Positions 1 to 64,000 of a stretch of 64,000 nucleotides of DNA are shown in pieces (position 1 is the stretch's first letter; each line of letters starts with the position of its first letter). Source of the stretch: Dimorphilus gyrociliatus. Lineage: Eukaryota; Animalia; Annelida. Made by a program: the position numbers and the translations under genes. Location of the stretch: NCBI GenBank assembly GCA_904063045.1, contig CAJFCJ010000006.1, forward strand, positions 3,240,408 to 3,304,407, given 5' to 3'. Under the pieces are notes generated by a model. The model saw only the letters and a program-made list of their open reading frames with translations. It had not been told where the DNA came from and searched no databases.

Positions 1-2171
1 CCTTCATGAGCAGCGACGAGTAACGGTGTGAGACCATCAGTATCTTCGTGATCCACTTCCGCTCCTTTCTCTAAGAGAAGTGACACGACGTCAGAGTGAA
101 GTCCACTTGTCGCAGGCATACAAAGTGCGGCTACTGATAAAGCGGTTCTATTGTCGCAATCCGCCTGGTTAATCTCGGCTCCTGCCGCTAAAAGAATTTG
201 AACAATGTTAGTGTGCGCCATATAAGAGGCGGCTATCAGGGCTGTACGACCCTCGGCATCAGCCTTATTTACATCCGCACCGGCTGATATAAGTTTGTTT
301 ACAATATCTTCGTGTCCACTCCACGCTGCGGCTCGTAATGCTGTCCTCCTCTCGTTATCCGCATTATCAACTGCCGCGTTGTAATTCAACAGGACTTCCA
401 CGACTTCCATGTGACCACCCCATGCTGCTGACCTTAGCGGTGTCCATCCTTCGTGATCGCCGCAATCAACGTCAGCTCCTGCATTCAACAATTGTTTTAC
501 AACTTCCACATGACCCTGGCGGGATGCTAGTATTAAAGCATTTTGACCACTCCTATCAACAATATCAAGTTCGGCTCCTTTATTTAGTAATACTTCAACT
601 GCCTTATAATCACCGTCATGAGCTGCCGAACATAAATAAGTTCTTCCTGTGTTCATATTAGGTATATTTAGGGCAGCATCGTCAACTCTCTCGAGTAGAC
701 GCTCCAAAGTATCCGTTCTATCTGTTAGAGAAGTTGCAAAAGATGTCACAGAGGTTGTCATTGCATCCGGCGAACTCTGTGGTAATTTAGCACCGGCATC
801 TTGTAATAATCTAACGACTAGAGGATCGTTGGGTATTGTAGAATTCAAGCAATTTTCAATATCCGCTTGGGTTAAAGTCAACCAGAGAGGCAAGTGATAT
901 AATTGTAAAGTTGGAGTTAAGCCAGACTTAGATATGTGTAAAGCCAATTCGTGAATTTGTTTTGCGCTTAAAGAACTCGATCTTTCGGTCATACTCATAG
1001 CCAACATGGCATGGCCATCGGAAACAGTACACAAATATTTTTGAGTACAATGTTTGACATCTAAAAGCCATTCGGCAAAGCTATGGTGAAATAGTATCTT
1101 GGTTCCCCCTTCACCATCCGATAATAATTTGCACAACAGTTGTAAATTGCTACTGAATTCTTTGGCGGTTAATTGGATATTCCTCGTACACACGCACCTA
1201 TATAATTCAATTTCCGTTAAAGGGCTTCTGGCAGCTAGCAAGACATTCAATATCGGTTCGACAGCATGGAATTGTTTTTTGGCGAACAAACGTTGGCAAA
1301 GCCAAGAGTACCATCCGTTTAACGTACCGGGAATTTCTTTGATTTCCCGCAACATAATAAAGTTGTTCGCCACACCGTCCAATACTTTTTCCAGATATAG
1401 AAAGCAACCATTAGATTTTATGTGCAATTGATTAAGATTCTCTGCTGTTTCCCTGCTTAGATGATGCCTCAGCTGTTCTTCATCGTCCAGTCTGCATAAT
1501 ATATATTGTTGAACGTCCTTAACAACGTGAGCTTTTCTTAAATCGTCCAAACAGATTTTTCGAAACCCAGTAAACAATTTCGTAATAGTTCTACTCTGTT
1601 TTCGGGCGGAGCACACCAAAAATAACCAGTCAGGCAGCTGATGAGCATGTTTGGCTATTAGTTCCGCTATCGTCTTACTATTTTCACTTGCTTCGCAGGG
1701 TAAAGTCTGTAAGAAGGACTCGTCAATGGAGTCGATTAATAATAGAAGGGGCCGGCCCGGGTGAGGAAGATTATTCAACGGTTGTATAAAAGCTGTCTGG
1801 AAGGCTTGATCAGGATTCTTTTCTATATCCACATTTTCTAGGAGAAGGTCTGGAAAAGACGGCAAGAGAGGACAGGAAGAAACCTGTTTGACCAAGCATC
1901 CTATGAAATACGACAAGCTGAGCGTGTGGATATCATGAGCTTGGCAAAAATAGTGCGCTATCAATCTCTTATTCAGAGACCTTTGTTTGCCACTAGTGGT
2001 CGGCCATACAATTTCAGCGCATAAGGAACTCTTGCCACATCCCGGTCCACCAGTAATGAGAGCACCCCAACATTCTACATCAGTTGGTCTGGAGTCCAAG
2101 CAGTGAAGGAGCTTACTGAATGCCCATTCTCTACAGAAGAACCTTCGTCCTTTTAATAAGCTTGTAGTCAT
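1..2171 (-). CDS. ANKRD50: Ankyrin repeat domain-containing protein 50 (N-terminal P-loop NTPase-like domain + ankyrin repeats); 3' end beyond window
   Basis: Minus-strand ATG at 2171 gives MTTSLLKGRRFFCREWAFSKLLHCLD...GALITGGPGCGKSS (Walker A). The window edge is in the same frame and reads ankyrin repeats (GWTPLRSAAWGGH, GRTALIAASYMAH, RTALSVAALCMPA, DGLTPLLVAAHEG), matching recalled ANKRD50. No stop within the window, which would explain its absence from the ORF track. Confidence 0.9.
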   Translation of the reverse strand, partial: MTTSLLKGRRFFCREWAFSKLLHCLDSRPTDVECWGALITGGPGCGKSSLCAEIVWPTTSGKQRSLNKRLIAHYFCQAHDIHTLSLSYFIGCLVKQVSSCPLLPSFPDLLLENVDIEKNPDQAFQTAFIQPLNNLPHPGRPLLLLIDSIDESFLQTLPCEASENSKTIAELIAKHAHQLPDWLFLVCSARKQSRTITKLFTGFRKICLDDLRKAHVVKDVQQYILCRLDDEEQLRHHLSRETAENLNQLHIKSNGCFLYLEKVLDGVANNFIMLREIKEIPGTLNGWYSWLCQRLFAKKQFHAVEPILNVLLAARSPLTEIELYRCVCTRNIQLTAKEFSSNLQLLCKLLSDGEGGTKILFHHSFAEWLLDVKHCTQKYLCTVSDGHAMLAMSMTERSSSLSAKQIHELALHISKSGLTPTLQLYHLPLWLTLTQADIENCLNSTIPNDPLVVRLLQDAGAKLPQSSPDAMTTSVTSFATSLTDRTDTLERLLERVDDAALNIPNMNTGRTYLCSAAHDGDYKAVEVLLNKGAELDIVDRSGQNALILASRQGHVEVVKQLLNAGADVDCGDHEGWTPLRSAAWGGHMEVVEVLLNYNAAVDNADNERRTALRAAAWSGHEDIVNKLISAGADVNKADAEGRTALIAASYMAHTNIVQILLAAGAEINQADCDNRTALSVAALCMPATSGLHSDVVSLLLEKGAEVDHEDTDGLTPLLVAAHE

Positions 2172-3097
2172 AGCTGGTTTATCATGGTTTCACGATGTTG
2201 AAACGCCTATATCCTCTCTTTTCTCTCTTTATTTTCTTAAAAATCTTTCTTTTTATTCTTATCCAATAGAAGAACGTATTATGAATGAAAGTCTCAAAGC
2301 CGATTTTCGACTCGTATTCGTCATTTGCGCTGCTTGACGAATAAATACGGGCGATAATATCTCGCCGAAATAGGCGTTAATTATAAAACCAGGTCCCTGA
2401 ATTTCCTACTTCTATCATTTACACACGTACAATAGCGATGCGAAAAATAAATTGTACTAGTTTTTCATTAGGCAATAGTGAAGCACAACTATGGCAATAC
2501 TAATTGAAAAATATCAATATGGCGAATGTTTAGTTAACACCCTAAACGGCCATTTTTCAATTCTCTTACCATTCATAACATTAGAATGTCTTGCTCTCTG
2601 ATTGGCTGCCGGAATTGGTTTCCAGAGTCCTCTAGTATTCGCGAATTTACCGATAGATGGAGTCAAATTATTTTTTCACTACTTTTATTATATAAATAAA
2701 CACATAATATAGAAAACATAAAATAAGGCATTAATTAGAAATAATTATAAATAAAGGAAAGGCTAATGGATTTAAACATAACAATTTTTTTTAAATATTT
2801 ATAGATTTTCTTTTTTTTTTTCGGCTTTAAAATATCTTTTCTCCTGTAGAAAACGAACTTTTGGAGTAGATTTATCTGTCACTTCTAGCAGTCTCATCTC
2901 TTCACGTATAAAAAATACGGCTTCGTAGAGTAGCTCTCTCCATTGATCATCAAGCTAAGCAATACGAATAAACCGTGTCTGTTTCCCAAGCTTCAGAAAA
3001 AGGCATTCTCTTAAATAGTCATCAAATCCTTTCTCAATAAACTTTTGAAAAAAAATAGGCCTATTGATTGTCCTCCTAAAGTCATCGAAACAAATTT

Positions 3098-3854
3098 TCA
3101 GCCCATTTTTCTCTCAAAGAATAATCCGGGAATACTATAACAGACAGTTATAACGACAACAGTGTCACTGCGAACTGTCTCATCAAGCATTTGCCACGCC
3201 TTCAACACATATGCGGCAGTTTTCTTATCAGTTGCCCAGACGTGCAAGACCTGCTTAGACCATCCTTCCTGATTATTTGCAGTTGATCTGTTCACTCCTT
3301 GCAACTTCTTGTTTAATAATCGAATCGCATCATCCATTGCGAAGTCTCCGCCATATTTCATAGCTCTTGTAACTGAAACACCAATAATTTGATCGTAGAT
3401 CCTGGCGACATAATCAGTTATTGAACCGCCTTGGGGCCAGTATTCAACTTCCATTTCGGTCTTTAGAAGATGCGCTCCAAAAGATCGTGATAAAAATTCC
3501 AGAGAAAGTACCTCTGAAATAACTGAGCTACCCCCAGCGTTGGGTATAGTTAACAACTTTAATGCTCCTTGCGATAATTTTATCTTCGTTAGAGGACAGA
3601 AAGTAGTAAGCTTAGTCATTACAACTGAACCCCTGTTCATCTTTAAAGATGAACGGAACTTGAATGGCTGGTCCATTATGCAGCAAACGTCCTCCCCGAC
3701 ATACAAGCCTGAAGGAACTCTTTTCCTCGTACTGTTTAAGGTCCTGTTTAGGGGACAAGATTTCTGACGAAGGACAGGACAAATCGTGGGGCGAAGTTGA
3801 GGTGCTAGAAGACTGGCGAGTTCGTCGGTAAGACATCATGGTAGATATTGTCAT
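3098..3854 (-). CDS. AAC4-like protein (similar to Dictyostelium AAC-rich mRNA clone AAC4 family); conserved domain in ORF 3098-3706, 5' structure uncertain
   Basis: Motifs IPNAGGSSVISEVLS, LLKTEMEVEYWP.GGSITDY, GVSVTRAMKY, LNKKL and KQVLHVWA are recalled as typical of this family. The first ATG (3854) is in a different frame (see findings). Confidence 0.7.
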
Positions 3855-3940
3855 ATTGTAATATAAACGCTTGTAATATAAGATAGTGTTAAGTTGTATT
3901 AGTCTTGTCTGAAATTGTCGAAATATTGTACAATATTTCC

Positions 3941-3947
3941 TTTTATA
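3941..3947 (-). promoter_or_regulatory. TATA box candidate for the AAC4-like gene
   Basis: TATAAAA on the minus strand about 90 nt upstream of ATG 3854, followed closely by a perfect 18-bp palindrome AAATATTGTACAATATTT (3921-3938). Confidence 0.4.
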
Positions 3948-5894
3948 CCATTCTATTGCACAATGTGGTGACAGGTACACGTTGGATATTCCAAGTTTAA
4001 TGGAAATTCCTATGACTCATACGAATCGCGTCCAATCACGCCCGTTTCCCTTAACCGCCATTTTTTTCGAATCAGCGAAACATACAAAAAAAAACGCCAG
4101 TTTCTACACGTGTAGTTTTCTCTATAAGAGGTTTCTTTTGCGTAAAGAAACTAAGTTGTTTATCTAGAACAAATTTCTTCGTTACTATTTACAAACAATA
4201 GCTGACCTTTGCCCAACTACACTAAACGAAAATCTGTATTGCCTTGATAGTAATTCATCATCACGTGAGCAAAGCAAAACTAGGCCAAACTAGTACGTTT
4301 TGATGTAGGCAAACACTATAGGCTTTATTTAGTATAAAATAGTAAACTCTTTTTTTTCTTCCATTTTAATGGACTTTTTTTTATTCATTAAATAAACCAA
4401 AAATTTACGCATGGGTATAAATGTACAAAATAGAGGGGTGGAAGGGGGTGGGGATTGGAAAAAAAAATGCAATAAATATCTTTCTTTATAAATAAACAGA
4501 GTATTCTTCAATACAAATAAAAAAGCCAAAGATATTATTCAAATGAAGATTGTTTATATCATTGTTGTTGCATATTCTTTTTTCCAATGTTGTATCTTCT
4601 TTATGTTTTTTTCTCAAGTCGTAGTTTTGAACGTTGTATATATTTCTATTATTTGCAAGCTAATATATACAAGTTTACATTAATTTGCCATCGAATAGTT
4701 GCTTTTGGTATAATATGCTCTAATATAGTCGTGAATAAGAGATATATTATGTAGAAAAAAATATTTATACTCTCGCCATATGCGTCATCAAGTAACAATT
4801 TTTTTTCTATAGATTCCCTTATTTGGTATGAACATTATGAACATTCCAGATAATCATGAGTAACACGTTCTCCCATATACAGATCATCAAACGTCGAAAC
4901 CATCCAGAAACTATATGTATATATTCAAATACATTGTTTTACAGACTTTTTAATATATTGTCCTCAGTATGCCAATGGGCTGAATTCTTCACCTTTCAAT
5001 CATAACATGGTAATGTAGATGCAAATCTTGATTAAGTTGTTAAAAATGCAATGATACCATCTCCTCCATCTTCCCTTAGCTGCCTGTGCATTAGGCTTTC
5101 GTCATTTTCAATGAGCAGCGAGCTTTTCCAATGTCGTTTATAGCTATCTGATGCTGTTCGTAGTTACATCAGAAAGGGAACAACGAGGTTATGACTGGCT
5201 ATTGGCTCTAAGCATTAATCACCACAACCAATAAAAAATAACATCCGGTTGGCGCGAAAAATTCAAAAAAAGAATGTCTTGATTTCGTTATAGTTTATTA
5301 AATAACAAATACAGTATCTATTATGGATTAAACGTAGAAAAAACTGCTACTTACTTAATTCAAGTTTTTTATTGAAATATCAACAAAGAAACACTCCCTA
5401 ATCCTTATTCTTTTAATAACGCGATTTACGCAAACTATTGTTATTACTAATTAAGGAAAATAATGCTAATAGTAAAAAGAGCTTCTACGCTCTTTCCTTT
5501 GAAATAGTAGCGAGACCGTGAAAATAGATACTTTACTTTCCAAATACATAAAAAAGACAAAAAAAAATAATACAAATAAACGAAACTAAACGTTTCATTC
5601 AATAGAAAAGCTAATTAATAAGTGAATCTATCTAATTTTAGCTTTTCTATGGAAAAATAACAGGATAATATAATAGAATAGATCGATATTTGGATTGTTT
5701 TAATATTTTACATGCGCAAAATTGCTTCAGTTTGTTCGTCAGCAAGTGCCGAAGCGGAACGAACTATTATCTACTCAAAGACGGCTTTAGAATGCAATGA
5801 AGTATATTAACTATTTTGTCGTTTAGTTAGTCCACCATATATATATCGCTTCAATAGTATTTTCAACAACACTACAACTCATTCCTTAACAATA

Positions 5895-8408
5895 ATGTCT
5901 GTTTCACGAGCTCAAATTCGAGCCGCTGAGGCATATTGTAAAAGACAAAGAGGGAATGTCAACGTAAAAAAAGTTTGTAAACTTGTTTGTTTATTTGTTT
6001 ATATCGTTTATCTTTTGTCTTAAGTAGCTGTAAAATATTTCTTTGTAAAACTTAGATAAACAGAGAAAGAAAAAAAACCGATACTAAGTCAAAAGTTTTT
6101 CCTTCCGACGGATTTCAAACAACTGATTTCGCACTAAATAGATCATTTAATTCAAGAAAACAGAGTCTTTATAGACCATGGAGCCCTTCAGATTATCTGT
6201 AAAGTGTTATATATCTCTCCTATTTTTTTATCTTATCATTTAATTCTTTTTTATAATGTTTAACTATTAGGTCGCAGACTTCAACTTCTGATGGTGATGA
6301 TGACTCTGATTCCGAAAAAACACGCGAAGAACCTTCGAAAGTTCTCTATTGTAGAATGTGCGCACACTTGAAAATTCCACCAGCTAAGATATTCTTTAGG
6401 AATTTGACGAAAAATCAGATTTCTGTTTCTTATCGCATTCTTGGACCAGAGGGGGCGAAGGCTTGTGCTGCTGCCTTATCGGTAAGTTGGGAAGTAGAGA
6501 TAATTAGATGACTTACATTCTCTCGATTATTTCGCATAGTTTTGTCAAGTTTAATCTAAAATATTTTAGGAAAATGCTCACGTTGAAACATTTGATATGA
6601 CGGGAAATGAGATTGGAAATAGAGGGGCACGTTACATGGCAGAAATGCTTCATGAAAATGTTTATCTAACTTCATTAGTACGTATACTTTATATACCCGA
6701 TAATAGACCGCTTAGAACTTTATGTAAGTATAGGCCTTACTTTTCTCCTACTCTATATTCTTTCAACTCCTCAACTCACTTCTTATTTCTATGTATTTCG
6801 AAATGTTTGTTCTCCCTTCTATCTAATAAACACAATCTGTTCAATATATCTCTCCCCCATATGATATAAATAACGTATAGTGTTATATAGAAACCATTAA
6901 GATATTCATTATTAATTGTAAATTATTCTTCTACTCTTTGAAGATATTGGCAGAAAATGGCATTTCGGGAGAAGGCTTAAATCTATTATCTCAAGTTTTA
7001 CCATTAAACAAAACCCTGAAGTCGTTTGACATCTCTGGAAACGATTTAACGGAGAAAGACTCAACTGCAATTGCTCATATTATCAAATTTAGTACAACGT
7101 TAAAAGAGTTAAAGGTATCGCATAATGTATTCGCTGAAAAAGGTGGTATAGAACTTGGTCCAGCTATAGGTAGGCCGAAAACAGTATAAGACGTAAACAA
7201 AAATAAAAAACAAATGGTTCGTTGACGTTTTTTCAGCCGACAGCGAAAGCGTTCAACACTTGGATTTAAGTTGGAATCATCTGCGATTGAAAGGAGCTAT
7301 TGCTGTAGCAGACGGGATTAAGGTTTGCCAATTATTTAAAACAAGTTATTACAAGTTTAACGCGCGTTTCACCATTTTTCTAGAAAAGCGTAACACTTTT
7401 GTCAGTAAATATTAGCTGGAATGGCTTCTATCTACCTGGTTCTAGAGCCCTTTGTCGAATGTTGGAAGAGAATGAAGTATTACAGGAATTAGATATATCA
7501 AGTAATCGGTTGAATAGAGAATGTATTGAAGTTATTTGCAACGGTTTAAAAAAGAACAAAACTCTCAAAGTATTAAAGATTAATTCTAATCCCATGACTG
7601 GTGACGGAGCTATTCACCTTATTCAAACCATTCAAAACAACCCGCAAATAGCAATTAGAGAGTTAGATTTATCTGGCCAAACTGTTGATAAACTATTTTT
7701 AAATACTGTTATTGAAGCGGAAAAGGCAAGAGGGGAATTAATTGTACGTCACGGCGTTGTGTTTGGACACACTGATACAAGTCAGGAAGCTACTGAATTT
7801 GTCAACGATGATCCAATGATGGTGTTGATGGAATACACGAGGCAGATGAATATGCGCTTGGTTGATTTATTTACATCGTTAGACGCCGACGGAAGTGCTT
7901 CTCTTACTAGACAAGAGTTTAGAGATGGTTTATTGGTTTGCACTTATTTTCGATTAATAATTCTTCCTCTTATCTCGATATTCTTAACAGAGCGTAAATA
8001 TACCGTTAAGTTCAAGGTGTCTTGATAGGCTAATTAACAAACTCGATATGGACGGAGACGGTGAAGTTGATTTTAGGTGCAAATTGAAATAAAGTAAAAC
8101 AGATGGCGCTTTTAACACTATCTTTACTTATTATTTGCAGTGAATTAATGGTGGGTCAGAAGGATCATCGGCGTAAGATTGCTCAAATACAAAGCGACCC
8201 AGACGGATCGGGTAACGACGAACTAAGAAAAATAGCGGAAAAAATAACGAAACTTTTAGAGCAAAGGAAAAAAATTTGGTCTATGGAAAGAGAAAAAGCT
8301 AAAAGAAGGAAAGAAGAGGAGAAATTGAAGAAAATCGCAAACATGACTATGATGGCAAACGTATTAAAAAAGGGAAAGTCTAAATCGAAGAGTAATAAAC
8401 GAAAATAG
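5895..8408 (+). CDS. LRRC74: Leucine-rich repeat protein 74-like with C-terminal EF-hands (multi-exon)
   Basis: RI-type LRRs (FDMTGNEIGNRGA, FDISGNDL, LDLSWNHL, VNISWNGF, LDISSNRL). N-terminal LYCRMCAHLKIPPAKIFFRNL...LGPEGAKACAAAL resembles LRRC74A/B. EF-hand loops DADGSASLTRQE and DMDGDGEVDFSE. The first two exon junctions are uncertain. Confidence 0.8.
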
Positions 8409-9256
8409 GATGAAGAAACTTTCAAAATTTGAAGAAGAATTGAATATTATCTCTCTTATTTCTCTATTATTCCTTTTGCTAAATGAAAATAAAGAAAAAA
8501 CTTTATTTCTTATCATAAAATTTAATAAGAAATACGATGGGAAAAATTGAAGTTTCTATGATAAATTATAGCATTCAAAAGAATAGAAATGCAATAAACT
8601 TTTCGAAAGAAATTCATTGAAGAGAAATTTTAACAGAAAAGTAACTCAATATCCTCCTTCTTTTAGAATAAAAGTTTTTAGATATATAAGATTGTATTCA
8701 GAATTGTCAACAATAGAAAACAAGAATGAGATAGACTAGTTTTACTTGAATTTAATATATTCAATTAAATATAACTATACACTACCTACAGAATGTAGCA
8801 TGTATATGATTGGCAACTGTAACACGAAAAGGGCAAGGTATAGGAAGATATTTAATATGAAATTATATAGAATTCTCTTTCTCACAGACAAGGAGCAAAT
8901 CAATAGCAACTCTCTTTGTCATACTACCTAAAAGGCCACCTTTTTAACGGTCTGTACTCTTAGGGTGGGATATATATTAGATAAATATATCTTAACATTT
9001 CAGAATACATATTTGCTTCTTTTCTTTAACTTTACAAGAAAAGAAATATAGTCTCATTCTTCTCTTGAATGTTCTGGAGAAAGTTTAATTCTCTTTTAAC
9101 ATAGTGGTAGATATTATTTTGCCGCTGACTCTATGAAAAAGTGTTGTTGGCTACATCGAACTGTTTGCCGTATAAAAATCTGCTCAAATGTCAGGAACTT
9201 ATTACTACTGTCTTATCAAATCACTAATATAGAGGTTAGTCTTAAAAACTTTTCGG

Positions 9257-11425
9257 ATGAAAACGAAACGGAGTCATAGTCCTTATTTATGCTTTTCTAC
9301 TGGTACATTAGTTGGTATATACTTAAGTATTTATGTATTCACGAGCAAATGTAACATAAACAATGACAATAACAATCAACGACTATTCTATAATAAAAAT
9401 AGTAATTTTGTAAAAAAGTCTCTATATATTGGCGTTCTCTCTACTGCAAATTTTCTGGATACAAGAGCTAAAGCATGCCAAAAAACTTGGGGTAGTACGA
9501 AAGGAGCCACAGTTAAATTTTACGCCCAAAGTGATCATCACGACGAAAGTATTGTTAAATTGTCATCTGATATTGACGACTCAGTTTATCCACCACAAAA
9601 GAAATCATTTAGAATGCTACAACATATGTGTCGATTATCAGATTCGTATGAATGGTTTATGAGAGCCGATGATGATTCTTATATAAAAATTGAGCAATTA
9701 ATTAAATTCTTAAATGGCATTGACTCCAATCAGCTACACTATATTGGTCAAGCTGGTTTTGGACGGATGGATGAAAAATTGGGCCTAGGAACATCTATCT
9801 ATTGTATGGGGGGTCCAGGTGTAATATTTAGTAGTGTTCTACTACAAAAAGTTTGTCCTCATATTGAAAGCTGCTTAGGAAATATTACAAGTAAGCACGA
9901 GGATACAGAAATAGGTAGATGTATCAATAGACATATCGGTATTAACTGTACATCAGCCTATGATTTGAGACAACTGTTTTATTTTCATTACGCCGAAAGG
10001 AGTGGATCGTTTAGCGGCCCTTTAGATGGCTTAGTGGCGTCTATAATGAAAAATGCAATTACTCTACATCCAATCAAGCGTAAAGAATATTTCTACAGAT
10101 TTCATTTTCGTCTACTTGGAATTAAAGCAATAGACTTAAGGGCAAAGATACAGAAATTAAAAACGAATTTTAAGAATACAAAAACATCGAAACAGTCGGT
10201 AAACACTTGGTTTTCTTTGGAATATAATACCATTGTTACGCATCAGCAAATAGTGCCAAAAAAAAGGCTACCGGAACCCTGGAGAGCCTTTTTCAAAAAC
10301 ATCTACGGAAACATATTCGTCAATCTCAAAACTGAGCTATTAAATTTAACAGTTGATATCTCAAAGTTTAATGATAAACAAACAAAAGCCTATTATACTT
10401 ATAATCCCATTTCTGGAATAACCTGCCATTTTGCGTTACACTTTGAATCTAGAAACAAATTGAATAGAAAACGAAGGCTCCTTGTTGAGCAGAAATTCAC
10501 TTTACCTGAAATTAGGATAATTGAAAATAAACCCACAACAAAAAATAAAACACGTAATCATTTTATTTGGCCTGTGTTTTCACCCTCAACTTTACAATCT
10601 AAAAAGCCTAACCGATATATCCAATTGGTAATTTCGCTAAGCAATCGTTATTCGACTTTTAAAAGATTTATAGAATGTTTATCAAGAGTTGTCTTTCCTT
10701 CAAAGAAATTCCACGCCAACTTATTCGTTGCACTCGCTGCAAATAATACAGAGGATACCAATGAAAAAATCATTGAACTCATTAAAAAAACTCAAAATCT
10801 CTTTCCAAATAGAGAAATTAAATATACTATTATAGATAAACCTTTCTCTAGAGGATATTTTCTTCAAAAGGCAGCAGATTATTTCCCAGACACGACTCTT
10901 TTGGGCGTTTTCGATGTTGACTTAGTCATTACAGAGGGAGTTATAAGAAGATTAATCGACAATACTATTGCTGGAAAACAAGTTTATTTTCCCATATTTT
11001 TCTCTCATTTTAATCCTAATGTCACAGGTAACAAGTCTTTTGAAAATGAAAATATTCACGATAGTCAAGGAACGTGGAGGTCAACAAGTTACGGAGTTGT
11101 TGGAATTTATGCGGGAGATTTACGAAAAATAGGAGGTTTTAATATAAAAATAAACGGGTGGGGAACAGAGGATATTGATTTTGCCGAAAAAGTTATTGGA
11201 CATAATTTAACAGTGTTTCGCAGTATAGACAAAAATATGATACATCTTTATCACCCAATTCGCTGTCTAGTCAACAACGCTATTCAAGAGAATATGTGTA
11301 CTGGTATTAGATCTGTAATTTCAGGGTCTCAAAATTATTTGGTAAGTCTGCTAACAGATAAACGTCACAAGAAAATATATAATAGATCGCCATTATACAT
11401 AAAAAAAAAAAAAAAAAGAGGATAG
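9257..11425 (+). CDS. CHSY1: Chondroitin sulfate synthase (CHSY family), type II membrane glycosyltransferase
   Basis: 722-aa ORF with an N-terminal TM anchor and the motifs YPPQKKSF, WFMRADDD, YCMGGPG, HEDTEIGRC, TLHPIK, DVDL, YFPIFFS, GWGTED and HLYHP. A possible GTAAGT donor at 11342 could alter the extreme C-terminus. Confidence 0.92.
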   Translation: MKTKRSHSPYLCFSTGTLVGIYLSIYVFTSKCNINNDNNNQRLFYNKNSNFVKKSLYIGVLSTANFLDTRAKACQKTWGSTKGATVKFYAQSDHHDESIVKLSSDIDDSVYPPQKKSFRMLQHMCRLSDSYEWFMRADDDSYIKIEQLIKFLNGIDSNQLHYIGQAGFGRMDEKLGLGTSIYCMGGPGVIFSSVLLQKVCPHIESCLGNITSKHEDTEIGRCINRHIGINCTSAYDLRQLFYFHYAERSGSFSGPLDGLVASIMKNAITLHPIKRKEYFYRFHFRLLGIKAIDLRAKIQKLKTNFKNTKTSKQSVNTWFSLEYNTIVTHQQIVPKKRLPEPWRAFFKNIYGNIFVNLKTELLNLTVDISKFNDKQTKAYYTYNPISGITCHFALHFESRNKLNRKRRLLVEQKFTLPEIRIIENKPTTKNKTRNHFIWPVFSPSTLQSKKPNRYIQLVISLSNRYSTFKRFIECLSRVVFPSKKFHANLFVALAANNTEDTNEKIIELIKKTQNLFPNREIKYTIIDKPFSRGYFLQKAADYFPDTTLLGVFDVDLVITEGVIRRLIDNTIAGKQVYFPIFFSHFNPNVTGNKSFENENIHDSQGTWRSTSYGVVGIYAGDLRKIGGFNIKINGWGTEDIDFAEKVIGHNLTVFRSIDKNMIHLYHPIRCLVNNAIQENMCTGIRSVISGSQNYLVSLLTDKRHKKIYNRSPLYIKKKKKRG

Positions 11426-11836
11426 CAGCACTTGTTTTCGTTTGATTAAATATGAAACAAGAAAGATCTGTTGAATGACACAACCCGTACAAAGAGAGTT
11501 TTCTTACTTTACAATTTTAGACTTTTGGGGGAAACGCCCTTTTATTATTATCAATTTTTCATAATTAATAATTTTTCTGCTTCGAATGTATTTGCATGAT
11601 AGATTAAGTTTCTATTTTACAATTAAACACCGACGATTCTTACATGTTGACAAAGAGATTTGAATGTCTACTAAATTGTATACAGTGATAGCTCTACTTG
11701 AATAATTTAACTGTACGTAATCCGATTTTAAGACTCGAAAATATCATAAAATAAATTTGTCCAATGTGGAAAAGAATGAGATCCAAAGAAGTAAAGTCTA
11801 GGCCACGATCAATTATTCTAATGGAATAATAATCAA

Positions 11837-13103
11837 TTATGCCAGAAGCATATCGAAACCTAGAAGAGTATCGGCTATTACATCGCAAATCGATAAAATC
11901 TTGAATGGTTCGTTCTTTGCAATTTCACTGGCGTGTGGAATTGTATCCGTTATCCAGAACGTGTCAAATTCGATACCGCTGCGATTTCCTATAAATTTTT
12001 CATAAGACTTCTTTGGGAAAACAGCGTGAGTAACATAAGCTCGAATTGACCTTGCTCCTTTGGCTTTTAAAACCTAAATTAAAATATAGTAAAACTGTGT
12101 ACACTGTAATATCTTCTCAATAAGCACAGACCTTTGCACACTCTATTAAGGTTCCTCCACTCTGAACTAAATCATCAACTATAATAACATCAGCATCTTT
12201 ACCATCTCCTATTGAAAAACAAATATTTATTAGCGAATCTATAGTTTTAATGTAAGGTTTTGTTTGATGAATACAACCTTCTTTAATAGTCACTATCTTC
12301 TTGTCCTTTTCCCTTATCTTATTGCAAATAATTATTGGCAAAGGAAAATTATCATCAAATATTCCTCTGAAACGTTTGCAAGCTCCATCGTCTGGGAATG
12401 CAATTGCAAAATTATAAGATTTTCCACAACTTTGACCCTCCATTTTCATTTTTCTTAGTTCTCTCGTTAGCAAGGGAATGCCCGTCTCTAAACGAGGTAT
12501 GGTACTGTCTCCAAAATAAAACCGTATTTGAAGAGCATGAATGTCCAAAATAAGCAGCTGAGTTGGTCCTCTTGATGAAAGGGGTGTGCTAGATAGCATA
12601 TTTGCCAATGTCTGCAAAAAATTAAAATGAGTAATAAAAACACTGTCAGCATTTTTTTAATTAACCTTAGCAGTAGCTATTTGTCCCTCTCTGTCAACTC
12701 TTTCCATCGTTCCAGTGGGAAAATATGGAACAATTACGGTTAAAGATCTAGCCATATATTTGGGTAGTGCATATATTACTCCTAGTTGTTCAAAGATAAC
12801 GGCTGGGTCATGGAAACTCGCAAGAAAAATGATATCCCTTCCAGCCATTTCTTTTACTTCCTCTATGAACAGATTCGGAAAACCGTCATCAAAAGGAACC
12901 CACTCAATGATATTCTTAAACTTGACAGATCGTCTCTCTATGGTACCTTTATCAATTTTCGGTACATGCGAAGATTTCCTCTTTTCACAGAGTTCTTCAA
13001 TTTTTTTAGCTAAGCTATGCATTGACGAATGTGCAAAAAGCCATATGGACGGTCTATAGTGAGCAGAATAAATTCCTGGGGATAAATCATTGTTATCTGA
13101 CAT
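11837..13103 (-). CDS. Ribose-phosphate pyrophosphokinase, plant-type class II (PRS3/PRS4-like); 4 exons
   Basis: Exons 13103-12666, 12611-12278, 12208-12132 and 12073-11837, all GT-AG. Motifs FDDGFPNLFI, VPYFPTGTMERV, LDIHALQIRFYF, AFPDDGACKRF, IVDDLVQSGGTLIEC, AYVTHAVFP and WITDTIP. Confidence 0.9.
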
Positions 13104-13512
13104 GCTGAAGAAATTTTGGACGGTATAGATTTTTTAGTTAGAAATTGTATTTCGTGTTTTGCAATGTAAAACACTCGCCCAAACTAAGGAAACTGGTGAA
13201 AATGTAGGTCCGGTGCTCCGCTCAAGAAATAAACGATCTATTTTAATTATAGTTCACTTACCGAATATGTAGAACATCTCTACCAAAAAAAGTTATCTAA
13301 AAGTTAATTTTTGGTACTGCGATCAAGTGACGTCTCTTAAAAATAATCCCAAATCGTATTGTAGTTTAACATTTTGAGTTCTTGAGAAGCGCGATTGGCG
13401 TCTTGTTTATTTTGCGGTGTGATAAAGAGCTTTATCTGCAGGTAAGCTTTCTGACACATTTTCCGCAGGGCGACTTAATTAATTAGATTTAGCTACCTCA
13501 GATGAACTAATC

Positions 13513-14179
13513 ATGAATAACTGCCTGAACTTCCTACTTGTCTTGCTCTCATTTTCCAGAGTTAATTGTATTGAATTATCAACTGATAAGAGTAATTTAC
13601 CTATGGATAACTGTAAGTATTGAAAAATTTGCTTGAAAAAAATTGTTTAATCGAATATACAATAGCATCATTGAAAGAGAAAAAGTACGGTGTAAGAACC
13701 ACACCGACTCCGACAGGTAGATTGACTGTTATAACAATTATGAATCGCTAATTACCCATCCGTTGTATATTAACAGATTTTAAAAATATAGACCCTAGTG
13801 TAAGTCTGTGGGGACCTGTCATAGCCATTATTATTGTCACCATGTTAATCGTCTTTTTATTGATGATATTTAAACAATGCTCGGGTCAACAGTCTGGAGG
13901 TGACTGGTTGTTTTATCACGAGTATTCTAGCTTTACTAACAAAAAGGCCTCTACCTGTTTCTTCTTGTCTTTCCCTTTCATATGAATTTGATAAGGAATA
14001 AGAAACAATTCAGATGAAAACTTTCAATACTTAATTTTCCGTGTTACTTTTCAATGTAACAAAATATAAGTAATTAGGTTTCTAGTAGGAATTTTAATGC
14101 TTAGTCTATTTTTCAAGCATTTGCTGTTTGCCTGTTGGTTGCTTTCTATCCCTACAGCAGTATAAGCAACCAGAAGTAG
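13513..14179 (+). CDS. Small orphan type I membrane protein (signal peptide, short ectodomain, TM); 3' end uncertain (stop at 13985 or 14179)
   Basis: MNNCLNFLLVLLSFSRVNC signal-like start, short GT-AG introns, and hydrophobic segment LWGPVIAIIIVTMLIVFLLMIF followed by KQ. Confidence 0.45.
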
Positions 14180-14248
14180 GTAAATATATCATTTATCTGT
14201 GTACGACTGGTTGTGGTTCTTCCATTATTTAACTAAATAGTAACTAGC

Positions 14249-14991
14249 ATGACGGCCTCTTCTCTTATGCTTAGTATTTCTAACACAGCTTTCACTAACA
14301 TTACTAAAATGAATGTTGATGGATCAAGTCTTCCTCAGCTAACAAGAACTGATATCGCTTTAACCATATCATTTATTGGAGTTTTCTTTCTACTAATATT
14401 CTGTTGCTTCTTTGTTAACTTCAAGCGAAAACGGTTTTTTAGCCGTGCTAATAATGCCAGCTCGAATGGTATCTTTCAGATTCCTGTGCAATTTTTATCA
14501 TTCAATATTTGATTATTTTTTAATCAACAGAGGGAGCCGCTGTTCAATTAAATATAAACGTGGAATGTAGGAGCGAGAGGGGTAGAGCCGCCCAACTTGT
14601 ACCTGGACAACCAACAACACCTCCACCATCTTACACTGCTGTTGAACGGGAAGTATCATTTATATCTGACATCAGTCAGACTGAGAGTATGATAGATGAA
14701 CCACCCGAGTATGAAACAATTTTAAGTGGAGGAAAACCAACGCGAGTATTGCGCAAGTCGCTACTACGATCTAGTTCTGATGCGACAACATCTAAACCCC
14801 GCTCTGCAGTAACTGTGCGAAGGACCGAGTCTGAATGTATACCACTAAGAAAGAAGCCAGCCGAAGAAGAGGATGAGTATAGAATGGCCACGCGATTGAG
14901 AGACCAAAGCATACAGGAAGAAACTGACCCTGAATATGAAAATCTGCCGCCAATGAAAGTTGTCCCTAAACGACCTAGTAAAGATACCTAA
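14249..14991 (+). CDS. Orphan single-pass membrane protein with cytoplasmic PPxY and tyrosine motifs; 2 coding exons
   Basis: Exon 14249-14468 has a TM (IALTISFIGVFFLLIFCCFFV) followed by KRKR. A phase-1 intron joins it in frame to ORF 14560-14991 (PPPSY, PPEY, EYRM, EYENL). Confidence 0.65.
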
Positions 14992-15149
14992 GGACTACTA
15001 CTAAACCGTTTTGCTCATATTTTAAATATTGCGCTTGTTATGATTCCTATTGTTGAATTCCATCTTTTAGATTTAGTCTCAAACTTTTCGTCAAACGTTG
15101 TATTGGTTTAAGGGAATACGCATAACAAAGCACGTTGGCGAAAATGTCC

Positions 15150-16325
15150 TTACTTTCCTGGGAGAATGATACCATCGTACTGTGTAAAAAAAATGACATT
15201 AGTTCTAAATTTCTAAACTGTTTTAACAAATAAATGTTTGACAAGTCTCAGAAACTTGGGTATAAGTTTGGTCAGTCATAGCTTATATCAGACAAGTTTT
15301 TCATCCCTTTCTATTTTCATAGAAAACAGTAAATTTAGTAAGCAACTTACTTTACGTTGGAACCATTTGATGGCATCCTCTTTTAGTACACGGTGAGAAG
15401 CACCGATTTTGGCGGTCTTCTTTCTTCTATGTGGTACGTTGAAACCTGTAAAAAATATTGTCTTATTCGAAGTACTAGCAAAGCCAATAGACAGAGTAGG
15501 TTGCAGAACAATTTTTATATTAGCGTTTAAATTTAATGGAAAAAATTTAACGTAGCAAAATTTCCTATGCCAAAAACGCTGAAATAAAATAGTAGGACAA
15601 ATGTATACATACCAGCTCTGGCTAGGACGATGTAGAAGTCCATTCCGTAAATACCTATTCCAGGATCATACTTGATTCCAAGATCAATATGTTCGTTAAT
15701 TCCGAATCCGAAGTTTCCAGTATCAGAGAAGTTTCCCTTCCTCAATTCAAATTCCTTAACTTTTAATCCTTTTTCGAGGATTTCTTCCGCCTTTGAGCCT
15801 CTTACTGTGCAGTGTACGGCGATTTTTTCATTTCTTCTAATTCCAAATGAACGGATTGTGTAGTGTGCTAAAACGATATTTTAGTGTTAAGATAGCTTTT
15901 TCCCCTCATCCTATTAATATTTACCCTTTGAAAAAACTGGAGTTTGACCAGTCAACTGTTCGAGCACCTTAGCGGCCCTAGTCAATCTATCTCCAGACTC
16001 GCCAACGCAGATGTTCAAGCACAACTTCTGGATTTTCAAATCCCTCATAACATTTTTTTCACGTTTCTCATCTGAGCTCGTTTTCTTGGTTTTCGCCTGC
16101 AAAAGTAATTCTTTGTAAAATAGGGAAAACCACACTGGGTGATAGGTTCAATATTAATCCTCTTTTTAAGTTAAAATAGTAATAAGTTTTGCCAAATTTT
16201 ATACTGAGTTTTAGAGATGACATAAAGAACTCTTTATTCGTCATATTGGGTATATCAAGAATAAAGAGATTGTCAAGAAATTGTTGGATTTAGTTCAGAA
16301 ATATAACAAATCAACATACCGACAT
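15150..16325 (-). CDS. RPL11: 60S ribosomal protein L11 (uL5); 5 exons
   Basis: [88 protein letters not shown] and C-terminal YDGIILPGK*. Confidence 0.97.
15243..15312 (-). ncRNA. Candidate intronic box C/D snoRNA in the last RPL11 intron
   Basis: Minus strand: C-like box GGGATGA (15307-15301), internal CTGA, ATGA and terminal CTGA (15251-15248). The guide TATACCCAAGT upstream of the D box is complementary to the recalled LSU rRNA stretch ACUUGGGUAUA. The host intron (about 150 nt) is longer than typical for this window. Confidence 0.55.
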
Positions 16326-16335
16326 GTTGACGACC

Positions 16336-16346
16336 GGAAAAGGAAA
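16336..16346 (-). promoter_or_regulatory. Polypyrimidine TCT/5'TOP element of RPL11
   Basis: TTTCCTTTTCC lies about 10 nt upstream of the RPL11 ATG, the position typical for ribosomal protein genes. Confidence 0.6.
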
Positions 16347-16949
16347 TTACATTCTTCAAGTTCAAGGCCATCAACCTTGATTTGGAGTGTTTCGGTGTAT
16401 GGTGATAACTGGTAAAAATTCCCGCTTTCAGATTGAAACATACAAACATTTATAGGAGAGAATTAATCAGAGCAGTTTGTCTTGTTTTATAATTATTCAT
16501 AAGCCTCTTGCTTATATTCTGTTTGTAATCTATGTCAGATGTCAAATTTCAAAATATACTGATTTGGACATAAAACACAATTTTTAGAACTTCAGAAATA
16601 AAACTAAGCAATTAATAAAACCATTAAAGTAATTAAAAATTTTGCGGGAGTTACTTTTCCAAAGTAAAATTTTAAGATTAAATATTTGTTTCATTTATAA
16701 CATAAGCATACACGACAAAATAATAGAGCTGATCAGGAACCCGATTTTTACCAGATTTCGGTGGGCGGAAATTGGAGAAAACTAGTTCAAAATCGAATTT
16801 CCTCAATTACGGTCTTAAAGTCCAAAGGAAATCTTTATTACGTTGACACAAGATGGAATTTCCAACAAACCAATGCTACAATTAATCTACAAGATATTTT
16901 ATCCATCGACATTTTTATTTATGAAAGATAATCAGCTGTTACCCAAGAA

Positions 16950-18837
16950 ATGTCCTGTCCGTCAAGAAAAGATCTTCAAAATTACTTCAAAAAACGACTA
17001 CCACCTATCAAATGGTTACCAAAGTATTCTTGTCAACATCTTCAAGGAGATATCATTGCAGGTTTAACTGTTGCCCTTACTGTAATTCCTCAAGGTCTAG
17101 CTTACGGTCAAATTGCTCATTTACCCGCGCAATATGGATTGTACAGTGCATTTTTATGTTGCTTTGTCTATTGCTTGTTGGGAACGGCTAAAGATGTTAC
17201 CTTAGGTCCCACTGCTATTATGTCAATGCTAGTGGCTCATTATTCCGAAAATTTTGGTAATAACATAGCACTGTATGCAGTTGCTTTAAGTTTTTACTGT
17301 GGAATTGTCCAATTTATTTTGGGTATTTTAAATTTGGGCATAATTGTCGAATTTGTTTCATCATCAGTCCTTAGCGCATTTACTGGAGCGGCTGCTATAA
17401 CTATTGCAGGAGGCCAATTAAAGCATCTTTTAGGCATAGATTAAAGAAATAATTCATTATAGCTTATTAAATCTTCTGAGAATACTCACATGACTCTTTA
17501 TCAAATTCTTCTAATCAAACCGAGAAATATTATTATATTATTATTTAAGTCTGACTGGTATTTTATTCTTTTATCTATGCTTAAAGGTTTAAAGAATACA
17601 ACAAGGTCAGGAGATCTTTTAGATCAACTTATAACAGTATTTCAAAATATCTCTACAATTAATAAATATGATATAATACTCTCTGTTATCTGCATAATCA
17701 CATTGATATTTTTAAAACAATTACGATCTATAAACTGGACAAGCCCACCCACATCTATATTACAAACTGTTTGTAGGAAGATTGTATGGCTGACAGGAAC
17801 ATCTTCAAATGGTATTGTTGTCTTATCATCAGCCGGAATCGCTGCCTCTCTTCTTGCAAAAAATATAGATGTATTTTCGATGACTAAAGGTAGCAAAAAA
17901 CAATTACATTGTAATTTAAGCACACTTAGCTTTTTTTATAGGCGTGGCAGCTGGTCTTCCGCCCTTTAGACCCCCGCATTTATCAGCAACAAATACAACG
18001 TCATGGGATGTTCTTAATAACATCGGAACTGGCCTAATAATGATTCCTCTAATAGGTATTGTAGAATTAATGGCCATTGGAAAAGTTCTAGCCAGAAAAA
18101 ATGATTATACAATTGATTGTAGTCAAGAATTAATAGCTATAGGAGTAGCCAATGTATTAGGTTCATTTGTTTCTGCTTATCCAGTCACAGGAAGTTTCAG
18201 TAGGAGTGTTGTTCAGTCAAATAGTGGTGCTAAAACAACATCAGCAGGTATATTTACTGGGACTGTGGTTATAATATGTTTAGCGAGCTTAATGGATTTT
18301 GTTCGATTTATACCTAATCCAGCTTTGGCATCTGTAATATTTTGCGCAGTTCTTCCAATGTTTGATCCGTCTGCCTTAGTGAAATACTGGAAATTAAGTA
18401 AACTTGATGGCTTCATTTGGTTCCTTACTTTTACTCTATCTATTCCTTTGGGTATTGAAGTGGGATTGGCGGTGGGCATGGGTTTTTCACTCTGTTTTTT
18501 TGTGTTATATCCATCAGCTCGACCAAGAATTATATATGAATTTCAAGATAACTGTACAATAATGAAAATATATGAAAAATTGACCTTCGCAGGATCGGAT
18601 TATTTAATTGAAGCAATAAGAAAACAATTGAAACGCACAAGTATAATATTAGACTTGACATCAATGAATAGCTTGGACCCATCCATCGCCCTCGTTCTTT
18701 CCCAAATTAGCAGAGAAGCCGGAAATTATGGGTTTATAATGATAGCCAGCAAAGAAGTTGAAATTTTTCTGAAGAAAGTTGATATCAAATGTGGTAGCTC
18801 TATAAATGACTCTTTAAGAGAAATTCGCTGTGATTGA
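16950..18837 (+). CDS. SLC26A11: Sodium-independent sulfate anion transporter (SLC26A11-like); 3 exons
   Basis: KRLPPIKWLPKYS, GDIIAGLTVALTVIPQGLAY, YGLYSAF, SQELIAIG, PVTGSFSRS, and a short STAS-like C-terminus. Confidence 0.9.
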
Positions 18838-19184
18838 TAAATTAATTTATATACTGTACATATAAATTTATATATATAAAATAAATAACAATGATTCTTG
18901 AAGTTTACAGTTAAAGATCTAAATTGTACAGTTGTTTATGTAAAATTTCTAAAAATTTCTTCTTGCTATTTAAAACTTTTTTTAGAAACTTCGAAATATC
19001 TTACTTAGATTTCGAATATATTTCTAAAGATTAAAGAGAATGTTTCGGTCACGTTTGCGAATACGCACCAGTCTTGCCGCACAATCTGAGCGATAATTTG
19101 AATTTGTCAGAACTAGAAAGTTAAAAAGCGAAAATTATTCCCTTTTAGATACTGTAACGTTTTTTTCTTATAAATAATCAGAAA

Positions 19185-22100
19185 ATGGATGATCGAAATT
19201 CAGAATTGATGCGTTTTGTTGAACACTTGAAGAATAAGTAAGTTAATATATATAGTTCAATTTGTTTTTGTTAGGCAAGTTTCTCTTGTGAAATATTTGG
19301 CTCTTTCCTGAAATCAGGGCCAATAATGTCAAGATAATTGAAGTTAAAAAAAATTTTTTGAACCTGTCGTAAATTTCAATCTACAGTCGAATATGTTAAT
19401 GGTCTCTTTGAGACCCTATATAAGTTTTTAAGTTATCTTAATCAAATACATATGATGATTTTTTGAATTACATATCATTTATATTCCACCTGTAGCACAT
19501 TCAAAACCCCAGAGGAAAAGGAAAAAAAATGGCGTGGAATTGTATTCAAAATCCTCAGCGAATTCAATCCCAGATTCGATCATCCCAAGTACATGTACAA
19601 GTTTTTTCAATTCTCTGCTGCCAAATGCCCTAAGGCTTTCTTTACTGAAGATATTCCGCTATTTTTCGAGTGGGCTCTGTCATGCATCTTGTATAAAATG
19701 AATGATTCTGATTTAGATCCTGAAATAACAGAAGAATTATATGATGTTGTTCTTCATATTGTTCAAGTTTACAGATATACTGACGATAAATGTTTCCTTG
19801 TCATTCTGAGAAAGATTATTGAAGTTTTTCATGGTTGGCTATTTATTAATTTTTAAATTTTACTCTAAATTAACAATGAATTTTTAGAAATTGTAAATAT
19901 GAGTACTACTGATCTAAGTTCGAAATCTATCCATATTTCGTCATTGCAAAGTCGAAATGAATTTATTTCGAAAGAAGAGAATATGACTCTACCATGGCCT
20001 AAAGTGTGCCCAAGTGATGATAGTATTGTAGAGCTTACTTGTTTTTTATGGTAATATATGACTATCCCTTTGTAAATATAATATAAATATAGTTTCTCAT
20101 TATCAGTGAAGTTTTAAGCAAACTTGCAGAAGAGTTTTTATTTTATTCAGAAATAAGAAGTAAATTATGGAATTTGGCAATAAAAACATTTCATCACGGC
20201 TGTATTAAAATAAGAGCAGTAAGAATTTGTTTAAAAACGAATTTCTTTAGTTTTTAAATATTTTCATTTCAGAAAAGTTGCTTATTACTTTTGAAACTTA
20301 TCAGACTTGGATTCTATGAAGATAAAAATAAAATCGTTATTGCATCACTTTTAACTACTTCACTTAAATACACTGTTAAGGAAGAAAATCCTCTTAGTAA
20401 TAATTTTACGAAAATTGTCACTCAATTATGTCATTTTATAGTTGAACAAAAAGATATTGATTTGTTATGCTTGTGCATTACTGGATTATCTAACGATAAA
20501 CTCGAAGATACATTGAAAAAGTTAAACAAGTCAAATAGAAAAGATATTGAAAAAATATTACAAAGTCACTTGAAGTTAGATATGAAAATTTTAGCAACCC
20601 CTAATTTTGGAATGTATTATAAAATAATTTTTGAAAGGCTTTATGGGAACATATCTTTACAGGTATAAACTGTTGAAATATTTTGTGTTTTGTACCATTC
20701 TGAAGATATTTTTTCTACATTTAGCAACAACCTCCAGATCTATTAAGAGCTTTGATTATGGCAGAGAATAGCTCGCTTGGTAGATCAGAAACTGCATCAA
20801 AGATAGTAAACAGTTTTGATTTTTCAATGCGTCCAGTTAATGAAACAAATTTAGAGAATATTTATCAGCATGTAAATTTGATATCAGCGTGCGAAATTGA
20901 TGTTACAAATGATGATCGAGTTAAAGGGGGTGTACTAAGATTCGTGCAAGCTGGTGTTAGCAAATACACATTGTTAGGGAAGACTTTTTATGGATTGATT
21001 GGAGGATGTTTAAATTGGGCTATTAAGAAAAAAATTTTCATGGAGCTGATATCAATACCTTGGATATCTGATCACTATTCCCTTTATGATTTTACACCTG
21101 ATGATAGTAAGGTCTTAGAAGAAGCCAATAGAAATATTCAAAATAGAGATGATTATATAAAAGTTAAGTTACTCTGTTTACACTTGATAGTGTTCATTGA
21201 CAAAGATTTATGTATATCTTGGAGAAGCCAAATATTTAATGGTTGTTTAGTAAGTCATATTTTTTATGAGTTATAATTTATTTTTAATTAACTTCATCTT
21301 ACTTTCTCAGAGCGAAGCAAATGAATCTATCAGAAAGCAATCCGTGTCTTTGCTTCCACATTTTATTAATCTAAACCATCGACTGCAATCACTTAAAGAA
21401 TCTCTGAGGTTTATTATTTTAAATCGTTTCTAGAAATAACTATAACTTTTTTTTATCAGTTTAATTACTGACGAAAAAGACAAAGAAATGCTAGTAACAT
21501 TTTTAAAAGCTTTACCATTATTGCCTTGTGGTTTATCAAAGAGAATAAATTACAAACTGTAAGTGTGAAATTCTACCTTGCTTGATGCCTAATAGAAGCT
21601 TTTCTATCAAGATTTAAATGTCAAGACTATTGTCTAACTTACGAGTCCGCTTGTGACGTATGTGATTGCAACATACCTCAAATGAATCAATCATCTGCAG
21701 ATCATCCTTTAATCAATTTATTATGGAAATGTTGGTTGGACTTATACGACAAGGAATGGATTCGAGATAATAAAGAATTAATAGAAAGTTTGTTTTATAA
21801 TATTGGTATTTTTAATTTTAATATAATTTAATTTTTTCAGTTTTAATAAAATCGTTCTTTCGATTGGCAAATCATGCACATCATATTAAAAATAGTACTA
21901 ATATTTTGAAAGCTCTAGTGTTATACGTAAATTTTTTGCTCTCAGAAGTTGAAAGTATTCGAAATCTTGCAGCATCTGGTTGTATTCGTATATGCGATGG
22001 AGAATTAAAAAATGCTTTAGTTAAACAAATTTGCGAAACAATGGAAAGTAATCTTGAAAGCTATCAAAGGGTTAGTTTTTTTATTACTATTATTATTATG

Positions 22101-25100
22101 ATTATTCTTATTATTATACAAGATATATTAATTTTTCTTAAAGATATTTTTAATGAAAATCTTGGGAAAAATTGGTGAACAAATGAAAGAACCATCGGTA
22201 ATAATTAAAATAAATATATCTCTTTTTAATATTAATTAGTTTCATCTGTAAAGCTTCATATTATAATGGAACTTATTAGAAATATAGCTGTATGGAAAGG
22301 TGGTCAAGGGTTATATGTGGTTAGCGTCGCTGATTTAACTTTACACAGCCTAGTTAAAACTGCAAGTAGAAAGCCAAAGCAAATATTTTACTCGTTCGCT
22401 GATGAAATTTGTGAATTCCTGTTAAAAAATTTAATGGAATCTCCTTCGGAAGAATTAAACTCATGCTGTCAAGTTTTCGGTCATCTATCTCAAATATTTG
22501 AACATCAAATTTCTCAAAGAATGTTGGAATATTCTGTTCCAAGACTTGTTCGGGAATCTACAGGAAAAAGTGCTGAGATCTTAAGGGTGAATAAATTTTA
22601 GATAAATATTAAACGATATTAATATTTCTTCTGATATTAGGTCTTAGCCGAATTTCAAAATGAGGAAGTATCAACGATCGTATCAAATCATATTGGAATG
22701 GTCTTATCATATTTATTTTGTAATTCCAATAAGGAAGAGTTGGAAGAGGCGCTTATGTTTATTAGAAATATTACTAATAAAGAAATTTCCAAATTAATTT
22801 CTGGACAATTACATGAAGTTTATTTCGAACTCATATCAAAATTGGGAAAGTATAAGAAAGATATTTTGGAAGGCATGAGTCTTACTGTTATTCAATATGA
22901 CGAAAATATTCGCAAAGACAGTCCTGCTAGTTTAGATTCAATTGCTAGCCTTCTACAGCCTCGATTTTTAGGTAACAATCCTTTCAGAGTTTGCTTTTCG
23001 ATTGTCTAACGGATAAAATTTCTTTTATGATCTTAGGTTTATTAATTCATTTTGATGATTCCCTTCAAAATACCTACACTTCTGAATCACGAAAAAGAGA
23101 ATTACTTGATTCTCTGGTGGAGTTATTAAAATTAATGGGACGAGAAAGAGTGACGCCAGTACGTATGCGAGTAATTACAACTCTAAAAATTTGTGGTGAA
23201 GAGCCAGCTCTGAAGGAGGCTTGTCTTCGAGCGTGGAGTGCATTTGTCCATTGTTTGAATTTTCAAACTGTCGGTCCTCTCTTGCCCACGATTGTTTGTC
23301 ATCTTATGAAATATTTCGATGAGAGAAAAGCAAAAGTTGCCCATATACTTCGATATTTAATCGTTGAACATGAGAAAGATGTGGATAATTCTCTAAAATA
23401 CTTGTTCTTTCTACCTAGTGGAAAGCCTGAATTAAAAGAGATTGAGAGAGTTATCGCAAATTATAGGATAAGGGTAAAGACAGAGGAGGACGTCCTGGAA
23501 GAACTGGAAATGCTATCTAATGCTGTTATGAACGAAAGTGCAACGGTACATTTGATAATCTTTCTTTGGCTAAACTAATAATAATCAATGATATATTTTT
23601 ATAGGTTCGAATGCATTCCTTAAGGAGGTTGACGAAAGTTCTGGAAAAAAATGAAAACTTTATTTATAAACTGAAAACTCGAGATTCGGTTGTTCCGAAA
23701 ACGCTATGCAAGCTTATTAATGTACTTTTACATTGTTGTGTTGATGCTGATGAAAAAACAAGAATTATTATTGCCGAATGCTTAGGAGAGTTGGGGGCAA
23801 TTGATCCAGCCAGAATAGTATCCCAGGAGTCGTCCTCGGATAAATGTTTTCATTTATCAGTTATAAGTTCAGACTTTACTTTAGATCTTCTGATGGAATT
23901 AGCGAAATGTTTTTTAAGAGCATCTACAAGAGATATTCAAGATAATGTTGCTTACGCAATTCAGGTTTGTTTTTAATTGTTTAAAATTACCAAGATTTGG
24001 AATGACAATCATATCCTTATAGGAAGTAATGAAAGATACAGGGGAAGTTTGGCGGCGATTACCTAGAGAAATATGTGAGATTGTATCACCAATGGAAAAG
24101 TCAAGATTTAAATTAATGGCGGGATATGATTCAAAAAATATCAAGACTCCAATATTTAGTAATACTGAAAATTTTGAAAATTGGTTATTTAATTTTAGTT
24201 TATTCTTGATGTCGCAAACCACCGGAAGGGTTGGGAGAGTATTTGAAGCCTGTAGGGGTATTGTTAAATACGATAGACAAATCGCTCTCTTTCTATTACC
24301 ATATGCAACATCTCATGTAATTATTGACGGTAGTATTTGTGTTTTTTACTAGAAAGCTCTCTTTAAAAACAGCATCTATTTCAGGATCACAAGAAATGAC
24401 ACAATTTATAATTCAAGAAATCTTGACGGTTTTAAATGTTGTCGTTGCTCAGTGGAAAGCGTCTTCCGAACTGCAATGCTTAGGAGTTCAAACTATATTT
24501 TCACTTCTGGACCATTTAAATAAGTTCATTATCCATAAGCCAGAACAGAAAATAGATAATGTTTTGAACAAGGTGCCCAATGATTTGATTTGTGCTGCAG
24601 CTTCCGCCTGTCAGGCCAACTGTAGAGCTATAAAGCATCTATTTATCCATATGCGAAATTTGAAAGATAAATCGGCCCATTTAGACTCTTTACAATCACT
24701 CTATTTAGCTCTAAATGAGCCAGATGGAGTTAAAGGTACTTGTAACATTCCCTAGTCAACGCTAGCTATATTTATATATCAATATAGGTATTGTTGAGAT
24801 AAGAAGAGATAACTCGTCTCCTCTTCACCAAGTTGCAAGCTTTGAAAGCAACGGAGAGTTAGGATCAGCCTCTGTTTGCTATGATTTAGCTTTACAAACT
24901 TCAACTGCTGAAGAGAGTATTAATTTAAAAGCTGGGGCATTGAGATGTCAAATGTCACTCGGCCAATTAAACAATGTGTGGTCATTAGTAAGGACTGAAG
25001 ATAATGAAAAGCTAAAAGCTTTTCGAAAAGAAGCTGCATGGAAGTTGTGCAAATGGGATGATGTAGAGGAGTTATCAAAGGACGCATCAAATGATTGGAA

Positions 25101-27744
25101 TTCTTGTCTTTGCAGAATATTTACTGGTCTAAGGAAACAAAGTGATATTCGTGATGAGCTGAATAAAACCCGATCTGCTTTAATGGCACCCTTATCGGCA
25201 GCAAGCCTTGAGCAAGGTTCCTATCAACGGTCTTATGAAATTCTTGTACGATTACATGTTCTTACTGAAATTGAGAGATTTTATTCATCAGTTAAACAAG
25301 TAAAACTTTATCTATAATATTCATACAAAAATAATCAATAGATTATTATTCTGCACTTTAGGTTGATCTTTGGAAATCAAGGCTTGAAACTGTTCAAACG
25401 CTAGTCCAAACTCATGAGCCAATTATTTATAATAGATTATCCCTTCTGAAACTTCGAGAAAGAGTAAAAGGTGAGGATCATTCGACTCTAATCGCCGAAT
25501 CTCGATTGCAAATGGCTCGCACAGCAATGGAATGCGGGTTGACAGAGATAGCTCAAACATGGCTAATTGGGGAAACATCTTCAAAATTAAGGTATTTAAA
25601 CATCTCAACAGATTTGTTATGGAAATACATTAAACCCAAAATTGAATAACAGATCTGAACATGCAGTTCAATATGCAAAATGGCTTTGGGAGAAAGGTCA
25701 AAATTCAACAGCCAGGTCACACTTAGAAAAATCATTGGCAAGCATTTATCCCGATCTTCATTACGTCAAAATGGGTTCTCAAGATGATAGGTTGAAATGT
25801 GCTGAGTTACTGCTATTGTTAAATAATTACAAGGAAGAGGATGCAACTTTAGAATCTAATGATATAATGAAAAAGTACAAAGAAGCTAGTGATATGAATT
25901 CCCGTATGGAAGATACTTTTGTTGCAATGGCCAGATATTATGATAAGATCATGAACACTTGTGTAACGGCACAAGAAGATAGAATGATAAAGAAGCCTGA
26001 ATTTATTCATAGGGTTGTCTTAAACCTAGGGGAGGCGATGAAAAGGGGTTCGAAAAATATTTATCGAACAATGCCAAGGTTCTTAACACTTTGGATGGAT
26101 CTCACGGCTGAGGGAGCCGACCAACAGACAATAAGCAAGGTATCTTGAAAATTGAAAATATTCGAACTAAGATTTCTTCAATATTTTCATTTTAATAATA
26201 ACATATTTTTTCTTTATCAGGTGGTTGGCCTTGTTTCTCAATTGAAAGAATCTCTTGCACCATATCAGTTTATGACTGCCTTCCCTCAACTTGTATCTAG
26301 AATATGTCATGCTCATAATAGCACGTATCGAGAACTTAGCGCAATAATTGTTAAAGTTTTGAACTCTTATCCATATCAAGCTGCATGGCTTATAATAGCT
26401 GTTTCACAGTCAACCTATCAGACGAGAAAAGCTCGTTGCATGGAAATCCTTGATCAAGTTAAAGATGGAAATCCTACTCTAGCATTATTATTAAAGGATA
26501 TGGCCAACCTACAACATCGTTTAATTGAGTTGTGCAATAGAAAATGTAACGAAAAATCATTAAGTTTGCCTCGAGATTTTAAAGCTCTTAAAAAAATATT
26601 TTCATCCAATCAATTATCAAATATATTGATACCGATTCAGAGCCAGCTAACAGTTCACTTAACTGGAGACAATCCTTTTCCCTATCAGCCTGTTTACATT
26701 AGGGGGCTAGAAGATAATATAGAAGTCTTATGTTCTCTACAAAGGCCGAAGAAAATAATTCTCAAGGGTTCTGATGGAAATCTTTATCCCATGCTGGCAA
26801 AACCTAAAGACGATTTGAGAAAAGACGCTCGACTGATGGAGTTTAATAGTTTAGTTAATACTATTCTTCAGAGGGATCCAGAGTCGAGGAGAAGGAGACT
26901 TAGAATAAGAACCTATGCCGTAATACCATTAAATGAAGAATGTGGTTTGTTGGAATGGGTTAAGAACACCAATGGCCTTCGGAATATACTTTTGAAATTA
27001 TACAAAGAGAAGCGACTGTATGTTTCAGGAGCTAAATTAAAACAATGGCAATTACCAGTCTCAACTCCAATTGAGAAGAAATTAAAAGTCTTCAAAGAGA
27101 ATCTCTTGCCTTGTCATCCGTCAGTGTTTAGTCAATGGTTTTTGAGGACATTCCCTGATTCTACAGCATGGTTTAATGCTCATCTCTTGTACTGTAGATC
27201 TGTAGCAACAATGAGTGTTGTTGGATATATTTTAGGCTTGGGAGATCGTCACGGTGAAAACATTCTTTTTGATAGTAAAACTGGCGAAGTTGTTCACGTC
27301 GACTTTAACTGTTTGTTCAACAAAGGCGAAACTTTTGATTTTCCGGAGTTAGTACCTTTCAGGTTGACTCATAACATGGTAGAGGCAATGGGACCTCTTG
27401 GAACTCGAGGTCTATTCCACCAAGCTGCTGTAAATACTTTAAACTTGATGGTTAAGCAGAAGGAAACTCTTATGACGGTTCTCTCGTCATTTCTGTATGA
27501 CCCTCTGGTTGAATGGCGAACTTCAAAAGCCAAATTAAATGTTCAGGGAGAAGTGAAGAATGAAGAAGGAAGAACTAGCATTGCTATGATTGATGAACGA
27601 TTAAAAGGTTACTTAAAGAGTTCCCAGAGGAAAACCAAGGGTTTACCCTTAGCAGCAGATGGTCACGTTGATCTACTCATTAAAGAGGCTACTGATGAAA
27701 ACAATTTGTGCCAAATGTATCTCGGTTGGGCAGCGTACATGTAG
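19185..27744 (+). CDS. ATR: Serine/threonine-protein kinase ATR (PIKK), multi-exon
   Basis: HEAT region, UME-like segment and FAT domain. Kinase motifs SLQRPKKI, KPKDDLRKDARLMEFN, LGLGDRHGENILFD, HVDFNCLF and VPFRLTHNMV. FATC ends NLCQMYLGWAAYM*. The start is inferred from ATG 19185 followed by a GTAAG donor. Confidence 0.95.
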
Positions 27745-27823
27745 GCAAATTTTTATTACATGGCAGAATACATATCGTACTTAAAAAAAAGATGTTTCAT
27801 CAAAAGAGAACATTACAAACAAA

Positions 27824-29646
27824 TTAGAAAAATTTTCTAATATATTTTGTTACAAACTTCACCCATAAGGGTATTCTTCTAGAGGGTCTTTGAAAAGTTT
27901 CATCACTAACTTTTGTTGATTTTTTATATAAATTAAGTCGTTCCTGATGGAGTAATGGATTTTGTTTAGTGATTAATAAAGGAAATTAAAAAACAAAATT
28001 ACTCGATGTAGTTTCATTTGGAGACTCAAATCGTCGGTGAGAATTGCTAGTTCAACTTCTAAATCTCGAAAAACTGATCTAAATCCTGAAAGAGTAAATA
28101 TTCAAATATATATTGAACAATATCAATTATTGTTAATATCTAACCATAATTGGGCGACCCAATAAGAGTCAATGACGGATATAATTTATTCTCAAAATAG
28201 AACCACATTCCTTTAGCATGATAAGTCCAATCTTTCCTAAAATACTCGAATATTTCAATTTTACTCTCGTTGTCAAGCTTTTCGAAAAATTGTTTTTCTA
28301 TGAGAGTGTAAGCGTCGGGAATAGCACCCAATACTCCCCTAGCCCCAAAAAATCCGTTTACTTCTGGAGATGCGGTTAGAATTGAAAATGTACTAGTAGA
28401 CTGTAATACAGCATCCTCGAAGTCGGGTGTTAGATTGAAATAGCCTGACGTAATGTGAATTGTTGCAGATTCTGATGCATCAGTTATTAATTGATGAGTA
28501 ACACGGTTATCAACATCAATATTAATAGGAAACATTTGAATCAAAGGGTAAATTTCAACAGTTGTTTTTTGGTCGTTCTGAGAAGACGTCGGTTCATTTT
28601 TAAATTTTTCAACAAGTTCAGCCATACTTCTATGAAATTTAGTTCTGAAATTTTCACCGCTTGGATCAATATTGTCTAAAGTAAATAGTTAAAAAAAAGA
28701 GGTTATTACATTTGTATAAATGAATTTAATTTATGAAATTACCATCAAAAGGATGAAAGTCAATTTCCTTTTCAAAATCTTCAGTTTCCTTGTGAAAGTA
28801 TAATAATCCATTTTTGTTTAAATGAAAAGAAAATTCGCAAACAACTTGAACAATACCGCTTAGGAAATTTGCTAATTGTTTGCAATGTGTTAAGTGAAAG
28901 TACCTATCCTGCCTATTCGTAAAATAATCAGCACTAAGGTTAGCACCCGTCATTATTAAATTGTCATCAAAAACACATATCTATTATACAAAGATAAATA
29001 TATAAGATATGATAACCAGTATAAAGTTTCGTCATATATACCTTCATGTGACTCAATCCAACCACCTCATTGAATTTTTGCGGAAGTATCTTCTTTAGGA
29101 TTCCCCTTAAATCGGGTGAATGGTACATGCAAATTGTCACATTATTATAATTTTTTAATTTTTGTACAAGCGTACACGTATTCTGATCTCCTCTAGTTCC
29201 CCGTGTGAAATCAGTTAGAATTGTAACCTTTAATCTATCGTTCGATTTGAGTGCTTTTTCTATTTCGTCAATAAGACCTACTTCTTTGGGCCCTGTTCCT
29301 ATATACAACGATGAAAGAACAATTCTATCTTTGGCTCTAGATACTTGGTCCTAATTGATTAAAAAAATTGGAGAAATTGGGACTAAGATCATTTTTTTAA
29401 CAATCAAATTATATATTTCCTTTTTACCTTTAACGTATCATAAAATTCAGCTGGTTCGTATATAATATCCACATGATCCGGTTGAATTCGAAAACAAGGT
29501 GCATGTTGCTTAATCCATGAGAATTTTTTCAAGTCAATCTGACTATTTGCTTCTCTTTCATTTTTCATATCTTTAGCTCGAGCAGAGGCTAGTGTACTTC
29601 TTTCTATGTGTTTTATAAGCTTACGTAATCTGGAAATATTGCGCAC
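27824..29646 (-). CDS. PGS1: Mitochondrial CDP-DAG--glycerol-3-phosphate 3-phosphatidyltransferase (PLD family); start codon uncertain
   Basis: SSLYIGTGPKE, ILTDFTRGTRG, YHSPDLRG, VGLSHMKVY, MTGANLSADYFTNRQDRY, ITSGYFN, WTYHAKGMW, LIGSPNYGFRS and C-terminal PLWVKFVTKYIRKFF*. Confidence 0.92.
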
Positions 29647-30154
29647 ATGTTACACTAATTCATCTAATATCGCTCAAAAGAAATAAATATTTCTTTATAT
29701 ACAACTTGTTTTACATTTTTTCAATTAGTTCAAAAAAGTATATTACAAAACAGAACATTACCTTATATGTTGAGATATATTTGAATGATTTAATAATCTT
29801 CGAAATAGGCAAATTGCCATAGATTATTGAGTAAGGACACTGTTCTATTCAACGAACTATAATTAAATTTAGAATAAACTTATAAACTTATTACTAATGC
29901 TACAAAATACATTTTGTATATATATACTAATATATAAAAACATTAAATCGTAAGTATATTTAAAAGAAAAGGAAAGTTTAACGCTGTAAAACATTTGTAA
30001 ATCAAAACAAATTTTAATGTTTTAATTGATAAAAATTCATTCAAAAGTTTTTTTTTTAAATAAAAACAAACATAAAATAATAATATTTATATTCAAAAGT
30101 CAATTAGCATCATAATTTTTTTAATTAATTCATTTGTTTATAGTTTATACTGGC

Positions 30155-32628
30155 ATGAATTGGTACAAATTATCTTATTTCATCCATGTTATTTCTACAA
30201 TTCAAGGTTAAATTTTATAATAATGTATTAAATATTCAATTAATGTATTAAATATTCAATTAATGTCAACAAACAAAGGTTTTGGACTCGAAGGAGATAT
30301 ATTTGTCAATATCACCTGTCAAGGCGATAAGATGAAGATTGAATGTGGCGAAGGTTACACTATTAAGATTTTAAACGCATATTATGGAAGAGAAACAACT
30401 CTAGTTAGATCTGATTTTTGTTCTGCTGGAGCATCTAGTATAAGGTTAAGAATCTTAATTTCCCGCCAAATATTAACTTATATATTTCCTAAGCCTTATT
30501 AGAAGAGAATAATTAATTATCTGTATTTGAACAGGTGTATATTAAATGTGCAATCAATTCTAGAAAACAATTGCAACAGGAGGAATATTTGCGAACAGGA
30601 TGTTAATGATAATACATTAAACTCTAATTTGGCATATTCAACTTGGAATCCTCAGGAATGTCCTACCAGTCTTAAACGTTTTCTTATGGTCGATTATACC
30701 TGTCAACGTATGTAGAATGAAACAAAACAACGAACAAAAGAGACGTCTTCATTGTTATTAATAAATGTTTATTTCAAAAAGGGATTTCTTTGAAGCAAGC
30801 TTGTGATGGCGATTGGATGCTTTTAGAATGCCCAAGAGACTATACAATAATTCCTGTAGGCGTCTTTTATGGGCGATCACTTGCCGAAAAATGTCTTCCA
30901 CCAGACAGAGATAATTATGAGGAATATGAATATGGTATTAAGAAGAAGGACAATATTTCATATTGTCGTTTCAATACTAGAGCTGTTTATTCCGCAATTC
31001 GATTAAAATGTTTAAATAGGAGATTATGTTCTTTCAAAGTTGATAAAGAAATTTTTTCTGGCTTTGATGGTATGCATAAAGAGAAATGTCCAGAAGATGT
31101 TAAAACATATTTAAAGGTACACTACTTATGCGAAGATTCTGTAAAACAGACAACGTCTTACATATGCTCTAATGAGGTTTTCGAACCTTCCTGCCCCAGG
31201 GGTCAACTAATTAATATTAAGTCGACTCTAAGAGGTCGCTTGCAACTTAATGATTCTAAATGTGAAAAAGATATATTATCAACCTTCAAAGGACCGTAAG
31301 AAAAATGTCCTAAAAAAAAATACCGATCGAAAGAGATAGTCTATATGATTTTTTTTTATTTAGATGTCAGGTTGATATCGTTGATGGTATGCAAAAAATG
31401 ATAAAGAGATGCCAGTTAAAGAACTCGTGTAAAGTTCCAAATACAATAGACGAATGGAATGGACTCAACTTTACTTATAGAAGATGCACCGAGGAAGATA
31501 AACCATATTTAGTCACCCTTTATGAGTGTCAACCGAAAAGCTCTCTAATTATTTGCCCTAAGCAAGGGCCTAAAACAGTAGAATGTCCTCGGGGTTATGT
31601 TATAGAGCCCTCGGCTACATTTTTTGGTAGGCACAATGACTTGTCATGTCTTGATGAGAATGAGACGATAGATATAGACAGAGTGTAATTCTTTTTTTTA
31701 TTAGATGATATCAAATAATCTAGATTTTCTCTTTTTATTCCTTTAGATGTTATTCAGACTCTAATGAGGTATTAAGAAAAGTCAATAGTCTTTGTAGAGG
31801 TCGACAAACATGTACACTCATAGCTGATTCTAAATACTATATGGATGGAGACAAATTTTCAAAATCTCAATGTTCTGGACCATTTGAAAATAAACAATAT
31901 CTATGGATAAATTACAGATGTACATATGAACAGTGCCTGACAGCTGCTGATAAGGCGGAGAAGGAATTATCGGATTGTTTAAAAGTGTATGAAAATTTGT
32001 GCCTTACTTATAAATTTCAACAATGTTATACAAATTCATTAAATTTGCTAAGTAAAAATAAAGAATGTAAAGAATTTAAAAGACGTTTTAAATCGTATTA
32101 CTCTTGGTGGATTCCAGCCCATAAGAAGTTATTATGTCAATTGCCTTCATGCGCTTTCCAACTCGCAAGAGAATTTTCTGAAATTTTTAAGCAATATAAC
32201 AAAATTCCTGATAAAGTTGAACCAGGCAAGCTACATTATCTAAAGTGTAATTTTTATGAATCTTACCTGGAAATTAATGGGCGGAGCCAACAGTCCGAGA
32301 AAAAATGCAAAAATGGATACAAAAAGATAAATGAAATTTTTCGAGAAGAATTAAATCTTATAACCAAAAATTTAAAGTTTATAAGATCAGGCTGTAAATA
32401 TCTATCTATCTTATTTGTTGATAACATTTTTTACTTTCTTTTTTCTAATTATTTGTGGATAAATCTTATTCAAATTTTCTTATAGGTGCAATTGCAGAAG
32501 ACATTGAACAGCAAATTAATGAAAAGTACTCAAATGCAAATATATTTAAATCTTCAACATTTACGCTTTCATTTGTAAGCTGCTATGTAATTTTTACGCA
32601 ATTCATGAATGTATGGATATATGGATAA
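30155..32628 (+). CDS. Secreted or GPI-anchored protein with four tandem SUEL (rhamnose-binding-lectin-like) domains and a Cys-rich helical C-terminal region
   Basis: Signal-like MNWYKLSYFIHVISTIQG. Four Cys-patterned repeats with YGR-type motifs (AYYGR, VFYGR, TLRGR, FFGR) and closing YL.V.Y.C-like strands. Hydrophobic tail after NEKYSNAN. Confidence 0.75.
30221..30265 (+). repeat. Intronic 20-bp tandem duplication
   Basis: TAATGTATTAAATATTCAAT x2 plus TAATG. Confidence 0.9.
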
Positions 32629-33158
32629 AGTAAAGAATTATAAAACGAGTACTTGACTGACATAAATGAACAGAATTTGCTCTAACAACTTGTTATTTAA
32701 TTTTTAAAAAGATAATGAAAAGTTGAAATGTATTTTAGTAGTTTATCTTTCTTATCTTTAATTTATATGTCCCTTTTTATGCGGAATTTCCATGAAAAAC
32801 TTGAATAAATATGACCAAGTTTATCGAAAAATTGCTATTTAATCATTACCATTTATTAAATATAAGTTTCTCTTCAGCCTACTGAGGCATCAAATATTTA
32901 AGATTAGAATGAAACATGTTGAATACTAATCAGAAATTGAAAGCCGATTTGATAACAAAAGATAAGTCAAGTAAGTACACTCTTTCAATGATAACATAAT
33001 TTTAATATAAAAAGCAATGTTCTTAACCAATCAAATTCTATAAACTCTACTTCTGGTACTATATAACGAATGAAATCTAGTTTATATGACATCTATTCAA
33101 AAATCAGTAGAAAATGTCTTCTGAAAATAGTACATCGATAATTGGTAGAGGAAAACAA

Positions 33159-34429
<1,271 letters not shown>

Positions 34430-35111
34430 GGTTTCTGAAGACGAATGTATACCAGAAAATTGTAGAGTTAAATATTCAGCATATAGCATAAACTTATGTC
34501 ATATATTTTTATTTTCCTATATTTCTTAACGAAGGGATCAGATCAGTAAATTTTGTCAGTAGCTTTAACTTATGAAAAATCATTTGGCTAAGAATATTAT
34601 GCGACTTTAAATTGTTATCAATACAACACGAAACTATTTCAAATAAATGAGTAATGCTAGCTATCAAAGTAGTTAATCAGTGGTGTCTATTCAAATTCAT
34701 ATCTTATCCATACAATTTATCTCTTTTGATTAGATGTCAGTATCCTATGAACTAATAACACTCTGATTTCTTATATTCGGAAATTTAAAGTCGTTAAGAA
34801 ATATTTATACTTTGGCGCGAAATTGGTAAAAACTGGTATTATCTCTTTTTCCCAATTAGTTTATTTTCATTCAGTTACCCGTCGTCCGAATTAGAATTAC
34901 GAATTATGTATCAGACAGGAACCCGTCTTCGCGATATTAGGTCGAATTATCACAGAACCCTTAAGGAAATGGTAGCTTTTTAAGCTTTTGAAGCGGGAAA
35001 TGAGAAAATCTCCATTAATGCTGCATTAGAACAAAAAATTCTCATACTCTAAATACTCGGATTAAAACTCAAATTTTACTGTTTGTAAAATAAAAGGAAT
35101 CTTCAGTTCTA

Positions 35112-38100
35112 ATGGCTCTTAGAAATTTTCGAGTTTACCATAAATTATCACCGCCCTATAGTGTCCTTTTGGAAAAAAAGTCAAAGGATGGGAAAAGAGA
35201 TGAAACTCTCTTATTTGAATCCGGTGCTATAGCTGTTTTAAGTAAGTTTCTATTATTAACACTTATATTCAACAGTAATCTATTATCTAACATATTCAAC
35301 ATTTCAACATAGACGCCGATGAGACCGAGCAGGTTATGAAAAACTATCTAAAAGCTATGGACGCTTATGGATGTCTTGGAGTATTACCAATAACAATAGG
35401 TATAGTTAAGGAACTAGTCTACCACTTGCAATATGTATTGTGTTTGAGATTTATTGAAACGATCATTAGTCATACTTCCATTTATCTATCTGTGAAAGAA
35501 CGATTATAGATAGTTTCTTCCTCTCCTCGAAATCCTGATTTTATTTGCTCTGGCAAATATTAAAAAGTCCTAATATGTTTTAAATATTTCTCTTTGAAGA
35601 ATTTCCTTTCATAAATAATTTTCTATACCATTAAAGATTATATAAAAGAATTTAACCGATATTCCATTATAAACTAATAATGTTTAAAATGTTAACGCGG
35701 AAACTGAGCAAAAATATTCAATATTCATCCACGTGTAGTACACATATTGACATATTGAAATTTCAATTAGCAAATCTCTTCCATTCTCATATTTTAATGA
35801 ATATCTTTATGTAATTCAATAATAAATTATTTACTTGATTTATGTAAAAATTCTGCCATATCAGCTGCAAATAAAATAAAATCAATTTTATGAAAACAGG
35901 CGATGAAACATTGCTGTACCTTGTGGTCGTTACTAATTCGTCTTCAATCGGGAAAATTGGAGATGCTGAGATATTTCGTATAACCAATACTAATTTTATA
36001 TCTTTAAGAAACTGCTTGCAAGAAGATGATAAGATATCAGAGGTAATAATTCTACTTAAAGCGGGGAATAATTAACTCTTCATTTGTATTTTTCATAGAT
36101 TAGAAAGCTATTAAATTCCGGAACGTTTTATTTTTCTTGGTCACCGGCGAGTTCTATTCAATTTGATCTAAGTTTATGCGCCCAAAAGGCTACTAAAGCT
36201 ACTGATACAGACAATCGATTTTTTTGGTGAGTTAATTTGCTCTTTTCATGTCCTCTGATTGATTGTAACTATTTATATAAAAAAAATAAAAAAAGATACG
36301 TTTGTCAAATTCAAAGGTAATTAAAGTCTTTCTTTTACATAAAAAAAGGAATCGAGCTCTTCATGTTTTACCTAAGAGATATGGTGTTGATGTTGATAAC
36401 TGGCTTATTAAAGTAATGTGCGGTGGAGTTGAAATGAGAACTGTGTATGCTGCGAATAGGTCGGCAAAAGCTTGCCTTATTTCAAGATTAAGTTGTGAAA
36501 GAGCTGGCACAAGATTTAATGTGAGAGGTGTTAATGATGATGGTCACGTTGCAAACTTTGTCGAAACAGAACAAGTCATATATTTAGATGACAAAATTTC
36601 TTCTCTAGTTCAAGTCAGAGGTTCAGTTCCATTGTTCTGGGAACAACCTGGCTTTCAAATGGGTTCTCATAAAATAAGAATGTCCAGAGGTTACGAGGCT
36701 TCCGCCCCTGCTTTTGATAGACATCTTAATCAATTAAAAGAGTTGTATGGAAACCAAACTCTAATCAATCTTTTAGGTAGTAAGGAAGGAGAGCACATGT
36801 TAAGTCAGCAATACATTGTAAGTTTGTTTTCCCTATATTTTCATATCAATACTTCAATACAATTACATTAGAAAAATTTTAACACCTCTCTTGTGACAGA
36901 ATCACCACAGAGCTTCTCCTCATCATGAAGATATTCCTATGGAATCATTTGATTATCATAGCGAATGTCGCGGAGGGAATCTTAAGAATTTGGACAAGCT
37001 TAAGCGCAGGATTCTTCCAAGACTATTGCAATTTTCCTTTTTCGGCTGCGATGGTTCAAGAATTGATTTAAACCAAAGCGGAACAGGCCGAACAAATTGC
37101 GTTGATTGCCTTGATAGGACGAATTCTGTGCAATCAATTATTGGTCTTGAGGTAAACATCTTCTCTCTTATACCATAATCGTATTTTTCTTTACCCCGAC
37201 ATCAATAATTTAAAATATTTATTCTTAGTCGAGAGTTTTTCTCATTTATATACTAATGGAAGTCTCAATGGATCAGAGATTACTCGCCATTCGCCCAAAA
37301 GTTCTCTTTAACATGAATTTACATATATCTTTTGGACTTTATGCTAACTAATCATTCTTACTTTCTCCAATTCAAAAGAAATTTTGATAATTTTGTCAAT
37401 TTCAAACGTCTAGAATTCAGTACTAAAAAAAATAATATGCAGTTCACTTATTGATTTTTTTGTAGCCATCGTTTTTTCGTTAACGTGCCCTGTCTAATAA
37501 TTCCAATAATTTACAGTCTTTGTGCTGTCGTAAATCTTTAATTTGAAATGTACGTAATTAAAATATGCACTTATCTCTTTTAGCTCGTGGCAAAACAATT
37601 AGAATACTTGGATATTACGTCAAAACAACTCGTTTCCCGATTTCAAGAATTATATAAGCAAATGTGGATTAATAACGGAGATCATATCAGTAGGATTTAT
37701 GCTGGAACGGGCGCTTTGGGAGGAGGACGATCAAAAGCCAGCGATGCTGCTAGATCGGCTAGTAGAACAGTCCAGAATAATTTTCTAGACAGTTCGAAAC
37801 AGGAAGCTATTGATATTTTATTATTGGGGTCAACATTACGGGGAGATATCACGGATAAAGCGAGGGCTCTCTTAACCCCAACCTCATTACATGGTACACA
37901 TACTAAATAACTTATATTCTTTTTATGAGAGTTCTTTTAACTTTAATATTGTAGTTTCGATTCTAATTTGTATTTACACGCTTTTGACACTCTAAAATTT
38001 ACAAAGCAGGATGAAGTCGATTTAGAAAATATGAATATGTACTGTAGTATTGGTAGGTGATAGATAGTTGTACGCTATTAGAATAGGATATCAAATTTTA

Positions 38101-41100
38101 ATTAATTTGCAACGGTTTTATATAAGAATAATGATTTCTCTTTTTACTAATTATATTTTGAGTAGTGGGTACCAATTGATGTCTAAAATTATAAGATTAA
38201 CGAATTCTACTAATATGGATATTTATATTTTTAATTATATTTATTGACTGCATTTAGTGACGTTATTTCTGCAATAACTGCGTAATATAAATCAGACATT
38301 ACAATTAATCTAGCTTTTTAACAAGTGACATTTATAATCATTTTTTATTTATGTAAAATTACTTTCCTAAGCCTCTCCGTCTATTCTGCGAACAATGGTT
38401 GAGAGACATTCTGATTATACATATTCTGAAAAGCTTCGCATAAGTGTTGGAACTTGGAATGTGAACGGTGGTAAACATTTTAGATCTATTGCTCACAAGC
38501 ATGAATCTATAACTGACTGGCTATTAGATCTACCAAAGTTAACTCGTGAAAGTAGACCAGGTATGCTAAGTACCAGGCACTATCTGATATAACTACCTTA
38601 ATTAAAAAAAATAGAAAGATAAGTTTGTCAATATAAAAATATTGCGCTTTTATAGAACTTCTACGAAACAATATAAACTATGATAGACCTGTTGACATTT
38701 ATGCGATTGGCTTTCAAGAAATTATTGATTTAAATGCAAGTAATATTATGAATGCAAGGTAATGAATGTCTACTGCTTTCTTTATTAAACCTGTTTTTTA
38801 TATTATATATTACGAAAAGTAAAAATAATCTAATTATCTTATTCTAGCACAACAAATCAAAGAGAATGGGGAAAGTATCTTCAAGATATTATTTCAAGAG
38901 ATCACAAATACGTTCTTCTGACATCTATACAATTAGTCGGAGTTTGCCTATATATATTCATTAGACCTAAGCATGCTCCTTTTATCCGGTAATTAATTTC
39001 TTTTACATGAAACAAAAATTAATTATAAAGAGGAAATCTTTCTTTAGTGACGTCGGTGTAGACTCAGTTAAAACTGGTTTAGGAGGAGCCGCTGGCAACA
39101 AAGGAGGAGTTGCAATACGCTTTGTGATGCATCATAATTCCTTTGTTTTTGTTTGTTCACATTTAAGTGCAGGACAATCTCATATGCAAGCTAGAAACCA
39201 AGAATTTCATGAGATTGCCCAGAAACTACATTTTCCAATGGTAAATTTCAATTTACAATATTTCTTTATATTTTTTGCTTACAAAAGAAAGAGTACCATT
39301 TGTTTAAAAAGAAAGTCATATACGTGACATGGAAATTTTAGACTTCCCTCGGGTTTTAATCTGATTGGGAACTGATATACCAGACTATGACTAAGTTAAC
39401 CAGAAACAAGGTTCAATGATCAAGATAAATCGATCTTACAATGAGAATCTGTACAAAAAAATGAACAAGATTTATTTATCGAAGTAGCGTTAATGATCTA
39501 TATGTTCTTTCCAATTGATTTATTTTAATGCAATTTTCTAAAATAAGATGTGCTACGTGTGCTATTGAAGCAATGAGGCAGATAGCGACTGTTGTATAAT
39601 AATTATCCATTATCTCTGTTATTAAAGCCAGTTTTTGTTTATATCTTTTCAGGAACTCTGTAGAGTAAGTGCTGTCGTATAAAAAGATATTGTGCATGCC
39701 ACAGTTCTATGTAGTTTATATTTTTCTACTCACTTTAACTTTTTAGCATGTTAGTTGTAGACTCACTGAGAACGTATATTGCTATTCAAAGAAGTTTGAA
39801 TAACAAGCTAGTAGTGTCGAATTGTAGAACAAGCACAATATAAAGAAAGATGTCACACTTATAGTCTGAGTTTATGAGAGATTTGTGCTCCTTCTAACGA
39901 ATTATATTTTTTGTTATTCTAACAGGGTAGAACCATTAGCTCTCACGATTACATAATATGGTGTGGAGATTTAAATTATAGAATTGATATGCCAAATAGT
40001 GAAGTAAGGGAGGCGATAAAACATGGTGAATACGAAACATTAATGGCAGAAGATCAATTACTCAAACAAAGAAACCTGGGAAGCGTTTTCAAGGGGTTCT
40101 TAGAATTTCCTACAAACTTTGCTCCGACTTACAAATATGATTTATTCTGTAATGATTATGACACCAGTGAAAAAAATCGCATTCCTGCCTGGACCGATCG
40201 TATACTCATTCGAAAAAAACCATGGCCTAAATACATTGGTAAATAGTCTGGATTTTTTTTTATCTTACATTAAAGTTACCGTTTATTTTACAAAGGTGAG
40301 GAATCAGCTGAGCCAAATGAGGGAATCACACAAATGCTTTATAATCGAGCTGAGTTAAAGACGTCTGATCATAGACCAGTGTTGGCTCTCTACGATGTTG
40401 AACTTATCCGTGTGAATAGTGAGAGACGTTTTGACGTCTATGATGAAGTAATATCCCTTCAAGGACCATCGGATGCAACTGTGGTGGTTTTTTATTCGGA
40501 CAATGCTGGAATGGATGATGAAAGCTTCCAAAATATAATACAAGTTATTGGGGCTTCTGGTAATATTATTTTAGTGCGATTCGTGGAACAGAGTACCCTT
40601 ATAACTTTTTCATCGGGTAAAGAAGCCTTGGAAGCTGTCAAAAGTGACGGTTTAAGTATAGGTGGTAGAGAAATGCGTGTAACCTTGAAAACAGGCGATT
40701 GGAAGCAGATTTTACAGAGAGAAATGAAATTAGCAGATATTTGTGATGAACCTGTTGCTGATGAAGCTGAAGAAGTCGAAGATGATGTTCCAGAGTTGAG
40801 CAGTTCTACTGATCGTCGCTCTAAATTTATCAAGAGGTTATCTTTATTAAGAGAAGATTCCAACTTCCCAACTATGTCCTTTGATGTTGACGGTAATATT
40901 TAATTTTTTCTATATTATCTAATTTACAGTGTCTATCAGTCCATTAGTCTAAAAACAGTAATTTAAAGTACATAAAAGATAACAGTTTTCTAACTTATTT
41001 AACTCAAATATTTTATAGTAAATGAAAATCTTATAGACCTCAAATCTCCAAGTAAGAATCATTTAGCTTCTGACAAATCGCTGTTTATCTAACAAATCTC

Positions 41101-42195
41101 CCGCTTCAAAAAATCGTTCACTATTTTACAGTCAGCTTTACTGACCTTTTAAAATTCTCCTGCTATACAAATTTGAAGTTGAAATCAGAATTTCTCAAGA
41201 GTTGGCAGCAATCATGTGAACGGTTTAACACGAATAGAATATAAGTCGGCGAAAATTGATTTGCATAATTTTTTTTTTTACTCCACGATCATTTGGGCGC
41301 TTTGATTTCATTTTCATTGATTTTGAAATTTCATTTTTCAACTTAATGAGTTATCTATTAAATTCTTTATTCAAGTACTATTTAAAAAATTTAACAAATT
41401 TATTTGTTTTTTGATTTAAGGAGTCAAAATTTTATAATTAATATTTACAATAGATGAAGACGAAGAAGCAGTAACAGGAAAATCTAAATCCCGTGAGCCT
41501 AGTCCAAGGCCAGAAGACAACGAAAATCGCCAGAGTTCTGTAAAAGTATGTATTTACTTTTCAAAGAAAACTGATTGGACTAGAAGTAATTTTATTTCCT
41601 TCAGAAACCGGATAAACCGAAGCCTCCGGAGCGACCGGCTGCACCTCCTGCCAGGCCACCTCCCCCTGCTCCAAATCGTCCTGCTCCACCAGTAAATCGA
41701 CCTACATCAGTTCTAATGAGGAATCATCCTACTGGATCAAAGCAGACCATGCAGGTATGATTTCGAGTTATCTAGACATGAGCTATTATTGATATTGTAA
41801 ATTTAAAGGCAAGTCGAATAAGTCAACCTGTTGATGTCGTTCATCGTCATGCTTCTAATCCAGCTGAAATGAAAGAACTTATAAACAGCTTGATGAGTCC
41901 TACAAGTCCGACATCAGCAAATCTCCCAGCTCCAATGCAACCCCAGAAACCATCTCCGCCAGCAACCGATAAATCGACACCAACGACTCCGCCTAAACCA
42001 GCTCCACGATCGGCTAGCTCAAATTCCTTAAGTGAAAAGGCGACTCCAGCTGTTCCACCAAGAAGAGATGTACCTCCTGTCGCGGCACCTAGAAATTCTA
42101 TGTCCCCTGAGGATAGTTCTAATAAAACTGTTCCTCCTGTTCCTGCTAGACCTAATGCACCGCCAGCAGTTCCACCAAGGAACTTTCAAAGTTAG
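35112..42195 (+). CDS. SYNJ1: Synaptojanin (Sac1 domain, inositol 5-phosphatase, RRM-like domain, proline-rich tail)
   Basis: [99 protein letters not shown], and a Pro-rich C-terminus. Confidence 0.96.
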
Positions 42196-42809
42196 AATTC
42201 CATGTTGTGCCATTGAGATAATTAGTAACATTCCATTGCAATAACAGTGTCATATTAAACGGATAAATCAACTTCATGTAAACGCCTGGGCATAGATCAG
42301 AATATAGAAGTATTCAATAGTATGTTTTTACTCAAAGTAGGATTTAACTGACAAAAATTCTATTTATGCTCAGGTAGCTTGCATCCGAATAGTAAATTCG
42401 TACAAAGTGTTAGAAAGTTGATCTATTTCTCTTAGTTGTGCGAATTCTTTATTTTCTAGTCGGATAATGTTCTAGCTAATTATCACAAGAAAAATGTTTA
42501 GAAACTTGCAAAATGTTTAAATAAGGTTGGAAAAGGAAATAAACAATTTTTTTCCAAATAAAGTCGTTACGTAAGTGGTGATATTGTATTTTCCGTCACG
42601 TGACTGAGTTATAAATAACATATAATATTAAATCAATTACTTGAAATTAAATCAAACCATCTTGGAGTAAGAAAGGGTAATCTCATGCAAAAGATATACT
42701 TCACCAGTTGACGGTGAAGTGAGCGATATTTCATTAATATACAATGCCACGAATTCAGGCCTAATTCTTGTTTAGTAAAAAACAGACCACGTCTCTCTGA
42801 TCTGGAGAA

Positions 42810-45229
42810 ATGTTAAAAACAGTCTTCTCAATTCGAACTCATATTGTGAGATCTTCAGATAGAATTTGTAGAAGACGTTTTTCAGCCCATTTTAAGGAAC
42901 AGAATGCATATAATTTGGCTATAAATGATGAACAAAAGGAAAAGTAAGATGTGTTTTTGTTATCAGACACTAAAAATAAGGTATATTTAGTAAAAATGAA
43001 CAATATAAATAACATAACAACCGAAGGACATTATTAATATAACTTTAGAAATTGTTCATTTTATGAACGACTAAATGACTAAACGCTTTTAAGGATACGC
43101 TTATTTCAAAGAATTTATATAAAGAATAAAGCTATACAAGTAATTTTAATCTTTAATATTTCTCAATGAAATAGTCACCGTGTATATAAATATAAATAGT
43201 AATGTGTCCTCAATTGATAATAGTAAAAAAGATCAAAACTAAATTGAATAAACAATTAAATTCATTGCTGAATACACTAAATATAATGTGTACGCAGAAC
43301 AATTTATTGAACACTATTCCAAAAATTAGATCAAATGCTTTATTTAATCCATTGTGTACTGTTTCCCGAACTTTTGTATTTAAAAAACTTGGTTGGTAAA
43401 ATAGAAAATAGCAGTTACGAAAACATTTTGCTCGGAATAAAAACCTGTTTGTCTTAAGTGGAATATAGCTTGTTTTTAAATAATCTATCAATCTAAACAG
43501 ATTAGTTAATAGCTATAAATCAATTGAGGATCAACTGTTCGAAGCCCTGAAAAATGAAAATAATACTATTTCAATACGAAAATTTATTTCAGTAAGTTAT
43601 AATTAAATTAAATTAATTAATTAATCATATATTTTTTTAATTATTAATTAATTAATCTCTTTTTTATAGGCTTTAGAGTCGGCTGGACTTAAAGATGATG
43701 ATCCAAGATTGAAAGAGTGTTTCAAGAAAATATCTGAGTTACAATCTTCAACAAATCCTAAGAAGAGACAATTGTTAAAAAATGGTCTGACAAAGGAGGC
43801 TTTTACAGAATGTGTTAAAGAAAATATCATGTTAATTAGAAGGGTATTTGCAAGTGAACTGGTTATTCCAGAATTTTCTGAATTTATTGATAATGTGGAG
43901 GAAATATATTATAACACAAGAGCTATACGACAAGGAAAGGTTTCAGACTATATACCTCAATTAAAAAAAGTTGATCCCAATATTTGGGGCGTCTCTTTAT
44001 GTACAACTGATGGGCAGAGACACTCTATTGGAGATGCTAAACAGCCATTTTGTTTACAAGCAATAAGTAAACCTCTGAATTATGCAATTGCATTAAACGA
44101 CGTGGGACCTGAAAAAGTCCATCGTTATATTGGTCACGAACCGAGCGGTGAAAGCTCCAATGAAATAAAACTAGGTATAAACAATAAACCTCACAATCCA
44201 ATGATAAATGCTGGTGCCATAGTAAATGTGTCTCTCTTAAAAACTAACATGAGCATCGCTGGAAGATTTGATTACATTACTCAAGAATATAAGAGATTAT
44301 CGGGGAATGGATTTCTAAGCTTTAATAATCCCTCGTTAGTATAGGAGATTTTGAGTGTAAGAGAATATAAAATACATTTATAATGTTCATTTAACAGATT
44401 TCTGTCGGAAAGAGAAACGTCGTATAGAAATTACGCTCTCGGCCATTATCTTAGGGAAAATAAATGTTTCCCCGAGAATATAAATCTCAGTGAAACTCTT
44501 GACTTATACTTTCAGCTTTGTTCCTCTGAAGTAACCTGTGAAAGTGCGTCCATCATTGCCGCTACTTTAGCAAATGCTGGAATTTGTCCTATTACCGGAG
44601 ATAAAATTTTGAGTACAGTCTCAGTTCAAAATACTCTTTCATTAATGCATTCCTGTGGTATGTATGACTACAGTGGACAATGGGCCTTTCATATTGGGCT
44701 TCCTGCCAAAGCTAGTATAGCTGGAGCAATTCTTATTGTTGTCCCTAATGTGATGGGCATAGCTCTATTGTCTCCACGGCTAGATTGCCATGGAAATAGC
44801 GTAAGAGGAGTTGAGTTCTCGAAAGAACTCATAAAGCTTTTTAATTTCCACAACTATGACAGTCTCAACCAAATTGACAGGAAAGCGAATCCTAGAAGAC
44901 ATCATCACGAAAGAAAAGGTCAGCAGACAGTAACCCTACTTTTTGGATCTTATAAAGGAGATGTATCAGCATTAACAAGGCAATATCTATTAGATATAGA
45001 CATGAATCAAGCTGATTACGATGGAAGAACTGCTTTACACATTGCTGCTGCAGAGGGTCATATTGAATGCGTTGAATTTCTAGTTAACATTTGTAAAGTT
45101 GATCTGATGCCCAAAGACAGATGGGGATTTACACCTCTCGATGATGCTATAAAATTCAAGAAATCTGAAGTTAGGAATTTTTTAGAAGCGAAATGTGAAG
45201 AATTAAATTACAGTTTTAGCAATAAGTGA
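42810..45229 (+). CDS. GLS: Glutaminase (GLS-type) homolog with mitochondrial presequence and C-terminal ankyrin repeats; catalytic Ser substituted
   Basis: Exon 1 42810-42943 reads [26 protein letters not shown] (presequence-like). Motifs [41 protein letters not shown] and [16 protein letters not shown]. The nucleophile motif reads QAISK. Confidence 0.9.
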
Positions 45230-45539
45230 AAGATGACCGTTGTTGAATTTAAAAATTAACTATTAGAAGAAAAACTTACAAATAATCTCATAGAAGTTAT
45301 TTTTTTGCTTCTTTCACCTTGTGCCATTTGTTCTGTTTTAAAATGTTTATGAATCTATTTTCTTTGTTATCCTGCTTAAATAATAAAAAGTAGCAATAAA
45401 AACAAATAAAAAAATGAATAAGTTAATGATGGCGGTCGGGATAAACTGGTATTGTTCATCTGGTAGATGGCAGCATTCAAAGTATACCTTTCTGGGCTGG
45501 AACAAAAGTGCTACATTAAAGGAAAGAGTTTCTCTTACA

Positions 45540-46507
45540 ATGTCTGATAGTGACGTAAGAGCTCATCAGAGAGCTGCACGAAGGAAGAAAATTCTCTCAA
45601 ATCCAAAAAGCAGACTTGAAAGAATTGCTAAACCAGGTAATTTCCTAAGAGAACGAGAACATGCTGTAATTTTTTTTATCAGCTTTATTTAGTCTTTTAA
45701 AATCATATCAGTTTCTTTAATTTTTACTAAAGATTTAAAGCCAAATGACTTAACTAACTTGGATGAGGAAGATCTATCATACAAGTTTGGAGAACTTGAG
45801 AATAACGATCCATCCGAGAGTGAGAAGCTACCTCCCTCCACTGCTGAAGAACCGGTTGAAACAGAAAGAGATCAATTTTTATCTTCTCCCATAAGTTCGT
45901 GTATTATTTCATAGCTCTTTTACCTTTTCTAAGAGTATAGATCAAATTATTCCTATTATTTTTAACGCGAAATAAATGCTCTTAACGAAACTTTTTCATT
46001 CTCTTCCTTTAGATGAGCCACTTGTACCAGAAAAATTCGTTAAAGTTGATCATAACGAGGGAATCTATAGGAATTTTGCTATTTTAGTGATTTTAGGAAT
46101 CATTACACGAATACTTTTTTGCACTGGTTTTGGAAATTGCGTTCTTAAGGTGAAATCAGTTTTAATTCTTTCTTAAATCTTATTTATTGAATAAATTTTT
46201 CTATCTAGAATATTTGGGTTCCTTTTATACTAATGCAAATAGCGAAGTATAACTTGAAACGAAAAGAAAAGGTAAATAAATTGTACAACACTTTAAATCA
46301 AAATAAAAACATTCATTTGTTCTTTTTAAGAATGAGCCAGCTGCGGAGAAAGCTTCAGTCTTGGTAGCAGCTTTAATATTGTCTGGTGTAAAGGCTGGAT
46401 GGATAGAAAAATATAAATCGATTTTTACTGTGCTTTCTACTTTAATGAAAGATTTGATTATTTATTTTTTCAGCTTTTGCGTAACACATATAGTGATAAG
46501 TACATAA
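45540..46507 (+). CDS. CAMLG: CAML / GET2 (guided entry of tail-anchored proteins factor)
   Basis: N-terminal QRAARRKKILSNPKSRLERI, three C-terminal TM segments, AALILSG and C-terminal DLIIYFFSF, as recalled for CAML. Confidence 0.8.
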
Positions 46508-46593
46508 AAAAACAATATCATTCATTTAACAATGATTTATATAATTCATTCTATCATTAATTTATAAAATAACTATAATATTAAGAGTTTACT

Positions 46594-48207
46594 TTAAAGA
46601 AGATTGCAAAATGAACTCTTGGATTTTGGCTTCTCTACCACAGCTGGCTTTTCCGGCTCAGGAAGTCCTTTTTTTATCATTACGGCATCTTTGTAATAGA
46701 GTATTGAAGCTCCAATATTGTGTTCTTCGTTGCTTTGATTAGGAGCGATAACATTAACTATAAATTTATAATCATCCTCTGTTTTATTTCTAAAGTCAAC
46801 GAAGTCGATGACTTTTGAATTGATATTGCGCCATATTTCTTTGTACCAAGCATCTTTTTGATAATTATCTAAATTTAACAGCTCCGAATTGTCTGGTTCG
46901 AATAAGAATTTATCCATCATATTTAATATATCATCTCCATCATATTCAATTCTTAATTCAAGGCAGACAACCTTGTTTGAACGAATTAAAATATTAGCTA
47001 ATTCACCATGTGTAGTCCTAAAACTTTCTTCGTCATCGGAACTTAGTCGTTCAGCAAAACCCTTTAAGATTGCCACCTCGTCGCGATACTCATTTATCCA
47101 TTTTTCTAGGACATCCTCCAAAAATGGACTTTTATTGTGATCCTCTACAATCTTTTCCAAGTCAGAATTATTGTTCGATCGTCTACTGAGGGGCACAATT
47201 TGTTTACATAGATTGATAAGATCGTCCTTATACTTTTTTACATTTTGTTTGAATTTTCTCAATCTACGATACATGTGCTCAAAATTTTGCGAAATCTCAT
47301 CTTCAAAGATTTCGTCTATGACAGATAAGCAACTGTCTAAGTATGATATCACATTTTCAAGAAAGGTTGTAAAAGCTTCTATATTTAATTTAGGAGCTTC
47401 ATTTCGCAGCTTTGCTGGTAGTGCATCGCCGCTCAAAAACGTTAGAGGAAGTAGATAAACTTCTTGAGGGACAGCTTTCACCTTATTCTCGCCTTCTAAG
47501 AAACTTGGTAAACTCCTGTAAAATTCAATTGCCTCCTCGAATGTTGTTGGATTTGATTCTAGCTGGCAATCGCAGAAAACTTTACATTTGACTTTAGAAA
47601 TTTCGTCAGAGTCTTCAGTCTTCGCCGAACTGCCAACTTTTGCTTTACCGCTATTAGTAAAAGTGTCAATTTCGGCTTTCAATTTACCTTTTATCTCATC
47701 CGTTTCCGATTTACCTGTTGTTTCTTGTTCAAAAACAATAAAAGCTTTCATGCCATAAGTTATACCAACAACAACGTGAGTTGCATAATCTATGTCTAAG
47801 TTTTCCGATCTTTCGATATTTTCAGGACTAGTATGATCTAATAATTGATCAAATCTTGTCGTACTTTTATAACGTAGTGTAACTCTTGCAACTTTTTCGG
47901 ACGTTTGCGTTTCATTCATGTATTTAGCAAACCCGCCAATTTCAGCTAAGCCTAGCATTAGAGATAGTTTCAACTGACCTTTAGCCTCAAGAGCCTCAAT
48001 TTTATTCTGAAAAGAATTCTCCACTTGAACATCAAAATCAGTGTAGGGATGCTCGTTAGTATCAATATCTGAATCAAGTTTCTCTCTCGACCATAGAGTC
48101 AAGCCAGGGACGATAGTATCACTATAAGCATTGTATAGCATACCCAGTTGAAAAGGGCGACCTAAAGCCTGAATAACTTCTGTTCCTTCAATATTACTAT
48201 TCTCCAT
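46594..48207 (-). CDS. Stonustoxin/verrucotoxin-like protein (MACPF/CDC-like N-terminal domain), intronless, ending in CaaX
   Basis: QALGRPFQLGMLY..TIVPGLTLW, ATHVVVGITYG.KAFIVF, CKVFCD, PTTFEEAIEFYRSLP, VPQEVYLLPL and SPF...LEKWI. The C-terminus is KPKSKSSFCNLL*. Confidence 0.85.
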   Translation of the reverse strand: MENSNIEGTEVIQALGRPFQLGMLYNAYSDTIVPGLTLWSREKLDSDIDTNEHPYTDFDVQVENSFQNKIEALEAKGQLKLSLMLGLAEIGGFAKYMNETQTSEKVARVTLRYKSTTRFDQLLDHTSPENIERSENLDIDYATHVVVGITYGMKAFIVFEQETTGKSETDEIKGKLKAEIDTFTNSGKAKVGSSAKTEDSDEISKVKCKVFCDCQLESNPTTFEEAIEFYRSLPSFLEGENKVKAVPQEVYLLPLTFLSGDALPAKLRNEAPKLNIEAFTTFLENVISYLDSCLSVIDEIFEDEISQNFEHMYRRLRKFKQNVKKYKDDLINLCKQIVPLSRRSNNNSDLEKIVEDHNKSPFLEDVLEKWINEYRDEVAILKGFAERLSSDDEESFRTTHGELANILIRSNKVVCLELRIEYDGDDILNMMDKFLFEPDNSELLNLDNYQKDAWYKEIWRNINSKVIDFVDFRNKTEDDYKFIVNVIAPNQSNEEHNIGASILYYKDAVMIKKGLPEPEKPAVVEKPKSKSSFCNLL

Positions 48208-48517
48208 ATCTCGATCGAAAAGTTTTGAATGATGCCTTTATTACCTTTATCAAACAATTTTAATAAATGCGCAGAATATGACCAAGCAAAACCGATTTAA
48301 AAAGTAAATTTGTGTTTATCATAGCAACAGACTATAGCAACTCTTATCTAAGATAAAGATGATAGGAAAAATGATGAACTTTTAGAATTGAAAAAAGTTT
48401 ACTAAGTTATTTTTGATATCTGAACAGTTATGTTTAATTTCAATGAGTGATTTATTATTCAAGAAGATATTAAGCTATTTAGATAACGTCGAATAAAATG
48501 AAAGTTACTGAGAAGGT

Positions 48518-48559
48518 AGAGAGAGACAGAGAGAGAGACAGAGAGAGACAGAGAGAGAG
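48518..48559 (+). repeat. Interrupted (GA)n / GAGAGAGACA microsatellite
   Basis: Directly visible purine-rich repeat. Confidence 0.85.
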
Positions 48560-48776
48560 CGAAAGAGAAGGAGAAAAAAATTCACAAATTAATAAAAATT
48601 AAGGAACTAATTTTGTTAGCTAGAGATTAGATTATATAAGAGTTACTTTCTATAAGTAATTGGAACAAGTATAACGATTACGCAAATCACAAATAAAAAT
48701 CATTGATAGAAGAAAAACGATAAGATAACAAAACTAACTTAAAGACTGCATTGAAAATTTATTGTTTATTATTCGT

Positions 48777-49601
48777 TTATTTTTTTATTTTAATATTAAA
48801 AGTGTAAGTTAAATCTGCAAAATTATGCAAATTTGCTTTAATAACGTTCTTTTTAACCTTAGAATCTACGATATGAATAATATTTTGATTTTGAAATGAT
48901 TTCATGTTTAATCCATCATTTTTTAAGAGTATTTTATCTTCAGAATAAGTCCACGATCCCACTTTAACTGAACAAGAGTAACTTACCAAGGATGTTCTTT
49001 CGCACGGAATCTAAACGGCGATGTATAATATATATAAGTGAATATATTAAAGTATGAAATTTGAAACCTGAATGGTAGATTTTGTTACCCATACCACTGT
49101 TCCATCATGATAGACGGCAGCATTTTCACCCATTTTTGATGGTAAAGTATGTAAACTATTGAAATGGGAAGAGAAATTGAATTTATAATGATTTCTTAAA
49201 TCAAATATACATCTTCATATTATAATTCTATACTCATTCGCAACAACAACATCCGGAATCCACATTCTTTTAACGGGTACTCTCAAGCTAACGCTGCAAA
49301 AATTCCTCCATTTCATGAACGAATTGACCCACTTTCTCGTCTCCCAAACGTGAAGGGTTACTATGTTATTTCCTGTATTTAATGCGCTAATATAAATTGG
49401 AGTTAGTTGATAACCAACTTCAATTGGCGCCGATTCATTAGTTGTTGGCCTTATAAATCTTCCATAACGTTCCAGTCTACCAAAGATTTTCTTCAAGGTA
49501 AAGTGTGTACCCCTGACTCCGTCTGGGCAAGATTTCTGACGAACCCCTTCCACTAGCGAAAGTAAAAGAACGGCTAACAATATCTTCAAATTGGAAATCA
49601 T
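48777..49601 (-). CDS. Soluble acetylcholine-binding-protein-like Cys-loop ligand-binding domain without TM region; 3 exons
   Basis: Signal peptide MISNLKILLAVLLLSLVEG, FIRP, WETRKW, MWIPDVVVAN, VYHDGTVVW, C-x9-C loop then KVGSWTY, and DLTYTFNIKIKK*. Introns 49233 to about 49155 and 49067-49011 are GT-AG. Confidence 0.8.
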
Positions 49602-49912
49602 ATTTTCCTCAGCTTTTCCCAAAAGAAATAATATCTAATCGAAAATCGCATTCTCCGTTTTATATAGTGTAAATAGTTAAACCTCTAATGGAAAACATTT
49701 GTACGTGTTTGTGTTGGCTTAAAGCTGCGAAACATAAACCAAAATTTGTGTAAAAAGGCAACGACTTAACCGTTTATATTTATAAAAACACAAGGACAAT
49801 TATCTGTTTTCTTTTAACAAAAGAAACCCGACAACAGCTACGGAAACTAAATTAAGACCCGCATTTCATTAACGATAACCTGTACAATTGAACAATATAT
49901 CTAAATCACTTA

Positions 49913-50391
49913 TCAGAAAGGACAAGAACATTTCTGTAATTCAGCTGGTAAAAGACCCTCTTTTCTGGCTGCACAAAGTCCTTCAAATAGCTCGCGCAAA
50001 AGAGACTTGCTTGGACAAACTGTAGCTTCTAGCCTAAGTTGATTGGCTAAAGTTTTCAATTGGTTTGCATCTAAATCATTTTCAGTTAAGAAACTCTTGA
50101 GATTTGTCTTGACAGCATCGTAGATAGAGCCAAAACAGTGCTTTCTAAAGACCTTAGTACAACCACTTAAGTGACAGATAGCAGCGTTCTCATCAGTGCA
50201 TTCCGGAATCTCAAAAGGAGTGTCCTATTTTCGAAGAAAATTTCAATATAGCAACATGACGATAATTACAAAACAAAGTATAAATCAAAACGTACCTCTT
50301 CTCCTGACCCAGAACCAGAAATAGCGGCAAAATAGCCATATTGAACACAGATGAGGAAGATAACAGCGATACAAATGAATTTAGCGGCCAT
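49913..50391 (-). CDS. Small secreted Cys-rich protein (135 aa), 2 exons; not in the ORF track
   Basis: Exons 50391-50296 and 50224-49913 flank a 71-nt GTACGT..AATAG intron. Signal peptide MAAKFICIAVIFLICVQYGYF, then SGSGSGEED and 8 Cys, ending KCSCPF*. Confidence 0.8.
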
Positions 50392-51524
50392 TTTTATCAA
50401 TTGTTAAGGATAACTGAAAATAAGAAATTTATGAACAACTTGAATAATAAATTTAAAATAAATGAAAAAAAGAACAATAGAATATTTACCTTAGTTTTAA
50501 AAACAAGGAAAAGATTAAAAGAATGCTGTCAAAACAAAATGCAACTGGCAATGAACAAATCGCGTCTCCTTTTATACAATTGTTGAGTACTTTTCACAAA
50601 TTAATTGTCAGCAAATTGGAACAAACAATTTTTTACATTGTCTATAGGCCAATAATTAATATTTTAATAGATTTTTCCTGGAAATATGTATTATGTTAAG
50701 TAGATTTATATTCGTGAAGATTCTCCATAAGAATATAAGTTGTAATGTGGAATTTTTTCTTTAAAAGTTAACGTTTTCGATAAGAAATTTACAATTAAAA
50801 AATTATTATTTAATAAATTAAATTTGAATTATATTTGAATATTATAATTAGAATTATCATAATTAAAAATGATTTATTTAATAATTATAATAGTCGCTTT
50901 AGGCGTTTAAAAAAGAGCAGAACTAGAAAAAGGATATGACTGCTAGGTCAAGGTCATTCAATTTGCTCGTGAAAAGTGAAAAAAAGTGAAAAAAAGTGAA
51001 AATTATGGAAATATGGGCTGTAAAAAAAGAACATTTTAGGCGCCACATGAATAGATCTTTAATCTTTTTCCCATAGGCTTTTGAAAGTTGTATTAATTTT
51101 TGTTCATAACTTAAAATTTTACATATAGACTTTTTTTTAAAAAAAAAAAAGAAAACTTAAAAATTTTATTTTCTTCCTCCTATTTATCTCTAAATCTTTT
51201 CCTTATTATCCCTTTTAAATGAATATTACATTTTTATGTTGTAAAAGTGTCTGGTTAAATTTTTTTATAAAGTTATTATTTAGGAGATGTCAACTCTTGC
51301 CACGTCCTTAGTGTTCTTTTTTTTGGGACGAAAAAACTTGTTATTTGCCTATGAGTTTGAACTAAATTAATGATAGATGATAAACTTATTAATAATGGCA
51401 AACTGAGAATTTTCGTTTAACAATGGCCATATGTTCCCCTTTTAATCCTCACTATAGACGATATATAAATGTCGGTCTTTCATAGTCATTTGCCTATTCT
51501 GTTCTCGAACATAAGCCAAATAAC

Positions 51525-53346
51525 ATGCATTACGATAAAGTTGTATTCTTTGTCATCCTTACTACGGTCTTCTCTCGTCCTAGTCCTGTTGTTAGGAAGA
51601 TAAATTTAAAGGGTTTGGCAGCTAGTCAATCGGGATCCTTATTAAAAATTCACGGTAAAGTTCATCCTGCCGAATTGGCGATTGATGGCGATACTACAGA
51701 TGCAGGAATGTAAGAGATAAAGGAATTGATAGAGTAAATATCTAATGTATACTATTTGTTATTTTTCTCTTTAAAAGAATGAAATCTTGCTCGAATCCTA
51801 CAGAAGATGGTGAATATAAATATTGGGGTGTTAATTTAGATGGTGAATACAATATTCATACAATAACAATATATGGCAGGGAAGGATGTTGCGGTGATCA
51901 TTACCAAGATCTATACGTAAACGTTTACGAAAATGACGAAGATCATGCCGGAAGAGGTGGCAAACTTTGTAAACATTTTGTCAGTGATAAACCTCCACCC
52001 AGACCATTTAATATTACATGTGATAAGCCAGTTGCTGGTTGGTACGTTGAGATTTATTCAAAATATAGACTAAAAGGCTATAAAAATCTTCAACTTTGCG
52101 AAGTGAGCTAACCTATAATTACTGTATATCTATAACTGTTTCTCTTTATGTCACCTTTAAAAGGTATACTTGTACGGATCAAAGGTAGATAAAGAAATGA
52201 AGAAGAAAATTCAAACAAGTACAACCAACTTAACTCATCCATGCGATGAAGGTATAATCTTATATTATTTATCTCGAATAATCTCATCTTACGTATATTT
52301 GTTTATTAGACTCTTGCGGTTATAGATGTATAACATTTAAAAGTCATAAAGTAGACAGAATCTACGGTGGAAAGGACGCTGTTCAAAATAGTTGGCCATG
52401 GATGGCTGGAATATTTTCAAAATATACAAATGTAATTATTTTTGTACATTTATAAAAGAAATAGGACTAAGAACGAAGTATTCTTTTAATTCATAGAATA
52501 TTTTCTGTGGGGCAAGTATTATCGGTAAACGTTGGTTAATTACAGCGGCTCATTGCGCTCAAGCCGGAGAGTATGAAAATAATTTTTTTATTGATTTGAA
52601 TCATTTAATAGAATTAAAAGTCTTTTAAACGTTTGTGAAAACACAGTGAACATAAATTTATTATTGTAGTAGGAGCTCATAACTCTAAATTAGAACTTGC
52701 AACGTCTAATCTTCATATGCGGAAATTAGCAATTAAAAGGTTTATTCCTCACGAAATCTACTCTATAAAGTATACATACGATATGATGCTTATTGAATTG
52801 GAGGAAGATTTACAATATACAGATGAAGTATTTCCGGTATGCCTTCCAAAAGATCATGATATTTTGGGAGAGTCTTGTATAGCTACTGGCTGGGGACAGA
52901 GAAATACTGGAGGTTATTAGATTGACAGTTCTTCAATCAATTTATCATTTATATTATAATTGTTTGTAATTAAATTGCTTCCAGATCCTTATGATATAAA
53001 CTATTATAATCTTCAGGAAGTTGAATTGAAAATTCATGATGATGATTCCTGTCTAGAACATTTTAGGGCTTATTTAACTGCTGAATTTTGCGCTGGTGCA
53101 ACAGATGGAAAAGATACGTGCTTTGTAAATAATTCAGTTTATAACTGACAATTAACATACATATTTAAATAATCTTTCTCATTAATAAAGGGTGATAGCG
53201 GTGGTCCACTGGTTTGTCCCAAAAATGGTATATTCTATCTCTACGGATTAACTAGCTACGGATCATCTAAATGCGGTGGCAATACGGCTGTTTATACAAG
53301 AGTTACGAATTTACGAGAATGGATAAAGAAGCACACTAATTTATGA
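51525..53346 (+). CDS. Secreted fucolectin/F5-8-type domain + trypsin-like serine protease, multi-exon
   Basis: Signal peptide; F-type lectin motifs (ELAIDGD, YWGVNL, TIYGREGCCG, LQLCEV); activation site DR/IYGG; catalytic triad in TAAHC, YDMMLIEL and GDSGGP; Asp in KDTC suggests trypsin-type S1. Confidence 0.9.
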
Positions 53347-53949
53347 ATGATTGATAGATTATCATAATTAAATCATAAATATTTTTTGTTGTTAATTATT
53401 TAAATAAGAAAAGGATAGATTATCCCGTCTCTACAAATTCTATAATCCTTTTTATTCTCTTTTCTAACTTTCACCATAATAATATATAATATATAAATAG
53501 TGTATAAGCTCTTATGCTAACTTTCATAATTATAAAACTAGGTGTTTGTTTGAACGCTTTGAAAAACTAACTTCTTTCTTTATACAAAGAAAGAAAAAGC
53601 AACTTATATAGATTAAATATATATTTAGAGGGTTATTGAATTTTCAGGTTTTTCCTGTCTTCTTCTTTCTTTTTGGGGACTTTTTAACTCTATTAACAAA
53701 CTTTTAAGTTGAAATAATTTGACAGAATATAATATATTGATTGTTTTTATGTTGGCTATAAAAAGAAAAACCAATAAAAAGTAAAGATAATCGTGAAACG
53801 ACAACACTATAGGCTTTTGTTTTCTCTATTATTGATCTGAAAATCTTATCTTCCTATATAAAAAGCAATAATACTGTGGAATGTAGGAAAAGTTATTAGC
53901 CTATCCTCGTTCAGCTTGGTCACGTGACCAGACAACGGTATAAACAATA

Positions 53950-56900
53950 ATGGCGGATCAATTCTTTGATCGGCGGTAAGTAAATTATTTTGAATAATTT
54001 TTCCGTATATCAAAATAGTTTGTACAATTAAACTATTTGAATATTTAATAGATAAACAATCTAAGAGAATTTTAAAATGATTTTTAATAGACAGCGCTTC
54101 TTAAAGGTAAAAATATAAAGTTAAAATGTTTTGCTATATGGTAATTGATTAGAAATGTGGATTTACAAAGAGTAATCGATTATTGACACTTCGTGCCATA
54201 TTCGTTCTTAATTTATTTATTAAAGCCTTATGCATATTTTTCATTTTTTGTAACATTTAAAGACTTATTGCATGATAAATGTAAAATGATTCTTGTTTCT
54301 TTAATTAAGATTATCTCTAATCGGAGATTATTTGTTAGTAAAGTAATAAGATTATAAGAGATTCAACAAGTTATTATAATTCGACAGATTAAATGCATAC
54401 TTAAGACCTTCTAGATTGTAATATTTGAGGTTTATTTACTTTTACGTATGACTAGGGGCTCTCCTGCGTTCCCAAACCGCTTTTCAACATTACCAAACAT
54501 TTCGGGAAATGAGGGCAATCAGTTGGCTCTTCCCACGTCGGGAGGTGGCGAGAGAATCTCACAGCTTGAACAACGGCTGCAAATTGCCGAAAAATCTAAT
54601 AGAACTCTTCTAGAAGAAATGGTTAGGATTCGCGGAGATATGAAAGTCTTAGAGAGGAAAAGCGATAAGAAAGTTACTGATGAAGCACAATCTAGAAGTG
54701 TTGTTGAAAATTCTCTAAGAACTAGTCAAGAAACTGTAACAGATTTGCAAAAACGTATGATTAGATTCGAAGAGAGAGTCGAAGATGAAAGATCAGCCGT
54801 CTCAGCTCTAGTGCAACATGTTAAAGCTATCGAACAAAATATGTTGGGTATGCAACAAGAACTTCTCAATAGAAGAGGAGAAACAGGCAATAAGTAAGTT
54901 GATATAGTTCCTATTATTTATTATAGCTATAATTATTATTCTTTATTCCCTTGGATGAAAAAGATTAGGAGAACTCAGTAGTCAATTAGCCGAATCTGAA
55001 AGAGCAAACGCTCAATTAGAAAATGCAATATTTACTGTAAATGATCAAATTCGTCAAATTAAATCAAAACAAGATTCGCAGTTAATGGAATTAAATAACT
55101 CTTTAAATGAACTTAAAAATAAAGCAAGGAAACTAGAAGATGATCAACACTTGACAGTAAGATTAATACTTTCTTTATTTCTAGTTATATTTTATATATT
55201 TAGTATTTGATTATATGTAATTTACATAATTTATTCATACATTCTATTATTATCTTTAATGCTGCCCTCTTAAAATATTCATAGAAGGTAAATTAATGTT
55301 TTTTAATAGAGCGATCTATTTGTATAAATGTTCTTTTTCGTCTGATTGATCTTTATGAAGATAATTTCCCTTTTTGAAAATAGATGGACGGTTCTCGAAG
55401 ACAGAACGAGAGTAGTACCCTTTTGGAACAAAGTCAAAGCCAGTTGAAAATTCAGATTGAAGCTCGTCTCGGCGAATTGCGCGACGTTCTTCTAGAAATG
55501 CGAACCAAAGTTGATATGGAAACGCAAGAGAGACAGCGATTCGAGCAGCAAACTGCCCTAAGGCTAGCCGATGTAAACGCCGCCGTTGTGGAGCAAGATC
55601 GTAAAAGAGATGACGCTGTAAACTCTATTGATAGACTTCATAGGGATAAGCAACATCATTCAGATACTGATAAGATAAAATTACAAGCAAAAGTTGTTGA
55701 AATGGGGGAAGAAATAACAAAAAAGTTAGGACAAAAAGAGATTAGACTTAGGGAGGAAATGCACGAAAAATTCGCACAACTGCAAAATATTATTGAAAGC
55801 GAATTAGAGCGAAGGATGGGTGTAGAAAGGGATATTAGAAATGATACTGACAGAAAAATTGATGAGATTAAAAGACTAAATGATCAAGAAGTTCAAACAA
55901 TTAAGGATCTCTTTAAAAATGATAAATTAAAACAAAAAAATGGTATAAACGAACTTTATCAATCAATAAATCTTTTAGAAAAACAATTGGATGAACAAAA
56001 AAGACAATTGGATAAAGTTTTAACAGCCGAAATTAAATCAAGGAAGAAGAACGAAGATAGAACAAAAGAGAATGTCGACGCCTTAGAAAATAAATTACAA
56101 TTAGCTTTAGCGGCACTGCAAAATTCCATGTCAGGTTTAAACGCTCAAATGAACGGTCATTCTGAGAAGGTAGTGTATTATTTTCTTTTTCCTTTCAATT
56201 TGACAATTAAATAACTTTCTTTCGATTCCTCTTTTTTTTTGAATAATTAACAATGGCTTTGTTTAAAAAACGCTATTTTTATAAATAATTTAAGCTTAAC
56301 GCTTTTTCTTCTTACTATTTACTAAACGCTTAGCTTGATGAGGAATTAGAGAAGTTACGCAAAGAAAATAAACCAACTGGCAATAACGTTGAACAAGAAG
56401 AGTTTGACCAGGCAAACCATTCTATTTTTTCTCTTTTTGGCTTTTACACATGTTTCTCTCTTCTTGCTTACATTTATAAATCTAGATAAAAAATAACAAT
56501 TACAATAACACACAATAGAGCTTTATTCTTTTGCCTAGTTTGCTTGCAAATGAAACTATTGAATGCTTATAGTAGTGTGCTTTTACAGTTTTTATACACT
56601 GCTTAATATTTATTTGCATATTCATGAGCATATTATGTATAAGTTGCATGAAATTGCATATATATATTGCTAATTTCTAATCTTTATTTTGATCAATAGT
56701 TAAAGAAAGAGCTAATGAGTATTGCTGAAGAACTGAAAAATTCATCCTCAAGGGCCACTATAGATTTAGAAGTAAGAGTAACGTCGATAACATCAAGGCT
56801 TAGCAAAATGGAAGATGATTTAGACAACAGAATAACTAATGTAAGTTTGATTTCTTATTCAATTGTTAACCATTCCTGAAGATTGCCTTGATTTGATTAA

Positions 56901-59654
56901 ATCATATTCAATTGAATAGATTTGTAGATTAAGAGAAATAAACGAAGAGGTATTGTCATATTACTGTTGTAGATGTCAGATTGCGGATCAATGTTATCTT
57001 TTCTTTTAAAAAGTATTCAACTCTTTAAGCCAAAAATTACGAACACAACCTTCAAATTGAGAAGGGAATTTTTTATATATATATTACTAATACTTGTATT
57101 GGAAAATACTGTATATGCACATTTTTTCATATCTTTCGTGCACTTAATCAACTTGTCATTTTTATAATGTATAACATATATAGTTCATATTATTATATCT
57201 TTACCCCTTTCGTTAACAGACCAGGGAATTACAAGAGGTAAACGTTTCTTATATAATAATTATCTTCTATCTAGTTTGTAGTAATAAAAAAAAGAAAAGA
57301 ATTACGAAAACATAGATTTTTTGCTACTTTTGTTTGTTTGTCTGGTTTGTTTGCCCAGTTTTTTCTCTTTATCCCTTTTATTTTGCTCCTTTTTTGGATG
57401 TTTTTTTATTAATAGTTTTGTTATATCTTTTATTCGTTTATATAAATGTTTATATACGTAAAGATACAGTATATACAGTATATATATATTCCTATATTCA
57501 CTTTTATTCATATTTTCGTATCTTTCCCATAGCTTTTAAATGCATATTTTTTTATTTTTTAACATTTTTTGACATGTTTGACTTTTTTTTATCAGGCTTT
57601 TTTATTCTCTCTATCTTCTTTTCATAGGCAAGCGCAATGCAAGCTAAAAATCTGAGGGAGAAAATGGAATCAATGTGGATATGGCAGGAGGCCACTTCTG
57701 AGGCTATGAAAGAAATTAAAGATCAATCCATTCAGCAAACAGAAGATATTCGATTAGTCGAAGAGAGGTTTACTCTTATGAGATCCGAGATTGATTCTAA
57801 AGTTAAGGCCGAGGCTGAAATACGTGAACAACAGATTGAGGAATTAAAGACTAAAGGTGATAACGATGAAACGAAACCTGAAGGCAGCAGTGAAGTTTCT
57901 AAGGAAGAATTAGAAACTTGTCAAAAGGGAATAAGGAAGTTAGCGGAATCTATTCAAACAGTGAAAACTGTTTTGGGTATGAAAATACAAAGTGAACAAA
58001 AACTGGTAAGAGATAACTGCACAGTATTTTACCTTAACAATATTCTTCATATAGTAATTAATAATAGAAAAGACGCAAGTTTAGCATTATTTTTGTAGAT
58101 GGTGCTTATCTTCAACAATAAGCGCCATCTACTGCTATAGCACTTAAACTAAACTGATTTTGCTGATAATCATTCGCTTTTGAAATTGCTTTGCTTAAAA
58201 AATTAGAGAGAAGGAGGCATAACGCAGGTAAAATCCGATGTCACATCGCTACAAGAAAAAGTAAAGGAATTAGAAGAGAAGAAAGCGGATAAGGAGGAGG
58301 ATGACGATGAAGAAGATGACGACGATGACGATGACGAAGACGAAAATAAGGACAAAGACAAAGACAAAGATAAAGATAAAGATAAAGATAAAGATAAAGA
58401 CAAAGACAAAGACAAAGACAAATAGAAATGAAAACAATTTTTTAAAATTCTCATTTCTATTATAAAAAAACATTATCACAGATTCAAAATTAAACATTCT
58501 TTCCAGCAGGCTGCCTGCGTTCATTGACACATTTTTGATATTAACATTATTTTCTGTGATATTCCTTTCAAAATACTCACAAAAAGATTTTATGCACATA
58601 TCTTTCTTCTGATTATGCAATATCAATTAAAAAAAAAACAAAGAGATATTACCCTTTCTCCTTTAAATATATACAGTATATATATATATATATCTATATA
58701 TATATTGTATTACAGAGAATTGAAGAAATGCAAACTTTACAAGATGATGTAATAAGGATGAGAGCATTGTTTGAAACTTATATGAAAATTAAGCAAACTA
58801 ATCGGTTATTTGTAAAAAGTGATAAGAGAGATGAGAAAAAAATTGACGGCAATTTATTGAATGTAAATAAATGGAGTATTTATACAGCATACAGGTATCT
58901 TAGTATAATAAATACATTAAATAAACACGGTAATAGTTTGTCACTAGTTTTTTTTTGTTTGTGCACAACACGAAATTAATTGAATAGTTTAATCGTTTAA
59001 AATTGCAAATAGGATGGAAAGGGAAAAAGAGAGGAGAGAGATTGAGTTGATTGAATGATAGATGTAGAAAAAGCACGATTTAAAAGAGAAAAAAAAAGAA
59101 TAATTGCTTTTAAAATAGATCATTTCTCTTTAGTTTCTCCAACACTAATCAATTGATCTATTAAGACAGAGTGTTGGTGTGTGTTGTATGTGCTTCTTTT
59201 TATAAAGGAAAGAGGTGGTGAAGGAGGAGGAAGGGGAAGAAGAAGAGAAGAAGGAGGATTAAAGTTTAAAAAAAAGACACATTGTTCTTATTTTCCTTTA
59301 TAACTTAATATCAATTAATTGCTTTTTTTTCCTATTAATTACCCACGCATCGCTTGGAAAATTTTATTAAATAATTAAGCCCACTATAATCTAATAAACA
59401 TACGGTGCAGATGGATGAAAATTAAAAGTAAATGGTTTTATGCTAAATGGAAAGTGCAGAGCGAAAGAGATAAAACAAATTTGGAGGAGGATAAAGAGGA
59501 AAATGGAGAAAATAATAAAGAAGACGAACAGAATAATGAGGATGAAAGAGAGAAGACAAAAGATGAAGATGAGTTAAAAAAAGAAAAAGACACAGAGGAA
59601 GATAACGAATCAAATAAGGAAGAACAACCCGAAAATAAAACTTCGAATCTTTAG
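53950..59654 (+). CDS. CCDC154: Coiled-coil domain-containing protein 154-like, multi-exon, with alternative 3' ends
   Basis: Long heptad-rich exons. KLAESIQTVKTVLGMKIQSEQKLR and spliced VNKWSIYTAYRWMKIK resemble the recalled CCDC154 C-terminus (VNCWAVYQAARWLRWK). Confidence 0.7.
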
Positions 59655-59938
59655 AATGATAAAATTACTGTTTCTGTTAATTAGATGAAAAATATTCGTT
59701 CAAATTTTGTTTAGTTCTTTCCTTTCGTCTATTTCTTTACCTTTGCCATCAAATTATTTAGATGGTTTTACTTTTAACAATTTTATATAAATCTTCCTTT
59801 GCATTAGTATAATAGCCATAATTATACGCCATCTAGAGTATAAAATTACCTATTTTCAATGCTTTGTAGATAGTATAAGTGAAATAATCAAAATAACGAG
59901 TAGTTATAAAAATTATAATCACTTTAGAGTATGTACAG

Positions 59939-59940
<2 letters not shown>

Positions 59941-59987
<47 letters not shown>
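59941..59987. repeat. (AT)n microsatellite
   Basis: About 23 AT units directly visible. Confidence 0.95.
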
Positions 59988-59988
<1 letters not shown>

Positions 59989-60845
59989 GTCCTGCTTTCC
60001 TTTCTATCTGCTGCTTTGTTGTGCATCTAATATATTTAAATATACAGACAGCCTACCTTCTTTAATCTAATTAACGGAAAATTTATCCTTTATTCACTTC
60101 TCTTTGTACGAAAATATTTTGTTAATATCGAATTGTGCTTAGAAAATTTCTTTATAAGGAAAGAATTTTACCGGCGGATAGTATTCATAGATTTATACGA
60201 AAATAGGATAAAAGTCTTGGTCATTTTGATTGAAAGCCCTCTTTTCACCATGACTTATATCGTATTAAAAACAGAAAAGAATTAGTTAAAACTGTCTCCT
60301 TCTTATAAATAAAAAAGGACAAGTCAATTACAATGAAAGTGGTTGTTGCCTGCAATTTGTTCATGAATTGTATATCCTTTCCTTCAAGAGACTTCTCCTC
60401 TCTAATAGAGGGGTCAGACTCTCAAAGAATAAATGAAGAAAGATAACGACAAACGTCAAGGGTAGACCTTGGTGCCTCATACTAATTTACAGCCGTTGTC
60501 GATTTGATCTAAGATGTAAATCAATTCCTATAAGTCAGTAGTTTTGTATTAGGATTAAGCCTACAATTAGCCTTAAAAGACTCAAAGAGAGAGAGAGATA
60601 TAGCAAGAGATGAAGAGCAATTAATGAGTGAATTTGGAATATAAAATACAGTTTTATTAATAAAAAACCCTTTGAATAATTATAACAAAAAGAACAATAA
60701 CAAGAGATGTCTTATGTAAGCTCTTAAAGCAGAAGAAACATGAATTATATGCATAGAAACTAAAAGGAAATAAATTGCAATGCACAAATCTATATATAAA
60801 TATATATAACAGAAGACAATGCAAATGGAATAAATAGAAAGAAAA

Positions 60846-63800
60846 CTACTTTAGAAGAGAATATGCTACGTTAGAAGATACTTTAAACTGCTCATCCCCT
60901 TGAAATGGAAGGCTCTTGATGGAATTTTCAATGTCTAGACTCTTTGCCTTAGATTTCAGTTTGTCTGTTTGCAGAAGAAAAAAAAACCAATAAAGGAAGT
61001 ACCAAATAAATATTCTGTTTATACGTTTGTAAATAAACTTCACACTGTCTTAAGCTTATCTCAGATTATCATACTCTGGGGAGTGTAAAGTGAATAAATA
61101 CTAATAACTAGTTTTTTGCTTAAGTATCTAAAAGAAAAAAACGTTCGGTCAGAAAAACATAAAATAAACGCTATTCAGCTTTTAAGTTCTAATATCATAT
61201 ACTAATAAATATATATAATAAATATATATATACTGTATATATTTACTTAGGTAAAGAATTCTTAAAATTATAGATCTAACTAAGTATTTTATAACTATTA
61301 ATCCTTATTAAATATTCAATTATTTACCGTGGGATAATATAGAATTAAGCAATGTTAGGCCATTGAGAATAATATATAAAGATTCCTTCTCGTCAAAGAG
61401 CGTTTTTAGACCTTCCATAATATTTGATTTGTCAATTTTATCACCTATGTTATTCTTAAGAACGTTTGCAAGTATAATAATGGCCATTAGAGCTTCATTT
61501 TTCATGACATCATGTTCACATATCATCATATTCTCTAAAGGCTTTAATCCATCATTTTCCAAAATGATACTTAAACTTTCGACATCTTTAGAATTTTTAA
61601 TTAATCTTGCTAAAAGCCTAGAGCTCTCAGCCTGTACTCCAGAATGAGTTTGGACGTCCGTCAACGAAATGATTTTCTTTGTGAAATCAACATTCTTTAT
61701 AAGAAAACTTGATGCCTCACTCTGTCCATCAATTAATAATCTTATCATTGCAATCAGTTTGAATTGAACAACGTAGAGGTTCGAATCATAGAACTGTAGG
61801 GCTACTTTTAATAAACCAGCATTGATGAGAGCTTGTTTATTTTCAACTGTGTGAGAAGAAGAATAATTAAATAAAAATACGGATAACCTACAACGCACAC
61901 TGCACAGGAGAAAAAAAAAGTCTTTACCTGGAACTGATAAATTTCTCAAAGTACTAAAGATTGCGTGTTGAAGATCGTCAGATATCTTTTGTGGATCGGG
62001 TAGCAATAGGTTTAATAACTTTGATACGACTCCTTGTTTCACTAGACTTATACTTTGTTCATCTATTTAATGAAAATAATTAATAGATTAGGTTCTATTT
62101 CAAATCTTCCCTTTATCCTTAAGAAAAGTACATTTGATATTTTGGAAAAAAGACGAAACAACAGAGAAAAATTAATGAGGAGAAGAAAAAAAGATAGAAA
62201 ATCGAAGTCACCATTTGTTGCAACATTCCCAATTACTAAGACGCCGCAACACTGCAATTGTTCCACATCGCTTTGTAACCATTTTATAGCTTCTCTGTAT
62301 AGAGTTCCCTCACCATTCTTATATACTTCTTTTAAACTCTTCTCTAGAAAATAGCATAATTTTATTAATTTTATATGCATCAATAATAATCTTAATAATA
62401 TTTATAATAGAATTTACAACGTACCGCCGGCAAATAATAAAACGATCAAATCTGTTACGCTTTTTAATATATCAATATCTTCTTCATTAGTACTGTATCT
62501 CTCTAGAACGCTAAGGAGATTTTTGCAATGCATAGCTAACTGTAATTTAGCATCATCCGATGAATTACACAGAGATGATAAAAATTCTAAAATTATTTCT
62601 GGATCTACATCTTTCTTAGTAAGGAGCTCCGATGACATTTTTATGAAATCCCTTTTTAAAATGGCATCACGACACATATCTGTAAATATCATGTATTCAA
62701 ATTATTAATAACCTATTAAAAGAGGATTGTTTTTTGTAAAGTATATTAGAATGACTTAATACCTGTATCGACAAGGCCGGTGATAACGTTTAAAAGCATT
62801 CTTAACGTAGATTCATCTTTTATTTCATTTAGGTAATCTTGAAGAATATCAATAGCACCCAAACAGCAAACTTTCTCTTGAATACTCTCTACAATAGATT
62901 AAAATAATAATTACTCCCAGACTAATTGATGAATATTCTCATCTATACAAAGGATATACTAAGCATACAGTATACATATGATGAAAAACAATAAAGGTTG
63001 GAGAGAAAATAAATACTCTATTATTTAAATTTCTATATCGTGATAGCAAACTATAATAATACTTTCCTTAAAATATTATATATATTCAGTATATATATAT
63101 ATATTAATACATATATATATATTTATTGCATTTTGTCCATACAAATATGATATATCAATTTTTTTGTTGTATTTATTTAATATACAAGTATTGAAAATCA
63201 TTAATATATGTGTATATATACACATATACAATCTATGATTATCTAGTCAATATTAACAACATTACTCCCTAGAAAGAGTTCATGCTTCATTTAATTGTAA
63301 AAATCTATAACTTTTCAAACAATCTCTCTCCTTCTTTACATCTTTACTGTAAACCACTACTTTAAAAAGCTAATTTTTATACAATTTCCCATTATTTCCT
63401 ACTTCCTATCGATTATACGTATTGCAAATTGATTACTCTCTACTGATGGGATATGTTTTTAAGGAAATCAAAGTGGATGTATGAAAGAGAGATGGAAAAA
63501 GAGAGCAAAAATAGGAATTGTAAAATAAGAATAAAAAAGGAAAACAGCTAAAAATTAACCCACAAACAAATAATTCTAGTCTATGTGTTCTATGGGAATT
63601 TTGATGAAGACGAATGTGTATACCATGGTCGACGCTGGCGTTAAATTGTATATTGACAGACATTTGCTTGAAAGAAACATTTGAATTGTCTTTACCGAAT
63701 TCAACCGGTTTATTGATATTACATTCCGATAATTCGATATCTAATCAAAGAAATATTTATGAGGGAAAAAATCATTTTTCATATTTGTCTTGAAATTATG

Positions 63801-64000
63801 TTTGAATATTAACTTTGCATAATTAGATAGGTTAAATATGTGATATATTTAGGTGATGATTTTATGAGTAATAAATAATAATACTTACCATTATCATTTG
63901 TTAAATTTAGCAAAAAACCCAAAGCAACAGTACGTAATTTATCACTTGTTTCATATCTAGAACACAGATTTTCTCTAAGAATTCCCAAAAGTGCTGCAAT
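60846..64000 (-). CDS. RAP1GDS1: Rap1 GTPase-GDP dissociation stimulator 1 (SmgGDS), ARM repeats; 5' part beyond window
   Basis: LRTVALGFLLNLTNDN, DDAKLQLA, VTDLIVLLFAG, QLQCCGVLVIGNVA, QHAIFSTLRNLSVP, VQFKLIAMIRLLIDGQ, HSGVQAESSRLLARLI and EHDVMKNEAL all align with recalled SmgGDS segments. Confidence 0.92.

What the first reader, a model, noticed from the sequence alone, without database searches (positions are those of the whole stretch)
42810..45229. Candidate pseudo-glutaminase: catalytic Ser to Ala, with co-altered active-site and activation loops
Seen: the nucleophile motif reads CLQ-A-I-S-K (GCA at 44060-44062). Established: glutaminases have S-x-x-K (human GLS Q-S286-C-V-K289, bacterial QSISK) and that Ser is essential. 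The conserved PAKSGV(A)G motif reads PAKASIAG (44708-44719), and the phosphate-activation loop GLRFNKLF reads GESSNEIK. Other substrate-contact residues ([25 protein letters not shown]), the presequence and the ankyrin repeats are retained with an intact frame. Inference: a catalytically dead, selected paralog acting as a glutamine sensor, scaffold or heterotetramer regulator. I know of no described pseudo-glutaminase system.
Basis: partly seen in the sequence, partly recalled or inferred. Interest (0 to 1): 0.8.

Follow-up and report, generated by a model that had tools for sequence, protein, structure and literature searches.

The report
Glutaminase duplicate that lost its catalytic serine
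This tiny marine worm has a second, expressed copy of the enzyme glutaminase whose reactive serine is replaced by alanine; the change is real but recent and species-specific, and a normal copy sits elsewhere in the genome.

Summary
The gene is DgyrCDS5011 of the annelid Dimorphilus gyrociliatus: four exons, 573 aa, with EF-hand_14, Glutaminase and ankyrin domains. It reads Q-A-I-S-K where human GLS has Q-S286-C-V-K. The GCA codon (44060-44062) is unchanged in genomic contigs and in correctly spliced transcript contigs from two studies.

New facts:
1. The genome also encodes a canonical glutaminase, DgyrCDS3773 (QSVSK, PAKSGVSG).
2. The two are sister paralogs from a duplication inside this annelid lineage.
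3. A related species has both genes at syntenic loci. Its ortholog of the odd copy keeps the serine (TCA) but shares F318S and S482A/V484I.

So Ser-to-Ala is a single T>G change specific to D. gyrociliatus. It sits on a paralog already altered at the two residues that position catalytic Tyr466 in human GLS.

All other substrate contacts are intact and dN/dS is far below 1. The D. gyrociliatus copy evolves faster than its canonical partner (Fisher p=0.017).

Most of the "altered activation loop" is ordinary for annelids; only F318S is paralog-specific.

Best reading: a young, probably inactive glutaminase paralog, either kept for a non-catalytic role or early in decay. I found no paper on glutaminase-family pseudoenzymes, although dyad-less relatives are common in databases. 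Interest is moderate.

The parts
42744..45437 (+). Extent of the mRNA as seen in one assembled transcript contig: 5' UTR about 66 nt, 3' UTR about 208 nt
   Evidence: run X4 record 12 (1996 nt, all three introns removed, 0 differing letters)
42810..42943 (+). Exon 1: ATG and an Arg-rich N-terminus that resembles a mitochondrial presequence (inferred)
   Evidence: junction 42943>43501 seen in X2, X3, X4
43501..43591 (+). Exon 2: start of the EF-hand_14-like N-terminal domain
43670..44334 (+). Exon 3: rest of EF-hand_14 plus the N-terminal half of the glutaminase domain (residues 76-297)
44060..44062 (+). GCA = Ala206, at the position of the catalytic nucleophile Ser286 of human GLS; TCA (Ser) in the ortholog of the related species
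44156..44158 (+). TCC = Ser238, at the position of activation-loop Phe318 of human GLS; Ser in both species' B copies, Phe in the canonical paralogs
   Evidence: role of F318 from PMC13218152
44398..45229 (+). Exon 4: C-terminal half of the glutaminase domain, ankyrin repeats and the stop codon
44708..44719 (+). AAA GCT AGT ATA = K-A-S-I in place of the K-S-G-V motif (human K481-S482-G483-V484)
   Evidence: K-A-N-I in the related species' ortholog

Best explanation
DgyrCDS5011 ('GLS-B') is one of two kidney-type glutaminase genes of Dimorphilus gyrociliatus. The pair arose by a duplication within this annelid lineage.

After the duplication the B copy diverged about three times faster than the canonical A copy (DgyrCDS3773). 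Before the split from a related species it acquired F318S in the activation loop and S482A/V484I in the K-S-G motif. In human GLS these are the two residues that set the position of catalytic Tyr466. B therefore probably became a glutaminase with altered regulation (inferred).

In the D. gyrociliatus lineage alone, a single T>G change (TCA to GCA) then removed the Ser nucleophile. By analogy with human S286A and GLS2 S219A, the protein should no longer hydrolyse glutamine by the Ser-Lys-Tyr mechanism (inferred).

The protein is still transcribed, correctly spliced and full length, and it is predicted to fold like human KGA. It keeps every other glutamine-contact residue. It most likely still binds glutamine or glutamate and is kept under weakened purifying selection for a non-catalytic role. 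Candidate roles are a non-hydrolysing subunit mixed into oligomers with the canonical paralog, or a ligand-binding protein. That last step is inferred, not shown.
For: - Gene model, domains and identity to DgyrCDS5011.
- Ala at the Ser286 position.
- No sequence differences, and exact splicing in contigs of two studies.
- Canonical paralog DgyrCDS3773 in the same genome.
- A and B are sisters (100/100 support), each with an ortholog in a related species (100/100 and 100/98). Branch lengths: stem B 0.70 against stem A 0.24; terminal branches B_Dg 0.31, B_spR 0.16, A_Dg 0.05, A_spR 0.16.
- Positional orthology: L004 is collinear with window 38.6-48.2 kb; L001 shares its neighbours with L003.
- The ortholog reads QSISK and KANI, with TCA against GCA.
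- dN 0.11-0.12 against a saturated dS above 2, so omega is about 0.04-0.11.
- B_Dg-specific replacements are more conservative than the neutral expectation: mean BLOSUM62 +0.26 against -0.44, p about 0.01. There are no stops or frameshifts.
- Structure model: pLDDT 84.7, above 90 in the catalytic core, TM 0.93 to human GAC.
- Literature: S286A loses activity (PMC4929687, PMC7078194); GLS2 S219A loses activity (PMC8130709). S482 contacts Y466, and S482C is phosphate-independent and insensitive to product inhibition. F318 stacks on Y466, and F318S is inactive (PMC13218152).
Against: - No activity, binding or interaction data exist for this protein.
- The Ser loss is confined to one species and its age is unknown.
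- The B_Dg branch is accelerated relative to the canonical copy: polarised changes B 31 and A 5 in D. gyrociliatus against 21 and 15 in the related species, Fisher p=0.017. Its replacements are also more radical than those of B in the related species. Both fit simple relaxation after loss of function.
- dS is saturated, so omega averages over a long history, most of which may precede the Ser loss.
- Hetero-oligomerisation of A and B (62% identical) is conjecture.
- Mitochondrial targeting is judged by eye only.
Confidence: 0.55

Rival explanations
1. The gene was disabled recently and is on its way to loss. The canonical paralog supplies all glutaminase activity. The Ser-to-Ala change was tolerated, and the gene is intact and expressed only because too little time has passed.
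For: - The Ser loss is species-specific; the sister-species ortholog keeps TCA.
- B is accelerated relative to A only in D. gyrociliatus.
- B_Dg departs from 15 of 162 highly conserved columns against 7 for A. Six of these departures (A134V, S206A, W421L, P424R, D461N, A481S) are not shared with the sister-species ortholog.
- Its replacements are more radical than those of the sister ortholog.
Against: - There is no stop or frameshift and all splice sites are intact. The mRNA is assembled at good depth in three runs.
- All eight other substrate-contact residues are intact.
- Branch-specific replacements are still significantly more conservative than neutral.
- D. gyrociliatus has a compacted genome (PMC7854359). 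By my inference, dispensable genes would be lost quickly there.
Confidence: 0.27
2. The protein is still an active amidohydrolase. It would use another nucleophile or an activated water, or act on another substrate. In this view F318S/S482A/V484I mark a change of function that made Ser286 dispensable.
For: - K289, Y466 and the whole binding pocket are kept.
- An independent annelid clade (P0210/P0245) converged on S482A+V484I while keeping Ser286. This suggests those changes are functional tuning, not decay.
- Human S482C remains fully active (PMC13218152).
Against: - Ser286 forms the covalent intermediate, and S286A or S219A mutants lose activity in three independent studies (PMC4929687, PMC7078194, PMC8130709).
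- Human F318S is also inactive (PMC13218152).
- No new Ser, Cys or Thr has appeared at a conserved pocket position. The Ser at the 483 position is Asn in the ortholog.
Confidence: 0.13
3. The Ala codon is an assembly or sequencing error, or a rare allele.
For: None found.
Against: A genomic contig and transcript contigs from four runs in two studies (2017 and 2020) show no differing letter over 3.1 kb. The NCBI annotation gives the same protein.
Confidence: 0.02

Closest known systems
Human kidney-type glutaminase GLS (KGA/GAC) and GLS2
   Same: Same three-part architecture: EF-hand_14-like N-domain, beta-lactamase-fold glutaminase domain and C-terminal ankyrin repeats. 53% identity, and TM 0.93 to GAC crystal structures. 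The substrate contacts Y249, Q285, K289, N335, E381, N388, Y414 and Y466 are all present.
   Different: The nucleophile Ser286 is Ala, Phe318 is Ser, and Ser482-Gly483-Val484 is Ala-Ser-Ile. Lys320 and Lys398, the phosphate ligands in human GLS, are Glu and Asn. That last difference is also true of the canonical annelid paralog.
DgyrCDS3773 (CAD5114732.1), the canonical glutaminase of the same animal
   Same: Sister paralog, 62% identical, with the same domains and an N-terminus that also looks like a presequence.
   Different: It keeps QSVSK, Phe318 and PAKSGVSG, and evolves 3-6 times more slowly. It lies on another contig (CAJFCJ010000005.1) with different neighbours. It lacks the intron that splits exons 3 and 4 of the B copy.
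Engineered and disease variants of human GLS: S286A, F318S, S482C
   Same: The same three positions are changed naturally here. S286A and F318S abolish activity, and S482C frees the enzyme from phosphate activation and product inhibition (PMC4929687, PMC7078194, PMC13218152).
   Different: Here all three occur together in a natural, expressed protein. Residue 482 is Ala, not Cys, and the effect of Ala there has not been reported in the papers I could read.
Pseudoenzyme paralogs that regulate their active relatives (for example plant PDX1.2 in vitamin B6 synthesis, viral pseudo-glutamine-amidotransferases)
   Same: A catalytically disabled duplicate is kept beside an active one, with the ligand pocket retained (PMC6829848 and PMC7605207, found).
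   Different: Those belong to unrelated folds, are conserved across clades and have demonstrated partners. This one is confined to one species as far as sampled and has no functional data.

Membership tests
Glutaminase family (Pfam PF04960; serine-dependent beta-lactamase fold) | Sequence match to the family profile above the curated threshold | tested here: met
   PF04960 scores 139.5 and 191.1 bits for the two halves (cut-off 27). TIGR03814 scores 275 bits (cut-off 255).
Glutaminase family (Pfam PF04960; serine-dependent beta-lactamase fold) | Ser-x-x-Lys catalytic dyad with the Ser as nucleophile | tested here: not met
   The motif reads A-I-S-K: Lys is kept and Ser is replaced by Ala. The protein is a homolog of the family but should not be filed as an enzyme of EC 3.5.1.2.
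Glutaminase family (Pfam PF04960; serine-dependent beta-lactamase fold) | Catalytic Tyr (Y466) and the K-S-G motif | tested here: inconclusive
   Y466 is kept, but K-S-G reads K-A-S. PMC13218152 calls S482 strictly conserved, yet S482C is active, so the effect of Ala is unknown.
Animal kidney-type glutaminase (GLS/GLS2 architecture) | EF-hand_14 N-domain plus glutaminase domain plus C-terminal ankyrin repeats | tested here: met
   Pfam. The structure model matches near-full-length KGA entries 8gwr and 5uqe.
Animal kidney-type glutaminase (GLS/GLS2 architecture) | Mitochondrial targeting presequence | not testable with these tools
   The N-terminal 30 residues are Arg/Lys-rich with almost no acidic residues. 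No predictor was available.
Animal kidney-type glutaminase (GLS/GLS2 architecture) | Tetramer or filament assembly, with activation through the activation loop (F318 stacking on Y466) | tested here: not met
   The F318 equivalent is Ser. Assembly itself cannot be tested here.
Pseudoenzyme (selected, catalytically dead paralog) | Loss of an essential catalytic residue in an otherwise intact, expressed protein | tested here: met
Pseudoenzyme (selected, catalytically dead paralog) | Conservation of the dead state across species under purifying selection | tested here: not met
   The only ortholog found keeps Ser. Omega below 1 is measured over a history that mostly precedes the change.
Pseudoenzyme (selected, catalytically dead paralog) | Demonstrated non-catalytic function or partner | not testable with these tools
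   Needs biochemistry or genetics.

The most novel reading that the evidence does not exclude
GLS-B is a natural re-wiring of the glutaminase on-switch. The paired F318S and S482A/V484I changes would have made an ancestral paralog independent of the activation loop. In D. gyrociliatus the same scaffold, with its binding pocket intact, has then been turned into a non-hydrolysing glutamine/glutamate-binding subunit that modulates the canonical enzyme. It would be the first animal example of a wider, undescribed class of glutaminase-family pseudoenzymes. That class would also include nematode and ichthyosporean paralogs and the dead second domains of tandem glutaminases in many protists.
Probability: 0.25. 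Interest if true: 0.65.

Novelty: new variant of a known kind. Interest (0 to 1): 0.45.

Why it matters
Glutaminase is a central enzyme of nitrogen and neurotransmitter metabolism and a cancer drug target. Its regulation through Tyr466 positioning (Phe318, Ser482) was clarified only recently.

This locus offers a natural three-step series within one small clade:
- a canonical enzyme;
- a paralog with F318S and S482A that still has its nucleophile (in the related species);
- the same paralog without the nucleophile (in D. gyrociliatus).

Comparing the three proteins would test how far the 318/482 pair controls activity. It would also test whether a dead subunit can regulate a live one.

The survey also shows that dyad-less glutaminase homologs are frequent in eukaryotes yet absent from the literature I could search. 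For genome annotation, DgyrCDS5011 should not be counted as an active glutaminase.

Tried and rejected
- **Second glutaminase in the window:** none, by tblastn of the protein against the 64 kb.
- **Assembly error or allele:** rejected by contigs from four runs in two studies.
- **'The whole activation loop is pseudo-specific':** rejected, because canonical annelid glutaminases read GESFN(E/S)IKL.
- **'This is the animal's only glutaminase':** considered after two word searches listed no other D. gyrociliatus protein. Rejected when the 90% cluster of P0190 turned out to hold DgyrCDS3773.
- **'Ser483 (K-A-S) is a relocated catalytic Ser':** rejected, because the ortholog has Asn there, and Ser or Ala at 483 also occurs in canonical enzymes.
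- **Exact spliced mapping of DgyrCDS3773 onto L003:** failed twice, probably because of a 15-nt micro-exon. I used only the large terminal exon for codon analyses.
- **Codon-rate methods:** YN00 failed with math errors and NG86 dS was undefined for several pairs because synonymous sites are saturated. Omega values are therefore rough.
- **Simple relative-rate test, B_Dg against B_spR:** 31 against 21, not significant (p=0.21).
- **Brown et al. 2008 on bacterial glutaminase mutagenesis (PMC2735108) and Rumping et al. 2019:** not held.
- **RNA-labelled runs:** a second run search for RNA found none on record. Expression rests on spliced contigs, not raw reads.

Full report
**1. What is at the coordinates**

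The window is AT-rich eukaryotic DNA. The finding lies on a four-exon gene on the + strand: exons 42810-42943, 43501-43591, 43670-44334 and 44398-45229, with GT..AG introns of 557, 78 and 63 nt. It encodes 573 aa.

Earlier notes of this scan named the genome as the miniature annelid Dimorphilus gyrociliatus. I confirmed this: my spliced translation is identical, residue for residue, to NCBI protein DgyrCDS5011 [Dimorphilus gyrociliatus] (P0189).

Pfam finds EF-hand_14, the Glutaminase domain PF04960 and ankyrin repeats. An AlphaFold2 model has mean pLDDT 84.7, with the catalytic core above 90 and the activation-loop region at 57-75. It superposes on human GAC at TM 0.93 and on near-full-length KGA.

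**2. The observation**

phmmer against PDB sequences aligns '[10 protein letters not shown]' to human 'fclqScvkpl' at E 1e-66. Ala206 (GCA, 44060-44062) therefore occupies the place of the nucleophile Ser286.

I mapped thirteen landmark positions through a profile alignment. The protein reads Y-Q-A-K-N-E-N-Y-Y-K-A-S-I where canonical enzymes read Y-Q-S-K-N-E-N-Y-Y-K-S-G-V. Only Ser286, Ser482, Gly483 and Val484 differ.

Public contigs laid on 42500-45600 show no differing letter in four runs. Transcript contigs in three runs from two studies are spliced at exactly my three junctions. One 1996-nt contig spans 42744-45437. The codon is therefore real, and the mRNA is made and processed. These are assembled contigs, not raw reads, so rare variants cannot be excluded.

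**3. A canonical paralog exists**

No second glutaminase lies in the window. Word searches seeded with this protein listed no other D. gyrociliatus entry among the best 120.

They did show one outlier, P0190 (Logan assemblies), at 67% identity. Everything else, from molluscs to mammals, sits at 50-56%. The 90% cluster of P0190 contains DgyrCDS3773 (CAD5114732.1, 589 aa) of D. gyrociliatus.

DgyrCDS3773 reads QSVSK, GESFNEIKL and PAKSGVSG, so it is fully canonical, and it is 62% identical to DgyrCDS5011. It lies on contig CAJFCJ010000005.1 between a prefoldin gene and a G-patch/DUF1604 gene (locus L003).

**4. A related species has both genes, and its 'odd' copy keeps the serine**

P0190 itself comes from another organism (runs SRR23372228 and SRR31984834). 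It is 89.6% identical to DgyrCDS3773, and its contig L001 has the same neighbours as L003.

I then searched with exon 4 alone, because the length filter hides exon-sized ORFs from full-length queries. This found P0366, 83% identical. Its contigs come from the same set of runs.

Contig L004 is collinear with window 38.6-48.2 kb. The upstream inositol-phosphatase-like gene is 84-90% identical, and the downstream stonustoxin-like gene on the minus strand is 78% identical. L004 therefore carries the positional ortholog.

Its exon 3 reads PFCIQSISKPL, with the Ser kept (CAG TCA ATT AGT AAA against CAA GCA ATA AGT AAA in the window). Its exon 4 reads GLPAKANIAG.

The nucleophile loss is therefore one T>G transversion on the D. 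gyrociliatus branch. The S482A, V484I and F318S changes are shared by both species' B copies and absent from both A copies.

**5. Phylogeny and rates**

An IQ-TREE analysis (LG+C20+F+G4, 24 rows) gives these groupings (the same topology appears with 46 rows):
- (B_Dg, B_spR), support 100/100;
- (A_Dg, A_spR), support 100/98;
- A plus B together, support 100/100, nested among annelid glutaminases.

The duplication is therefore specific to this lineage and predates the split of the two species.

| Branch | Length |
|---|---|
| stem B | 0.70 |
| stem A | 0.24 |
| B_Dg terminal | 0.31 |
| B_spR terminal | 0.16 |
| A_Dg terminal | 0.05 |
| A_spR terminal | 0.16 |

Over 488 shared codons:
- B pair: dN 0.11-0.12, omega roughly 0.04-0.11.
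- A pair: dN 0.055-0.067, omega 0.015-0.05.
- Synonymous sites are saturated (dS above 2). The values are rough and average over a long history.

I polarised replacements using the other paralog as outgroup:
- B_Dg 31 against B_spR 21 (not significantly different, p=0.21).
- A_Dg 5 against A_spR 15.
- The B:A ratio differs between the lineages (Fisher p=0.017). B has sped up relative to A specifically in D. gyrociliatus.

The B_Dg-specific replacements have mean BLOSUM62 +0.26. They are:
- more radical than those of B_spR (+0.95);
- still more conservative than random single-nucleotide replacements (-0.44, p about 0.01).

There are no stops or frameshifts. B_Dg departs from 15 of 162 highly conserved columns against 7 for the A copy.

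Taken together, constraint looks weakened but still present. This fits either a new non-catalytic role or an early stage of decay.

**6. What the changed residues do in characterised enzymes**

- Ser286 forms the covalent adduct with DON. S286A, K289A, Y249A and Y466A strongly reduce activity of the human catalytic domain (PMC4929687).
- GLS1 S286A is used as an enzymatically inactive control (PMC7078194).
- GLS2 S219A loses activity (PMC8130709).
- A 2026 study (PMC13218152) reports that S482 is strictly conserved in their alignment and contacts the edge of Tyr466.
- In the same study, the disease variant S482C moves Tyr466 into its active position. That makes the enzyme active without phosphate, insensitive to glutamate inhibition and constitutively filamentous.
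- The same study reports that Phe318 of the activation loop normally achieves this Tyr466 position by stacking on Tyr466, and that F318S is inactive.

The B paralog has therefore changed exactly the two residues that set Tyr466, and it did so before it lost Ser286.

In the sister species Ser286 has persisted through the long B stem and terminal branch. I take that as a hint (inference) that B remained a working hydrolase with altered regulation, with S482A perhaps offsetting F318S.

The human phosphate ligands Lys320 and Lys398 are Glu and Asn in both A and B. Mammalian-style phosphate activation therefore cannot be assumed for either paralog.

**7. How unusual is a dyad-less glutaminase?**

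The exhaustive profile search returned 150 representatives. Most read QS..K, but a sizeable minority do not.

- **Single-domain proteins:**
  - Panagrolaimus: S to E, K to G.
  - Romanomermis: K to A.
  - Sphaerothecum, an ichthyosporean: S to A, K to M, KSG to KGA.
  - Several unnamed metagenomic or Logan proteins.
- **Tandem two-domain proteins, about 1000-1300 aa:** one domain is canonical and the other degenerate. They occur in Rhodelphis, Andalucia, Aphanomyces and Diphylleia.
- **Convergent annelid clade:** P0210/P0245 independently has S482A+V484I with Ser286 and Phe318 (Tyr in P0245) kept.

Full-text searches for pseudoenzyme plus glutaminase, and for several phrasings of 'pseudo-' or 'inactive glutaminase', returned only glutamine-amidotransferase, PDX and CPS1 papers. 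I found no description of a pseudoenzyme in this family. The search covers open-access papers only.

**8. Verdict**

There is indeed a probably dead glutaminase beside a live one, with changes at the KSG motif and at one activation-loop residue. But the dead state is young and known from one species. The accompanying changes are older and coexist with an intact nucleophile in the sister species. Most of the 'altered loop' is ordinary for annelids.

My probabilities are:
- 0.55: an inactive, ligand-binding paralog retained for a non-catalytic role;
- about 0.27: a recently disabled gene drifting toward loss;
- about 0.13: residual or altered catalysis;
- about 0.02: an error or allele.

The case is a new variant of a known kind (pseudoenzyme paralogs) in a family where none seems to have been described. 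Its main value is as a natural mutational series at residues 286, 318 and 482.

Noticed in passing
window 46594-48207 (- strand); ortholog at L004:8335-9954: A stonustoxin-like MACPF gene (Pfam MACPF_SNTX, Stonustoxin_helical, Thioredoxin_11 on the ortholog) lies just downstream. It is 78% identical at protein level between the two species and was already noted by the scan (s1-083415).
   Followed up: partly
window about 38650-42200 (+ strand); L004:72-3585: The upstream neighbour is an inositol-polyphosphate-phosphatase-like gene (Exo_endo_phos2 plus DUF1866 on the ortholog) ending in a very proline-rich ORF (41869-42195). It is collinear and 84-90% identical in the related species.
   Followed up: partly
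P0001, P0003, P0006, P0008, P0013, P0016, P0308 (representatives): Proteins of about 1000-1300 aa with two glutaminase domains in tandem. In most, one domain is canonical and one lacks the Ser/Lys dyad (P0003 of Palpitomonas has both canonical). The named sources are protists: Rhodelphis, Andalucia, Aphanomyces and Diphylleia. These would be built-in pseudo-glutaminase domains, and I found no paper on them.
   Followed up: partly
P0112, P0123, P0132, P0135, P0147: Proteins of about 610-1080 aa (four of the five are 612-652 aa) with two bare glutaminase domains. The second domain always reads Q-A-x-x-N with His in place of Tyr466 (Y-Q-A-N-N ... H-K-S/T-G-I). The source organisms are unknown (NCBI/Logan, unnamed).
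   Followed up: no
P0210 and P0245 clusters (Logan/ENA, 8-9 members each): A separate annelid-like clade of glutaminases on a long stem (0.7) has K-A-G-I instead of K-S-G-V while keeping Ser286 and Phe318 (Tyr in P0245). This is convergent with the S482A+V484I pair of the Dimorphilus B paralog.
   Followed up: partly
L003:4739-6475 against L001:5893-7422: The canonical paralog of D. gyrociliatus has a 15-nt micro-exon (encoding GLEAT) flanked by two short introns. In the related species the same residues lie in one uninterrupted reading frame, suggesting intron loss. The canonical copy also lacks the intron that splits exons 3 and 4 of the B copy.
   Followed up: no
P0104 (Panagrolaimus sp. 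ES5, A0AC34GQ72) and P0073 (Romanomermis culicivorax, A0A915LB80): Nematode kidney-type glutaminase homologs with full architecture but a broken dyad (S to E with K to G, and K to A respectively). They are possible independent pseudo-glutaminases.
   Followed up: no
window 43110-43530: One 421-nt contig of run X2 and a 157-nt contig of X3 lie inside intron 1. They may be unspliced precursor or a separate small transcript.
   Followed up: no
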